Shown in pieces: positions 1 through 64,000 of a stretch of DNA of 64,000 bases. Source of the stretch: Octopus sinensis. Its lineage: Eukaryota. The notes under the pieces were generated by a model that ran no database searches, was not told the origin of the DNA, and saw only the letters and a list, made by a program, of their open reading frames with translations. The stretch is taken from NCBI RefSeq assembly GCF_006345805.1, contig NC_043001.1, forward strand, positions 2,170,001-2,234,000, read 5' to 3'. How positions within the stretch are numbered: the stretch's first letter is position 1; every line of letters begins with the position of its first letter. The position numbers and the translations under genes were made by a program.

Positions 1-700
1 TTTCTGACATGCAAACTTGAAGTCCTTAGTGATGTTATTGAGCTTTCCCCCATCTCTTGCCTCAGGAGATTCAGAAATAATCCAGATCTTTACATCTTTC
101 AAAACCTGAACATAACAAACTGCTGTCAGTCTCTCAGCATTCTCAAAGATAATCAATGGCATCTTCTTGCCGTCAGAGGCCATGTAGGTGAAAATCATTA
201 CCTCAGTAGGGATTTTGCACCTAAAAAAGACATTTTTGGCTTCCTTTCGAGGAGCTGAACCAGAACACAGCTGCTGCATCTGTTTGGGTACACATCTTGG
301 GTCAGATTTTTCTCATCACTCCAAGATGTGATTCTCTTTGTTGAAGATGATCTTCGCCCTCTTCAACCTTCTAAGCTTTTGTCCTGGAGTTACAAGATGC
401 CTCACAGGTCTCATGGACAATTTCATTTTCAAGTCTTCTGTCATCACTCTTTGAACTGCCATGGCTGAAACGCCTTGTTCATGTGCCAAGCGTCTTATGG
501 ATTGAGTTGGATCTCTTCTGTTTAATCTCTTCAGTTCCAGATTGAAATGATGATCCTTCTTGCGGTTATCACCTCCTGATCCAGTTACCCTTTCCACTAT
601 TCCCCCATTCTGAAATTTATTCACAATTACCTTGATGGTTCTTGAATGAACTTAGGAGACAGAAGCTAGAGAATGAATGTTGGTGCTATTACTGAAGGCC
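1..700 (-). mobile_element. Decayed Tc1/mariner transposase remnant, maT/DD37D-like, running off the window start
   Basis: ORF 316-624 has an HTH-like 'DPTQSIRRLAHEQGVS..VQRVMTEDLKMK'. After a frameshift the minus strand reads WSDEK (first catalytic D) and 'VMIFTYMASDGKKMPLIIF..VCYVQVLKDV', similar to the DD37D element at 48748. Confidence 0.75.
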
Positions 701-930
701 TGGATGATCTTAACCCTTTCAACATTACTTAGTTGGAAAGACATGGTGAAACTGGCACAAAACAATTTCAGCCTGTTCTCTTTCTAGCTAAATATCTCGA
801 TGGGTATTTCACTGATTCTTACAAAAATTGGTATGGCCACACAAAGACAGCATGGCCAGCGATAAGTTAGGGTTAGGGTTTTAAAAAGTTTTAAGAATTG
901 GTGTGCGTGACAATTTTGCTGTTAGACCTG

Positions 931-969
<39 letters not shown>

Positions 970-994
970 ATGTGTGTGTGTGTGTGTGTGTGTG

Positions 995-1032
<38 letters not shown>

Positions 1033-1033
<1 letters not shown>

Positions 1034-1205
1034 CGGGAAAGTTTACGAAAATAAACAAAAGACGAAGGCAGGTGGAGTACAAACAAACAAATGTATTAGT
1101 ATGGCGCACAGGAATAGAAATAGAACAAGTCTTTTATGTTTCGAGCCTACGCTCTTCAACAGAAAGATACACAGAAAAGAAACAAGGAGAGAAAAAAATG
1201 CGTGT
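1033..1205 (-). mobile_element. Short non-coding repeat, Penelope-terminus-like, with a degenerate hammerhead motif at 1130-1167
   Basis: Minus strand reads TCTTT-CTGTTGA-A-GAGC-gtag-GCTC-GAAAC-ATA-AAAGA. A related copy lies at 3081-3245. Confidence 0.55.
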
Positions 1206-1462
1206 AAAATTTAAATTCAGATGAATATAGCACTTAAGTTAAAGGCACCGGAATTTAGTATGGTATTATCCATATAATTCAAAATGGGGTGATTATAATC
1301 AAAATAAGCAACAAGGATATCCAGAGGTAATGCAGTACGATCGTTTCATGTGACACCATTTAATTGAACAATGCAAACATTACATCAATTTAAAATGTAG
1401 AGCAATCTTCAGCTGCATAAAAATATAGAATTTAGTTAAATTCGAAGGATTCATTTGTATAA
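1206..1462 (-). mobile_element. Penelope-like terminal (pLTR) fragment with a hammerhead motif; inverted copy of 12280-12535
   Basis: Aligns by eye over ~250 bp with the reverse complement of 12280-12535. Contains a complete hammerhead core at 1330-1418. Confidence 0.75.
1330..1418 (-). ncRNA. Type I hammerhead ribozyme motif with a long stem II region
   Basis: Reads ATGCAG-CTGAAGA-(59 nt)-GAAAC-GATC-GTA-CTGCAT: perfect 6-bp stem I, intact core, palindromic stem III (ACGATCGT), GUA cleavage triplet. Confidence 0.7.
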
Positions 1463-1494
1463 TTTTCTTTTTACCTATTTCTTTTATCTTTTTA

Positions 1495-1532
<38 letters not shown>

Positions 1533-1767
1533 TGTTGAGATGCATTAAACATCAAAATATGAAATCTTCGCTGATCTGGCTATATCTGTGACCGTAGGGA
1601 GCTTGCCTCTTTTGTCAGCTCATTAAGATAATGTTTCTGTGACTATTCAGTTGTTTTGACTCTTATTTCTAGCAATACTGGTGCTGATTAGTGCCCTTTC
1701 TTCACTTTAGTGAAATATATTCTACCTTTAGGTTGTAAAATTCTGAATTTACCACCCATATTAATTA

Positions 1768-2330
1768 CTAGCTGAATGACTTGGCATTGCCCTGGTTACT
1801 GCTGTTCTTATTCAGATTAGGAAATAAATATAAAGATATATTCTCATAATTATTTCTAAATATATTTTATTAAAAAATATCCAATTTGTAATGATAATAA
1901 AATTTTCAACATTTGCTGAAGGATGTATGTAGCAAAACATTAATTTGACATCATTTACTAAATATTATAACTGTGTAAGGTTATAGGCTGTAGGATACAA
2001 TAAAGTGGTTGTGTGGGGGTGAAACTCACACGGTTAAAGCAGCGTAGCAGGAATACGATAAGGATGGTAGGACTGTTAAAAAAGCGTTATCTTCAAACTG
2101 GTTATAAGGACTGGGGTAACATTTCTGTAATTATATTGAAAAAGCTGCTAAGGTTTTCTACTTCAAGTTTCCACATTCTTTATAATAACCAGAATAACAT
2201 TTTTTTCAGGTATATTTGTGAGTGTTGTGAGTGCTGTCAGCCAAATCTTCATGTTGGTGATAAAAGCCAGAATAATATTTCAGCAGATAAGTAGTGATAA
2301 TCGTTAATGCTGTTTAATCCACAACTCCCC
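1768..2330. mobile_element. Possible decayed Helitron/Helentron-like non-autonomous repeat
   Basis: Begins ACTAGCTGAATGACTTGGCATTGCCCTGG, which resembles remembered 'ACTAG...CCCGGCGTTGCCCGG' rolling-circle element termini. The distal boundary is uncertain. Confidence 0.3.
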
Positions 2331-2449
2331 ATGAGGAAAAAGAAAATCCAAGCAGTGGTACTTCAAAGTGAACGCTGTTGTTCATTCAACATCCAGGCCA
2401 CAACTAAACTAAACTCTTTCAAAATCAGTGGATTTCACTGTTGAGCAAT

Positions 2450-2640
2450 ACAGTCACATACATATACTAAGACAGGCACATACATATACTAAGACAGTCA
2501 CATACATATACTAAGACAGGCACATACATATACTAAGACAGTCACATACATATACTAAGACAGGCACATACATATACTAAGACAGGCACACACATATACT
2601 AAGACAGTCACGTACATATACTAAGACAGGCACACACAGA
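2450..2640. repeat. 22-bp minisatellite GACAG(G/T)CACATACATATACTAA, ~9 units
   Basis: Directly visible. The variant base alternates T,G,T,G,T,G,G,T,G. Confidence 0.95.
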
Positions 2641-3080
2641 CATACATTCATGCACACCTCAGGCTTATCTCTGTTCCTCTGTGTGTTCATCTCTGTCTTT
2701 AAATGTGTGTATGTGCATGCATGTGTGTGTGTGTGTCTCATCACAAAAATGTATGTATACTGACATACACCCTCACATACACTCACACACACATACATCG
2801 AATGTATGTAACAAATGCACAAACACACACTGACTGACAAATACACACTCATAGAAATAGTTGAGTTATTGAAAGATTATAATGTTAAATTTTTGTAATG
2901 CAAATATGTAAATGAAGATAAATCTTATTTGGTATTTGAAAGATTACTGAATCTTTTGATACCCTGTACATGAAAATCGGCAACTAAGGTTTTGAATGCA
3001 TAAGGAACACACACACACACACACATGAACACACATACACATTGCTTTATATGTGTATGTGTGTGTATATATATATATAT

Positions 3081-3245
3081 AGTCAATCTAAACAAGAATA
3101 AGCAAGAAAGAACAACAACGCGAGGGCATGTTACAAGTACTGTGTTATTGGATGCTCAGGAAAGGAAAGAAAAGAAAGAGGCTTTCACGTTTCATGTGGA
3201 GCTCTTCATCAGAAATATTGAAAAAGTCCAAAGAAGGGAAGAAGG
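3081..3245 (-). mobile_element. Second copy of the 1033-1205-type repeat with a degenerate hammerhead at 3181-3216
   Basis: Minus strand reads TTT-CTGATGA-A-GAGC-tccacat-GAAAC-GTG-AAAG. Flanking sequence resembles the 1033 copy. Confidence 0.5.
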
Positions 3246-3249
3246 TGAA

Positions 3250-4619
3250 AGTACCTTTCTCAGAGTGAAAGGTAGACTGTAAGATGCTTGTGTGCAAACA
3301 GTCATACTCCATGGTAGTGAGACACGGCCTCTGAATGCAGAGGACGTGCAGAGACAGGAGACGAATGAAGGCAGTGTGCTCTGCTGGATGTGCAACATCA
3401 GTGTGCATGTGCAACAAAGTGTAAATGTATTGAGAGAAGAGTAGGGCTTAAGTGGAATCAAATGCAACGTGCAAGAGAGGAGACTATATTGGTTTGGACA
3501 TGAGATGCGTATGAATGAAGATAGCTGTATAAAGAAGTGCTGATCACTGACAGTGGAGGGAACCCATGGCAGAAGGAGACCCTAGGAAGATATGAGATGA
3601 AGTGGTAAGGACTTATCTCAGGATGTTGGGCCTCACAGAGAAAATGACAATGGACCAAGAAGTCTGGTGATACGAAGTTCTTGAGAAGACCTTCCCATGT
3701 CAATGAAAGTGAGTTCTAGAAGCACTCTGCGTTCCACCTACACCTAACAATAAAACTTTTCCCACATCCTACCCCAACAACCAAACTACATCTCTTCTCT
3801 TCCTCACATCTCCTCAGTCAAGCCCCTATGCTTATCTCTCGCTCCCCAGTCCTGTCCCCACTACCCTGCTCACTGCATCATTGCTATTCCGTAGTCCCCC
3901 ACCCAGCTTTCATCAGTCATTGCATTCCCCACCCCGTCTCCCTACTCACACTTACATTATGACCTCTGTACCTTGAGGCTATGCCCTGCCACCTGCCACC
4001 ATCTCTCTCTCTCTCTTCCTTCATTGTGCCAACCCATTTATACATTAATCCCTGATCCTTGTGAATATGCCCTGGCATTACCCCACCATCTCTCTCCTGT
4101 TCTTTCTTGCACTCTTGCTGTCCTCCACTCTCTCTCTCTCTCTCTCTCTGGCCAGGTAACCATGTACCTCCTCTATAGCAAGACACTTATCTCTGTCTCT
4201 GATACAAGATCCCTTCCTCCAATGTCCCCTCCCACCTCAAAGATTGCTCTTTGTCTTGCAAGTTCCTTGGTGACCCTGCCAGTGCTGGTGCCATGTGAAG
4301 AGCATCCAGTCCACTCTGCAGAATGGTTGGTGTCAGGAAGAGCATCCAGTCCACACTGTAAAGTGGCTGACATTTGGAAGAGCAACCAGCTGTAAAAACC
4401 ATGCTGAAACTGACCTCACCTGTGCTGGTGCCACATAAACAGAACTCATTCCAGTCTTCTGGTTTGTTGGTGTTAGGAAAGTTTTCCAGCCGTAAAAAAA
4501 AATGCCAAACCAGACACGAAGTCTGGTGCAGTCTTCTGCCTAGCCAGCTCCTGTCAGACTGTCCAACCCATGCCACCATGGAAGGTGCTTGTTAAACGAT
4601 GATGATGATGATGATGATG

Positions 4620-4620
<1 letters not shown>
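3250..4620 (+). mobile_element. 5'-truncated, decayed RTE-clade LINE: ORF2 C-terminus, pyrimidine-rich 3' UTR, (GAT)n tail
   Basis: Translates as LRVKGRL*DACVQTVILHGSETRPLN..VLCWMCNI..QERRLYWFGHEMRMNEDSCIKKC..VEGTHGRRRP, a typical RTE C-terminus with stops. Ends ..TTAAACGATGATGAT. Confidence 0.85.
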
Positions 4621-6065
<1,445 letters not shown>

Positions 6066-7332
6066 GAAATGTGCATGCAAGCCAACAAGACCTATGCTTC
6101 ATCGATACTCGTATGAACTCTTTCGGTTCCACTTAAGCGAACATAATACAATTTCGTTACATGATTAACTCATAAACAGCTTATCTGTGTATCAAACACA
6201 ACTCATTAAGTTCCACCGAAATCAAGAGAATATTTCTCCATAGATTTTTTTTTCTTGATTAATAAAATAGTCTTTAGCTTACGTTATTGAACATATTTCT
6301 AATTGATCCTATTAAAAGAGAACTGTTTTGAACAACATATATTTATGACTCCACAACATCTCTGTTTGTTTATCATTATGTCTCAACTGAAATGCCTCCT
6401 ACGGATCAAAGCCAGGGAGTCGTGTTTCTTTATCTCCAATGGTTACTTCATACAGGATATTTACTTGTTTTTCATTTGCAAGGCTAATAAAATTGCCTTG
6501 TGAATTCATTAAAGACTTTCTTCTTGTCTAGCGATTGATATCATTTGATTTTTTTTGTCTATATTTTTTATAGACGTTTTCTTGTTTATTCATAGAACAA
6601 GAAAAAAGAAAAACAACCCACTAAAAACTTTACCAAAATCATTATATCTCTGTCCCTATTTTGTTGAATGTTTGTTATTTTTTAGTCAGGAAGAAAGACA
6701 GGGTCCATGACCCTTTACAGCCTCCCAAAACTAAGGGAAACAGTGAGGCTGGTATTCTCAAACTGACAATCTATCCTGGATACTGTGGACAGAGTGGACC
6801 CTATTAAAGGTACCTAAGAAGCTTGGTTGTGATCTTAAGCTTTGCATTAAATTTAACCATTTTTTGCCAAATTTCTGTTGAAGAAACAGCTTTTCTTTCA
6901 ATTAAATTTGAAAATCATGGAGAATTTAATAAAACAATTTTGTCATTGTTAATCTGGTATTATAATAATGGACAGTTTTAATTTAAATCATTTAAAAATG
7001 TTTAAACTATAGAACCAGGTGTGATTTCAGGCCCTGACATTGCTTCTGGTTCTGTGAAAATGGTTGAGTCTATCAAGCAAGTAGCCAAAGTGGAATTTGA
7101 ACTCACAATATACAAAGCCAGAACAAATGCTGCAAGGTAACCACCCATCCCAAAATTCTTAGAGATCTTCTAGTTTTCTGTCTTGGGTTGACTTTTTTTT
7201 AGTATCCTCTCCACCCCACACACATGAGAATAAAAAGGAATGTTTACCACAAGATAATCTGAACCCAGAATGTCAAGCATTCCTTCCAAAACACTAAATG
7301 TTCTGCCAGTTGACAAGATCGGTTTTCTTCTG

Positions 7333-7731
7333 TCTCTTACTTGTTTGAGTCATTTGACTGTGGCCATGCTGGGGCACCACCTTGATGAATTTTACTCAAA
7401 CTAATCAACTCCAGGGCTTACTTTTTTTTAAAGCCTTATACTTATTGTATCAGTCTCTTTTGCTGAACTGCTAAGTTTCAGGGAAGTAAACACACCAACA
7501 CCGGTTGTCAAGAGGTGGTGGGGACAAACACACACACACACAAATGTCTGCACACATATATATATAGATGTTAGGCTTCCTTCAGTTTCCGTCTACCAAA
7601 TCCACTCCCAACGCTTTGGTCAACCTGAGGCTACAGTTGAAGACATTTACTCAAGGTGCCACACAGTGGGACTGAACCTGGAATCATGCCATTGGGAAAC
7701 AGACGTCTTACCACACAGCCACGCCTGCACC
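7333..7731 (-). mobile_element. tRNA-derived SINE, family A
   Basis: Reverse complement matches 63288-63700: A/B-box head GGCTGTGTGGTAAG..GGTTCAGTCCC, central (TG)n, tail TGACTCAAACAAGTAAGAG. Confidence 0.85.
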
Positions 7732-7974
7732 TATTTGTTTGTTCTTCTTTGCAGCCAAATGCTTAAGAGGTTTGCTTTCTAATGCTGAGATCCTCGTCTT
7801 CTCATGATAATCCTGTCTGGACACTGGACAGGAGGAATTTGTTGGTCAAACAGGAAGTCAGAACTTTGAGAGAAGAGAACCACAATGAACACGGCCGAGG
7901 ATCTGGTACTTGGATCTAATGAGTTACCATCTTAGAAGAACATACATAAGCACAACATGGTGGGGTTTGTCTAC

Positions 7975-8006
<32 letters not shown>

Positions 8007-9712
8007 CCATCATCACTATAATCATTATCAGTATCATTGTTTTCATCACTGTCATTGTCGTCATTGTTATCGCCACCTCCAACGCCATCACCACCACCAT
8101 CATTGCCATCATCATCATCATCTTCATCTTCTTGCAGCAGAGTAGACTCCATTAAAGACACTCAATTCTCAGACATAGGTGTCATATTGGGTGATGAATT
8201 AAATCTACCAGCCAACTAACCAACCAACTGACCAAGAGTGTCATGGCAGGATTTGAACTCAGAACGCAAGGAAGTGGAATAAATACCACAAAGTATCTGG
8301 GTCCACGTTCTTACAGTTCTGCTATTCAATTGTTTTGGTTTGGTCCTTTTTAATCAGCCCCAAAGAAGATGAAAGCTGAATTTCATCCTGGAGGGATTTG
8401 AACTCTGATTCAGAGGTTTGGAACTAACACCACAAGGCATTCAATAGAATATGTAATGACTGTAGCAATTGCCCCCGCTTAATGGAATCTTGACACAATA
8501 AATTGCAGGTGTAAAGGAAACATTATACGAGAGCAACTGCAAGAGTGAGATTTCCAGGTAATTTTTGGTGAAATGCAGTGTTTGGGTGGATGGGGGGAGG
8601 GTTTTAATTGGGTGCATGGGGAGGGAGGGTATCAGTAGGATAGTAATGGATGAGAGAGAGAGAGAGGAGAAAGAGGGAGAGAAAGAGAAATAAAGGGATA
8701 GAGAGAAAGAGAGCGAGAAAGGGAGAGAGAGAGAACGAAAGAGGAAAAAGAAAGAGATGTGAAATAGAAAGAGGAAAAAGGAGAAAGCGAGAGAGAGAAA
8801 TAAAGTGAAAGAGAGAAAGAAGGAGAGTGAGAAAGAGAGACGAGAGCTAGAGAAGGAGTGAGAGAGAAAGAGAGAGAGAGAAAGAAAGTGAAAGAGAGAG
8901 AGAAGGAGAGTGAGAAAGAGAGATGAGAGAGGAAGAAAGAGAATTGAGAGCAACGGAGAGAGAGAACTTTTGATTTTTTTGTTCTTTTAGTCAAGTGAGT
9001 CTGAATGTAAACTAGAAAACAAAATTGCTGTCAAAGGATTCTTCCTGGAATAAAAATGGCTTTGGAAATGGAGGGGGGGTTGTGATGCTGATGATGACGA
9101 CGACGACGACGATGATGATGATGATGATGATGAAAATGATGGTTGTGATGTTGGTTGTGTGATGAGGGTAGCTGTGTTGTTGGTGGTAGTAATGGTGATA
9201 ATGATGATGATGATGATTATGATGATGATGACGATGATGCTGATGCTGATGATGATGATGATGATGATAGAGATTATATCACTGTTGGTGGAGATGGTGG
9301 AGTTGGTGACAGTGGAGGTGGTGGTGGTGGTGGTGGTGGTGGTTATGGAGTTGATGATTGAGATGTGGGGGAAGACGGTTTTTGCTAGAGATGGTGGTGG
9401 CAAAGGAGGTGATGATAGAAATGATGATGATGATGATGATGGTGATGGTGGGGATGGTGGTTACAGTGGTGATGGTCATGTGATGGAAGCAGTAACGCAA
9501 CTGAAACCATTAATGGTTGTATTAGCAATAAGGATGGCAACGTAAAAGAAAGAAATATCGTGGAAGAATGGTGAAGGAATTCAGTTATTTCTTCTTCCTC
9601 CTTCGTGTTCATTCTTCATGTTGTTGCTGTTGTTCTTTCTTTGTTGTTTTCCTCCTCCCTTCCTCCCCCTCCCCCTCCTCCTCCTCCTTCTCTGCCAACC
9701 ACCACCATCACC

Positions 9713-9756
<44 letters not shown>

Positions 9757-9905
9757 CACTACCACCACCACCACCACTACCACCATCAAAACTACTTCCA
9801 CCACTGCCGCCACCACCACCACCACCCCACCACCACCACCACCTCCGCTGTTCCACCGCCTCCTCCACCTTCAATGCCCCCTTCGCCCCCTCCACCGCCT
9901 CTGAC
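7975..9905. repeat. Low-complexity field of (CAT)n, (GA)n, (GAT/GGT)n and (CAC/TAC)n, with family B SINE fragments at ~8225-8440 (-)
   Basis: Directly visible. It produces the poly-H/T/D/P ORFs in the track. Confidence 0.9.
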
Positions 9906-10409
9906 GCCATTTCTGATTCATTCCTTTTTATTTTGTGTTGTGTTTGTTAAAGGGAGAACTAACGAAGAAGACATGCATGTGCTAAAAATAAAATAATCGT
10001 CAGTGAAAGGGTCCGGCGGCGGTGGGGGGGGAATCCACCTGATCTGAATGGCACCACCTCCAACTCCCTCCACCACCACCATTGCTAAATATCTCGTAGA
10101 GATTTATCAAACTGCCACAGAATTTGGAACTATTTATAACGAAATGCCTTTCTGTCAGATAATGGAACCTTCACTGAAATCTTAAAAACCACAATCATTG
10201 CTCTGGCCTTTTCTTCTACCTTTTCAGAAAATATCATCAACATTCCATTCCTGGATACACACCTGGATTCCACCACATTTGCAAAATTTACAAAAACATT
10301 CTCCATGTTCTTATTTCCTCGTCATTGTCGTTGTCGTTGTCGTCATCATCATCACCACCATCATCCTCGTCATCATCATCGTCATTGTCATCATCATCAT
10401 CGCCATCTT

Positions 10410-10776
10410 GCATGGCTCTGTGGTAAGAAGCTTGCTTACCAACCACATTTTTCCAGGTTCAGTCCCACTGCATGGCACTCGAGCAAGTGTCTTCTACCAC
10501 AGCCTTGGGACGACCAAAGCCTTAGGAGTGGATTTGGTAGATGGAAACTGAAAGAAGCCTGTTGTATATACTCTCTTACTTTTTTAGCACATTTCGGTCA
10601 TTTGACTGTAGCCATGCTGGAGCTCTGGCTTTAGCTGGGGAAATCAACCCCAGGATTATTCTTTGCAAGCCTAGTACTTATTCTATTGGTCTTTTTTGCT
10701 GAACTGCTAAGTTTCAGTGACATAAACACACCAACATCAGTCATGGTGAGGGTACAAACACAGACACAAAGACACT

Positions 10777-10873
<97 letters not shown>

Positions 10874-10990
10874 CAAGACAGGTTTATTTCAGTTTCCGTC
10901 TACCAAATTTACTCACAAGGCTTTGGTCAGTCTGAGACTAGTAAAGACTCTTTCCAATGTGCCACACAATGGGACTGAACCTGGAACCAT
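10410..10990. mobile_element. Two family A SINE copies in opposite orientation: 10410-10566 (+, 5' part) and 10571-10990 (-)
   Basis: Both match the 63288 copy. The shared segment (CCAGGTTCAGTCCCA..GGTAGATGGAAACTGAAA) is inverted between them. Confidence 0.85.
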
Positions 10991-11151
10991 TGATATCTTT
11001 TATTGATATCATTTTGCAAAACTGCAGAGTTATAGGGATGTTAATGAACCAACATCAGTTATCAAGTGAATGTGCAATACAAACACAAGTATACACACTC
11101 AAAGATATAATTATATGTATGTATATGTATGTATATATATAAACATATATA

Positions 11152-12535
11152 TGGGATATAATAAGAAAGGTGCAGCCTTATAAAAATAGTAGAGATGGAT
11201 GTGAACTTTGTTCTATGGAGATATATGAAATTTTGAAACATAGAGATAATGTAAACCTATTGAATAACCGTTTTGATCTAGGAGTATCTTGCATACACTG
11301 CACTACCTGTACCTTTAAATATTTTAAAGAATAGCATTCTGGCTATTCCTAAATTTCAAATCTAAATGTTCTGAAATTAAATAAGGAAATTATATACCCT
11401 ACTAGTTTTTATTTAATCTACATTAATTATTAAGAAATTTAGTAATATAAATAAATTGAATGAAGCAGAATAAAATCTTTTTAAATTTCTATAACTATTG
11501 TATAAATTCCATTTATCTAACAAAATTATTAAGTTGTATACTTAGTCTTCAAAAAGTTTTTAATAGAATTAGTAATTTTTCCATATCTACTTCTGCAAGA
11601 ATACTACTACACCAAATCCCCCCCCCCCCACACTTTTTTTCTTTGTTATAAATATTACCCCTAACTAGCCTAAATTATTATGCCCCATATAAACCATACT
11701 TCATTCTTGAATACTAAATTTAAATATCCCTAATTCTAGGAACTTCTATCTTGGTTACCTCCCTTCCATTGTATTTTAAAATATTTTAAAGGTTTTTTTG
11801 ATATGTGTGTTAATTAATAATTTTTTTGGCTAAGAATATTCTCATAAAAAGTTCTTCTAAATCCCCTTAATTAATATTCAAAACCTGATAATTGAACAGA
11901 TAATAATATCTATGTTATTTAGTCTTACAAGTAGGATTATGGATGTTAAATAGTTAAGTATTGGAAGATTCTAGTCTCCCTACCCCACCAGCTTTAGCTG
12001 AAATACATTCAACTGTACCAGAAGGGGTTCTTCAAAGAGAGCTTGATTTATGGCTCTGCCACTTAAACTGACTCTTCTTCTATCTATAAGAAGATGGATT
12101 CCTGGTGTTGTCTCCACTGGACTTAATCGAATAATATTAAACCCCCTCCCCCAATAGTAAATCTAAATAACAGAAAATTCTGTGATTAAACATCATTTAC
12201 TACCATGTTTCTGTTGATGAGAATGGCCTCTCTGTCTATCGACTTACCCTCTTTGTGATGCTGATAAATGGAATAAGTATAAATATGAATCTTTTCAATT
12301 TAACTAAAAAATTCCATATGCAGCTGAAGATAGCTCTACATTTTAAAACTGATGTAATACTTGCATTGTTCAATTAAATGGTGTCACGTGAAACGATCGT
12401 ACTGCTTTACCTCTAGACATCCTTGTTGCTTATTTTCATTGTAATCACACCATTTTGAATTACATGGATAATACCATACTAAATTCTGATGCCTTCAACT
12501 TAAGTACCATATTCAAATGAATCTAAATTTTTACT
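11152..12535 (+). mobile_element. Penelope-like element 3' portion: GIY-YIG C-terminus, ~1 kb AT-rich region, hammerhead-bearing terminus
   Basis: 11152-11334 has no ATG and is missed by the ORF track. It translates WDIIRKVQPYKNSRDGCELCSMEIYEILKHRDNVNLLNNRFDLGVSCIHCTTCTFKYFKE*, fitting the PLE endonuclease tail W.I....Y....CxLC..E...I...LLN...CxH. A hammerhead lies on the same strand at 12318-12407. Confidence 0.75.
12318..12407 (+). ncRNA. Type I hammerhead ribozyme motif, second copy of 1330-1418
   Basis: Reads ATGCAG-CTGAAGA-(59 nt)-GAAAC-GATC-GTA-CTGC. The core is identical to copy 1 although the flanks have diverged. Confidence 0.7.
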
Positions 12536-12541
12536 GAACTT

Positions 12542-12572
<31 letters not shown>

Positions 12573-12592
12573 AATATATATTATATATAAAT

Positions 12593-12623
<31 letters not shown>

Positions 12624-12624
12624 A

Positions 12625-12657
<33 letters not shown>

Positions 12658-13945
12658 CAGGGGGGAAGTCAAAAATTATCTGCTCTTTTACCATAACATT
12701 CTTTATTATTGCTTCACTGCCTTCTGCACATGTATGCTTATAGTTGGTACTATGTGGTCAGGTGATCGAAGTTTGAGCCTAATCAGGCCATTTTATCTTT
12801 CAGGCTTTACAGTGTGAGCATAACAACTGCATTAGAAATGTGCACCAAAGAAGAACAAAGAGCAGTGATCTGGTTTCTCTGGTCGAAAGGCGTGTCAGGT
12901 GCTGGAATTCATTGGAGGTTTTTAGCACAGAATGGAGAGAGTGCACTACCATGTAGAATTGTGTATGAGTGGATGAAAACGTTTAGAAGTGGTTGAAGCA
13001 GGACGACACACGAAGAGGGAGCAGGATGCCCCTTCACCCTCCACCACTGATAAGAAGATTCAGCAAGCTCAAGAGATGGTAATAGCGAATCAGTGTGTTA
13101 TCATCGAAGAGGTAACTTATTCTTTGCAGATTACTCATAGTTTTGCCTATCAAATCATCCATGATGAGCTTGGCTTCCATAAAGTCTGTGCAAGTTGGAT
13201 GCCAAGAGAGCTTACTGCAGAGCACAAGCGCAAACATCTTGAGGTTTGTAAATGTTTACTTGATTGCTACAACAATGAGGGTGAGGAATTTTTGAGCAGA
13301 ATAGTCACAGGTGATGAAATGTAGGTCCATCATTATGAGGCAGGATCCTAAAGACAGAGTATGCAGTGGGAACATACATGACTTGCCAGCGATGAAGAAA
13401 TTCAAGACTTGGTTTTCTATGGGAAAGGTGATGCTAACCCTTTTTGGGGACTCAAAAGGGCTTATAGTGGAAGACTGTCTGAAAAAGGGGTGAACGATCA
13501 ACAGTGCAAGATACAGTGCTTTGCTGGCCAAAAAGCTGAAGCAGCAATTTGTACCAAATGCCAAAGACTACCATTGAAGGTAGTTTTGTTGCTGCATGAC
13601 CATATATGTCCACACATTGCCACTCAGACCCTTGAAACCATTAACCAATTAGGGTTTGAGGTGCTGGAACACACTTTGCCTACAGCCCAGATCTTGCTCC
13701 TTTCAACTATCACATCTTTTGACTGCTCAAAGAGGGTTTATGAGTTGATTTCCAACGGATGAAGATGTGAAGGAAGAGGTGCACAAAGGGTGGCACGACC
13801 AACTGAAACCTCTCTTCTTGGAGGGACTGCACAAGCTTGTGGAGCACTGGACCAAGGGCATTGAAAAACAAGGTGACTGTATAGAAAAAGGGTGCACTTG
13901 TTTATCCCCTGCTTTCATGTAAATATACTGAAAAAATAAGAAGTA
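12658..13945 (+). mobile_element. Mariner (DD34D-type) DNA transposon, pseudogenised, 3' TIR not found
   Basis: 5' end TA|CAGGGGGGAAGTCAAAAATTATC. Fragments read MCTKEEQRAVIWFLW..VYEWMKTFRSG, WMPREL, SRIVTGDE, LLHD..PH and AYSPDLAP, with frameshifts and stops. Confidence 0.92.
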
Positions 13946-14839
13946 GCCATGAAACGTCAATGCCATCACAATGATTCCCTCAGAGTTACTTCCCTTGGTG
14001 ATGAACTCCAAAACTTAACTGCACTTGGTTCAGTGGTCCACAAGCTTGTGCAGTCCCTCCAAGAAGAAGGATTTCAGTTGGTCGTGCCACCCTTTATGCA
14101 CATCTTAAAGATTCAATGTGTTGCTTGGTTCAGCAATCAAACTTCAAAAGGAATAATCAAGAGTTCAATTCCCCCGAAATCAATCTAAACACATTCTAAA
14201 GTCAGTAGACAAGGGAAAAGTAAAGAGTATTGCTGGTTTGTCTTGCTCAATTCTACTTTAAGATCAAACATACTTTGGTAATACTTAGATATTATTTCTA
14301 ATTTTAATCATAAACGAAACGAATTTTGTTTTTATCAACAAAATATTTTTATAGGAAAGAAAGAAAAAACATTAAAAGAATTAAAGATCAAATGACTGAG
14401 AGAAGGAAAAGACCCACAACTCGTTCACCGAAGAAACAAAGAAAACAACTGGGGTTAAGCAGGAAGGGGAAATGGGTTGAACACCCCAAAATAAATGGTG
14501 AGTTTAGTTGTGCCTCACAGACAGGATTGTAAAGGGGGTTTGCATAGAGAATGGCTAGCAACACACATTGCAGCAGTGTTCCCACCCTGTGGGGCTCATT
14601 TCTCAATCAGGCTATATTTATCGTGATTTTGTAGAGGAAATCACCAGTGAGGCGTTGGAGGATACCTGAGGTCCTGAACGTGACTGGCACAAACTGATAT
14701 TGGCCATGTCAATATTTCTTTCCTCTACATTACAGGCAACAATACCCAGGTTTGCAGCCAATATTGGAATTATATCCCATTATAATTTCAGATCTCTAAA
14801 TAGTCTTACTTTATTTTGTATGGATTCTCTTATCACTAC

Positions 14840-15200
14840 CTTAACAAGAATGGCAAAATTTATGCTTGGCTGATGATGTCATTACAAGGTTGAAACATGT
14901 GCAGATATGACTCCCTTCTATATAATATTAGTCAATAGCTCATATTATATTTCCCCATTTTCCTCAAATCATGCTTATTTCTCTCTAGACTTAATTAGTT
15001 TTAAATACCTTAATACTCTTGGTTTTCATATAAAAGGTGTTTCTTGGAGTTAAATTTCATATTTTAACATCAACCAGTATATAATTTTTTACATTTATCT
15101 CAATAATTTTTCAACAGTTTCTTTAACATGGAACAAGAAAGTCTATATTCTTGCTGATGAGGTCATAATAACACTGAAACTTATCTAGAATTAAACCTAT
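14840..15200 (+). repeat. Two diverged ~284-bp-spaced units, each with a degenerate hammerhead-like motif
   Basis: CTGATGA-tgtcattacaaggtt-GAAACATGT at 14870 and CTGATGA-ggtcataataacact-GAAAC at 15154, with similar upstream context. Confidence 0.45.
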
Positions 15201-16669
15201 CTGCCGAAATAATCTTATCGATTAATTGATACTGTTGCTTATGCCTTATCATATAGTTACTTCTAGTTTGGTTTTCAATGATCCCTACATTATACACAAA
15301 TTATTACTACCATAGATATTATTTTGTCATGCAGATGACAGCTCTGAATTATTATTTTTTTAATGATTTTTTGCCTTTAAACAACAGTATGCTATAAGAC
15401 AGTAACCTAGATAGTAATAGAGCTTTGAATTCAACCCAGGAGATGCTAAATAATTATTTCTATATAATAATAACAGAAACAACAACAACAACTACATCTG
15501 CAACAACTACCCAGCTCTTGTTATTTACAATATATGTTAACATTATCCCCATTAATATTTTCAAGAAAAATCCATTCTTACCATTTTTTTCTGCCGCCAA
15601 TATTGGAAGTAAATTAATAATTCATATTTTCTTAATTCATAAATTTTTTTTCCTGGTTACTTTTTCTTTTCTTTTCTTTTATTTAATTTCAGTTTTTTTT
15701 TTTCATCTTCAAGTCTATGAAATTTGACAATCTGTCAACGGAATTAAAGTCAGAACAAGGAAAACTCTTCTTTGATGCATTGAACTTTTAATTCTTGGAT
15801 CTTAAAATTTATCGTAAAAAGCCTGGTGTTAATGAACAGTAGTAAAACAAATGGCAATGAAAGAGAAGCATTCTCTCTCCACCCCCGACAATATTCTAAT
15901 GGATTACACTCTTCGATGAAATTTATTTATTATTATTATTATCGTTATTAGTATTACCATCATCACCATCATCATCATCATGATTATTATTATTACTATT
16001 ATTTTAATTTTTATTATCTTCATACTTTACTTCGTCAAGATGTAGCTAAAAGGTTGAATTTTAGCTTAAAATATTACAGAAATTTATTATTGATCTTGTC
16101 AATTTGAGACTAAATGAATGAATGAATAATTAAATAAATAAAATAAGAAATAAGGAAGGAAGAAAGGAAAGAAAGAAGGAAAGAAAAAAAGAAAGGAAGC
16201 AAAAAGGAAGAAAGAAGGAATGCATTGCTAGATTGTATTTTTGATATCAATATTGAAATGTAAATTTAGTTTTCATCTGAAATCAACACATGTTCTGCAG
16301 GCCAATGAATGGGACCTCTATGTCGGTGCTTGACCTGCTACAGTAAGTGACCAAATTTATCATGTCTCATCGTAACATCTGACAAAGTCGGTGGGGGGGG
16401 GGTGCTGGTGGGTTGAAGAACATACAGCATGGTATAGTTCGAAGTAGACTGCACCTGAATAAAAGATGGGCTGGTCTTTGTTTATTAGTGTAACAATAGA
16501 GTCAACTGTGAATTGAACCTCGCACTCTAGATTCACTCCTCATATCAGTAATTTTGTATCCAACTCGTCAAAATTTCACTCTAACTTCCATGCCCATTCC
16601 TTCTTCTGCAGAGTTTCATCCCTCTGGAATTCCCCTCAAGCACATGTCATTCATGTCAGCTTCAATACA

Positions 16670-17700
16670 GTAACCCTTTTGCATTTATATTGCTTTGCCA
16701 GTTATCCTACATTCACATATGAGTAATGCTTTCCTCTTTTGACTTACATAGTCTTCAGTGGGAATCTTTTATCCAATTAGTCCTTGATGCTTGATCTTGT
16801 GTAGCTACTACCAAGCTTTCTGTCTCCCTTTTCAACTTTCCTTTCTGCAATCATAGTCATGTCTCAATAGTACTATTTACTGAAACTATCTTTGAGAATC
16901 TACCATGCAACGCCTTCTCCTGCCAGTTAGATAGTTTCTGTTCTTTTCTCTGGTTTTTAAGTTCACTTGGTGTTTTGGTTTCCTTTTGTCTTGCTGGGAC
17001 TCTAGCAGCTTTTAGTAAACTTTCTTTACTTGTACCTACATAAGAGTTTATATCTATTCTAGCTAACTCCACGCAGTCTTCTACTGATATTAACCCTATT
17101 CCACCTTCCTCTCTAGATAAGTATAAATGTGCTACTCCTGCCCTTGGGTGGAGTCCTCCATTCACATTGAATTCCATTCCAGTTCTTCTGTCTACCTTTG
17201 CTAATTCAGTTTTTGTCCAATCTACAAAAGCTGCTGAGTATCGAAGTAATGATATAGCCCAAGTATTTACAGCCTTCACAAGATTCGAACCATTTACCTT
17301 TGACTTCATCAGCTTCCTCACTCTTCTCATGTACTCCTTGTCAATTTTCATTTTCCTTCCTGCAATTGGTACTCCCTCAGATTCTAATACTCCTAGATAC
17401 TTATAACTCTCTCTCCCCCTATCAATGTTTTTAATGTCTGGCCATCAGGTAATTGGATGCCTTCGCTGCTCACTACCTGTCCCCTTCTCATGACTAATAT
17501 TGCACACTTATCTCTGCCAAATTCCATGCCCATATCTTTGCTGAAGAGTCTTGCAGTCTGTATTAAGGAATCTATTTCTTTTTCATTCTTACTAAAAAGC
17601 TTCAGATCATCCATGTAGAGCAAATGGTTAATTTTTCTATTACCATTTTTGAACTGATTCACTGCCTTTGCCTTCCTTAATATTAAACTGATGGTGATCA
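16670..17700 (-). mobile_element. Decayed R4/Dong-like non-LTR retrotransposon fragment (RT domain 5 onward)
   Basis: ORFs 17393-17701 (INHLLYMDDLKLF..DMGMEFGRDKCA) and 16857-17351 (AVNTWAISLLRYS..LHPRAGVAHLYLSREEGGIGL..KALHG) are homologous to the 52053 ORF. The 5' end abuts (TTA)n. Confidence 0.88.
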
Positions 17701-17899
17701 AATTATTATTATTGTTGTTGTTGTAGTTGTTATTATTTACTCAAACGATGATGATGATAATGATGATGATAATGATTCCTGTCTGTTACCATCACTTTCC
17801 AGACACACCCAGCATCTTAGGGTGAGGGAAGAGAAAGAGATGTTACAGTATGACTGAAAGCTTGGGAGGGTAAGTGGCAGGGGCAGTGGTGAAATATCA

Positions 17900-18380
17900 T
17901 CATGTAATACAACAGACATTTAAACGGATGGGGTTTTTCTGAGGATGTGAGCAGCACTTGTCAACACAATCTTTTGGATTTATCTGAGACATGGTTCTCC
18001 TGGGATCTTATCTAGATGTTTTCCACATCCCTTTCTTATTGTAGCTAGAACACCCACAATAACAGGAACAGTTTTCACTTTAACATGCCACATCTTTTCT
18101 CTTTCAGTTTCCAGGTCCTTATATTTACTTGATTTGTCAAATTCCTTTACAGATATATTTTCATCAGTGGGAACACATTTATTAGACTACAAGTATTTTC
18201 TCCCTTGTCTTTAATGACTATGTCTGGCCAATTGGCATGGATCATTCTGTTGGTACTAACTGGAGGATAGTGACATTTTTACTTTCCATGACTGGCTCAG
18301 GATGATGTTCATACCAGTAAGCATAAGTGTTGATTTCGTAGATTTTGCATATTTTCAAATGTAAATACAGTCTTACCCTA
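17900..18380 (-). mobile_element. R4/Dong-like RLE C-terminal fragment next to a (TTA)n array
   Basis: Minus strand reads WYEHHPEPVMESKNVTIL, ANWPDIVIKD and KYKDLETEREKMWHVKVKTVPVIVGVL..IQKIVLT. Confidence 0.85.
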
Positions 18381-18402
18381 TTATTATTATTATTATTATT
18401 AC

Positions 18403-18436
<34 letters not shown>

Positions 18437-18601
18437 TGGAAGGAGTAACTGAGTGAAACAAGGACTGAGAGTTTTGTGTGTCAGCACTTATCAAACTAAA
18501 TACCATCTTGAACTTATGTGTGTGTGTGTGTGTGTGTGTCTGTGTGTGCATGCCCATGTGTATGTATGTATGTATGTGCATGTGTGTGTGTGTGTGTGTG
18601 T

Positions 18602-18644
<43 letters not shown>

Positions 18645-19224
18645 TGTGTAAAGCAGTATTCTGCACACTTAACATCTGCTGTATTTCACTCATGAGGTTT
18701 TCGTTAATGCAAGGCCATAGCAAACGAAAAGGTTGCAAAGAGCCACACACTGAGATCAAACCGAGGACTGTGTGGCTGCAAAGCCAACTTTTTAATCTCA
18801 CCACTTTGCTAATTGAGTTGAGAAAGCAACGGAGCATTAAAAATATTGGGTGACGTATAAATTCCTGTATTGGATCTGTAATATGAGTGATTGATCTATT
18901 ATGAGTGAATAATTAGCTAGAGATAGTGATGAAAGATTAATTAAATGAACTGCAGGTAGGATCTAATTATTGAGATAAGGGGAAATGTAGTTAAATTAGT
19001 ACTGAGAAGAGCATTTTTTTCTCTCATAAAAGAAGTGGTAAGGGTTCAGACCGCAGAGGAACTTGCCATTTTACAAGACTGTTCTCATTGAAGGAAACGT
19101 GTCTTCAAATAACGATAATCCCATATTCCATTATCCAACTTGGTATTCAGTTCTAGCATTCCACCTTCTAATATCAATTCATAAGTTGATCATCTGTGAC
19201 TAGAATTCAAACATCAATAATGAC

Positions 19225-19570
19225 ACTTGCTTCTCAACCACATGCTTCCAGGTTCAGTTCCACTGCATGGTACATTGGGCAGATGTCTTTTACTATAACC
19301 TTAGGCAGACCAAAGTCTTATGAGTGTATTTGGTAGATTAAAACTGAAAGAAGCCCATTGTATGTGTGTGTGTGTGTCTTTGTGTCTGTGTCTGTCCCCC
19401 ACCACCGTTTGATAACCAGTGTTGGTGTGTTTACATCCCCATAAGTGAGTGGTTCAGTAGAAGCATCATACTTAAAAGGAATAAGTACTGGGATCAATTC
19501 ATTGAACTAAAAATTCTTCAAAGTGTGCCCCAGCATGACCACAGTCTAATGAGTGAAACTAGCACAAGAT
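19225..19570 (+). mobile_element. Family A SINE, head truncated
   Basis: Matches 63288-63700. Confidence 0.8.
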
Positions 19571-19807
19571 ACAGTTTGCAATTCATTTGCACCCCATTGA
19601 GTTTTGGGGGAAATTTTAGGATCATGTTTTATTGTTAAAAGACAGAACAGATATTTTGGGCTTTTAAAATACGATCACAATCAGAGCGAGACAGGGACAT
19701 GGATTTCTAAGGATGATAACATGGATAATATTACAAGTAATACAAGTAGTATGCATAACATGGATACTATTAAAGCCAACTATGATCATATGGATACACA
19801 TGTGAAT

Positions 19808-20265
19808 ATCATCATCATCATCATCATCATCATTTAACATCTGCTTTCCATGCTAGCATGGGTTGGATGATATGACTGGGGTCTGGCGAACCAGACTTCA
19901 ATCTGATCTGGCAGAGTTTCTACAGCTGGATGCCCTTCCTAACGCCAACCACTCTGAGAGTGTAGTGGGTGCTTTTACATGCCACCGGCACGAGGGTCAG
20001 TTTGGTGGTACTGGCAATGGCCACACTCAGATAGTGCTTTTTATGTGCCACCTGCACAGGAGCCATTCCAGTGGCACTGGCAATGACCCCGTTCAAATGT
20101 TTTTTCACGTGCCACCAGCACAAATGCTAGTAAGGTGACGCAGTAACAATCATGCTCGAATGGTGTGTTTAACGTGCCATCGGCACGAAGGCCAGCTTGT
20201 CACTCTGGCAACGATCTTACTCGTATGGTACTCTTTGCGCTCCACTAGCAATGGATACTAGTCAC
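19808..20265 (-). mobile_element. RTE-tailed short retroelement (family C) with internal ~40-bp subrepeats
   Basis: Shares the 3' tail of the RTE at 4240-4620 (..GGAAGGGCATCCAGCTGTAG..CCAACCCATGC..GATGATGAT). Further copies at ~21165-21610 (-), 21715-21920 (+), 26345-26620 (-), 59265-59445 (-), 60130-60335 (-) and 62220-62420 (-). Confidence 0.8.
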
Positions 20266-20437
20266 TGAGTTTGATTTCGACTTTGGACAATAAATATATA
20301 TGAATAGTCCTAACTATTATTACTCATATTACTAATGACAACAATAACAGTAATACTCATAGATCTAATCGTAGGACTAACAATATTGCTAACTCTACTG
20401 ATTTTGATGCAGCTATTAATGCACTTCTCAGAATAAG

Positions 20438-20830
20438 GTATACAACTGTAGATTACTTCTTAATTGTCCTTTGTGGACCATTACTTATGCTATAATGCTG
20501 TATATAAATGTATTGTCACAACCATACAGAGCCACAATCTATGTTGAAGCTTCTGCTTGAATATCACGAGGAACCAGCCTACATCCTTGGCTGACTATAT
20601 CCAGCACCTCAAAATCGAGAGCATTTGGTATGGCATTTTCTAATCCATTACTGATAATGGAATGTCATACATTGGAAACCAACTACCTTGTAGTTTATGC
20701 TGCCATGAGTCCCCCTATATATTATGTGAGAATGAAAACCATCATCCTTAATTACTTCTCTGATGTGATTACCTCTTGTTGGCACAGATATTACAAAACT
20801 TTCTCTCATTACCATTCTTTTGTATGAAAG
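20438..20830 (+). mobile_element. Decayed Penelope-like GIY-YIG endonuclease coding remnant
   Basis: Across frameshifts it reads YNCRLL/NCPL/NAVYKCIVTT/IYVEAS, then PTSLADYIQHLKIESIWYGIF*SITDNGMSYIGNQLPCSLCCHESPYILCE, then LNYFSDVITSCWHRYYK. Same motif series as 11152-11334. Confidence 0.7.
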
Positions 20831-23213
20831 CAATTCCTTATTTCAAATCTCAAACTTAGCAGAGTGTCATTTCTCCTGGGGAGATAAACTGTCTGTCTTG
20901 CCATGAATAGCCGGCTTAGTCGTTGGGGTGTGGTCAGAGTTATTCCTGTGTAGCATTGCAATTCTGTTGCAATGATTTATGGGGAGTTATTCACTGTTAA
21001 CATAGGGGATTGCGTGAGGTCAAGTTGGTGAGTTTGTACATTCTAAACAGAAAGGTTCTGACATTTACCAGAAAACATTTCTTTCCCTGTGTTCAATGAA
21101 TCAATGGACTGAACAAAAATACAGGATTACTAAAAACCAGGCACTGTGAATGTGTGTGTGTGTGTCATCATCATCATCGTTTACCGTCCGTTTTCCATGC
21201 TGGCATGGGTTGGACAGTTTGACTGAGGTCTAGAGAGCCAGTGGCTACATCAGGCTCCAATCTGATCTAGCAATGTTTCAACAGCTGGATGCCCTTTCTA
21301 ATGCCAACCACTTCAAGTGTGTAGTGGGTGCTTTTTACATGCCACTGGCACAGGAGCCAGCCAGTCAGGTGGGCCTGGCATCGATTGCATTCGGATAGTA
21401 ATTTTTATGTGCCGCTGGTGGGTAGAGCCAGTCAGGGGCTGCTGGCATCAGCCACATTCAGATGGCACATTTTATGTGTCACCAGCATGGGAGCCAGTCA
21501 GGGTGTACTGGCATCGGCTATGTTTGGATGGTGCTTTTAGCATGCCACTGGCACGGGGGCCAGTCAGGCGGTCCTGACATCGATCACTTTCAGATAGTGC
21601 CTTTTACATGTGTGTGTATACATACACACACACACACACAAACACACACACGTATCTTTATCTATCTGTCTACCTATCTGTCTGTCTGTCTGTCTACATG
21701 CCTAAAATGCTTCTGTACTGGTGCCTCATGAAAAGTGCCCAGTACATTCTGTAAAATGGTTGGCTTTAGGAAGGGCATCCAGCCATAGAAACTGTGCCAA
21801 AAGGGCCATTTGGAGCCTGGTGCAGCTCTCTGTCTTGCCAGTTCCCTGTCAAACCATCCAACTGATACCAACACGGAACATAGATGTTAAATGATGAGGA
21901 TTAATGATGGTGATGATGGTATATGGGCACACACACTATGTATCAATGTATATAAGTTGGGATGTGTGAGAAAGAGAGAAAGAGAGAGAGAGATAAAGAA
22001 AGAGAGAGAGAGAATATTTTAGCAACCTTTAATATATTCCACTTTCCCTAAGTTTTCACCATCTCCCCCAACAAACAACCATAAACTATATATCATGTAC
22101 TGCTTCAGATAAATTCGATTTCATTTCTTTTAATATATATTTTTAACTCCATTTTGTCCGCTCTTGCACTTTTAATCTATAAGTATATCTTGGTAGCACT
22201 TTAGTTTGCTTTATTCATTTCTTTTTTGTGTGTTTCTTTTGTCAAACCTGAACCAGTAACAAGTGTTTGTAACATATACTCAGTCTTTTAAACGACTGCT
22301 ACTTCTGTTCCAGAAAACAATAAGTAACTTGACACACTTCTTCCATACCGAAGCTCTCCGCCTTTCTCTCCACCATCTTAGTTTTTGCTTTGCATTTCTT
22401 CTTTTAACAAACTAAGAGAAACAAGGTTTCTTATATTCATAATGTGGAGGCAAACTGTCTTGGGAGAAGGAAGATCCAAAACAAAATGAAGATTGCATGA
22501 AGACATTTTTATCAATTCATACGTCACATGTTTTGTTGTCAGGAAAGTAATTTGTCAAAAAGAAAAGAAGATGAATTAAAACTGATCTACAGGAAGAAAC
22601 AGCTTCTTCTTGAGCTGGCATTGCAAATACCGTTGTTGTTGCCATGGTGATATCATAACTACTCAACCACACAGTCTGCCAGTAACATTAGCAGTAAAAT
22701 TCTAAGCAGAAATAATTTAATAGGCAAGATACCTCCATTTACATATACAGGGTTAACTGAAGGTATGTTAGTGCTTTACCCAAAAGAAAGAGACCAGTGG
22801 AAATAACAGCCCCAGATCTATATCTAATTGTTTTTAACCTTTCATATTTGAAATGTATATAAGGGTCAGTTTTAACTTTCCTTTAGCCAGGCATAATAAA
22901 CGGGTTTTAAAAAATGGTTGCTTTTGTTTTGAACCTTGGGTCGGCCAGGCTTGATGAAGCAGACCTCTGATACAAAAGCATTACAGCCATGACCATCCTT
23001 TCAATTTCAACCTCTCACTCTCTCTTTCTCTCTCTCGTTTTGTCTCTTTCTGTCTGTCACCCTCTGTCCCTCTCCCCCTCCCCCTCCCTCGTTCTCTCTC
23101 ATATCTGCAGGCATCTTCAACCATGACCTTTCATGCCAAACTCTGAAAATCCCTGAATTTCCCTGCCAAAAATACAGCAATGGTTTCTTTTTAACTTCTC
23201 TTGTTTTATTTAA

Positions 23214-23433
23214 CCCTTTTGTTACCAACCTGGCTGAAACCGGCTCTGGCTCTGTAGCACAAATGTCATGTTTTCAAAATTTCTGAATTAAAATCTTCTG
23301 CCAAACCTTAGTCACAATTTATGTTCCTAACATTAGCTTAACGATAACTTAGTCATTTTACTAAATTCTTTTTTATATCAAAAATATTTGAAGGAAAAAC
23401 AGAGCATCTTAAAATAAATACAGTAATGAAGGG
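23214..23433. mobile_element. piggyBac-like MITE with TTAA TSD
   Basis: TTAA|CCCTTTTGTTAC ... GTAATGAAGGG|TTAA. Related decayed copies in the opposite orientation at ~6853-7035 and ~36790-37130. Confidence 0.75.
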
Positions 23434-24389
23434 TTAAAGTTTACTCTGTTGGTCATCTTCCCTCCCTGGTTTACCTTCTGTTTACAAGGTCACTTTATCT
23501 GTCACACAGTGGGTGTGGTGGGGGTTGGGGGGGCGTGTTTCATGAGACATTGGGGCTTATCTACCTACCAGTGGGGCCTCGGTGTATGCTACCAAATCAT
23601 ATTTTACTGCTATTTCTAACGAATCAGGAACCTCCCATAAAATTCTGGTTGGTATCGGTAAAAGACAATTTATTAAAGTAAGAATAACAGATAATTATAG
23701 AGGATGCTATGAGGAGAAGAGAATGGTTAACATTCTGAGAAGGATTCCGCTGTGTGAAATAATATAATTGTGTTCACAGCAGATGAACAATATTTCATTT
23801 TTAAACATATAATTCCAACATTGAAATCTGACCAAAATAATATTTTTATAATCAATCTATCATAGAAAGATATTCTTCACTCCCTGCCATTCTTCTTGCT
23901 GCTTTGTTTTGTTGCAGCATCATAAAACATAACTAATTTTGAAACACGATGAAAAAAAAGAAAAATGGAAATTATCAAGTAAAGAAAGAAGCAAGATAAA
24001 GAATTCTGAATTATGTTTTACATAATAGATATTTATAGATATTTATAGTTTGTATTAGTTTGGAACTGTGCTCTATTAAAATCTCTGCTGCTGATCTCAA
24101 GATCAAAAGTCACTTTCTAGATATTTCAGGCATAAAGAGAATTTAGAGAATAAAGATATGCAAAAGTAAAGATGTTTCTTGCATGCAAACACACTCATAC
24201 ACACACACACGCACACACTCACACACACACACACACACATGCGTGCACACATGCAACATATGCTAGCACAGAAGTAGGCATATATTTGCAGAGACAAACA
24301 TAAGTGTATGAAGATAGACATGTCACTGAGGCAACAATGAATACACAGTGTACGATAATAATGATAATAATAACAATAATAATAATAAT

Positions 24390-24451
<62 letters not shown>

Positions 24452-26619
24452 CGACGACGACGATGATGATGATGATGATGATGATGATAAGGTTGATGAT
24501 GATGATGATGATTTCTTTTTCTTACTTTGCACAATGCCAGCTATTCTGGGGGTGGGGAAGTGAATCACATTTACCCCAATGTTCGACTGCTACTTATTTA
24601 TAAACCCTGAAGGGGATGAAAAGTGAAGTCGACCTCAGTGGAATTTGAACTCTGTTTGGCCACAAGAACTGTATATAAACATTTAGGACAACACACAGAT
24701 AAACGATAACATGGAGAGAGATGAAACAAGAAATTCAATCCAAGAAAATTATAACAAAATTCTCTAATAGGATGGAGTACCAAGCAAGGGTAACCAAGAA
24801 ACTCAGAGCATCTGGGTCTCATTAACTGCCAAGAGTAAAAACTAGGAAATACCTCTTTCTCACCTGTTCCCTCAATCCTATGAATAGAAACCAAGAATAG
24901 GCCCTCAGGCTTTACTCACTTTTCAACAAGTTTACTAGAAGTTGGGGCAGCAAGCTTCTCTCCCTCACCTCCCTTTTCAAATGGAACCTAAAACATCGTT
25001 GAGGGCCAAAGAGGAAAGTGTCAGCCTTCAGTCACTTCAGCCTCATTCACCGCACAAACACTTTCACCACAGCCACTAGATGGAGGAAATTCCTGCCCTT
25101 CCTAATAAATGGAAAGCTGTGAGCCGATCTTTATTGCTGAGTTTTCTGATAACTGGTTTCATCCAACACATGGTAGCAGCTATTCAACATCGCTTTACAA
25201 GCCAGCAATGCTCAGGCACCATATGAACCTGGTCTCTACATGTCCCTCTACATATATCTCAGGAAGGCCCAGCTGAAGGCACTGCTGCCATAGCTGTAGT
25301 GTTTTGTCTTAAATAGACAATGACCTCTAGTAGCCAGCCAAGGGATTTCAGGAATTTATTCTAAGGCACTGGATCGAAATTCTTCCAGAACAAACCCTTG
25401 AGCTGATTCTCATTAATGTCCAGAGTCTTCCAGAGGATGTTTCTCATGTCCACTTCTAATCCCTGACAGAACACCATGGTGGAGCTGCAATCAACCACGT
25501 CATCAGAGGCATGGTTGGCAAACACCCGTTTGGACGGGGGCAAGGGCACTTCTATTGCTTGTGTATGTAAGAAGGGTGAGAAGAGGAGCAAGATGCATGC
25601 TCTGTTTTCATGAGTTTTCTTCATGGGAGCCGTAATTGTTTATATTGTTGACCCATAAACCAAAACTGGCCCAACAGCAATTCTAAAGGAGCATATTATA
25701 TATGATAGGTTTGTTTCAGCAACAATTGGCTTCCTTTATACCCCCACCTCGAACTCTGATATTATAAGTTCGTTCAAGTGACAAGTCATCATTGACTGAG
25801 ATGTATCCAGGTATAGATGGCTCTTCTAGTTTCCTTAGAAGAAACTTGCCCAGATGTTGTTTGAAAGTGATGGGATCTTTTTTTCTTTGACTTGTTTTGA
25901 GATGATGTTAAATAGAGCAGAGCCTGTTGAGGAAAAGTAATAGATTAAGTAAGTTTTTGTGTAATCATGAAATTTGCATACATTCTGTCAGATTAAAATC
26001 TGACAGAAGCAGAAAGTTACATAGGACAACTGAAAGGTTCATTATGACAATGCATAGCTGCACAGACTGCAAATTAAAATACAGGAAAATAGGACTCTGT
26101 CAACATGTTGGCACATGTGCAAATAAGAAACACCCACAATTTATGATGAACAAATTGATACAGGTAGTTTATCCTGTCTCCCTTCGACTTTTAGTTCATG
26201 CAATTGAAAAAGCTGCATTATTTATGGGATGACCCAATGTATATATACTATTTCTGGGTTAACAAGGCTACCATTGGTTTCATGCCTGTCACATCCGATG
26301 TTGGATACTGATCCTCACTGATTCACATTAGCATATATATATATCATCATCATCATCATCATCGTCGTCATCCCTTAACATCAGTTTTCCATGTTGGCTT
26401 GGGTTGGATGGCTTGACTGGAGCTGGTAAGCCAGAGAGCTGCACCAGGTTCCAGTCTGGTTTGGCTTGGTTTCAGCAGCTGGATGCCCTTTCCTAATACC
26501 AACCACTTTATAGTGTATGCTTGGCACTTCTACATGGCACTGGCACGAACAGGCATAGGTGGCACCAGCACGAGTGCTTTTTATGTAGCACCATCACAAG
26601 ACTCTTGCAAGTCAATCCT

Positions 26620-27290
26620 CTTCAACAGGAGATGTGGCCTTCACACTTCTGCTGTGGAGGAGGACAGGTCTTCTTGAGTACAGCAAGGTGCCAGGTATCT
26701 CATTCCTTCGTCATCCTGTCTGAGATGTTCACCATTCTGCAGTCGTCTTTTAATACTTAATCCCAACTTCTCCTTTCTCTCCTTCTCTCACAAACACCAT
26801 CCACTTTGAGTGAATGACACTTCTTTTTGGAGCTGCCAGCACCCATCCACATCCCAACACCGAACCAGCACAGTCTTCCCTCTTTCACACTGCATCTAAT
26901 TCCACTCATGCCAAACTACCCTCACAACGCACTATCACTCTGTTGCACATGTACGCTGACATTGCACATCCAGCAGAACATACCAGCCTCGTTCCTCTCT
27001 AGCTCTCCTTTGTCTGCAGCATTCAGGACAAATGACTCATTATTCTATAGAATTGCTGTTTGTATACATGGCTCATACATGAGAAAGACCTTTGGCTGCC
27101 AACAGAATTTTCTCCATCCTATTCTTATTCTAGCTACTACTCTCTCCATACATCCTCCTCCACTACTGATTGGGTCCCCTAGGTAGCTGAAATAATCTGC
27201 TACCTCCAAAGAGCCTCCATGGCATTTGAGAAACTTAATTTCCCATGTATCTGTAGTTTTTATGGCTCCTGTGCAACCTCCATGTTTGAA
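26620..27290 (-). mobile_element. RTE-clade LINE fragment, same family as 3250-4620
   Basis: ORF 27045-27440 contains LEVADYFSYLGDPISSGGGCMERVVARIRIGWRKF. Downstream sequence is homologous to 3290-3700. Confidence 0.85.
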
Positions 27291-28207
27291 CACTACTTTT
27301 AAGACTATGATATATATATCATAGTTTCTCAAGAATTTCTCAGCATTCCCAACATGTGTCTTCCATTCCTCTGTGTCATATTTAAGTCCTTGGATAGTGC
27401 CTACAGTGTCTTCTAAGAATTGGTTGATCCTGTTTTGCACTGCTCTACCTCTTCCCTATTTGCCATGAGAAAGTTGTCACATAAGAGCAACTAGCTCCAC
27501 CTCGTGACACCAGCAGTAACCAATAAACCTCAGCCTGTTTCTTTTATATTGTCTCTGTCATGTATGGTATGTCTTGGCATAACTTTTTGTTAGTCTTGTG
27601 TTGATGCCTTGGGATATTCAGAATAGAACATAGCATTCTGGTGTGTGTCTGTGTGTCTGTGCACCATTTAAAGTTTTACTTCATTGCAGCTGCAAATGTT
27701 ATCAAATCATGAACGAAACTTGATTCAACTGTAACTCTGAAGAAATCTATTTTAGTTTTTCATGAAAGATTAGATTTGCATATCTTATCCAAACATTTAA
27801 GCGCTCCTCATTCTTTACTAATCCTGATTTCCATATCAGTCTTAGATTCGGACATGTGATGTCCAAGGTATTTGTATGCATTTTTGATTTTTTTCTCCAT
27901 TCAGAGAGAAGCTTTCAATTCCATCCGAGCTGTGAGAGATATATTCCCTTTTTTCAGCAGCTTTGATTTCTTATTCACACACATGCTCTTAGACATTTCT
28001 ATATCTCAGTGACTAAGGTAAGATCATTTGGGATATCAGAGCAATATGACCTTGTGAATAACGATTGAAGAATTATTAAACAATGAATTTGGTATTTGGT
28101 CTCACATTGGAGTGACAAGCCAAGACCCCCATTTAAGATCAGTGCTGTCCAAGGATATAAAACAACAACCAACCTATATATAAAATTAAAACTATGCTTT
28201 AATTTTA

Positions 28208-28612
28208 GATGTGTCTGTATGGTAAAGAAGTTTCCTTCTCAGCCACGTGGTTCCAGGTTCAGTCCCACTGCATGGCACCTTGGGCTAGAGTCCTCTACTA
28301 TGGCCTCAACTGACGAAAGCCTTGTCAAAGGATTTGATAAATGGAAACTGAAAGAAGCCCGTTTTATGACTACATACATACGTGTGTGTGTGTGTGTGTG
28401 TGTGTGTGTTTATCCACTACCACTGTCTGAGAGTAAGTGCTTGTATGTTTACATCCCTGTAACAAAGTGGTTTGGCAAAAGAGACTGATAGAATAAGTAC
28501 CAGCCTTTAAAACAAAGGTACTGGCTTCAATTCGTTGTTTGACTGAAAGTTCTCCAAGACAGTGCCCCAGCATGGTCACAGTCTACTGACAGAAACAAAG
28601 TAAAAGGTAATA
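28208..28612 (+). mobile_element. Family A SINE
   Basis: Full-length match to 63288-63700. Confidence 0.85.
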
Positions 28613-29243
28613 AGCGCTGTATGTTTAGTTCTTTCCTTGCATTTGTGAATCTAAACTTGCTACCAAACTTTCATTTACGGCAACATCACAAAAGTGATCA
28701 GGAGATTTAATTGTCCTGGCAATTTACTGAGAAGAGGATTAATATTTGCTGCAGTATTTTTAATTTCCATTATGTAATAAATAAAAGTGTATAGTTTCTG
28801 AGATGGGAATCTGGTTTTGATGGCTTTGTTTACTGTTCAGTGGCTCTTCCTCTGATTTTATGCCTTAATTAATTATAAGACTATAAAGTGATAGAAGCAA
28901 CAAATAACAACACAAAAAAAAAAAACAAAGACAATCAGTTGAGTTTGTGTAGATGTATTGTTACATAATTCCCTGTGTATTGTATCATGTTCTCATTTAC
29001 TAATTGCATGGCTGTTTTTAATTAGGCTTTGTTTTGTTGAAATTTTGAATCTGAGAATCTCTTAAGAAAGATTCAAAATAATTAGAAATGATGTGTTCTA
29101 TGTTTATTCCTGGCATTACCTAACCATAATTACATTACAGCTTTAGTCGTCTCTCTCAGACATTCCCTGCCCATTCCGATTCTGCATCTCCTCTTGCTCT
29201 CTCTCTCTGTTGGAATGGAGAGGTGGTGATTCCTGCTTCTGGC

Positions 29244-29292
<49 letters not shown>

Positions 29293-30594
29293 GAATGAAC
29301 AAGAAGAAGAAGAAGAAGAAGAAGAAGAAGAAGAAATGAAAGAAAGAAAAGGCAAAAGAAAACTAAGTAAAGAAACAAATAAAAATATATTCCTTTGGTA
29401 ATGTTTAAAACAAATTTGACACAGCCTATTATGCATATTTCATTTTTAATCCAAATTCCTCAGGCATGTGCAAATCTCTCGTACCATTTCCATGTAAAAA
29501 ATAAAACAAAATAAAAACAAATCTAATAAATAGAATAATAAAATGTCGTGAAGAGAGAGAGAAAAGGCGAAATTATTTCTTGGTTTATGGCAGCAAATGG
29601 GAGTGAATTTAGTTGGGGAATATCTGTGAATGATATCAGAAAGTAATGGCGGAGAACAAGACATAGAAATTTATATGAAGCTAAACAGAGAAAGTTTTAT
29701 TTTATGGAAGTGGAAATGGAATTCAGCAAATACCAATATAGGGATTTGAAAATATTAAATAATATTGTACAGAGAGACCCAAATGTATGGATTGCTCGTT
29801 AACGTGTTAGTTAATGAATCTGAATGTAGTCTATCCTTTATTTATCTTTTTCTTTGTTGAATATTTTATTGTCAATCATAAAATTTGGATATTGTTGCAG
29901 TTGGCAGCAAAGACGAGAGGTTGTTAATTAGTTGCAGACAATTTGTAAATGCAGGTAGCAAGTCTCTATGGGTGATGACTGCAATCAGGAGATGGGGTTC
30001 ACATGGAACATTCTCTCTCTCTCAGAAACGTAAAAGGCATTTCCTCCTCTGGTGAACATTAAAATACATATTTGATAAGGTCGGCAGCGGCAAAGGCTGG
30101 CTGCAGAATACATTAATGAATAAATTTCTGACACTTACTTACTCAGGTGGTTTTGCTACGTTATGTCATAGAAATTCCATTTGAATTAGTTCTGTTGTTT
30201 AACCCAGGGTCAGTATTGATCATTAGGGCTGCCCTATGATAAAAAGCAGTCCAACCACGACAGACCTTCACTCTTCAAATAGCATAACTGTACACTTATA
30301 TATTCCTATGTGTCCTTCTTGCTTCAAGATACTACAAAGTGATTAAATGGGAATTTGGCTGCTATTTATAGTAAGTCTGGTGTTAACACATTTGCTCCAG
30401 CATTGCCTTGTTATATCAATTGATATTGTTGTTGTTGTAGATGCTGATGTTTAACCCCAGGTCAGTCATGACTGTGCATGCCTATGATCAAAGGTGTTCC
30501 GGCCATGATCATACTGTTGGTTTTTTAACCCTAGGCCAGCCCTGGTTTAGCACATCTATGACCAGTGGTAAATCAATCACTGATATTGTTATGA

Positions 30595-31230
30595 CAGTTT
30601 CAAATTTTGGCACAAGGCCAGCAATTGTATGGAGAAGCGATAAGTCAATTACATTGACTCTCAGTATGTTACTGGTACTTATTTTGCCAGCCCTAAAAGA
30701 ATAAAAGGCAAAGTCAACCTCAGTGGAATTTGAACTCAGAGTGTAAAGATGGACAAAATACTGCTAAGCAGATTTCTTGGTGTACGAAAAGGATTTTGTG
30801 AGCTTTGCTACCTGATTCATGTTGATGTAACAAAGCAGCAAGCTGGTACAATCGTTAGCATGTTGGGCGAAATGCACAGCGGTATTTCGTCTGTCTTTAC
30901 GTTCTGAGTTCAAATTCTGCTGAGGTCGACTTTGCCTTTCATTCTTTCAGGGTTGATTAAATAAGTACCAGTTACGCACTGGGGTCGATGCAATCGACTT
31001 AATCCGTTTGTCTGTCCTTGTTTGTCCTCTCTGTGTTTAGCCCCTTGTGGGTAGTAAAGAAATAGGTATTTCATCTGCCGTTGTGTTCTGAGTTTAAATT
31101 CTGCCAAGGTCGACTTTGCCTTTCATCCTTTCGGAGTCAATAAATAAAGTACCAGTTGCATAGTGGGGTCGATCTAATTGACTGGCCCTCTCCCCCCAAA
31201 TTTCGGGCATTGTGCCTTGAGTAGGAAAGA
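30595..31230. mobile_element. Family B tRNA-derived SINEs: minus copy 30595-30810 and plus compound copy 30834-31230
   Basis: B-box GAGTTCAAATTC followed by GCCTTTCATCCTTTCGGRGTCRATAAATAAAGTACCAG, which resembles the Meta/MESC SINE central domain. Other copies at ~24535-24660 (-), 43600-43795, 50822-51035, 58350-58548 and 62690-62770 (-). Confidence 0.8.
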
Positions 31231-32284
31231 ATATTGATGTAATTACCAAATCTTGGAACTTCTCTTGCCATACAAAATCATAGGATCCGTGGAGTCTGGA
31301 ACAGGATGAATGATTCTTATTCTTGTAACCCAAAAGCACTGGAATACATTCAGTTACCAGGATGTCAGGCATAGAAGACTACACTGGATTGAAAACCTAA
31401 TGAAGGAAAACTCTGAGAGGCCACTTCTTGTTCTGCCAAGTGTAGTTGCTAGATTTCCACAAAATTCATCAAATCTTCAAAAACAAAGGACATGTTTGGA
31501 TCATGCAGTCCTAGAAATAGAGTGTTTGAAATTAAGATGTGATGGTCACAAGCAGAACACATTTGTTCAGCAGTCTGGCTGATCTAATCTTAAACAACAA
31601 CAACAACAATAACAAGCAACAACAACAGTTACTCTGTATTCTCTAGAACCATCAAATGGATCTGAAACTGACAAAACCCTAACCCTAATCCTATTGTGCA
31701 CCCATTTCAAAGAGGCATAAACTGTTTCTATTCATGGCCCTATATAAACCGTATTTCTTCTAGAAATAAATTTAGGTGCAACTGACAAACAATGAGTGCA
31801 CAATGACACCGGTAATAAAATATGAACCAATACAATATTGTTGTCTAAAAGCAGATTCTAAGGAAAACTAGAATATAAGAATGGTTTCTGTTGGTAAAAG
31901 TGCAACAGAATGATTTGAAACAATGGAATACTTTGAAGGTGAAGAAAATTCTAACCGTTTTGTTTAACACCTGTTTTTCGAATTAAATAAAGTTTTGAGA
32001 GGGAAGTATTTGAGGCCCAATTTTTAGGTTTGGCTCATCTCCCTGTCACCAACTTTTTTAATGTTTTGCAATTAAAGGAAGTTAAATTCTAAACGAATTA
32101 GAAAGTAAGGAGATAATGGACTTTTTGTCAACAAGAAATGTGAATAGAAATGTCTAATTGTAACCCAGTCACAAACTGTTAAGTCACAGTTTGTAACTCA
32201 GCTGTAGATTGTGGCGTCACCATCTGAAGCTGAGCTCATCTCTTGTTGTAAATATTTGCATTGTCACACACACGCACAGTCTTC

Positions 32285-32320
<36 letters not shown>

Positions 32321-32340
32321 CATGCATGGATACATATGAT

Positions 32341-32922
32341 GGAGGCATGAATATGGCTCAGTGGTTAAGAAGCTTGCTGCTTAATAATATTATTCTGGGT
32401 TCGATCCCACTTTGGAGCTTCTCAGGCAAATATTTTCTCTAGCCATGAGCTAACCAAAAGTTTGTGCAAGAATCTGGTAGATGGACACTGAAAGAGGCCT
32501 GCCATGTGTTTGTGTGTGTTGTGTGTGTGTATGTGTGTGTTAGTGTGTTAGTGTGTGTGTATAAGTGTGTTTGTTCTCCACCATTGACTGTCAATTAGTG
32601 TTGGTTTATTTACATCCCTGTAACTTTCTGCTCAGAAAAAAGAGATCAAGAGAACTTGTACCAAACTATTAAAAAATAAGTACTGCGGTTGGTTTGTCTT
32701 CATTAAGCTCTTCAAGGCAGTGCCCCAGCATGGCCACAGTCCAATGACTGAAACATATAAAAGACAACAAGATAGACAATGAGTTTTTTTCTGCAGTTTC
32801 CATCTTCCAAATTCTTTCACAAGGCATTTTCCAGGTCAAGGTTCCCGAAGAGACTTGGCCAAGGAATGAACCAGCAACCATGAGCTTGTGAAATGAACTT
32901 CTAAATTACACAACCACGTCTG
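32341..32922. mobile_element. Family A SINE (+, 32341-32765) followed by an inverted 5' fragment (-, 32785-32922)
   Basis: Similar to the 63288 copy on both strands. Confidence 0.75.
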
Positions 32923-33877
32923 TGAGTCAGTGTTAGTTGAAACGATTGCACTAATGAATAGACACGTTAAGCAAACAGCCTGAGGACTGAACAACCAGCT
33001 ATATAATTCGAATCTGTGTGTCACTTGCCGTTTAATTCTGGTTAGATTGATTATTTAATCAGTTCATATATGACTAAATTTTATTTCCTTTACACTTGCA
33101 TCTGTTGCCTCTGTACAAGAGATGGCTTGGAGAGATGTTCAGAGCAATGCTCAGGATCTGTGCAGAGTTGGTGATAACAGCGAAACACGTAGACCAGTAT
33201 TCGTTCAGCTGTGTGAATGGGTGTGTTTGCTAAAATAAAATTTAAAGTGCATTCTCTGAGAAAAGGTTCAATGACTTAGTAATTGGAGTTACACAACTGA
33301 TTAGGTGTTATTACGGAATTAAGGATTTCACATTTGCAGCATTTTAAGCCTGATTTGAACTTGAGAAACTCAACTGATCGACTGACTGTGTTTGCAGGTT
33401 CATTAATATGACTAACAAAATCATTACTGTTGATGCGGTTTTTGTAGTTGTTGTTGTTGCTATTGCTAAGCAGCCTCAGTGTTTTCCAATTGAACAGACC
33501 CAAGGCATAATGGTAACCAATCAAATGAAGCAATCAATCAGCCATCCCACCCTTGCCCATCCTGTGTTTATTCAATTCTATTTAATTCAATTTATTGTCC
33601 TTTAAACAAATGCAATGAAAAGTAGAATTGATTTAAGCTCTAGGGCTTTTTCTATGATTTCAGAAATAAAATGTATGGACATTGCTACCCTGTTTTTTAA
33701 AATGGCATGGAATTTGTGAAGGACGTTTTCATGTAGCATTTCAAAAATTGTGTGACTCATTGAAGAATGCCCAGTGGGGGTGTCTCACTAATATCAACAT
33801 TTGAAACCATAGAAGGGAACAGGAAACAGTTTTCAAAAAGTCCCATGATATTTCAATCATTGAAAAAAGCTAGATAT

Positions 33878-34400
33878 AGGCACAAGCATGGCCGTATGGT
33901 AAGACATTCGCTTACCAACCACAGGGCTCTGGGTTCAGTCCCACTGCATGGAAACTTGGACAAGTGTCTTCTACTATAGCCTTGGGCTAACCAAAGCCTT
34001 GTGAGGGAATTTGGTAGAGGGAAACTGGAAGAAGCCCAATGTATATATGTAATTGCATGTGTGTGTGTGTGTGTGTATCTTTGTGTCTGTATTTGTCCCT
34101 CACCACTATTTCACGACTGGTGTTGGTGTGTTTTTGTTCCTCAGGTACTGGGGGTTAACTCATTCAATTAAAGTTTTTTGTGCCCCAGCATGGCCGCAGT
34201 CTAATGACAGAAACAAGTAAAAGATAAAAAGAAGATTGGCACAGTTGTGACTGTGTTGTGCAGTTATGAAGTTTGGCTTTGTACCTATGTTGTTTTAGGT
34301 TCAATCCTGCTGTGGCACTTAAAGTAGTGTCTTCATCTATAACACAACTAATGCCTTGTGACCAAAGTTTGTCAATGGAAACTGTACAGAAGCCTGTCAT
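33878..34400 (+). mobile_element. Family A SINE (33878-34230) plus an older head fragment (34238-34400)
   Basis: A/B-box head, central (TG)n, ACAAGTAAAAGA tail. Confidence 0.8.
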
Positions 34401-34524
34401 ATATATATATATATATGTTCCTCTTGAGTGTTGGGCCACACAGAGGCAATGACTAAGACCTTTGGCAATATGTTGTGCTTGAGAAGAAGACCCATCAAGC
34501 CAAGCAAAATCGTAGTCATGACAG

Positions 34525-34810
34525 ACACCAGTGTCACACAAAGGGCACCTGTGCCAGAGGCACGTAAAAGCACCCTGGTGTCACACAAAGGACACCTGTG
34601 CCAGAGGCACATAAAAGCACCCCGGTGTCACACAAAGGGCACCTGTGCCAGAGGCACGTAAAAGCACCCTGGTATCACACAAAGGGCACCTGTGCCAGAG
34701 GCACGTAAAAGCACCCCGGTGTCACACAAAGGGCACCTGTGCCAGTGGAACGTAAAAGCACCCTGGTGTCACACAAATGGCACCTGTGCCAGTGGCACAT
34801 AAAAGCACCC
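34525..34810 (+). repeat. 47-bp minisatellite, 6 units, inside a family C element (~34420-35000)
   Basis: Unit CACCCYGGTGTCACACAAAGGGCACCTGTGCCAGAGGCACGTAAAAG starts at ~34525, 34571, 34618, 34665, 34712 and 34759. Confidence 0.95.
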
Positions 34811-34956
34811 ATTACACTCTCAACGTGGCTGGGATTAGGAAAGGCATCTAGATGTAGAAAACAATGCCAAATCAGACTAGAGTCTGGTGCAACCTTCTAG
34901 TGTACCAGCCTTAGTCAAACCATCCAACCCATGCCAGCATGAACACCGGACGTTAA

Positions 34957-35000
<44 letters not shown>

Positions 35001-35689
35001 ATGCATATAATCAAAATTTAGAAACTTTGAGAGATATGAAGTAAGTCTATTGTTCTAACTGTGGAATTTGAAGTCTTGCTTTGATATAATGGTTCGTATG
35101 GCTGTCATGTTCACAGAAAATGTGGATTCAAGTTTCTTGGGTAGAGTTTGAAATTTCTCCATCCAAAGGTATTTTTAAACTAATATTCTGCACACTATTA
35201 CTTATGTTTTATCTACTTTGTTTCACCATTAAAAATATGTGTAATTAACATAGATTATGAAACAGCTGTAAGCTAATGGAATAAAAATCTAATTACCAAC
35301 TTAAATTTCTCTGATCAGAGACACACACACACACACATAAACACACACACACATACACACACACATAATATGTGTCATAATTCGTGTTAGTTACATAATT
35401 GACATTAGATCATCCTTCACACAAATATAAAATATCTTTATAAATGTATATTTAGATTCGTATACATAAATGTGGTGTAATATAACTGAGAGACTACTCT
35501 TCAGAACATTTCATGGCTGGTTAAAACTTATAGTTGTGTGTGAGTGTGTGTATGTATTTATGTATATATGTGTGTATAACTATATATGTATATGTATTAA
35601 CAAAGGATTGCGATGCCTGATGCCTGGCCATACTCAAGATGATCCATACCCTGCAGCAGAAGTGTTCAGATTGATCCTTCTGGTTGTGT

Positions 35690-36105
35690 GACGCACTCGT
35701 GATTGTGCCATATAAAAGTGTCTGTGTGGTGTCTCGCATAAAAGCATCCATGTGGAAACATGTAAAAGTGTCCATGTGGCATCATGTAAATACACCAATG
35801 CAGTGTCACATAAAAACACCTGTGCAGTGCCACATAAAATTGCCCATGTGGCAACACGTGAAAGTGCCCATGTGGTGTCATGTAAAAGTGCCCAAGCAGG
35901 GTCACATAAAAGTGCCATGCTGCATAAAAGCACCCAGCACACTCTGTAGAGTGGATGATGTTAGGAAGGGTATCCAGCCATAGAAACCATGCCGTATCAG
36001 ACTGTAGGCTGGTGCAGCCCCCTGGCTTGCCAGCTCTGGTCATACCTTCCAACCCATGATAGCATGGACAATGGATGTTAAATGATGATGAGGATAATGA
36101 TGATA
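35690..36105 (+). mobile_element. Family C element with ~10 diverged ~23-bp subrepeats (35700-35935)
   Basis: Units like GTGCCCATGTGGYRTCAYGTAAAA, followed by the RTE-type tail. Confidence 0.8.
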
Positions 36106-38153
36106 TATGTATATATATATGTGTGTGTGCATGTGTGTGTGTGGAAACAGTTATTGGGATTAATAAATTCTTGTGTATTCCATCTTCAGTCTTTCAGTTG
36201 CCATATATATATATACACACACACAAAGACATATATATACATACACACATATATACACATACATATATATGTATGAGTGTATGTATGCATATACATACAC
36301 ACACACACACGTATATGAGTATGTTGATATCATCATCATCCTTTAATTTAAGGTTCCTCTTCCATGCTGGATGGGTGGATGGTTTGACAGGATCCACCAA
36401 GCAAGGGGGTGGAGGACTCATTCTCCATTAACCATATTATTCTGGGCCAATTGATGTTGGTAAGAATGCTGTCCGTTGTCGTTTTTGAGATGAACTTTCA
36501 TCAATACAGCTGAATTATCTCATCATTACAATTATAATTTCAATTACATTATCAATTTCTTCTTATTTGCAAGGTTGTCTAAATTTTCCTATTTTGCTAG
36601 AAGATTGCATTCATTGGTCTACCAGCCAAAGGTTTGAACATTCACATCTCATCCCTGGCATCACAGTGAGACCACAGCCAAAACACATAACCACCGAGAG
36701 CAGCCAAATTTAGCCAACTGTACAATATGAAACATGTCATGAATTGACGAAGCTGATATCTCTTTCGAGTAAATACACAACAACTAGATGTTAACCATTT
36801 TCTTATCATATTTCTCTTGAAATTCACTATTTCAATTAATTTTTAAAATAATGAAGAATTTAGTAAAATAAGTTTCTTGTTATAAGCTGATGCTTAGAAC
36901 AAGGATTAACAGGAAATTTTGATGGATCAAGGTTTTAATGTAATCACTTTAAGGCGTTTGTTACCATATTTACATTAAAACACACTGACTTCATTCCCGT
37001 GAATGCTGAAAATAATAAAATAACCCTGGTGAAATTTCGATAGAAGGTTTTAAATTAGTTCATTTTGAAATGGAAAGTTTGTATCACAGAACCAGGAATC
37101 ATTTAAAGAGGGCTTGAATCAAAACGGTTGAAGTAAAGCTGTTATTGAAGAATCTCAAAGATTAAGCCAAATGAAGATAAGTTATGTTTTTTACAAATAC
37201 TACCTATACCAGCATGAAAAGTGACTGCTTAAGTATTTGATAATAATTAATATTCATTGTGCCTCGAAATCATTTGCCTAATGCAGCATAAAACATGAGC
37301 AAAAATGGCAAAAATTGATCCATGATCGATAATGTCTATATTTAAATCTCCCTAAGGTAATTCTTTCATGCACCAATGCAATTAGGAATTGATATGGACC
37401 AATTTCATTAACAATATATTTGATGAGTCCAAATAAACTCCTAAACTTTGCTCTATTCCATTGTAACCAAGAAATATTGCCTTTGGCGCCTGATGGAAAG
37501 GTGATTTTCGGAACAAGTAAATTTAATTACTGCTGGCTCAAACTTTAAGTGTGCTTTCGATGACAGCTGTTTGGCAGAATATGTTAAATGTTATATAAAT
37601 GAAATAGCAATGAAATTAGATTTTTAAAGAACTATAACGATGTAAATAAATTGTTCAATGAATCTTTTCTACGAATGTCTTCCTTTTCAATGATGACACA
37701 TCGGAATATACTATACAGATACAAATATGTATGCACGTGTGTATACACGTACACACACACATATATACACATGCACACATGTACACACACATATACATGC
37801 ATCTATTTATGTATGTTAACAAGTACATTTATGTATAATTCTGCACATGTATATATTTATATATATACATATATACATGTATGTGTGTGTGTGTATGTAC
37901 ACATATATATGTGTATGTATATATATATATTATATAAATATATACATGATAAATGTATATATGTATGTGTGTGTATATGTATACGTATGTATATATCTAT
38001 AGCTATCTATATGTGTATGTATGCATGTACACATACACACACACAGACGTGTGTGCATGCATATATATTGTTATGCAGAAATGTATGCATGTGTGCACAT
38101 GTAAATCTTACATAATTTCTCTATCAGTATGTGTGTGTGTGTATAAATTTATG

Positions 38154-38224
<71 letters not shown>

Positions 38225-38827
38225 TATTCTTACATTCTATCTCTCAGATACATCAGTAAAGTTTAGAAAACTTGTTTGTTTTCTTTTAGAAATATTTCCC
38301 AGCTTCAGATCACAAGATTTCTCTGCTACTGATATTTTAAACAATCAAATTGCTCAATCAATTATATGCATTTATAGACCCTATTACATCAGTGTGTGTT
38401 CATCTGTTTGCGTATTTTCATAGAAGGAGTTTTTTTTTCAAGGCAACATACAGCCACATTCCTTCGTAAACACTTGTTTAATCTTTATTCATTTTAGGAA
38501 ATGGATGTTAAATTGATGATTATAATAATTCTGGGACATATTAATTCATCTTGAAATAAATTTTTTTTCGAAAAGTATTGATTTTGTGTGTTTATTCTCT
38601 CATGTTTGAAATCTCCGAATGCATTGTGTCTTTACACTTATGAAATGTATCCCAATTCCTTCCAATCACTGTATTTCTTATGATACAACACAGAAACATA
38701 ACAAATCTGTTTGTCTTGGTGAAATGAGTCACACTCGGTAACAAGTTTATAACATACAGGCTTATGGACAAGTAATCTTCATATATATCTGTGTGTGTGT
38801 ATATATGTATATATGTATATATATACA

Positions 38828-39149
38828 GGTGAGGGCGCGTGGCTTAGTGGTTAGGGCATTCGGCTCATGCTCGTAAGGTTGTGAGTTCGATTCCTGGCGA
38901 CGCGTTGTGTCCTTGAGCAAGACACTTTATTTCACGCTGCTCCAGTCCACTCAGCTGGCAAAAATGAGTTGTACTTGTATTTCAAAGGGTCAGCCTTGTC
39001 ACTCTCTGTGTCACTCTGATTATCCCCGAGAACTACGTTAAGGGTACACGTGTCTGTGGAATGCTCAGCCATTTGCACGTTAATTTCACGAGCAAGCTGC
39101 TCCGTTGATCGTATCAGCTGGGACCCTCGTCGTCGTAACCGGCGGAGTC
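38828..39149 (+). mobile_element. tRNA-derived SINE (family D), CpG-rich and probably young
   Basis: A box TGGCTTAGTGG, B box GAGTTCGATTCC, then GTGTCCTTGAGCAAGACACTTT, and a T-run at the end. Related copies at ~40090-40335 (-) and ~44800-44990. Confidence 0.85.
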
Positions 39150-39194
39150 TTTTTTTTTTTTATATATACATACATATATATATATATATATATG

Positions 39195-39893
39195 TTAAGG
39201 TATGTAGAAAAATACAACATGGACAAGAACGTATAACTCAAGAAGACGACACAATAAACACGGACAGGACATTCGAAACTCTCAGTCTTCAGTCAAGAAC
39301 CGGATCATCGTAGTAATTTCGGCTGATTAATCTTGAGATTACTAGATCACGGCCAGCCCTCCAAGAAAAACTAAGCAACGAGCATTAGAAAAACTAAGCT
39401 GGGAGCGTAGATTTCCTGGAAGAAGGATCGAATGCATACGGACACCAGGACAGCAAAAAGGACGAATATAAAAAAACAAAAAAATAATGGAATACAGAAA
39501 CATGAAATACAGAAGCATTAACGGTGAAAACAACAACAAGTGTCTTACGACTGATAACAAGCAAACAAATTTTTTCTCTGGCGCGAGGAAAGGAGCCTTA
39601 TCGGCGATGCCTATAGCGGCGGACGAAAAACAACGATGTTAACACGACGCTGGTCAGAAGCTGAAAGGCAGATTTCGGCCAGCAGTCACGTGACAGAGAA
39701 GAGAGAAAAGAAAAGAAAGAGAAGCAACGGAAGAGAGAGAGAGAGGAGAGAGAGAGAGGAGGGACAAACGCAACAAAGAGAGAGAAGAGAGAGAAGGAAG
39801 GAATCAGAGAGGAGAAGGGATGGGTGTCGAAGAGCGACCTGTGAGTGCAGAGCAAGACAAAGAAATAGGAGGGTAGTGGAAGATTAGACCAAA

Positions 39894-39895
<2 letters not shown>
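39195..39895. mobile_element. Unclassified CpG-retaining interspersed repeat between (TA)n arrays
   Basis: The CpG-rich block differs from the background and is bounded by TA microsatellites. No diagnostic protein motif was recognised. Confidence 0.35.
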
Positions 39896-39965
<70 letters not shown>

Positions 39966-41282
39966 TATATATGTATATATATATGTATATATATATATAT
40001 ATTTGTGTGTGTATATATGTATATGTACGTATATATCTATATCTATCTATCTTTATATACCTGTATTTATATGTATAAATATAAATATATCACGGTATCG
40101 CAGTGTTGACTAGACTATCGGATGCTGTTCTACATTGCTGGTCACAATGCGCTTCACATTGTTCTATTTTCTTGTATTCTGTTGCAGGGTTAACCATTCA
40201 CAGCTGAGTGAACTGGAGCAATGTGAAATGAAGTGTTTTGCTCAAGAACAGAATACATCACCTGGTCAGGGAATTGAACTCTTGATCTCGTGGGTGTGAG
40301 TGCAATGGCCTAACCACTAGACCATCCATCTTCAAATATACGTATGTATATTTGTATATTTTGGTTTAATGATAGAATGTCTCTCATGCTTGCAAAAGAT
40401 GTAGGTTCAAATTCCACAAGTTGGTCAACATTTCACTTCTGCTAATCAAAGGAATTTTTTTACTCTATATTAAAAATATTTTAAATGTCAAATATAATTT
40501 GTAGTGTATTATGGTGGTGCAACAAAATACTGTGTCCCAACAGGTCCTTAATGTATACGTACCCACTTTCAGAAACGTGTCTTATATGTAAAATTGGTTC
40601 ATCCAATAATGTTACACTGCTGTATTTAGGGGTTATTTAAGTAATAGGTTCATGGATGATTAATGGGCTGTAAAAAGCACCCACTACACTCATGGAATGG
40701 TTGACGTGAGGAAGGGCATCCGGCTGTTGAAACCTTGTCAGATCAGATTGGAGCCTGGTGCAGCCTCCTGGCTCATCAGTCTTCAGTCAAACGTAGTGTA
40801 CTGGGTGCTTTTTATGTGGCACCAACACCAGTGAGGTCACCAAACAACTTGCAAGACAAAAACAAGAAAAAGAGAAATCCCCTTTGGTTGAGTGAGGATG
40901 TATTTGAGATTGGGAGATGGCTTTATGCCAGATACTAAGGGACTAAATATGACAGAGGTACAAGCACAGGTGTCTTTGTATAAGAGGAGAAACATGGCTA
41001 CCATGCATTATGTAAGGTTGAGTGGGGTTAGTTTGAAAGAAGATAGAAATGGTGGTGATGTGGTGCCATAGCAGCATATGGACATTGGATCAAAGGTTAA
41101 GAAGAGGGAGGAGGGGAATTTCATTAAAGTATGAGAAGAGGGTAATAGATGGGGGTAGGAGTGAATGTATTGAAGGATGGACTATGGTGAAGTTGCAGTT
41201 GGTGGTAGATATCAATAATCAGGAGGTGAGGTGAGGTAAGAGTGGCTCAGAAAGATAGAAAGTGGGGAGAAGCTAAAATCTG

Positions 41283-41692
41283 AAGTAATATATTTCTAAA
41301 TCTCTGAGAGAGATTTATGCAATAGCAGCAAGATAAGGTGATGGTATGTTGTCAACTTAATGTGACAGTCCCATAAAAGGGAAGAATGCTACTGTTATTT
41401 AGCCCTAGGAAACACCGTTGGACTTGACATGTTTCCTGTGTCCTTATGTTTTCAAAGTGGAGACAAGCACCTCCACCCAGCAAAGCCAGCATCCAGAGAC
41501 TAGTTTCAGAGTCATTGCTTATCATCAGTCTGGAGTAGCATGGCTTGATAGCTGTCGATGCCTATTCACCTCTGAAAACATATATTTCAAGTGAAAGTCC
41601 AACAGGAAACGATGTTTCCTAGGGCTAAATAACAGTAGCATTGTTCCCTTTCATGGGACTGTCACATTAAGTTGACAACATACTATCACTTT
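41283..41692 (-). mobile_element. 410-bp foldback insertion with a 13-bp TSD and an apical hammerhead motif
   Basis: AAGCTAAAATCTG occurs at both 41270-41282 and 41693-41705. Outer inverted arms 41335-41419 and 41608-41692 differ at 5 of 85 positions. Imperfect pairing continues inward to the hammerhead. Confidence 0.88.
41492..41534 (-). ncRNA. Minimal type I hammerhead ribozyme motif
   Basis: Reads TCCAGA-CTGATGA-taagcaatgactct-GAAAC-TA-GTC-TCTGGA: perfect 6-bp stem I, intact core, palindromic stem III (ACTAGT), GUC triplet. Stem II is weak. Confidence 0.75.
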
Positions 41693-42294
41693 AAGCTAAA
41701 ATCTGTTGATACATTAAAAAGTAGGAAGTCGATTTGCAAGGTTTAAGAGTAGGGGAAAGATGTACAGTGAAAGAGATAGAGGTTAGGGGTACTTAGGGAT
41801 GGCTATAGTGAGTGGGGAAACAATGGTAAATATGAAAGGGGGTTGATGATAATAGCAGGTATGAAAGGTGTTGAATATGAGGTATGACAGATCTAAGAAA
41901 TAGCTGAGAGTAGAGAAGAGAGACAACCGAGAGAGGAAGGCACAAAAAAGGGGTAATGGATGGACAATTGTAAGAATGAAGGAAAGATATTAACAGGAAG
42001 TGGTTCTTGGGTGAGAAGGATATAAATGGCAGCACAAAATAATTGGTGATGAAATATGTTTTGATTCTGCTCTCAAATGATTACAGCCACTGAGTAGTGC
42101 CATAGTTAGAGGATTGACGGAGGGATGACTATTTTGAGAAGATGATATGAGGGAATGTTTGACAGGGGCAGATTAGATGCAGAGGCAGAGTCCAGCATGT
42201 TTAGGCATAGACAAAATGTTTTAGGCTCTTACTTTCACAGGGACAAATGGATTTTTTTACTCTAGTAACACTTAATAACTCTTCTAATGATGTA

Positions 42295-43588
42295 TTGGAT
42301 TGGCAGCTAGGTTCCCGCCATTTTTAAAAATTTAAATGTTTTAAAAGGTTTAATAAAAAATAACAACTAATTAATCAATAATATATTCACCCTTGTTGTT
42401 TACAACTTCTTCCCAACGTTCAACAAGATTTTCGATACTTCATTGGTAGAAATCACCTGATTTCGACTCGAAAAATTGATCCAACCAAGCTCTCATTTCT
42501 GCATCAGTATTGAACGAAACTCCGGGCAAAGCATTTGAAAGAGATCGAAAGAGGTGGAAATCCGTTGGTGCCAAATCAGGAAAGTACAGCGGCTGTGGCA
42601 GCACTTCTCAGCCAAGCATTTGAATGGCTTCCTTGGTCATATTGGCGATATGTGGGTGGGCATTGTCATGCAGCAGAAGAACTCCATGCTGTCGATTAGG
42701 TCTTTTCTCTTGAATAGCCATGTTGAGTCGTTCCATCCGTTGAACATAGAGTTCTGCATTGACTGTTTGGTTCCATTCAAGCAATTCATAATGGATAATC
42801 CTTTCCCAGTCCCATCATACATTCCACATTGTTTTACGTGGATGAAGATCTTGTTTCACGCGCGGTGTCGCTTGTTTACCGGGGCTAAGCTATTCCTTAC
42901 ACTGCTTCATATTGATATACAGGCACCATTTTACGTTGCCAGTAACGATTTGATAAAGAAATCGTTGCTTGTGTTCATGAGTTGTGTGGTGACAGGCAAG
43001 CAAACCAGCAAAGATTGTGGCTCACTGATTTTTGTTGTCAATTAAAGCATGCGGAACCCATGCTCCATACCTCTGAACATTTCCTATCGAGTGAAGATGC
43101 TTCTCTATAGCAGTGTGGGAGCATTCCATTTTCTCTGCAAGTTCCCTTGTCATTTGACGAGAATTTTCGTTCAACAGTTGGTTTAATTGCTCTTCATTGA
43201 ACTCAACTGGATGGCCAGAACGAGGTGCATCTTTGAGGTTAAAATTTCCATTTTTGAACTTTGCATACCAATCACGAGTGGTTCTTTCAGCTATGGCACC
43301 CTCTCCATACATAGCACAAATGCTGCAAGCAGCTTTTGCGGCCTTAGAACCTTGATTAAAAGCAAAAAGAAGGCGGTGTCGAAAATGCTCGTTTTTCTTA
43401 ACTTGACATTCCATTTTAATGATCTGAAAAGGAACAAAAATTAACTAAAATTAACGAGAAAAAAAGAAACAAAATAGATTCAAAAATGATTCAAAAATCG
43501 AATTCTTGAAAAAAAATAGATTCCAAAATTTTAAAACACAATAAATTCCAAAATTAAAAAAACGGTGGGAACTTAGTTGCCAATCCAA
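42295..43588 (-). mobile_element. Full-length (1294 bp) mariner element with both TIRs and TA TSD; transposase pseudogenised
   Basis: TA|TTGGATTGGCAGCTAGGTTCCCGCCATTTTT ... AAAAACGGTGGGAACTTAGTTGCCAATCCAA|TA. ORF 43022-43414 reads (..EHFRHRLLF..WVPHAL). Further motifs are IVTGNVKW (first D mutated to N), LHDNAHPH and YFPDLAPTDFHLF, with stops. Confidence 0.96.
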
Positions 43589-44164
43589 TAAATACAGCAA
43601 AAGCAGTGAGCTTGCAGAATTGGGCAAAAAATATTAAGTGGAATTTTATCCATCTTTTCATTCTGAGCTCAGAACCTTTCTACCTTTCATTCTTTCAAGG
43701 TCTATAAACTAAGTACCAGTTGTGTACTGGGATTAATGTTATCAATTTAATCCTTCCCTGAAATTGCTGGCCTTGTGCCAAAATCTGAAATCAATGTACA
43801 GTACAGGTTTCATTACTGATTTCCCAGCAACTGAAGATTTCTTGTCTTCTTTAGTTCAGACATAATTTTGTGAGGATGATTAAATTAGAAAATCTGAAAT
43901 AAATTCAACAAATGTCCTACAAATGAGAATACTAAAAGAGAACCTAACTGCTCTCAAAAATTAAGTAAAAAACCAGGAAAATAATCCAGAATAATAATCC
44001 ATGAAAAGCGCAGGCACGGCCAACCGACGGAGAAAGGCAAAGGCACCTGGTCCAGGACTTGATCGATCCGAATGGTAGTCTTGGAATGTGGCTGTAGAAA
44101 ATTTACTAACAGTAATAAATAGTTTATCCTTATCTAATACAAACCAAAGTCAACAAATTCACCA

Positions 44165-44772
44165 TTCTAAATAATTTCCGAGGTGGAGGTAATAATAATC
44201 AGTTCTACTCAGGAATTTTTAAATGAATAACAGTAGACCCTTTGCTTTTTTCTTCTCTTTCTTTTGTATTCCTGTTGTTTTATATCGATGTATAGATGTA
44301 TGAATATATATAAGCATACTGTTAAGTGTTAATATGTATGTATAATATATAATATATATATATTATAAAACTATGTTCGTGTTATTTAATTTCTTAGCTG
44401 CCGTTTGTTTATGTAGTTTGATTTCTTTATCCATCAGTTTCTACTAAGATAGAAACGTGAGTAAAATTAATAACAGAAACGAAAATAAGACTTTGGAAAC
44501 AGCGAAAGGGAGGTAACTGAGAAAGACTTTTGAAAGCCAATGGAAGACCGTAATCAAGTAAAGTAAATCTAACAAATAATACAGAATCCTTGTCTGGTAT
44601 TAGATTGATCCCCAATTCTAATCCGTTCATGCCAGTCATGAGGCCAAACATCCCTGAAAGTTTTATCCAAATCCATCCAGCGGTTCTTGAGATATCTTGT
44701 CCACAGACAAACAAACAAACACGACTGAAAAGAATACCTCTGCCTTCGCCAAGGGGGGGGGGGGGTAATAAG
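44165..44772 (-). mobile_element. Probable Helentron-associated (HINE/DINE-like) non-autonomous element or elements
   Basis: The minus strand starts TTATTACCCC..CTTGGCGAAGGCAGAGGTA (short terminal IR) followed by (GTTT)n GTCTGT. There is a hairpin GTTTCTA-ctaaga-TAGAAAC at ~44438, and a second similar head TTATTACCTCCACC at ~44195. Confidence 0.5.
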
Positions 44773-46314
44773 ATCCACTATTGAAAGAAGCTCATGTAGC
44801 TAGCACTGGGTCATTGGTGGTTAGCATTCGGTCAAGGGTTCAATTTTTGACTTGGCTGTGTGTTGTGTCCTTCAGCAAGTCTCTCCATTTTACATTGTTC
44901 CAATACATTCGTCTGAAAGCGAATATCAGTCACACTCTGTATAGATGAGTGTCTCAGCCAAAGAAAAATCTTACGCTAGAGTTTCAATGAAAATGTCTTG
45001 GAAAGCCAGATGAGTTCCAACCACATCAAGACAGACAACCATGGCACTGGGTGAGGTTGGGATAGACTCAGAATGATTTGGTTAAATGTTGTTGTTTAGT
45101 AGCCAGTCTTGGTCAAACACTACTTTATGATCAAAAACCGTGATAAAATCATCTCTTAAAAACAGGGTAGGTTTATTGCTAATGACTAAGATGGAGAAAG
45201 TATTGCTTTCTTACAAAGCGTCACATTTTAGAGGTGGTTGGGAGGGGAGAATTAAATCAACTCCAGTTCTTCATGCTGAGAAATATTGCATTGAAACAGA
45301 AAGTTCCAATAATATGGTGTGTTTGTTTGCATATGTGTTCTTCTTAAATGGTAAACTTCCTGTGAACCAAGCCCGCAAGCAAGTTTTGGTTCTCTATTGA
45401 AGCCAGTTCGTTTATGCCAGCATAAACATCATACATTCTCTTTCACTCCTCATATAAATTCCTGGTCTTCTGCCGAAATATAAAAAAAAAGAAAAAGAAA
45501 AGAAGAATAAAAATCAATAATCTTTTGATATGTATTGAAAAATAAGGTGTTTCTCTTGCAACGATTCTTCATTAGAAGTCACCAACATGAAAAATAAAAA
45601 GAGACATGACAACATTTCAAGAAGCGAACTTAAAAGAAAAGAAAACAAAATTTATAGATTTCAAGAATATATATTTTCCACCAAAATTTAAAAAGCAAAC
45701 ATTATTCCGCCTCTATCAGATTTATACGAAGTATACCAGTGAAGAAGAAATAAAGAATAAAGATAAAATACATAAAAAAAGAAAGAGAAAAACATCGAAA
45801 GTTTAATGTAATAACTGCAAAAATATGTAACTTTATAATTTTCGGTTCATAAAGCTGGAATTATAATTGAAAGTCAAACTTTGAATTCAAGCAGAATAAA
45901 CTTGGCACCATATTTCTTTATTTTAATTTTAAGAATTGGAAAAATACAACCAATTTCACACTACACATTTGTGTCCATTCTGATTGCTTTTTTGAATATT
46001 TATTATTTCTTAAAATGTTATTAGAAATTAGTTGAGATTATTTCAATTTTTAATTCTCTTATTTCTATAAAATAAAAACACTTTCTGGGGTTTTGTTGCT
46101 TATAATAGATTCCATAAATCTTTTATATTCCACTTATATACACATTTTAATTATTTCAGATAGGAGAATGTAATTTTTAGAAATAAAATTAAAAATGGCT
46201 TTTTTCCATTTAGCAAGTAATTTGTCATTGTTTTATTAAGGTTTTTATTAATCTAAAGTCTGTAACATTTTGCAAGAAAACGTGGACGAGGCAGCAAGAG
46301 AATAATTTGTGTCT

Positions 46315-46579
46315 TTCATCTTTTGCTTGTTTCAGTTGTGAGATCGTGGCCATTCTGGAGCAAAGCCATGAAGAATTTTAGTTGAATACATTGCCCCACC
46401 AGCATTTATTTTCTGTTTAAACTTGGTAATTATTCTATCAGTCTCTTATGCTGAACTGCTAAGTTACAGGGACATAAACACATCAACACCAGCTGTGAAG
46501 TGGTGCTGGGGGACAGATACAGGCCCTAAACAAACACACAGACACACACAGAAGCATAGCTGTATGTGTGTAATTGTGT

Positions 46580-46619
<40 letters not shown>

Positions 46620-46860
46620 GTGTGTGTGTGTTTGAGTGTGTGTCTGAGTGTCTGTATATGTATCTTTATGTTTATCCCTCCCCAATAGATAACTGGTGTT
46701 GTTTGTTTACATTCCTGTAACTTAGTAGCTCAGCAAAATGAGACTGATAAGATAAATACCAGCCTTAATATAAATTTGGAGATAATTTGCTTGCTGAAAC
46801 CCTTCAAGAAGATGCTCCATCATGGGCACAGTCCAATGACTGAAACAAGTAAAAAGAACA
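46315..46860. mobile_element. Two family A SINE 3' halves in inverted orientation around a (TG)n tract
   Basis: 46315-46550 (-) and 46660-46860 (+) both match the 3' half of the 63288 copy. Confidence 0.75.
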
Positions 46861-47731
46861 AATGAACAACGAATATATGGTGATTACTGACACCTCTTTG
46901 AACTAAATTATACACTTAAGTACATGGAATTCTACACTTCTCCCACAGGACTTCAACACTGTTGTTCATCTGTACACAACATGTTCCCTTTCTCATAATT
47001 ACATTTCTGAGTACTTCATATGTTAAATTATCTTAATTATTTATTTGAACACAGTTGAACTTCTGTATTGTCACAATATTTTCTCTTTTTACCTGTTGAT
47101 TGCTTTACCTACATGATTCACCTGTAAGTTACCTGCTGTGAATTTATCAACTCACCACTCTTAGAGCATGTAAAAGAACATTTCTTTTACAAGACTGAGT
47201 AGTCTGTTAACTTATGCTACTAAATTAATTAAGACCATTTCTTAATGAGACAGAACACCCTGGTTGAATGACACTTTGATTCCATGACTTCTCAGACTTT
47301 ATGTCATACCTGGTGATTTATAATCTAACTTACCTTTAATGAATGATAAAGAACACCTCAGGTTATTCAAAAGTTGTAAGTCATGCTAAATAATTCCTCA
47401 CTGAATTTACCATTTTTAAAATTAAACACGAGATGTTGCCTCTATAATTTAGCAGTCTCTAAGTTACTCTGTTAATTTATCATCATATTTACCAATTTTC
47501 TGTTGAAATGGATATACCTTACAAGCGGCAGCAGTTTGTAAGTCACACCTGATAGGTTATAGACATATTTACCATTTATGAATAAAACAGAAGATGTCAC
47601 TTCCAGAACAACTTGCAGACAATAACTCAACTGTCACTAATCCTAAATGAATGATTTTGGTGCAGTTTTCTGAGAACCATGTCACCAATGAAGCTGGCAT
47701 TGATCTAATACTGCTTCATAAAACATCAAAA

Positions 47732-47773
<42 letters not shown>

Positions 47774-48094
47774 AAACCCAGCACTTCTCTCTTGGGAAAT
47801 TATTGCTGTCCTTTCAATCTATTTCTCCAGTTTTGTGTCCGATAACCATTTTATGTCGGATTGTTATCAACACTAAGATAATTTTTACAAGATAATGTTG
47901 CACAGGTTATCACATTATTAACTAAAGTACTTAATGAGCTCTAATGACTGGGGACAACAGCGACATTAAGCAGCAGATCAGAGAACCAAGTCTTTAAGTG
48001 TTATTCTCAGGGATAATGGCAATTCCCATCATCACAAACATATACATGTATCTATGCATATGTATATGTATGCATGTGGACACACAAATATATA

Positions 48095-48138
<44 letters not shown>

Positions 48139-48190
48139 CACACACACACATATATATATGTATGTATATATATGTGTGTGTGTGTGTGTA

Positions 48191-48578
48191 TCTCTTTACT
48201 TGTTTCAGTCATTTGACTGCAGCCATGCTGGAGCACCGCCTTTTTAGTCGAGCAAATTGTCCCCAGGACTTATTCTTTGTAAGCCTATCGGTCTCTTTTG
48301 CTGAACCGCTAAGTAACAGGGACATAAACACACCAGCATCGGTTGTCAAGCGATGTTGGGGAGACAAACACAGACACACAAACACACACACACACATATA
48401 TATACATATATATATACGACGGGCTTCTTTCAGTTTCCGTCTACCAAATCCACTCACAAGGCTTTGGTCGGCCCAAGGCTATAGTAGAAGACACTTGCCC
48501 AAGGTGCCACGCAGTGGGACTGAACCCTGAACTATGTGGTTGGTAAGCAAGCTACTTACCACACAGCCACTCCTGCGT
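48191..48578 (-). mobile_element. Family A SINE, young
   Basis: Highly similar to the reverse complement of 63288-63700, with CpGs retained. Confidence 0.92.
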
Positions 48579-48747
48579 ATGTATATATATATATGCATAT
48601 GTGTGTGTTTGTATAGTGTGTATAATACATACACACATACTTCCATATATATATATATATATATGTATACATACATACATACACACACATATACATATAC
48701 ATGCATATATATATATATACATACATACATACATACATACATACATA

Positions 48748-49570
48748 CAAGGTGTGATGGGTAAATTGTTGAAAAATTTATATTTGTAATTTCATGCATG
48801 CACATTGTTTTTGATTTTGTCAACTACATCGTATAGTAGGGTCAGTTGGGCACCATCTGTGAGAAAAAAACAGCACCATGAGGCAATTCACTCTGCCAGA
48901 AATTTGGAAACAACATACTGTACTGCTTGGCATTTGCGCCAGAAGCTGCATTACGGACATTTCAAAGTGTTTGGGTATCAGTCTGTGGACGGTGCAATCT
49001 GAGGACATGTACTGAGAGGGATAAAAATCAAACATCCAGTCAACATCATGGTGTTTTGGCATGATCACTGGTGATGGCGATGTTATGCCACCATTCATCT
49101 TTCCACATGGCCTCACACTCAACAAGGAGGCTTACATCAAGTGCCTGGAGGAGGTAGTGCTGCCCTTAAGTGGGTGTCTACTGGAAGACCCTATGTCTGG
49201 TAACAGGACTCTGCACCATGCCACATAAGCTGGAGAACCCAGTCCTAGCTGTCAGTCAATTTCTGTGACAACACCACCCCTAACATCTGGCCACCCAACT
49301 CCCCACACTGCAACCCACTTGATTATTATATGTAGGATGCAGTTGAGTGAGAGGCCAACAAAACTCCCTTGTAACATCAAAGATGAACTGAAGACAGCAT
49401 TCACCAACTTAAACAAGGAGACCATCCAGAAGAGTTGCAGGAGATTCCAAACATGTCTGGAGCCTGTAGATATTTTTATGTAATTTTAGTAAATATATCT
49501 TTTAAAATGAGATGTCAGTGTTATTTTCATTTTTGTGTAATTTAGACAACAGTTTATTCACTGCACCCTG
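48748..49570 (+). mobile_element. Internally deleted maT (DD37D) transposon with imperfect TIRs and TA flanks
   Basis: TA|CAAGGTGTGATGGGTAAATTGTT ... AACAGTTTATTCACTGCACCCTG|TA. Translation reads GRPYVW*QDSAPCH..IWPPNSPHCNPLDYY, with 37 residues between the second and third D. Confidence 0.9.
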
Positions 49571-49595
49571 TACATATATATATACATATATATAT

Positions 49596-49642
<47 letters not shown>

Positions 49643-50029
49643 TATTTATATACATATATATATAAGTATGTATATAAATCTACATACATATACTTTTATC
49701 TTGATAAAGACACACACCCAACCAGACACCCACCAGCACTGTTACGATAAACAAAAACAGTGTTAAACAGTCGTCGCAATTTAATCAGTGCTCAGAAGTA
49801 TCACTTATTATCACCAATAATTCTTTAGATCTATCTGCTTCTGGTGCTAATCACCTGTATTATAGTGTGGAATATACTCCCCAATGGTGTTTATACCTTG
49901 CTGCAATAATTATTAATACATTATAATTACAAATGTTTCAGACAAATTTCTTTAAACAACCAACGAAATCACTTCTCTTATTAAGAACAACAAAGGCAAA
50001 TTTCATAATTTGAAATATCTAAGTATAAA

Positions 50030-50335
50030 GTCTCTCTCTCTCTCTCTCTCTCTCTAACACACACACACTCCACTTCTCTCTCTCGTTTCTCTCTCCCCTT
50101 CTCTCTCACCCCTCTCTCTCACTTTTCTCTCTCTTCTCTCTCTTCTCTCTCTTCTCTCACCCTCTCTCTTACTTCACTCTCTGTCTCAGCCCCCTCACTC
50201 ACTTCTCCCTCTCTTCTCTCTATCTCACTTCTCTTTCTCTCCTCCTCTCCCTTCTCTCCATCCCCTCCCCCTCTCTCTTTTTTCTTTCACCCCCTCCCCT
50301 CCCTCACTCCCTCACCCCCCATCTCCCCTCCCTTT
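50030..50335. repeat. Polypyrimidine (CT-rich) tract
   Basis: Directly visible. Confidence 0.9.
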
Positions 50336-51044
50336 ACAGCTGCCATAGATTCAGTCTGTGTTATCGGAGTCACTCGTACAGTTGCTACCTTCACTTCAAA
50401 AAGTCTGATGAAAAGAAAAAGTGAAAATAAGCCAAAACGAAAAGCAAAAAGAAATAAAGAATGAAATGTTTGAAGTGAAAACAAAAGGAAGTGTTTCATT
50501 GATAAACGAGGAAAGTATATTGTGTGTGCTGTGGTAACCTAACGCCATTTGGTCATCACTGGTTCCATATCTTTTCTTCTCTATTCCTCTGCCATAACTG
50601 CTGCACTCCCAGCTTCCTTTAAAATCTTACAGACCTCTAAACAAAGAATTGATCGATTGATGTAGTGTTGCTTTAATGGTTGCTGGCATGGTTGGACATG
50701 TGAGAAGTTTGATTGAAAACCATCTGGTCTGAGGTTCATTCCCACTGCATAGAACCTTAGGCAAGAGTTTCAACCCCAATCACTATCCCTGAGAAAACAA
50801 AGCCATTGGTGTAAGCAATCGTGGTGGCAAACTGGCAGAATGGTCACCATGCCAGACAAAATACTTGGCATTATTTTGTCCATTTTCACATTCTGAATTT
50901 AAATGCCACAGAGGTCACCTTTGCCTTTCGTCCTTTCAAGGGTCAATAAAAGAAGTACCAGTCATGTACAGGGATTGATGTAGTTGACTTATCCATCCCC
51001 AACAATTTGGCCTTGAGTCAAAATTTGAAACCAATATACTTATT

Positions 51045-51253
51045 CACTGTTCTATATTTTAGAGATGAGGAATTCTGCACATTATTTACATTATTTACAT
51101 TGGACAGATATTTGTCCTTATCTTGTTTGTTGTTACCACAACGTTGTGACTGCTTTACTCTCCAGCCTTTATCAGGTGTCCCAATAAAATTTTGAACTCA
51201 ACCCTGGGTTCTCATTCCTAAGGTATTTTTTGCTAATGTTGTTGTTATTATTA

Positions 51254-51310
<57 letters not shown>

Positions 51311-51491
51311 ATTAGCATAATGGTTAAGAGTGCGGGTTAATAACCCCAAGATTGTGAGTTCAATTCCAGGCAGCGCCTTGAATAAATAATAATAATAATA
51401 ATAACATCAACAAAAAATATCTTTGGAATGAGAACCGAGGGCTGGGTTCAAAATTCTAAAAGGACACCTGATGAAGACTGGAGAGTAAATC
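51045..51491. mobile_element. Inverted pair of a tRNA-headed SINE with a hammerhead-like tail: 51045-51235 (-) and 51311-51491 (+, truncated)
   Basis: The plus copy has A box TAGCATAATGG and B box GAGTTCAATTCC, then (TAA)n, then GGACAC-CTGATGA-AGACTG. The minus copy reads GGACAC-CTGATAA-AGGCTG-gagagtaaag-CAGTC-ACAAC-GTT-GTG. Confidence 0.65.
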
Positions 51492-51858
51492 GAGTGGTTC
51501 CAAGCAGTGCTGCTTTCTGCAAGTGCTCCACCCTTATTGCAGCCCCTATTTGTTCCATGTACTTCTCAAGAGTTTTACTCACTGTTCCCAGGGCTCCAAC
51601 AATTATTGGTACCTTTTTCATTGACCACAACTGCTTAACCTCCCAAACTAACCTGTCATATCTCTCCACTTTTCTTTCTTCCTTATTGCACACCTTGTTG
51701 TCAGCTGGGCATGATCCAGCATCGTTTGCTTTCTTTCTCAATTAAGACTGTCTGGTTTCCTATTTTCTATTTCATGGTCACACTGAATCATAAAATCTCA
51801 TAGGATCTTTGCATTATCATTTTTCATGATGCCTTTGGGTTTATGTTTGTACCACTTT
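51492..51858 (-). mobile_element. Older R4/Dong-like RLE C-terminal fragment
   Basis: Reads KWYKHKP..AKIL*DF..RKPD..KVERYDRL..VPIIVGALGTV..LQKAALLGT. Confidence 0.85.
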
Positions 51859-51877
51859 TATTATTATTATTATTATT

Positions 51878-53696
51878 TTTTTTTTCTTCTTTCAAATTTG
51901 CTTCCATTTCTTGCCGAGTTTCTTCCCGACTCCTAGGGCAAAGAAACTCATAGTATACATTGGTAGGCCATTAAACCAAACTCACTAGTTCGTTCATTTA
52001 AAAAAATTTTTTTTTTTAAAGTTAAATTAAAATACATGAGCAGCAACAGTTCTCACATCGACAATGCTCTTCTCAATATGTGTGATGTACCAGTTAAGAC
52101 AATCTTTTGCACTTCTTGCAGGGATGGTAAGCCAGGGATCATTCTCATATAATTTTCGGTTCCCTTCTTGATCATTCCTAGTGCTCCTACGATCACTGGT
52201 ATTGTAACCGCCTTGAGATGCCACATTTTCTCAATTTCAATTAGTAGGTCTTTATATTTTCTGAGCTTGTCAAACTCTTTCGCTGAGATATTATGATCAC
52301 AGGGGATGCTCATGTCGATCAATAAGCAAACTTTATTGTTTTGGTCTTTCACAACAATATCTGGTTTATTGGCCTTGATGGTTCGGTCTGTATGTACTGG
52401 AAAGTCCCACAGAATGGTTACATTTTCTCCTTCAGTTACAGCCTCAGGGTGGTGATTATACCACTTGTCGGCAGTTTTGATATTGTAATGCCGACTTATT
52501 AGCCAGTGGAAATATTGGCCAACTCTGTCATGTCTTAATTTATACTCCACTGGTGCTAAGACTTTACATCCAGAGATTAGGTGGTCCACTGTTTCAATCA
52601 TGTCGTTGCAGAATCGGCATTTTGGGTCTGCTCCATTTTTCATCACATTGGCCTGGTAGTTCCGGGTTAATAGGCTTTGATCTTGAGCAGCCAGGATGAA
52701 ACCTTCGCTCTCTGCTTTTAGCCCTGAGCTCCATAGCCACTGATGGGTTTGCTTCTGGTCAACATCAGCTTGTTTGCTGCGGGGCACATATTTGCCGTGC
52801 AGAGGTTTCTCCTCATACCTATCAGCCAATTGCTCGTGCGCTTTTTTCATTGCCATCATTTTCACCTTCTTTGCAACAATAGTTGCCGTACTTCCCTCGG
52901 GTTGTTCAGTTTGGGTATCCTGCACGAGATCAATAGCAAATTTTTTGCTTTCCTTTATGATAGAATGAAGCTTCTTTCGTCTCTCGTGAATTTCCACGAG
53001 CTTTAGCATCCAGTTATTCGATATTTCGAGATATTTGGCCAGTCCAATTGTGGTTGTTTTGTAAGCTAGTTCAAATTGGATCAGCCCTCGACCTCCTTGG
53101 GCTCTGGGAAAGTAAAGGCGATCTACGTCTGCCTTTGGGTGGTGCATCCTATTACAACTCAGCAGCTTGCGTATTTTTCTATCTATATTCTTTACTTCAC
53201 TCATATTCCAGTTCAACACATTGTAGCTATAAGTAACAACTGGAACTGCTAAGGAATTTATAGCTAACACCTTGTAACGTGCATTTAGTTCAGATTTCAG
53301 GACTGCACGAACTCTCCTATAACATTCCTTCCTGATCTTCTCTTTCATGCTTGCATGCTGAATACCAGAGCCTTCATTTATCCCTAAATATTTGTATGTT
53401 TGTTCTTGCTCAAGCTCTCTTATGACTGTGTCAACATCTAACACGACTGAATTTGTGGTCTTCACTTTCCCTTTCTGGAAAGTGGCCTTGGCACACTTCT
53501 CAAGTCCAAACTCCATCCCGATGTCATCGCTGAATGCTTTCACGGTGCGCAATAGGCCTTCAAGTTCATTATTGTCTTTACCATAAAGTTTTAAGTCATC
53601 CATATAAAATAGATGGCTTATTTTTTTATTGGCAATTCTATACCCATACCCTGTTCTGTTTAATTCACTTGTAAGGGGTATTAGGGCTATTAGGGC
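51878..53696 (-). mobile_element. 5'-truncated young R4/Dong-like RLE non-LTR retrotransposon flanked by (TAA)n on both sides
   Basis: (TTA)n lies at 51858-51877 and 53697-53728. There is a ~175-bp 3' UTR, and the 5' junction carries a duplicated AGCCCTAAT. Confidence 0.93.
52053..53603 (-). CDS. C-terminal half of a non-LTR retrotransposon protein: RT domains 5-7, thumb, CCHC knuckle, restriction-like endonuclease. The ATG is the M of YMDD, not a true start
   Basis: Upstream in frame is ..KISHLFY-MDDLKLY. Further motifs are YKYLG, CRFC..ETVDHLISGC, RHD, NKPDIVV..LIDMSIP..K..KY. No stop over 516 aa. Confidence 0.92.
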   Translation of the reverse strand: MDDLKLYGKDNNELEGLLRTVKAFSDDIGMEFGLEKCAKATFQKGKVKTTNSVVLDVDTVIRELEQEQTYKYLGINEGSGIQHASMKEKIRKECYRRVRAVLKSELNARYKVLAINSLAVPVVTYSYNVLNWNMSEVKNIDRKIRKLLSCNRMHHPKADVDRLYFPRAQGGRGLIQFELAYKTTTIGLAKYLEISNNWMLKLVEIHERRKKLHSIIKESKKFAIDLVQDTQTEQPEGSTATIVAKKVKMMAMKKAHEQLADRYEEKPLHGKYVPRSKQADVDQKQTHQWLWSSGLKAESEGFILAAQDQSLLTRNYQANVMKNGADPKCRFCNDMIETVDHLISGCKVLAPVEYKLRHDRVGQYFHWLISRHYNIKTADKWYNHHPEAVTEGENVTILWDFPVHTDRTIKANKPDIVVKDQNNKVCLLIDMSIPCDHNISAKEFDKLRKYKDLLIEIEKMWHLKAVTIPVIVGALGMIKKGTENYMRMIPGLPSLQEVQKIVLTGTSHILRRALSM

Positions 53697-53730
<34 letters not shown>

Positions 53731-53744
53731 CATTGCCATTGCAC

Positions 53745-53897
53745 AGCTTCTAATGCTGGAGATGTACTACGGTGTCAGTTGTTCACTACCAGTGAAGTAA
53801 GGTAACACCCCATATTTTCCAAGCACCTCCCGGAGTATTTGGGCGGTTCCAGGCCATGCAGTTCTCTGAAAGTGCTCCACCCTTATTGCAGCCCGCA

Positions 53898-53900
<3 letters not shown>
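53745..53900 (-). mobile_element. 3'-terminal fragment of an older R4/Dong-like element between (TTA)n arrays
   Basis: Reads AAIRVEHFQRTAWPGTAQILREVL, similar to the end of the 51492 fragment. Confidence 0.7.
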
Positions 53901-53956
<56 letters not shown>

Positions 53957-55839
53957 GGTGATGAGGATAATGGTAATTATCAATATTGGATGTTACCCTC
54001 AATAATCTCATTCTGGATTTCCTTCTGGGATGATGTTCTGAAAAAGGATAAATTCTATTATTAGAATTAATTCAAAGAAATATAAATGTTTATTTTAATT
54101 AATTCTTTTACTTTTGCTAAAAAAAAAAAGACATTTTAGACAATTCTTTCTTGTTAGCTGATATGTTATACAAAATGTTGACCAGCCAACCCCCCCCACC
54201 CGCCAAACAAACAAAAGCAGTTGTTAAACAGAAGCCATGGAAAAAAAGAAGGAAAGAAAAAAAAGGAAGAAAAGAAAAGAAAAGTATTGTAAAAGGAAAT
54301 ATTAACATCTCTTGATAAGAAAAATATTGATGTATCTGGTGTCTTTAGTGGAAATGAGAGCAATTTTGACAACTTCTTCTATATTAGCAAAAGCCAGAAC
54401 AACACTTTTGGAAATGTCATTTTAAATAAAGAAATTTTAGATATAAGCAAAATTAAATGAGAGAAACAGCTTTGACAAGAATTGCCACGAGGGATTGTGT
54501 CTTGTAGGAGAGGAATTTACCAAAGAGTAGACAATAAAAAAGTTGCCATTCACATTTACAAAAAAGGGGAGGATGTGTACCCTCTAAAGACAATTTGAAG
54601 AAAACCCTGGTTGAAGTTTAGGATGCTATTTTGTCCATAAAGTAAGCCAATAGTTTCAGCCTGGTTTTCAGGAAGGAGGGCAACATAAAATATAAAGTAG
54701 AAATATAATGAGTTAAACACTCAGAGGTTGGTTCTGCTGTACCTGGGCCAGTACAACACAGGGGTAACAATCAAGGATGGTAACACTGATCAATGGCATG
54801 TTGTCTTCTCTCCAGTATTAGATGGGTAGGGAAAGGTAAGTTTGAAGGGGATGAATTACTTAGGATTTGCATGTCAATATGACTCCTCAAGACCATGGGG
54901 CCATTTTGGAGCTGTTCCCTTTCTTGAGTGCAAGGACAAAAGCACTGAGCTTGTTAGGAGAGGGTAAAAAGTTCAGCTGCTACAATTATGGCAGTAAAAG
55001 ACTCTTGAGGGTTTTCTACCCAAAGAATTTGGAAATACAGTGAGAGAGAGTGGGGAGGGGCAGCAGGAAAACTGCTATCAATAAATCATATGAAGTGGTT
55101 TCAAAGGCTGCTATCCCAATCCTGTTGCTGATTAAGCTCAGGAAATGGTAGAGGAGATTGCCTCGGACTTAGTTCCCAAAACTAATAACTAGGAAGTAGA
55201 CAGCCTGGAAATTGAGGAATTCCTCACCTGCCATGATACCACTCCATTGTCTTGCCAGAAAAAGGACAAAACCACAAGGGCCAGAGGAAGGACAATGCTC
55301 AGGGTTAGAAGAATAAAAGACAAAAACAAAAGGACTCCCCAAAAGAGAAAGAATTTACCGAAGAAGATTACCAGAATGGATAAGGGGAAAACTACACAAC
55401 TGCCAAAAGAGTTTCAAGGTTCTTCAAGTAGCAAATGACTCCTCCTCCCCCTCCGCCTCCTCTTCCCCCTCCTCCCCATCATCATCATTATCATCATCAT
55501 CGTCATCGTCATCGTCATCATCATCATCATCATCATCGTTATCATTTCACCCCACCACAACCACCACCACTACCACCACTACCACCATCATAATCATCAC
55601 TGCCATCTTCAGCATCATCATCATCAACAGCAACAACATTTTAATGTCCACTCTTCCATGCTTGGATGCATTTGAAAAAGCTTATTGAGGCCAATTTATG
55701 GCTGGATGCCGAGCGAGGTAATATCTCCCCATACCCAGGTGCATTTTCACAGAATATTGAAAATGAATGACATGACTGCGACTGCTTGTATGACAGTGGC
55801 ACTCGCTTACAGCAATTAGGCAAAGTGAAGACAAGGAGG

Positions 55840-56012
55840 CACACACACACACACACCGGATTTCTTTTAGTTTCTGTCTATCAATTCCACTCACAAGGCT
55901 TTGGTTAGCCTCTGGCATAGTATAAGACACTTGTCCCCAAGGTGCCACACAGTAGGACTGAACCTGGAACCATGTGGTTGTGAAGTAAGCTCCCTGTCAC
56001 ACAGCCATGCTT
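55840..56012 (-). mobile_element. Family A SINE 5' half
   Basis: Matches the head of the 63288 copy. Confidence 0.8.
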
Positions 56013-56109
56013 CTGTTGCTTTGTCCACAACAAAAGCAATCTGATGTACATTTGAAAGGTGAGGTTTTTCACAATATGCACACATATACATACATGCTTG
56101 CAAACCTAC

Positions 56110-56514
56110 CTATACATACACACACATAAATACATACATACATACATACATACATACGTACATACATACATACATACATACATACATACGTACATACATA
56201 CATACATACATACATACATACGTACATACATACATACACGCATACATACATGCACACATACATACATACATACATACATACATACATACATACATACATG
56301 CATACATACATACATACATACGTACATACATACACACATACATACACACACATACGAACGTACGTACATACATACATACATACGTACATACATACATACA
56401 TACATACATACATACATACATACATACACACATACATACACACACATACGTACGTACGTACATACATACATACATACGTACATACATACATACATACATA
56501 CATACATACATACA

Positions 56515-56548
<34 letters not shown>

Positions 56549-56705
56549 CATACATACATACATACATACGTACATACATACATACATACATACATACATA
56601 CATACATACATACATACATACATACACACACATACATACATACGTACATACATACATACATACATACACACACACATACATACACACACACATACATACA
56701 TATAC
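56110..56705. repeat. ~600-bp (TACA)n tetranucleotide array with TACG variants
   Basis: Directly visible. It is the source of the YIHT/MYVC ORFs. Confidence 0.97.
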
Positions 56706-57243
56706 AGATATTGTGTCTCAACAACTTTATTACACATCAAGCTAACATCTTTAAATTGATTTTTCTCTTTTTGTATTAAGACCATTTTCCCCTTCACAGG
56801 CCTGGAATTTCTCTGACACATGTGTATACATAATATATATATATATGTATGTATATATATATACACATATGTATATATATGTGTGTATATATATAGTTAT
56901 TTTTTTTCCTTTTTGTTGTTGTTGTTACTATATTTAATAAATTACAGTTCAGGTCTTTCAATCTCATTTATCATTCAAAAACATAGCCATAGAACTTATG
57001 AAATATGTGTCAGACAAGACAAATAACATGCTTTGTCTCATTCTTAAACTACACCATTAGCCATTTGCTTCAGTTCTTTTATCATTTTCATATGCTTCTG
57101 ACTGATGGAGAAATATAGTTGGCAAACTGTCTGACAATTCCTGCCAACCAACAAACATTCAACTTGTACAAACTGTCCACAAATAATTCTCAGAGTTTGC
57201 TAATATGTTGAAATAGTTTTAAATAATGATAATAACGACAATC

Positions 57244-57289
<46 letters not shown>

Positions 57290-58560
57290 GGTAAATAACA
57301 ATAAAAAGTATTCAAAGTTGATATTTTTAAAGTATTAATTGATAAGTTGAAAGAAAGAAAATGATTGGTTAATCCTTTATGATTTCTAATGGGAGGAAAA
57401 ATTGTGAACAAAAGTGAAATAACAATAAAGCAGAGATCAAAGAAGTCCATGTAAAACAAAAAGAAAAAAAACCAGTTTGGTTCGTTAGTAAATTATGTTT
57501 TTAGATTTGAATAAGTGATGTCATGGTCTGGCACAGCTGAAAGCGATCAGGGTGGCTTCTCTGCTCTTTTTGTTTGGTTTGGTTTGGCAAACAGAGCTGG
57601 GAGTTGGGCACGGTAAATATATACGATGACGGTCGAGATAATCATTGTCATCATCGTCATTATCATCATCATCATCATCATCATCATCGTTGTCATCGTT
57701 GTCGTCATCATCATCATCATCATCATCATTGTCATCATTATCGTCATGGTCGTCATGAACATCAAATTCATTATCATCCTCAATTTTCTCCTTCTCTTCA
57801 TCACGATCCCTTGTAATATCCCCTCCTCCTCCTCCTCCTCTTCCTCCTCCTCCTCCTTTTCCTCTTCCTCCTCCTCCACTTCCTCCTCCTCCTCATCATC
57901 CTCACCACCATCATCATCATCATCATTTTTGACGACATCATCATCATCATCATTGTTACCACCAGTTAGCTTTATGATCTTTAAGAGTAAAATAAGGTTC
58001 CCTATGATTTTGTAAAGCATCTGGAAGTTTGTCTTTTTGTACGTTTTGCTTATAGAATTGGCAATAAGCTGTTGGCAAGTGTTCATATCAGTTCATATCA
58101 GTTTCATACAAATTCTAAATTTTGTCAAAGATAAGAAATCTGTTTCAATTTATTTTATGGTACATAATTTCTGTTTTAAATTATTTGGGAAATCTTTACT
58201 GACTTTTGTAAACTTTATACTCTTTTATTTATGAGAAGAGGACTTTTTCAAAGAGTTGCAAAATGTTTTATTTGCAATGAGTAATTACTTCTTGTTTGTC
58301 AACAGAGTATGTCCTAATGAATCTCAGTTTAAAATTTGATAAAATAGAAGGGCTGCAAGCTGGGGGTAAAATGCTCAGTGGCATTTTGTCCATCTTTACA
58401 TTCAGAGTTCAAATTCCAGCATGGTTGACTTAGCCTCTCACCTTTCTGGGATTGATAAAATAATTACCAGAATAAGTTGGGATTGATGTAATCAACTTGC
58501 TCCCTCCCCACCAAACTTTCTGGCCTTATACCAACATTTGAAAACAATATTAGATATAAT

Positions 58561-58773
58561 TACAGAGATGTACTTGCATAGCGAGTGACCTGATCTGAGA
58601 TCGTGTGCTGGAATGAAAACAATTGCAGCGTGGAAGGTGTTTATAAGCCATTTAAGAAACACACAAAAACCGTTAGATTCACTTCAACATTTAAATTTAA
58701 TTTGTCAAAATATTTTCGTCACTTTGAGACCACAACCTGTTCACTGACAAAGCTTTATTGATGCATCTCTGAG
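58561..58773 (-). mobile_element. 213-bp insertion with a 12-bp TSD and a variant hammerhead-like motif at 58701-58751
   Basis: ATTAGATATAAT occurs at 58549-58560 and 58774-58785. An inverted homologue lies at 59530-59724. Confidence 0.8.
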
Positions 58774-58867
58774 ATTAGATATAATAATATATTTTAAATA
58801 TTTCATTTTTTATATTCGTTATGACAGGGTTGTTGATGGGAAATCGTGTGTTGAAACAGACGTTGTT

Positions 58868-59241
58868 CTGTCAGGTCATTTTGACAATGAAAATAATCAT
58901 ATCTATTGATTTTATTTCTTCTTATTTATTCTTTGTCAACCAGTTAACTAATTAACCAATTAACTAATTGAATGTTTGATTTCTCATTTGATCACTTAAT
59001 CAATTAATATGAGCTGGGAGGCAACAAGGCAGACCTGCAGTAGAGAGGGCACATCATTGATGAGGCTGTGAAGGGATGAGAAGACTTTGATAAACAAACT
59101 GATTGACTGACAGAAGCATTAATCAAACAATCGATCCGTTTGTTGGTTAATTAGTAAACAACAAAGTTGACTAATTAATAATAAAAAGAAGCAAAGTTAA
59201 ATCAGTGAATGTGTTTTTTATTGACAAAATGAACTGCCAAG
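58868..59241. repeat. Diverged inverted repeat, arms ~58868-58983 and ~59121-59241
   Basis: CAGGTCATTTTGACAAT..CTAATTAACCAA..TGTTTGATT matches the reverse complement of AATCAAACA..TTGGTTAATTAG..ATTGACAAAATGAACTG. Confidence 0.7.
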
Positions 59242-59449
59242 ATCCTCTTCATTCTTCTCCTCTCCTTCCTCATCATCATTTAATGTCTGTTTCCTTTGGT
59301 ATGGGTTGAATGGTTCAACAGAAGCTGGTGAGGTAGAGGTCTGCATCCAGCTCCAACGCCTGCTCTGATATAGATAGCCTTCCTAATGCCAACCACTTTA
59401 GAGAGTGTAGTGGCACCGGCACCGGTGAGGTCACCAAGTAACTTTCAGA

Positions 59450-59724
59450 GTCATACTTTCAAAGTCGTATGTGACGAGAAAGTGACTGGATTTGAGATTG
59501 CAACTATTAAAACTGGAAGAGCACGAAATTTTGTCAGTGAACAGGTTGACCTTTCAAAGGGACAAAAATATTTTGACACCAATTAAATTTAAATGTTTAA
59601 GTAACTGTAACAGTTTTTCTGTGTTATTTTTAAATGGCTTATAAACACCTTCCATGCTGCAATTGTTTTTGTTTCAGCACATGATCTCAGATCAAGTCAC
59701 TTGCTATGCAAGTACATCTCCGTA
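59450..59724 (+). mobile_element. Second, longer copy of the 58561 element in the opposite orientation
   Basis: 59530-59724 aligns with the reverse complement of 58561-58751. Confidence 0.8.
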
Positions 59725-61150
59725 AATATATCAGGAAAGAACCATTAAATAAAACAGAGAATTGTTCAATTAACTTCAGCATTTAAATTAGAAAAATGTG
59801 CCAATAAGCAAATTGCAGTTGCGTGACGTATTTATTTATTGTTTAGTGTGGAGGGGAGGCAGTGGTGATGACCTGTGGCAGGGCTTCTGAGACTAACAGG
59901 AGGTGGGCTGGGGTGGAAGGGGTGAAGGAGGGAAAGAAGAAGGTCTGCTCAGATTAGGACCCAACCTCAATATTTGCAACAGAGCGAACACATTGGATAA
60001 GGGCATCGGGGGGTGATTTTTAATTGGGTAGGAGGTTAAGTATACTACCTACATAAGCCATGGCTGGATTTGAACTCAGAACAGAAAGAACTAGAATCAT
60101 CCCCACCGCCACCACCTGCTTCTAGGTCTTCTAAGGTCCACTTTCCATTCTGCTATGGGTTGGATGATTTGACAGGAATGGCAGCTGAAGAGCTGCAACA
60201 GGTTCCGTTGTCTGTTTTGGCATGGTTCCTGCAGCTGGATGCCCTTCCTAACACCCAACCCCTTTACAGAGTGTGGCCTGGGTGCTTTTTGCACAGCACC
60301 AGTACCAGTGGGATTATCAAGTAGCTTGCAAGACAAAGGCCTCTCAGATGAGATGTGGGGTAGAACTGAGGCAATTGACTATGTGCCAGGTGAGAAGCTA
60401 GAGTAGGACAGAGGGACAAAGCTAGTTGTCTCACTACAGAGGAGATATCTCACTAATAAATACTGCAAAACTGAACATTTTGACAGCATCAGCAATTTAC
60501 TTTCTTGGTTTAGTACTTTCTTACAAAACCCGAAAGGATGCAAAAGGTACAGTTGGCCACAGTAGGATTTGAACTCTGCATACAGAGACTCAGAACAAGA
60601 CCTATGAAGCATTATGTTTGATACGCTAACAACTCTACCAACTTACCTCAGGAAGTAAACTTGAATTTAAATTTAAGGTGAATTTAACAGTTTTGTGTGT
60701 TATTAAATGACTTGAATGCTTCTTCTGTGATAGAGTTTTCCGCTTTATACCCCTTTTCTTTTTGCTGCTGCTTTTTTTTTCTCCTCAACTAATAAAACAT
60801 TTTTGAAATTTGAACGTCATAAAACCAATCTCGTTTTTTGTTTATTTTTACTTTCAAATGAAAACTGTTCCAAATTTGAACATTAAAGATCAAGGTGAAC
60901 TCCTAAATTGGAATTTATAGGTTTTAAACACACTCTTAATTATTAGGAAAATTACTAGAAAATTCTGAAAAACTTTCCTTTAATGTTTATTAAACAAAAT
61001 ACCCTAATAATCTTGCATTCCTTTGACAATATCGAATTACTGAGTTTGTGAGGAAATAACTTAATAAATAATTATTCATTCTTTCTTGTTGATGTGAAGC
61101 ATTCAGTTCAGCTTTTAGTAGCTTCCGAGTTCATAATATGGTCCATTCAC

Positions 61151-61181
<31 letters not shown>

Positions 61182-61231
61182 TACACACACACACACACAC
61201 ACTCACACACACACACACATATATATGTATA

Positions 61232-61277
<46 letters not shown>

Positions 61278-61466
61278 GTACATATATATATATATATATG
61301 TATATGTATATATACACATATACATATATATATGAGTGTATATGTGTATGTATACATATATGCGTGTGACTGTTAGCATATATATATCTATCCATCTGTC
61401 TATCTCTCTCTCTCTCTCTATCTATCAATATGTGTGTGTGTGTGCATGTGTATATATGTGTGTGTG

Positions 61467-61498
<32 letters not shown>

Positions 61499-62774
61499 GA
61501 CATATATCATATAATATATAGTATATTATATATTGTATTATTTATATACATATGTAAATATATACATATATATTCATATATACATACATACACACACATA
61601 TACATACACACACACATACACACATACATACATACACACGTGTTCATACACACATACATACACACATGTGTACATAGATATACATATATATATCCATCAC
61701 CTTTTATTATATATCCTGATATTATCCGTAAACAAGATTCCAAGTGTATCGTAAAGGTGGAAATGTCATAAGTTTCAAATATCATTTCTTTGAATGTAAA
61801 ACTTACATCAAAAGTGCTCAACCATCCAAAATTGAAAATTAAATCAAATATCAGATAGGTGCTATAACAGCAACAACAACATCAACAACAACAAAAACAA
61901 CAGGAGAAACAGTAGCAGCAGCAGCACCAATACCACAGCCACCATCACCACCAACAACAACAACATCAACAATAATATAATGTTCGAAACAGCAAGAATA
62001 TATTGCAGAGATATTGGTCTGCAATTCGTGGTAAATAATCTGTAGTTTTAATTATGAAAAGAGACAGGAAGATTTAATCTGAAGGGATAAAGATAACACA
62101 AGACGATATTAGATCATCACCACCACCACCACCGCCGCCGCCGCCGCCACCACCACCACCACCACCACAACCACCATCAATACCACCACCACCACCACAA
62201 CCACCACCACCACCACCACCACCATCACCATTTAACATACGTTTTCCATGCTGGCATGGGTTGGACGGCTTGAGAGGAGCTGGTAAAGCTGGGAGTCGCA
62301 CCAGATTCTGTTGTCTGTTTTAATATGGTTTCTACAGCCGAATGTCCTTCCTAATGCCAACCACTTTACAGAGTGAACAAAGGGTGATTTTTATGTGGCG
62401 CCAGCACCAACAGGGTCACCAGAGGGTTACAAATAGTTTGGGTGTTGCAGGGTGATTGGTTAATGGAAGGAGAAATAAGAGAAAAAAATCACCAAAGAGT
62501 ACAAGAGAAGGATTAAGAAGGTACTCAAATCAAAACTAAATAGATGGGATTTTATCAGAATATTATATCTAAGGGTCAAGCCATTATTAAGATACTCACC
62601 TCCCTTTCTAAACTGGACAACGATCAAGCTACAAAATGCAGGAAACTGTTCACATTGTACCCACCACCCTAAAAGTAATATTTTTTTCTTCTCTAAGCAC
62701 AAGGTCCGAAATTTTTTTGGGGGGAGGGAGCAGTCAATTACATCGACCCCAGTACACAACTGGTACTTATTTGT

Positions 62775-63070
62775 TTTTTTAATGCCTGTTACTTATTCCA
62801 TCGATCTCTTATGCTGAACTACTAAGTTACTGGGATGAAAACACAGCAACACTGGTTGTCAAGCAGTGGTGGGGGACAAACATACACACACACACACACA
62901 CACACAGATATATATGATGGGCTTCTTTCAGTTTCCATCTACCGAGTCCAATCACAAGGCTTTGGTTAGCCTGAGAGTAGAAGACACTTGCTCAAGTTGT
63001 CATGCAGTGGGGCTGAACTCGGAACCATGTTGTAAGGAAGCAAATTTCTTACCCCACAGCCATGCCTGCA
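62775..63070 (-). mobile_element. Family A SINE
   Basis: Reverse-complement match to 63288-63600. Confidence 0.85.
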
Positions 63071-63074
63071 TCGA

Positions 63075-64000
63075 AATAGTGATGGAAGAATAATATCTGC
63101 ATCAAGATAAATCCAAAAGAGAAAATTCAAGGACAGAAGGAAGAATGACAAGTCAAATAGTTGTGAGGAAGGAGTTACATGATCAATTAATGCAACAAAC
63201 TGAGGATTTTGGAAGCAAAGAATGCTGGTTGCGACCGATGGATGGAATCCTGAAATCAGGAACTGAATCATTAATTATAATTTCTCAAGGCGCAGGAGTG
63301 GCTGTATGGTAAGTAGCTTGCTAACCAACCACATGGTTCCGGGTTCAATCCTACTGCGTGGCATCTTGGGCAAGTGTCTTCTACTATAGCCCCAGGCCGA
63401 CCAATGCCTTGTGAGTGGATTTAGTAGACGGAAACTGAAAGAAGCCTGTCGTATATATGCATATATATGTGTGTGTGTGTGTGTGTTTGTGTGTCTGTGT
63501 TTGTCCCCCCAGCATTGCTTGACAACCGATGCTGGTGTGTTTATGTCCCTGTCACTTAGCGGTTCGGCAAAAGAGATCGATAGAATAAGTACTGGGCTTA
63601 CAAAGAATAAGTCCTGGGGTCTATTTGCTCGACTAAAGGCGGTGCTCCAGCATGGCCGCAGTCAAATGACTGAAACAAGTAAAAGAGTAAAAGAGAGAGT
63701 AAGAACAAGCTATTAGAAAAACTTGATAAAGACAAAGATTATAAAACTCAGTCAGAAGGCAAACACAGAATCTGTGGAAAGGGAGACAAAAGCACCAACC
63801 ATCACTTAAGTGAATGCAGCAAGCTAGCACAAGAAGAGTATAAGCACAAGCATAACTGAATTGGTTAAAAGTTGCATTGGAATATTAGCTGAGTGTGTGA
63901 ATCCAAAGTAACAGAAAAGTGGTTTGAATATGAGCCATGGGTTGTAATGGTGAATGATGACTACAGGATTTTCATGGGATTTTTCCATAAAAGTTCACCA
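63075..64000 (+). mobile_element. Decayed R4/Dong-like fragment split by a SINE
   Basis: ..GILKSGTESLIIISQ before the SINE resumes as EQAIRK..HRICGKGDKSTNHHLSECSKLAQEEYKHKHN..LHWN..KWFEYEP after it. Confidence 0.8.
63288..63700 (+). mobile_element. Family A tRNA-derived SINE, full length and young (reference copy)
   Basis: Head GGCGCAGGAGTGGCTGTATGGTAAG..GGGTTCAATCC, central (TA)/(TG)n, tail (AGTAAAAG)n. Inserted inside the LINE reading frame. Confidence 0.92.

Follow-up and report, generated by a model that had tools for sequence, protein, structure and literature searches.

Retrozymes of animals were defined by Cervera & de la Pena (2020; PMC7229834), and a preprint argues that they are non-autonomous Penelope-like elements, or PLEs (Li, Clavereau & Pollet 2026; 10.64898/2026.07.22.740005). 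The available portions of these works describe non-LTR retrozymes as low-GC, protein-free tandem monomers of ~350 nt that carry a type I hammerhead and have long target-site duplications (TSDs), all of which recur in the family described here. For PLE insertions, the accessible text describes an inverted 5' copy with a tail at one end (Craig et al., PMC8557442; Arkhipova et al., PMC3846280). In vitro, a Penelope protein cuts and extends both strands, and its reverse transcriptase (RT) starts at two internal sites, one on either side of the tail (Frangieh et al., PMC11167929). The origin of the inverted repeats and of the one-sided tail is stated to be open in the parts of PMC8557442 and PMC11167929 available.

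The element taken by itself is a new member of a class already described in the 2020 paper and the 2026 preprint; what is added here is a quantified rule for the pairing of insertion ends, and the site-specific LINE parasites of retrozymes. The reading preferred here, with a probability of about 0.78, is a non-autonomous PLE, or non-LTR retrozyme, inserted through dual priming at the two sides of its tail, with LINEs entering at its transcription start and being moved as its cargo.

An inverted copy in an old repeat

The element lies in a stretch of 64,000 nucleotides (the window), with its parts arranged as follows.

40830..42250, minus strand: old RTE-like 3' UTR hosting the element (approximate boundaries)
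41270..41282, plus strand: TSD, left copy, 13 bp (direct-repeat comparison and family TSD statistics)
41283..41595, minus strand: long arm, close to a complete monomer (positions 24-342 of ~344), with the tail at its end
41283..41333, minus strand: Penelope-type tail between two fixed 3' ends (~53 nt in the family), containing a 9-bp hairpin
41445..41582, minus strand: intrinsic imperfect rod, monomer positions 34-172, extending hammerhead stem I
41492..41534, minus strand: minimal type I hammerhead with palindromic stem III (ACUAGU), predicted cut 41498/41497
41542..41553, minus strand: site at which other copies carry L1-group LINE insertions, unoccupied in this copy and 25 nt from the ribozyme core on its upstream side
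41579..41587, minus strand: TATA-like AT run, ~26-34 nt upstream of the LINE site (putative promoter element)
41596..41693, plus strand: short arm, inverted monomer positions 193-290, without a tail
41693..41705, plus strand: TSD, right copy (direct-repeat comparison)

The first-pass annotation had described a foldback bracketed by a direct repeat, and this description held in its particulars. The direct repeat is a 13-bp TSD, AAGCTAAAATCTG, with 100% identical copies at 41270-41282 and 41693-41705. The outer arms, given as ~85 bp with 5 mismatches, were recovered as 86 nt (41334-41419 against 41608-41693, 94% complementary), and the separate 9-bp hairpin in the unpaired end was located at 41297-41317. 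The foldback of the whole insert (-211 kcal/mol, z -19) was equalled by 0/100 shuffles, and the long arm folded by itself has a z of -3.5. The outer stem is the short arm (41596..41693) paired with 41334-41419, and the arms meet near 41594-41597, with ~2 nt of microhomology.

Relatives of the flanks (L269, L271 and L275; 65-77% identity) cross the insertion site unbroken, and several flank relatives adjoin an RTE-like ORF end on the opposite strand. Therefore the insertion into an RTE 3' UTR that was first proposed is supported, the UTR being old, RTE-like and of minus-strand orientation, with the RTE name itself being our assumption. Elsewhere the window holds a non-LTR retrotransposon fragment (52053-53696, minus; 547 codons, RT and zf-RVT) and a related fragment at 16857-17444, as well as a further ~360-bp self-complementary stretch at 30641-31001 (73% self-match), against which a hammerhead profile gave no match. 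A regular-expression search of the 64-kb window found no second hammerhead motif of this kind.

The minus-strand core reads as originally reported, with stem I formed by 41534-41529 and 41497-41492, CUGAUGA at 41528-41522, GAAAC-UA-GUC at 41507-41498, and cleavage predicted at 41498/41497. This copy has a lesion in stem II, a change of G10.1 to A at 41520, where 32/32 other copies listed have G, and the predicted ribozyme is probably weakened by it. The proposed comparison with Rfam gave nothing in its favour: with E allowed up to 10, the scan of the window element still returned no hammerhead, and a SNORD44 match to the core region, weak at E 7.2, was taken as chance.

Paired ends and the origin of the inversion

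Searching genome G000 (2.7 Gb) with the element gave 3048 candidates, and relatives are 83-91% identical among the 40 scored. The 36-nt ribozyme core has 93 exact matches in the same genome, with none for the control. The 90 loci examined comprised 30 from the similarity search and 60 exact core matches, taken in list order while skipping places already included. From one other search, 15/25 loci were dropped, as they matched an unrelated repeat within the query. The family unit is a monomer of 343-344 nt (~344 nt) whose 3' end reads back into its start, spaced at 340-347 nt in tandem copies (5 loci), such that it lies within the 150-450 nt range of the non-coding tandem units by which non-LTR retrozymes are recognised, and it contains a type I hammerhead. 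Exact TSDs of 9-14 bp (mode 12-13) flank 34/51 copies, compared with 5/500 mismatched (shuffled) pairs, and are 79% AT in the 30 listed; they exceed the >4 bp typical of the class, and have the variable length that the first-pass annotation predicted. Its description of a non-coding hammerhead retroelement is supported. Two consecutive units with a full hammerhead, the mark of an active retrozyme according to Li et al., are also present; at L013 there are two same-strand cores, one with a core change.

Copies end at two fixed 3' points, at about positions 290 and 343, which lie 53 nt apart and delimit the Penelope 'tail'. With ends sorted into broad classes (short, 262-300; long, 330 or more), the 57/90 copies that are head-to-head comprise 51 long+short, one short+short and no long+long combinations, and five with an eroded end. 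In the subset picked solely by an exact ribozyme match, 30/32 are long+short and two are eroded. A younger sister family (L226-L263), with a 352-nt unit, 1856 candidates at 94-100% identity and insertions in (TA)n, gave 21/21 long+short head-to-head copies among 38 loci, of which two look like one locus assembled twice, the query having favoured copies with at least one tail. One sister locus (L239, 1047-2087) retains three same-strand hammerhead cores. The TSDs of this family are not scorable, because (TA)n targets give the same null; it is the best candidate for activity assays.

Penelope-type mobilisation, which had been suggested from the single copy, is supported by its hallmarks: a one-sided tail, two fixed 3' ends, and partial-tandem and head-to-head inverted insertions with 5' truncation. 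The inverted 5'-truncated copy, the one-sided tail, the two fixed 3' ends, the AT-rich targets and the hammerhead upstream of the tail are all shared with PLE insertions in the available text of PMC3846280, PMC8557442 and PMC11167929. The differences are that the family has no ORF, that its tail is 53 nt rather than 30-40, that end pairing is here quantified (72/73 classifiable insertions), and that the arms are shown to share template variants. Compared with animal non-LTR retrozymes, it is the 57/90 sampled copies that are head-to-head with tail asymmetry that stand apart, the word 'inverted' being absent from the available portion of PMC7229834. From the end pairing and the Penelope literature, therefore, the rod in the window is the ordinary signature of Penelope insertion on an ORF-free unit. 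The feature is real, and the rod is a by-product of insertion rather than a fixed form of the element.

The two arms of an insertion also agree in sequence, at 87/92 polymorphic cells for 20 loci of the sister family (null 0.60) and at 187/240 for 45 loci of the family of the window element (null 0.59), in each case matched by 0/1000 shuffles. Therefore the arms come from a common template, unless conversion after insertion made them alike, as gene conversion could do. In the proposed mechanism, a Penelope-type RT-endonuclease acting in trans would make two staggered nicks, 12-13 bp apart, with, on the simplest reading, two RT active sites primed at these nicks. One cDNA would be primed at each side of the tail, the template being either a single RNA, in which case strands would be displaced, or a pair of RNAs from one source locus. 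Both cDNAs would extend upstream, halt at variable points and be joined, and the palindrome would result from the joining of these two upstream-running strands; loss of one cDNA would leave plain truncated or tandem copies. A search of literature titles found none on coupled use of the two RT start sites. The combination of one tail end and one short end, copied from the same template, is a clean genomic rule that is testable in the in vitro PAc system, and it bears on the question that the available text of PMC8557442 and PMC11167929 leaves open regarding Penelope inverted repeats and the one-sided tail.

The main alternative retains the family and has the inversion arise by self-priming, or snap-back, in which either one cDNA or an antisense template primes itself, as proposed in PMC3846280. 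It would account for the template variants common to both arms, the rod intrinsic to the unit could serve for folding back, and the tail arm is the longer in 17 of 47 inverted copies. However, in 25 of these 47 it is the arm without a tail that extends the further upstream (one is similar, and four are unclassified), beyond the stretch that the tail arm copied, and snap-back of a tail-primed cDNA cannot give such copies. Furthermore, only 2/27 junctions in a less biased set fall within 5 nt of the rod's pairing register, and a start site accounts better for the constant outer end at 290 (PMC11167929). Self-priming is therefore unlikely as the general route. The same 2/27 count was used to reject the inner rod as the homology joining two cDNAs, such that this is at most a minor route.

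Less probable still is a reading in which there is no independent retrozyme, and the copies are solo remnants of the 3' pLTR of an autonomous Penelope yet to be discovered. Heavy 5' truncation is common in PLE insertions, and in the majority sequence of the family a frame of 45 codons starts at an AUG within the core, as the PAc ORF does (PMC11167929). Against this, copies run straight from the tail end into monomer position 1, and all the long sequences found upstream proved to be LINE insertions with TSDs.

That the 360-nt foldback and its ~85-bp terminal arms are a conserved mobile unit, MITE-like or viroid-like, can be given almost no credence: the arms are near-perfect and the fold very stable in this copy, and the inner rod is intrinsic to the unit, but arm lengths and junctions vary widely among copies, 33/90 lack the head-to-head arrangement, several copies are in tandem, the tail falls beyond the arms at just one end, and TSDs range from 9 to 14 bp. 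The variable junctions largely refute it. The monomer alone folds with a z of -7.7, its imperfect rod at positions 34-172 extending stem I, and of the rod only this inner ~55-bp imperfect part belongs to the unit; the 86-bp outer stem derives from an inverted segment, the inner end of which varies among copies. The small size, lack of coding capacity and apparent terminal inverted repeats resemble a MITE, whereas the variable arm length, asymmetric tail, variable long TSDs and tandem forms do not, and there are no fixed repeats adjoining a TSD of fixed length. In annotation, thousands of such copies would be misassigned to MITEs, and the available text of a 2026 octopus repeat annotation (PMC13282606) mentions neither hammerheads nor ribozymes; G000 itself is probably octopus-like, to judge by its repeat content.

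A probable dimer-type hammerhead

The core is intact in 29/32 family copies, in agreement with the expectation that other copies would keep it. Sister families diverge widely (56% mean column identity), and stem III is palindromic in each: ACUAGU in the family of the window element, and ACUCGAGU or ACUCGGGU, ACCGUACGGU, ACCCGGGU and ACUGCAGU in others. Within family 3, only core position 7 varies freely. This retention of the palindrome across families, with the constancy of the family 3 core, points to selection on a dimer-type hammerhead in the source copies, as judged from sequence comparison; the suggestion that the palindromic stem III is suited to dimer action is supported. RNAcofold of the dimer gave no clean dimeric active fold.

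Metazoan PLE minimal hammerheads, in the available portion of PMC4209133, likewise have an extra base between 9 and 10.1, a G10.1-C11.1 pair, and a palindromic helix III with presumed dimer action; they differ in that stem I is extended here by the ~55-bp imperfect rod, and that stem II, which is short in the family, has 3 bp and a U-U. The axolotl HHR_Amex2 likewise has a U-U mismatch at its stem II base, according to the accessible text of PMC7229834 and 10.64898/2026.07.22.740005. In the portion of the preprint available, Li et al. report cleavage in only 1/9 dimers, and the PAc ribozyme requires protein and is dispensable for in vitro insertion (PMC11167929). The core AUG, which opens ~45 codons in the family majority sequence (approximately 41527-41390, minus, in the window, where a small deletion lies in the frame), recalls that of PAc, whose ORF starts inside its hammerhead; it may have arisen by chance.

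Three raw RNA runs, sampled at ~6% of each, from fragmented cDNA libraries and a species possibly other than that of the genome, held 752, 719 and 563 reads fitting the monomer at >=85%. They occur equally in both orientations, 87-90% continue into unlike sequence, and read ends show no pile-up on the monomer in these sampled, fragmented libraries. The reads look like read-through of dispersed copies. Their loose-end motif had 0 matches as a continuation past the tail.

LINE insertions at a fixed site

Some family copies have foreign sequence ending in AATAAA joined at monomer position 63-64. The left part of the monomer is retained, with positions 63-75 duplicated, in L095, L103, L192 and L133, and L191 retains its left flank with a shorter overlap. 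An autonomous Penelope 3' UTR was ruled out as the identity of these long upstream sequences, which are LINE insertions with TSDs. The exact junction pattern has 26 matches, of which 24 are LINE-like, and the native site has 112 exact matches.

The 3' ends of these LINEs were sorted by what they adjoin. Firstly, among 30 group-A loci, which were retrieved with one such 3' end, judged by eye and with some rows sharing a cluster, eight adjoin the window module, ten other hammerhead families, ten another LINE unit, and two something else. Secondly, eight of ten group-B ends adjoin the module, and two are tandem. Thirdly, the group-B RT has 39,909 candidates, many within ORFs of at least 1100 codons, and 20 autonomous 3' ends were taken from 105 of its rows (longest ORFs and top matches): seven adjoin sister modules, one a Penelope pLTR, two other hammerhead-like repeats (one antisense, one judged by eye), and one another LINE, with one cut by a contig end and eight unexplained. 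Thus 10/19 adjoin a hammerhead element and 9/19 do not. The eight beside unrecognised sequence are L280, L285, L281, L295, L279, L286, L293 and L296, and these sequences may be other promoter-bearing repeats. All three sets (18/30, 8/10 and 10/19) exceed the 20% of flanks of one kind that PMC4494074 uses to recognise target specificity.

What is kept at these insertions is position. TSDs at hammerhead elements are 13-18 bp, the distance from the site down to the ribozyme core is 24-28 nt in four retrozyme families and 46 nt in the Penelope pLTR, and a TATA-like run lies ~20-35 nt upstream of the site in 7/8 contexts shown. An intact two-ORF LINE (L301/L287; L301:560-5701; G000:C26:23424000-23431300) has ORFs of 478 and 1147 codons, with a CCHC knuckle in ORF1, and APE, RT and zf-RVT in ORF2 (E 8e-68 to human L1 ORF2p, 8e-24 to R2), this architecture and closest match placing the inserted LINEs in the L1 group. 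It lies in a Penelope pLTR, just below the TATA-like box and below CCAAT-like and TATTTAAA motifs, 46 nt above the pLTR hammerhead, with a 13-bp TSD verified against the empty pLTR in L186.

Three cases fit the retrotransposition of LINE and retrozyme as one composite by Penelope machinery. L299/L292 and L300/L290 carry one near-identical LINE in a sister retrozyme, with a TSD of ~18 bp; their upstream truncation points differ, and one has an inverted junction. At L097 the LINE 3' end and module are on both arms of a head-to-head insertion. The LINE site would be the transcription start, and LINE-bearing units would then be moved as Penelope cargo.

The LINE RT returned no named Tx1 reference, and we take the inserted LINEs to be of the Tx1 clade as a working assumption. 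Described members of that clade (Tx1L into Tx1D, Tx1-Mar into Mariner-N4; available text of PMC4494074) are alike in their APE-RT and CCHC-knuckle ORF1, fixed site in another element, tandem re-insertion, and possible hitchhiking and co-transcription. They differ from those found here, whose target is a hammerhead retrozyme or Penelope pLTR, and whose position relative to the ribozyme and TATA-like box is kept while the target sequence varies by family. Kojima (PMC4494074) lists Tx1 targets within other transposons, and neither hammerhead elements nor Penelope are among them in the portion available. Searches of literature titles, together with the available text of PMC8869645, gave nothing on LINEs targeting hammerhead or Penelope elements, and Repbase, Dfam or supplements may hold prior descriptions. 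These insertions would add a target class for site-specific non-LTR retrotransposons, possibly with position-guided targeting: a retrozyme family is a precise landing site for other retrotransposons, with its mirror-image end made anew at each insertion, of which the window element is one copy.

A broader arrangement in three layers can be offered only tentatively, at somewhat less than even odds. Penelope RT dimers would use each tail side once, and this once-per-event use would explain the inverted pLTR and the tail. Retrozymes would ride along, and L1/Tx1-type LINEs would find the starts of hammerhead-bearing Penelope and retrozyme promoters by position and not by sequence, seize the promoter, perhaps use the downstream ribozyme for their 3' end, and travel as cargo of at least 5 kb.

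Regarding the autonomous partner, genome G000 holds intact RT-GIY-YIG ORFs of 775-883 codons, and two such families, which we assume to be Neptune-like, carry their own hammerheads (by eye). An autonomous Penelope with the module of the window element was sought in 30 GIY-YIG loci and in 13 longer ones and not found, 150 of 5029 GIY-YIG candidates having been scored. Matches at L161, 2 kb from a family copy, and at L179 and L186, beside sister copies, were rejected as neighbours without a common module.

Several other repeats were observed at these loci. An abundant PLE family, presumably Neptune-like (L179:1793-2900, L172, L176-L182), has a pLTR with CCAAT/CRE-like repeats, a TATA box, a splice-donor-like site, a probable U3-A8 hammerhead variant and an optional ~33-nt tail. 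A separate 480-nt tandem hammerhead repeat has four units at L191:2727-4361, and a LINE is inserted antisense into this repeat family at L283. ORF1-only LINE derivatives of ~1.7-2 kb with a CCHC knuckle, which we take to be half-L1-like, form tandem stacks at the target site (L095:5396-7887, L091:6198-7925, L190-L194). Finally, a GIY-YIG PLE fragment, presumably Hydra-like, lies between 167-bp inverted repeats of 97% identity at L091:8661-9901.
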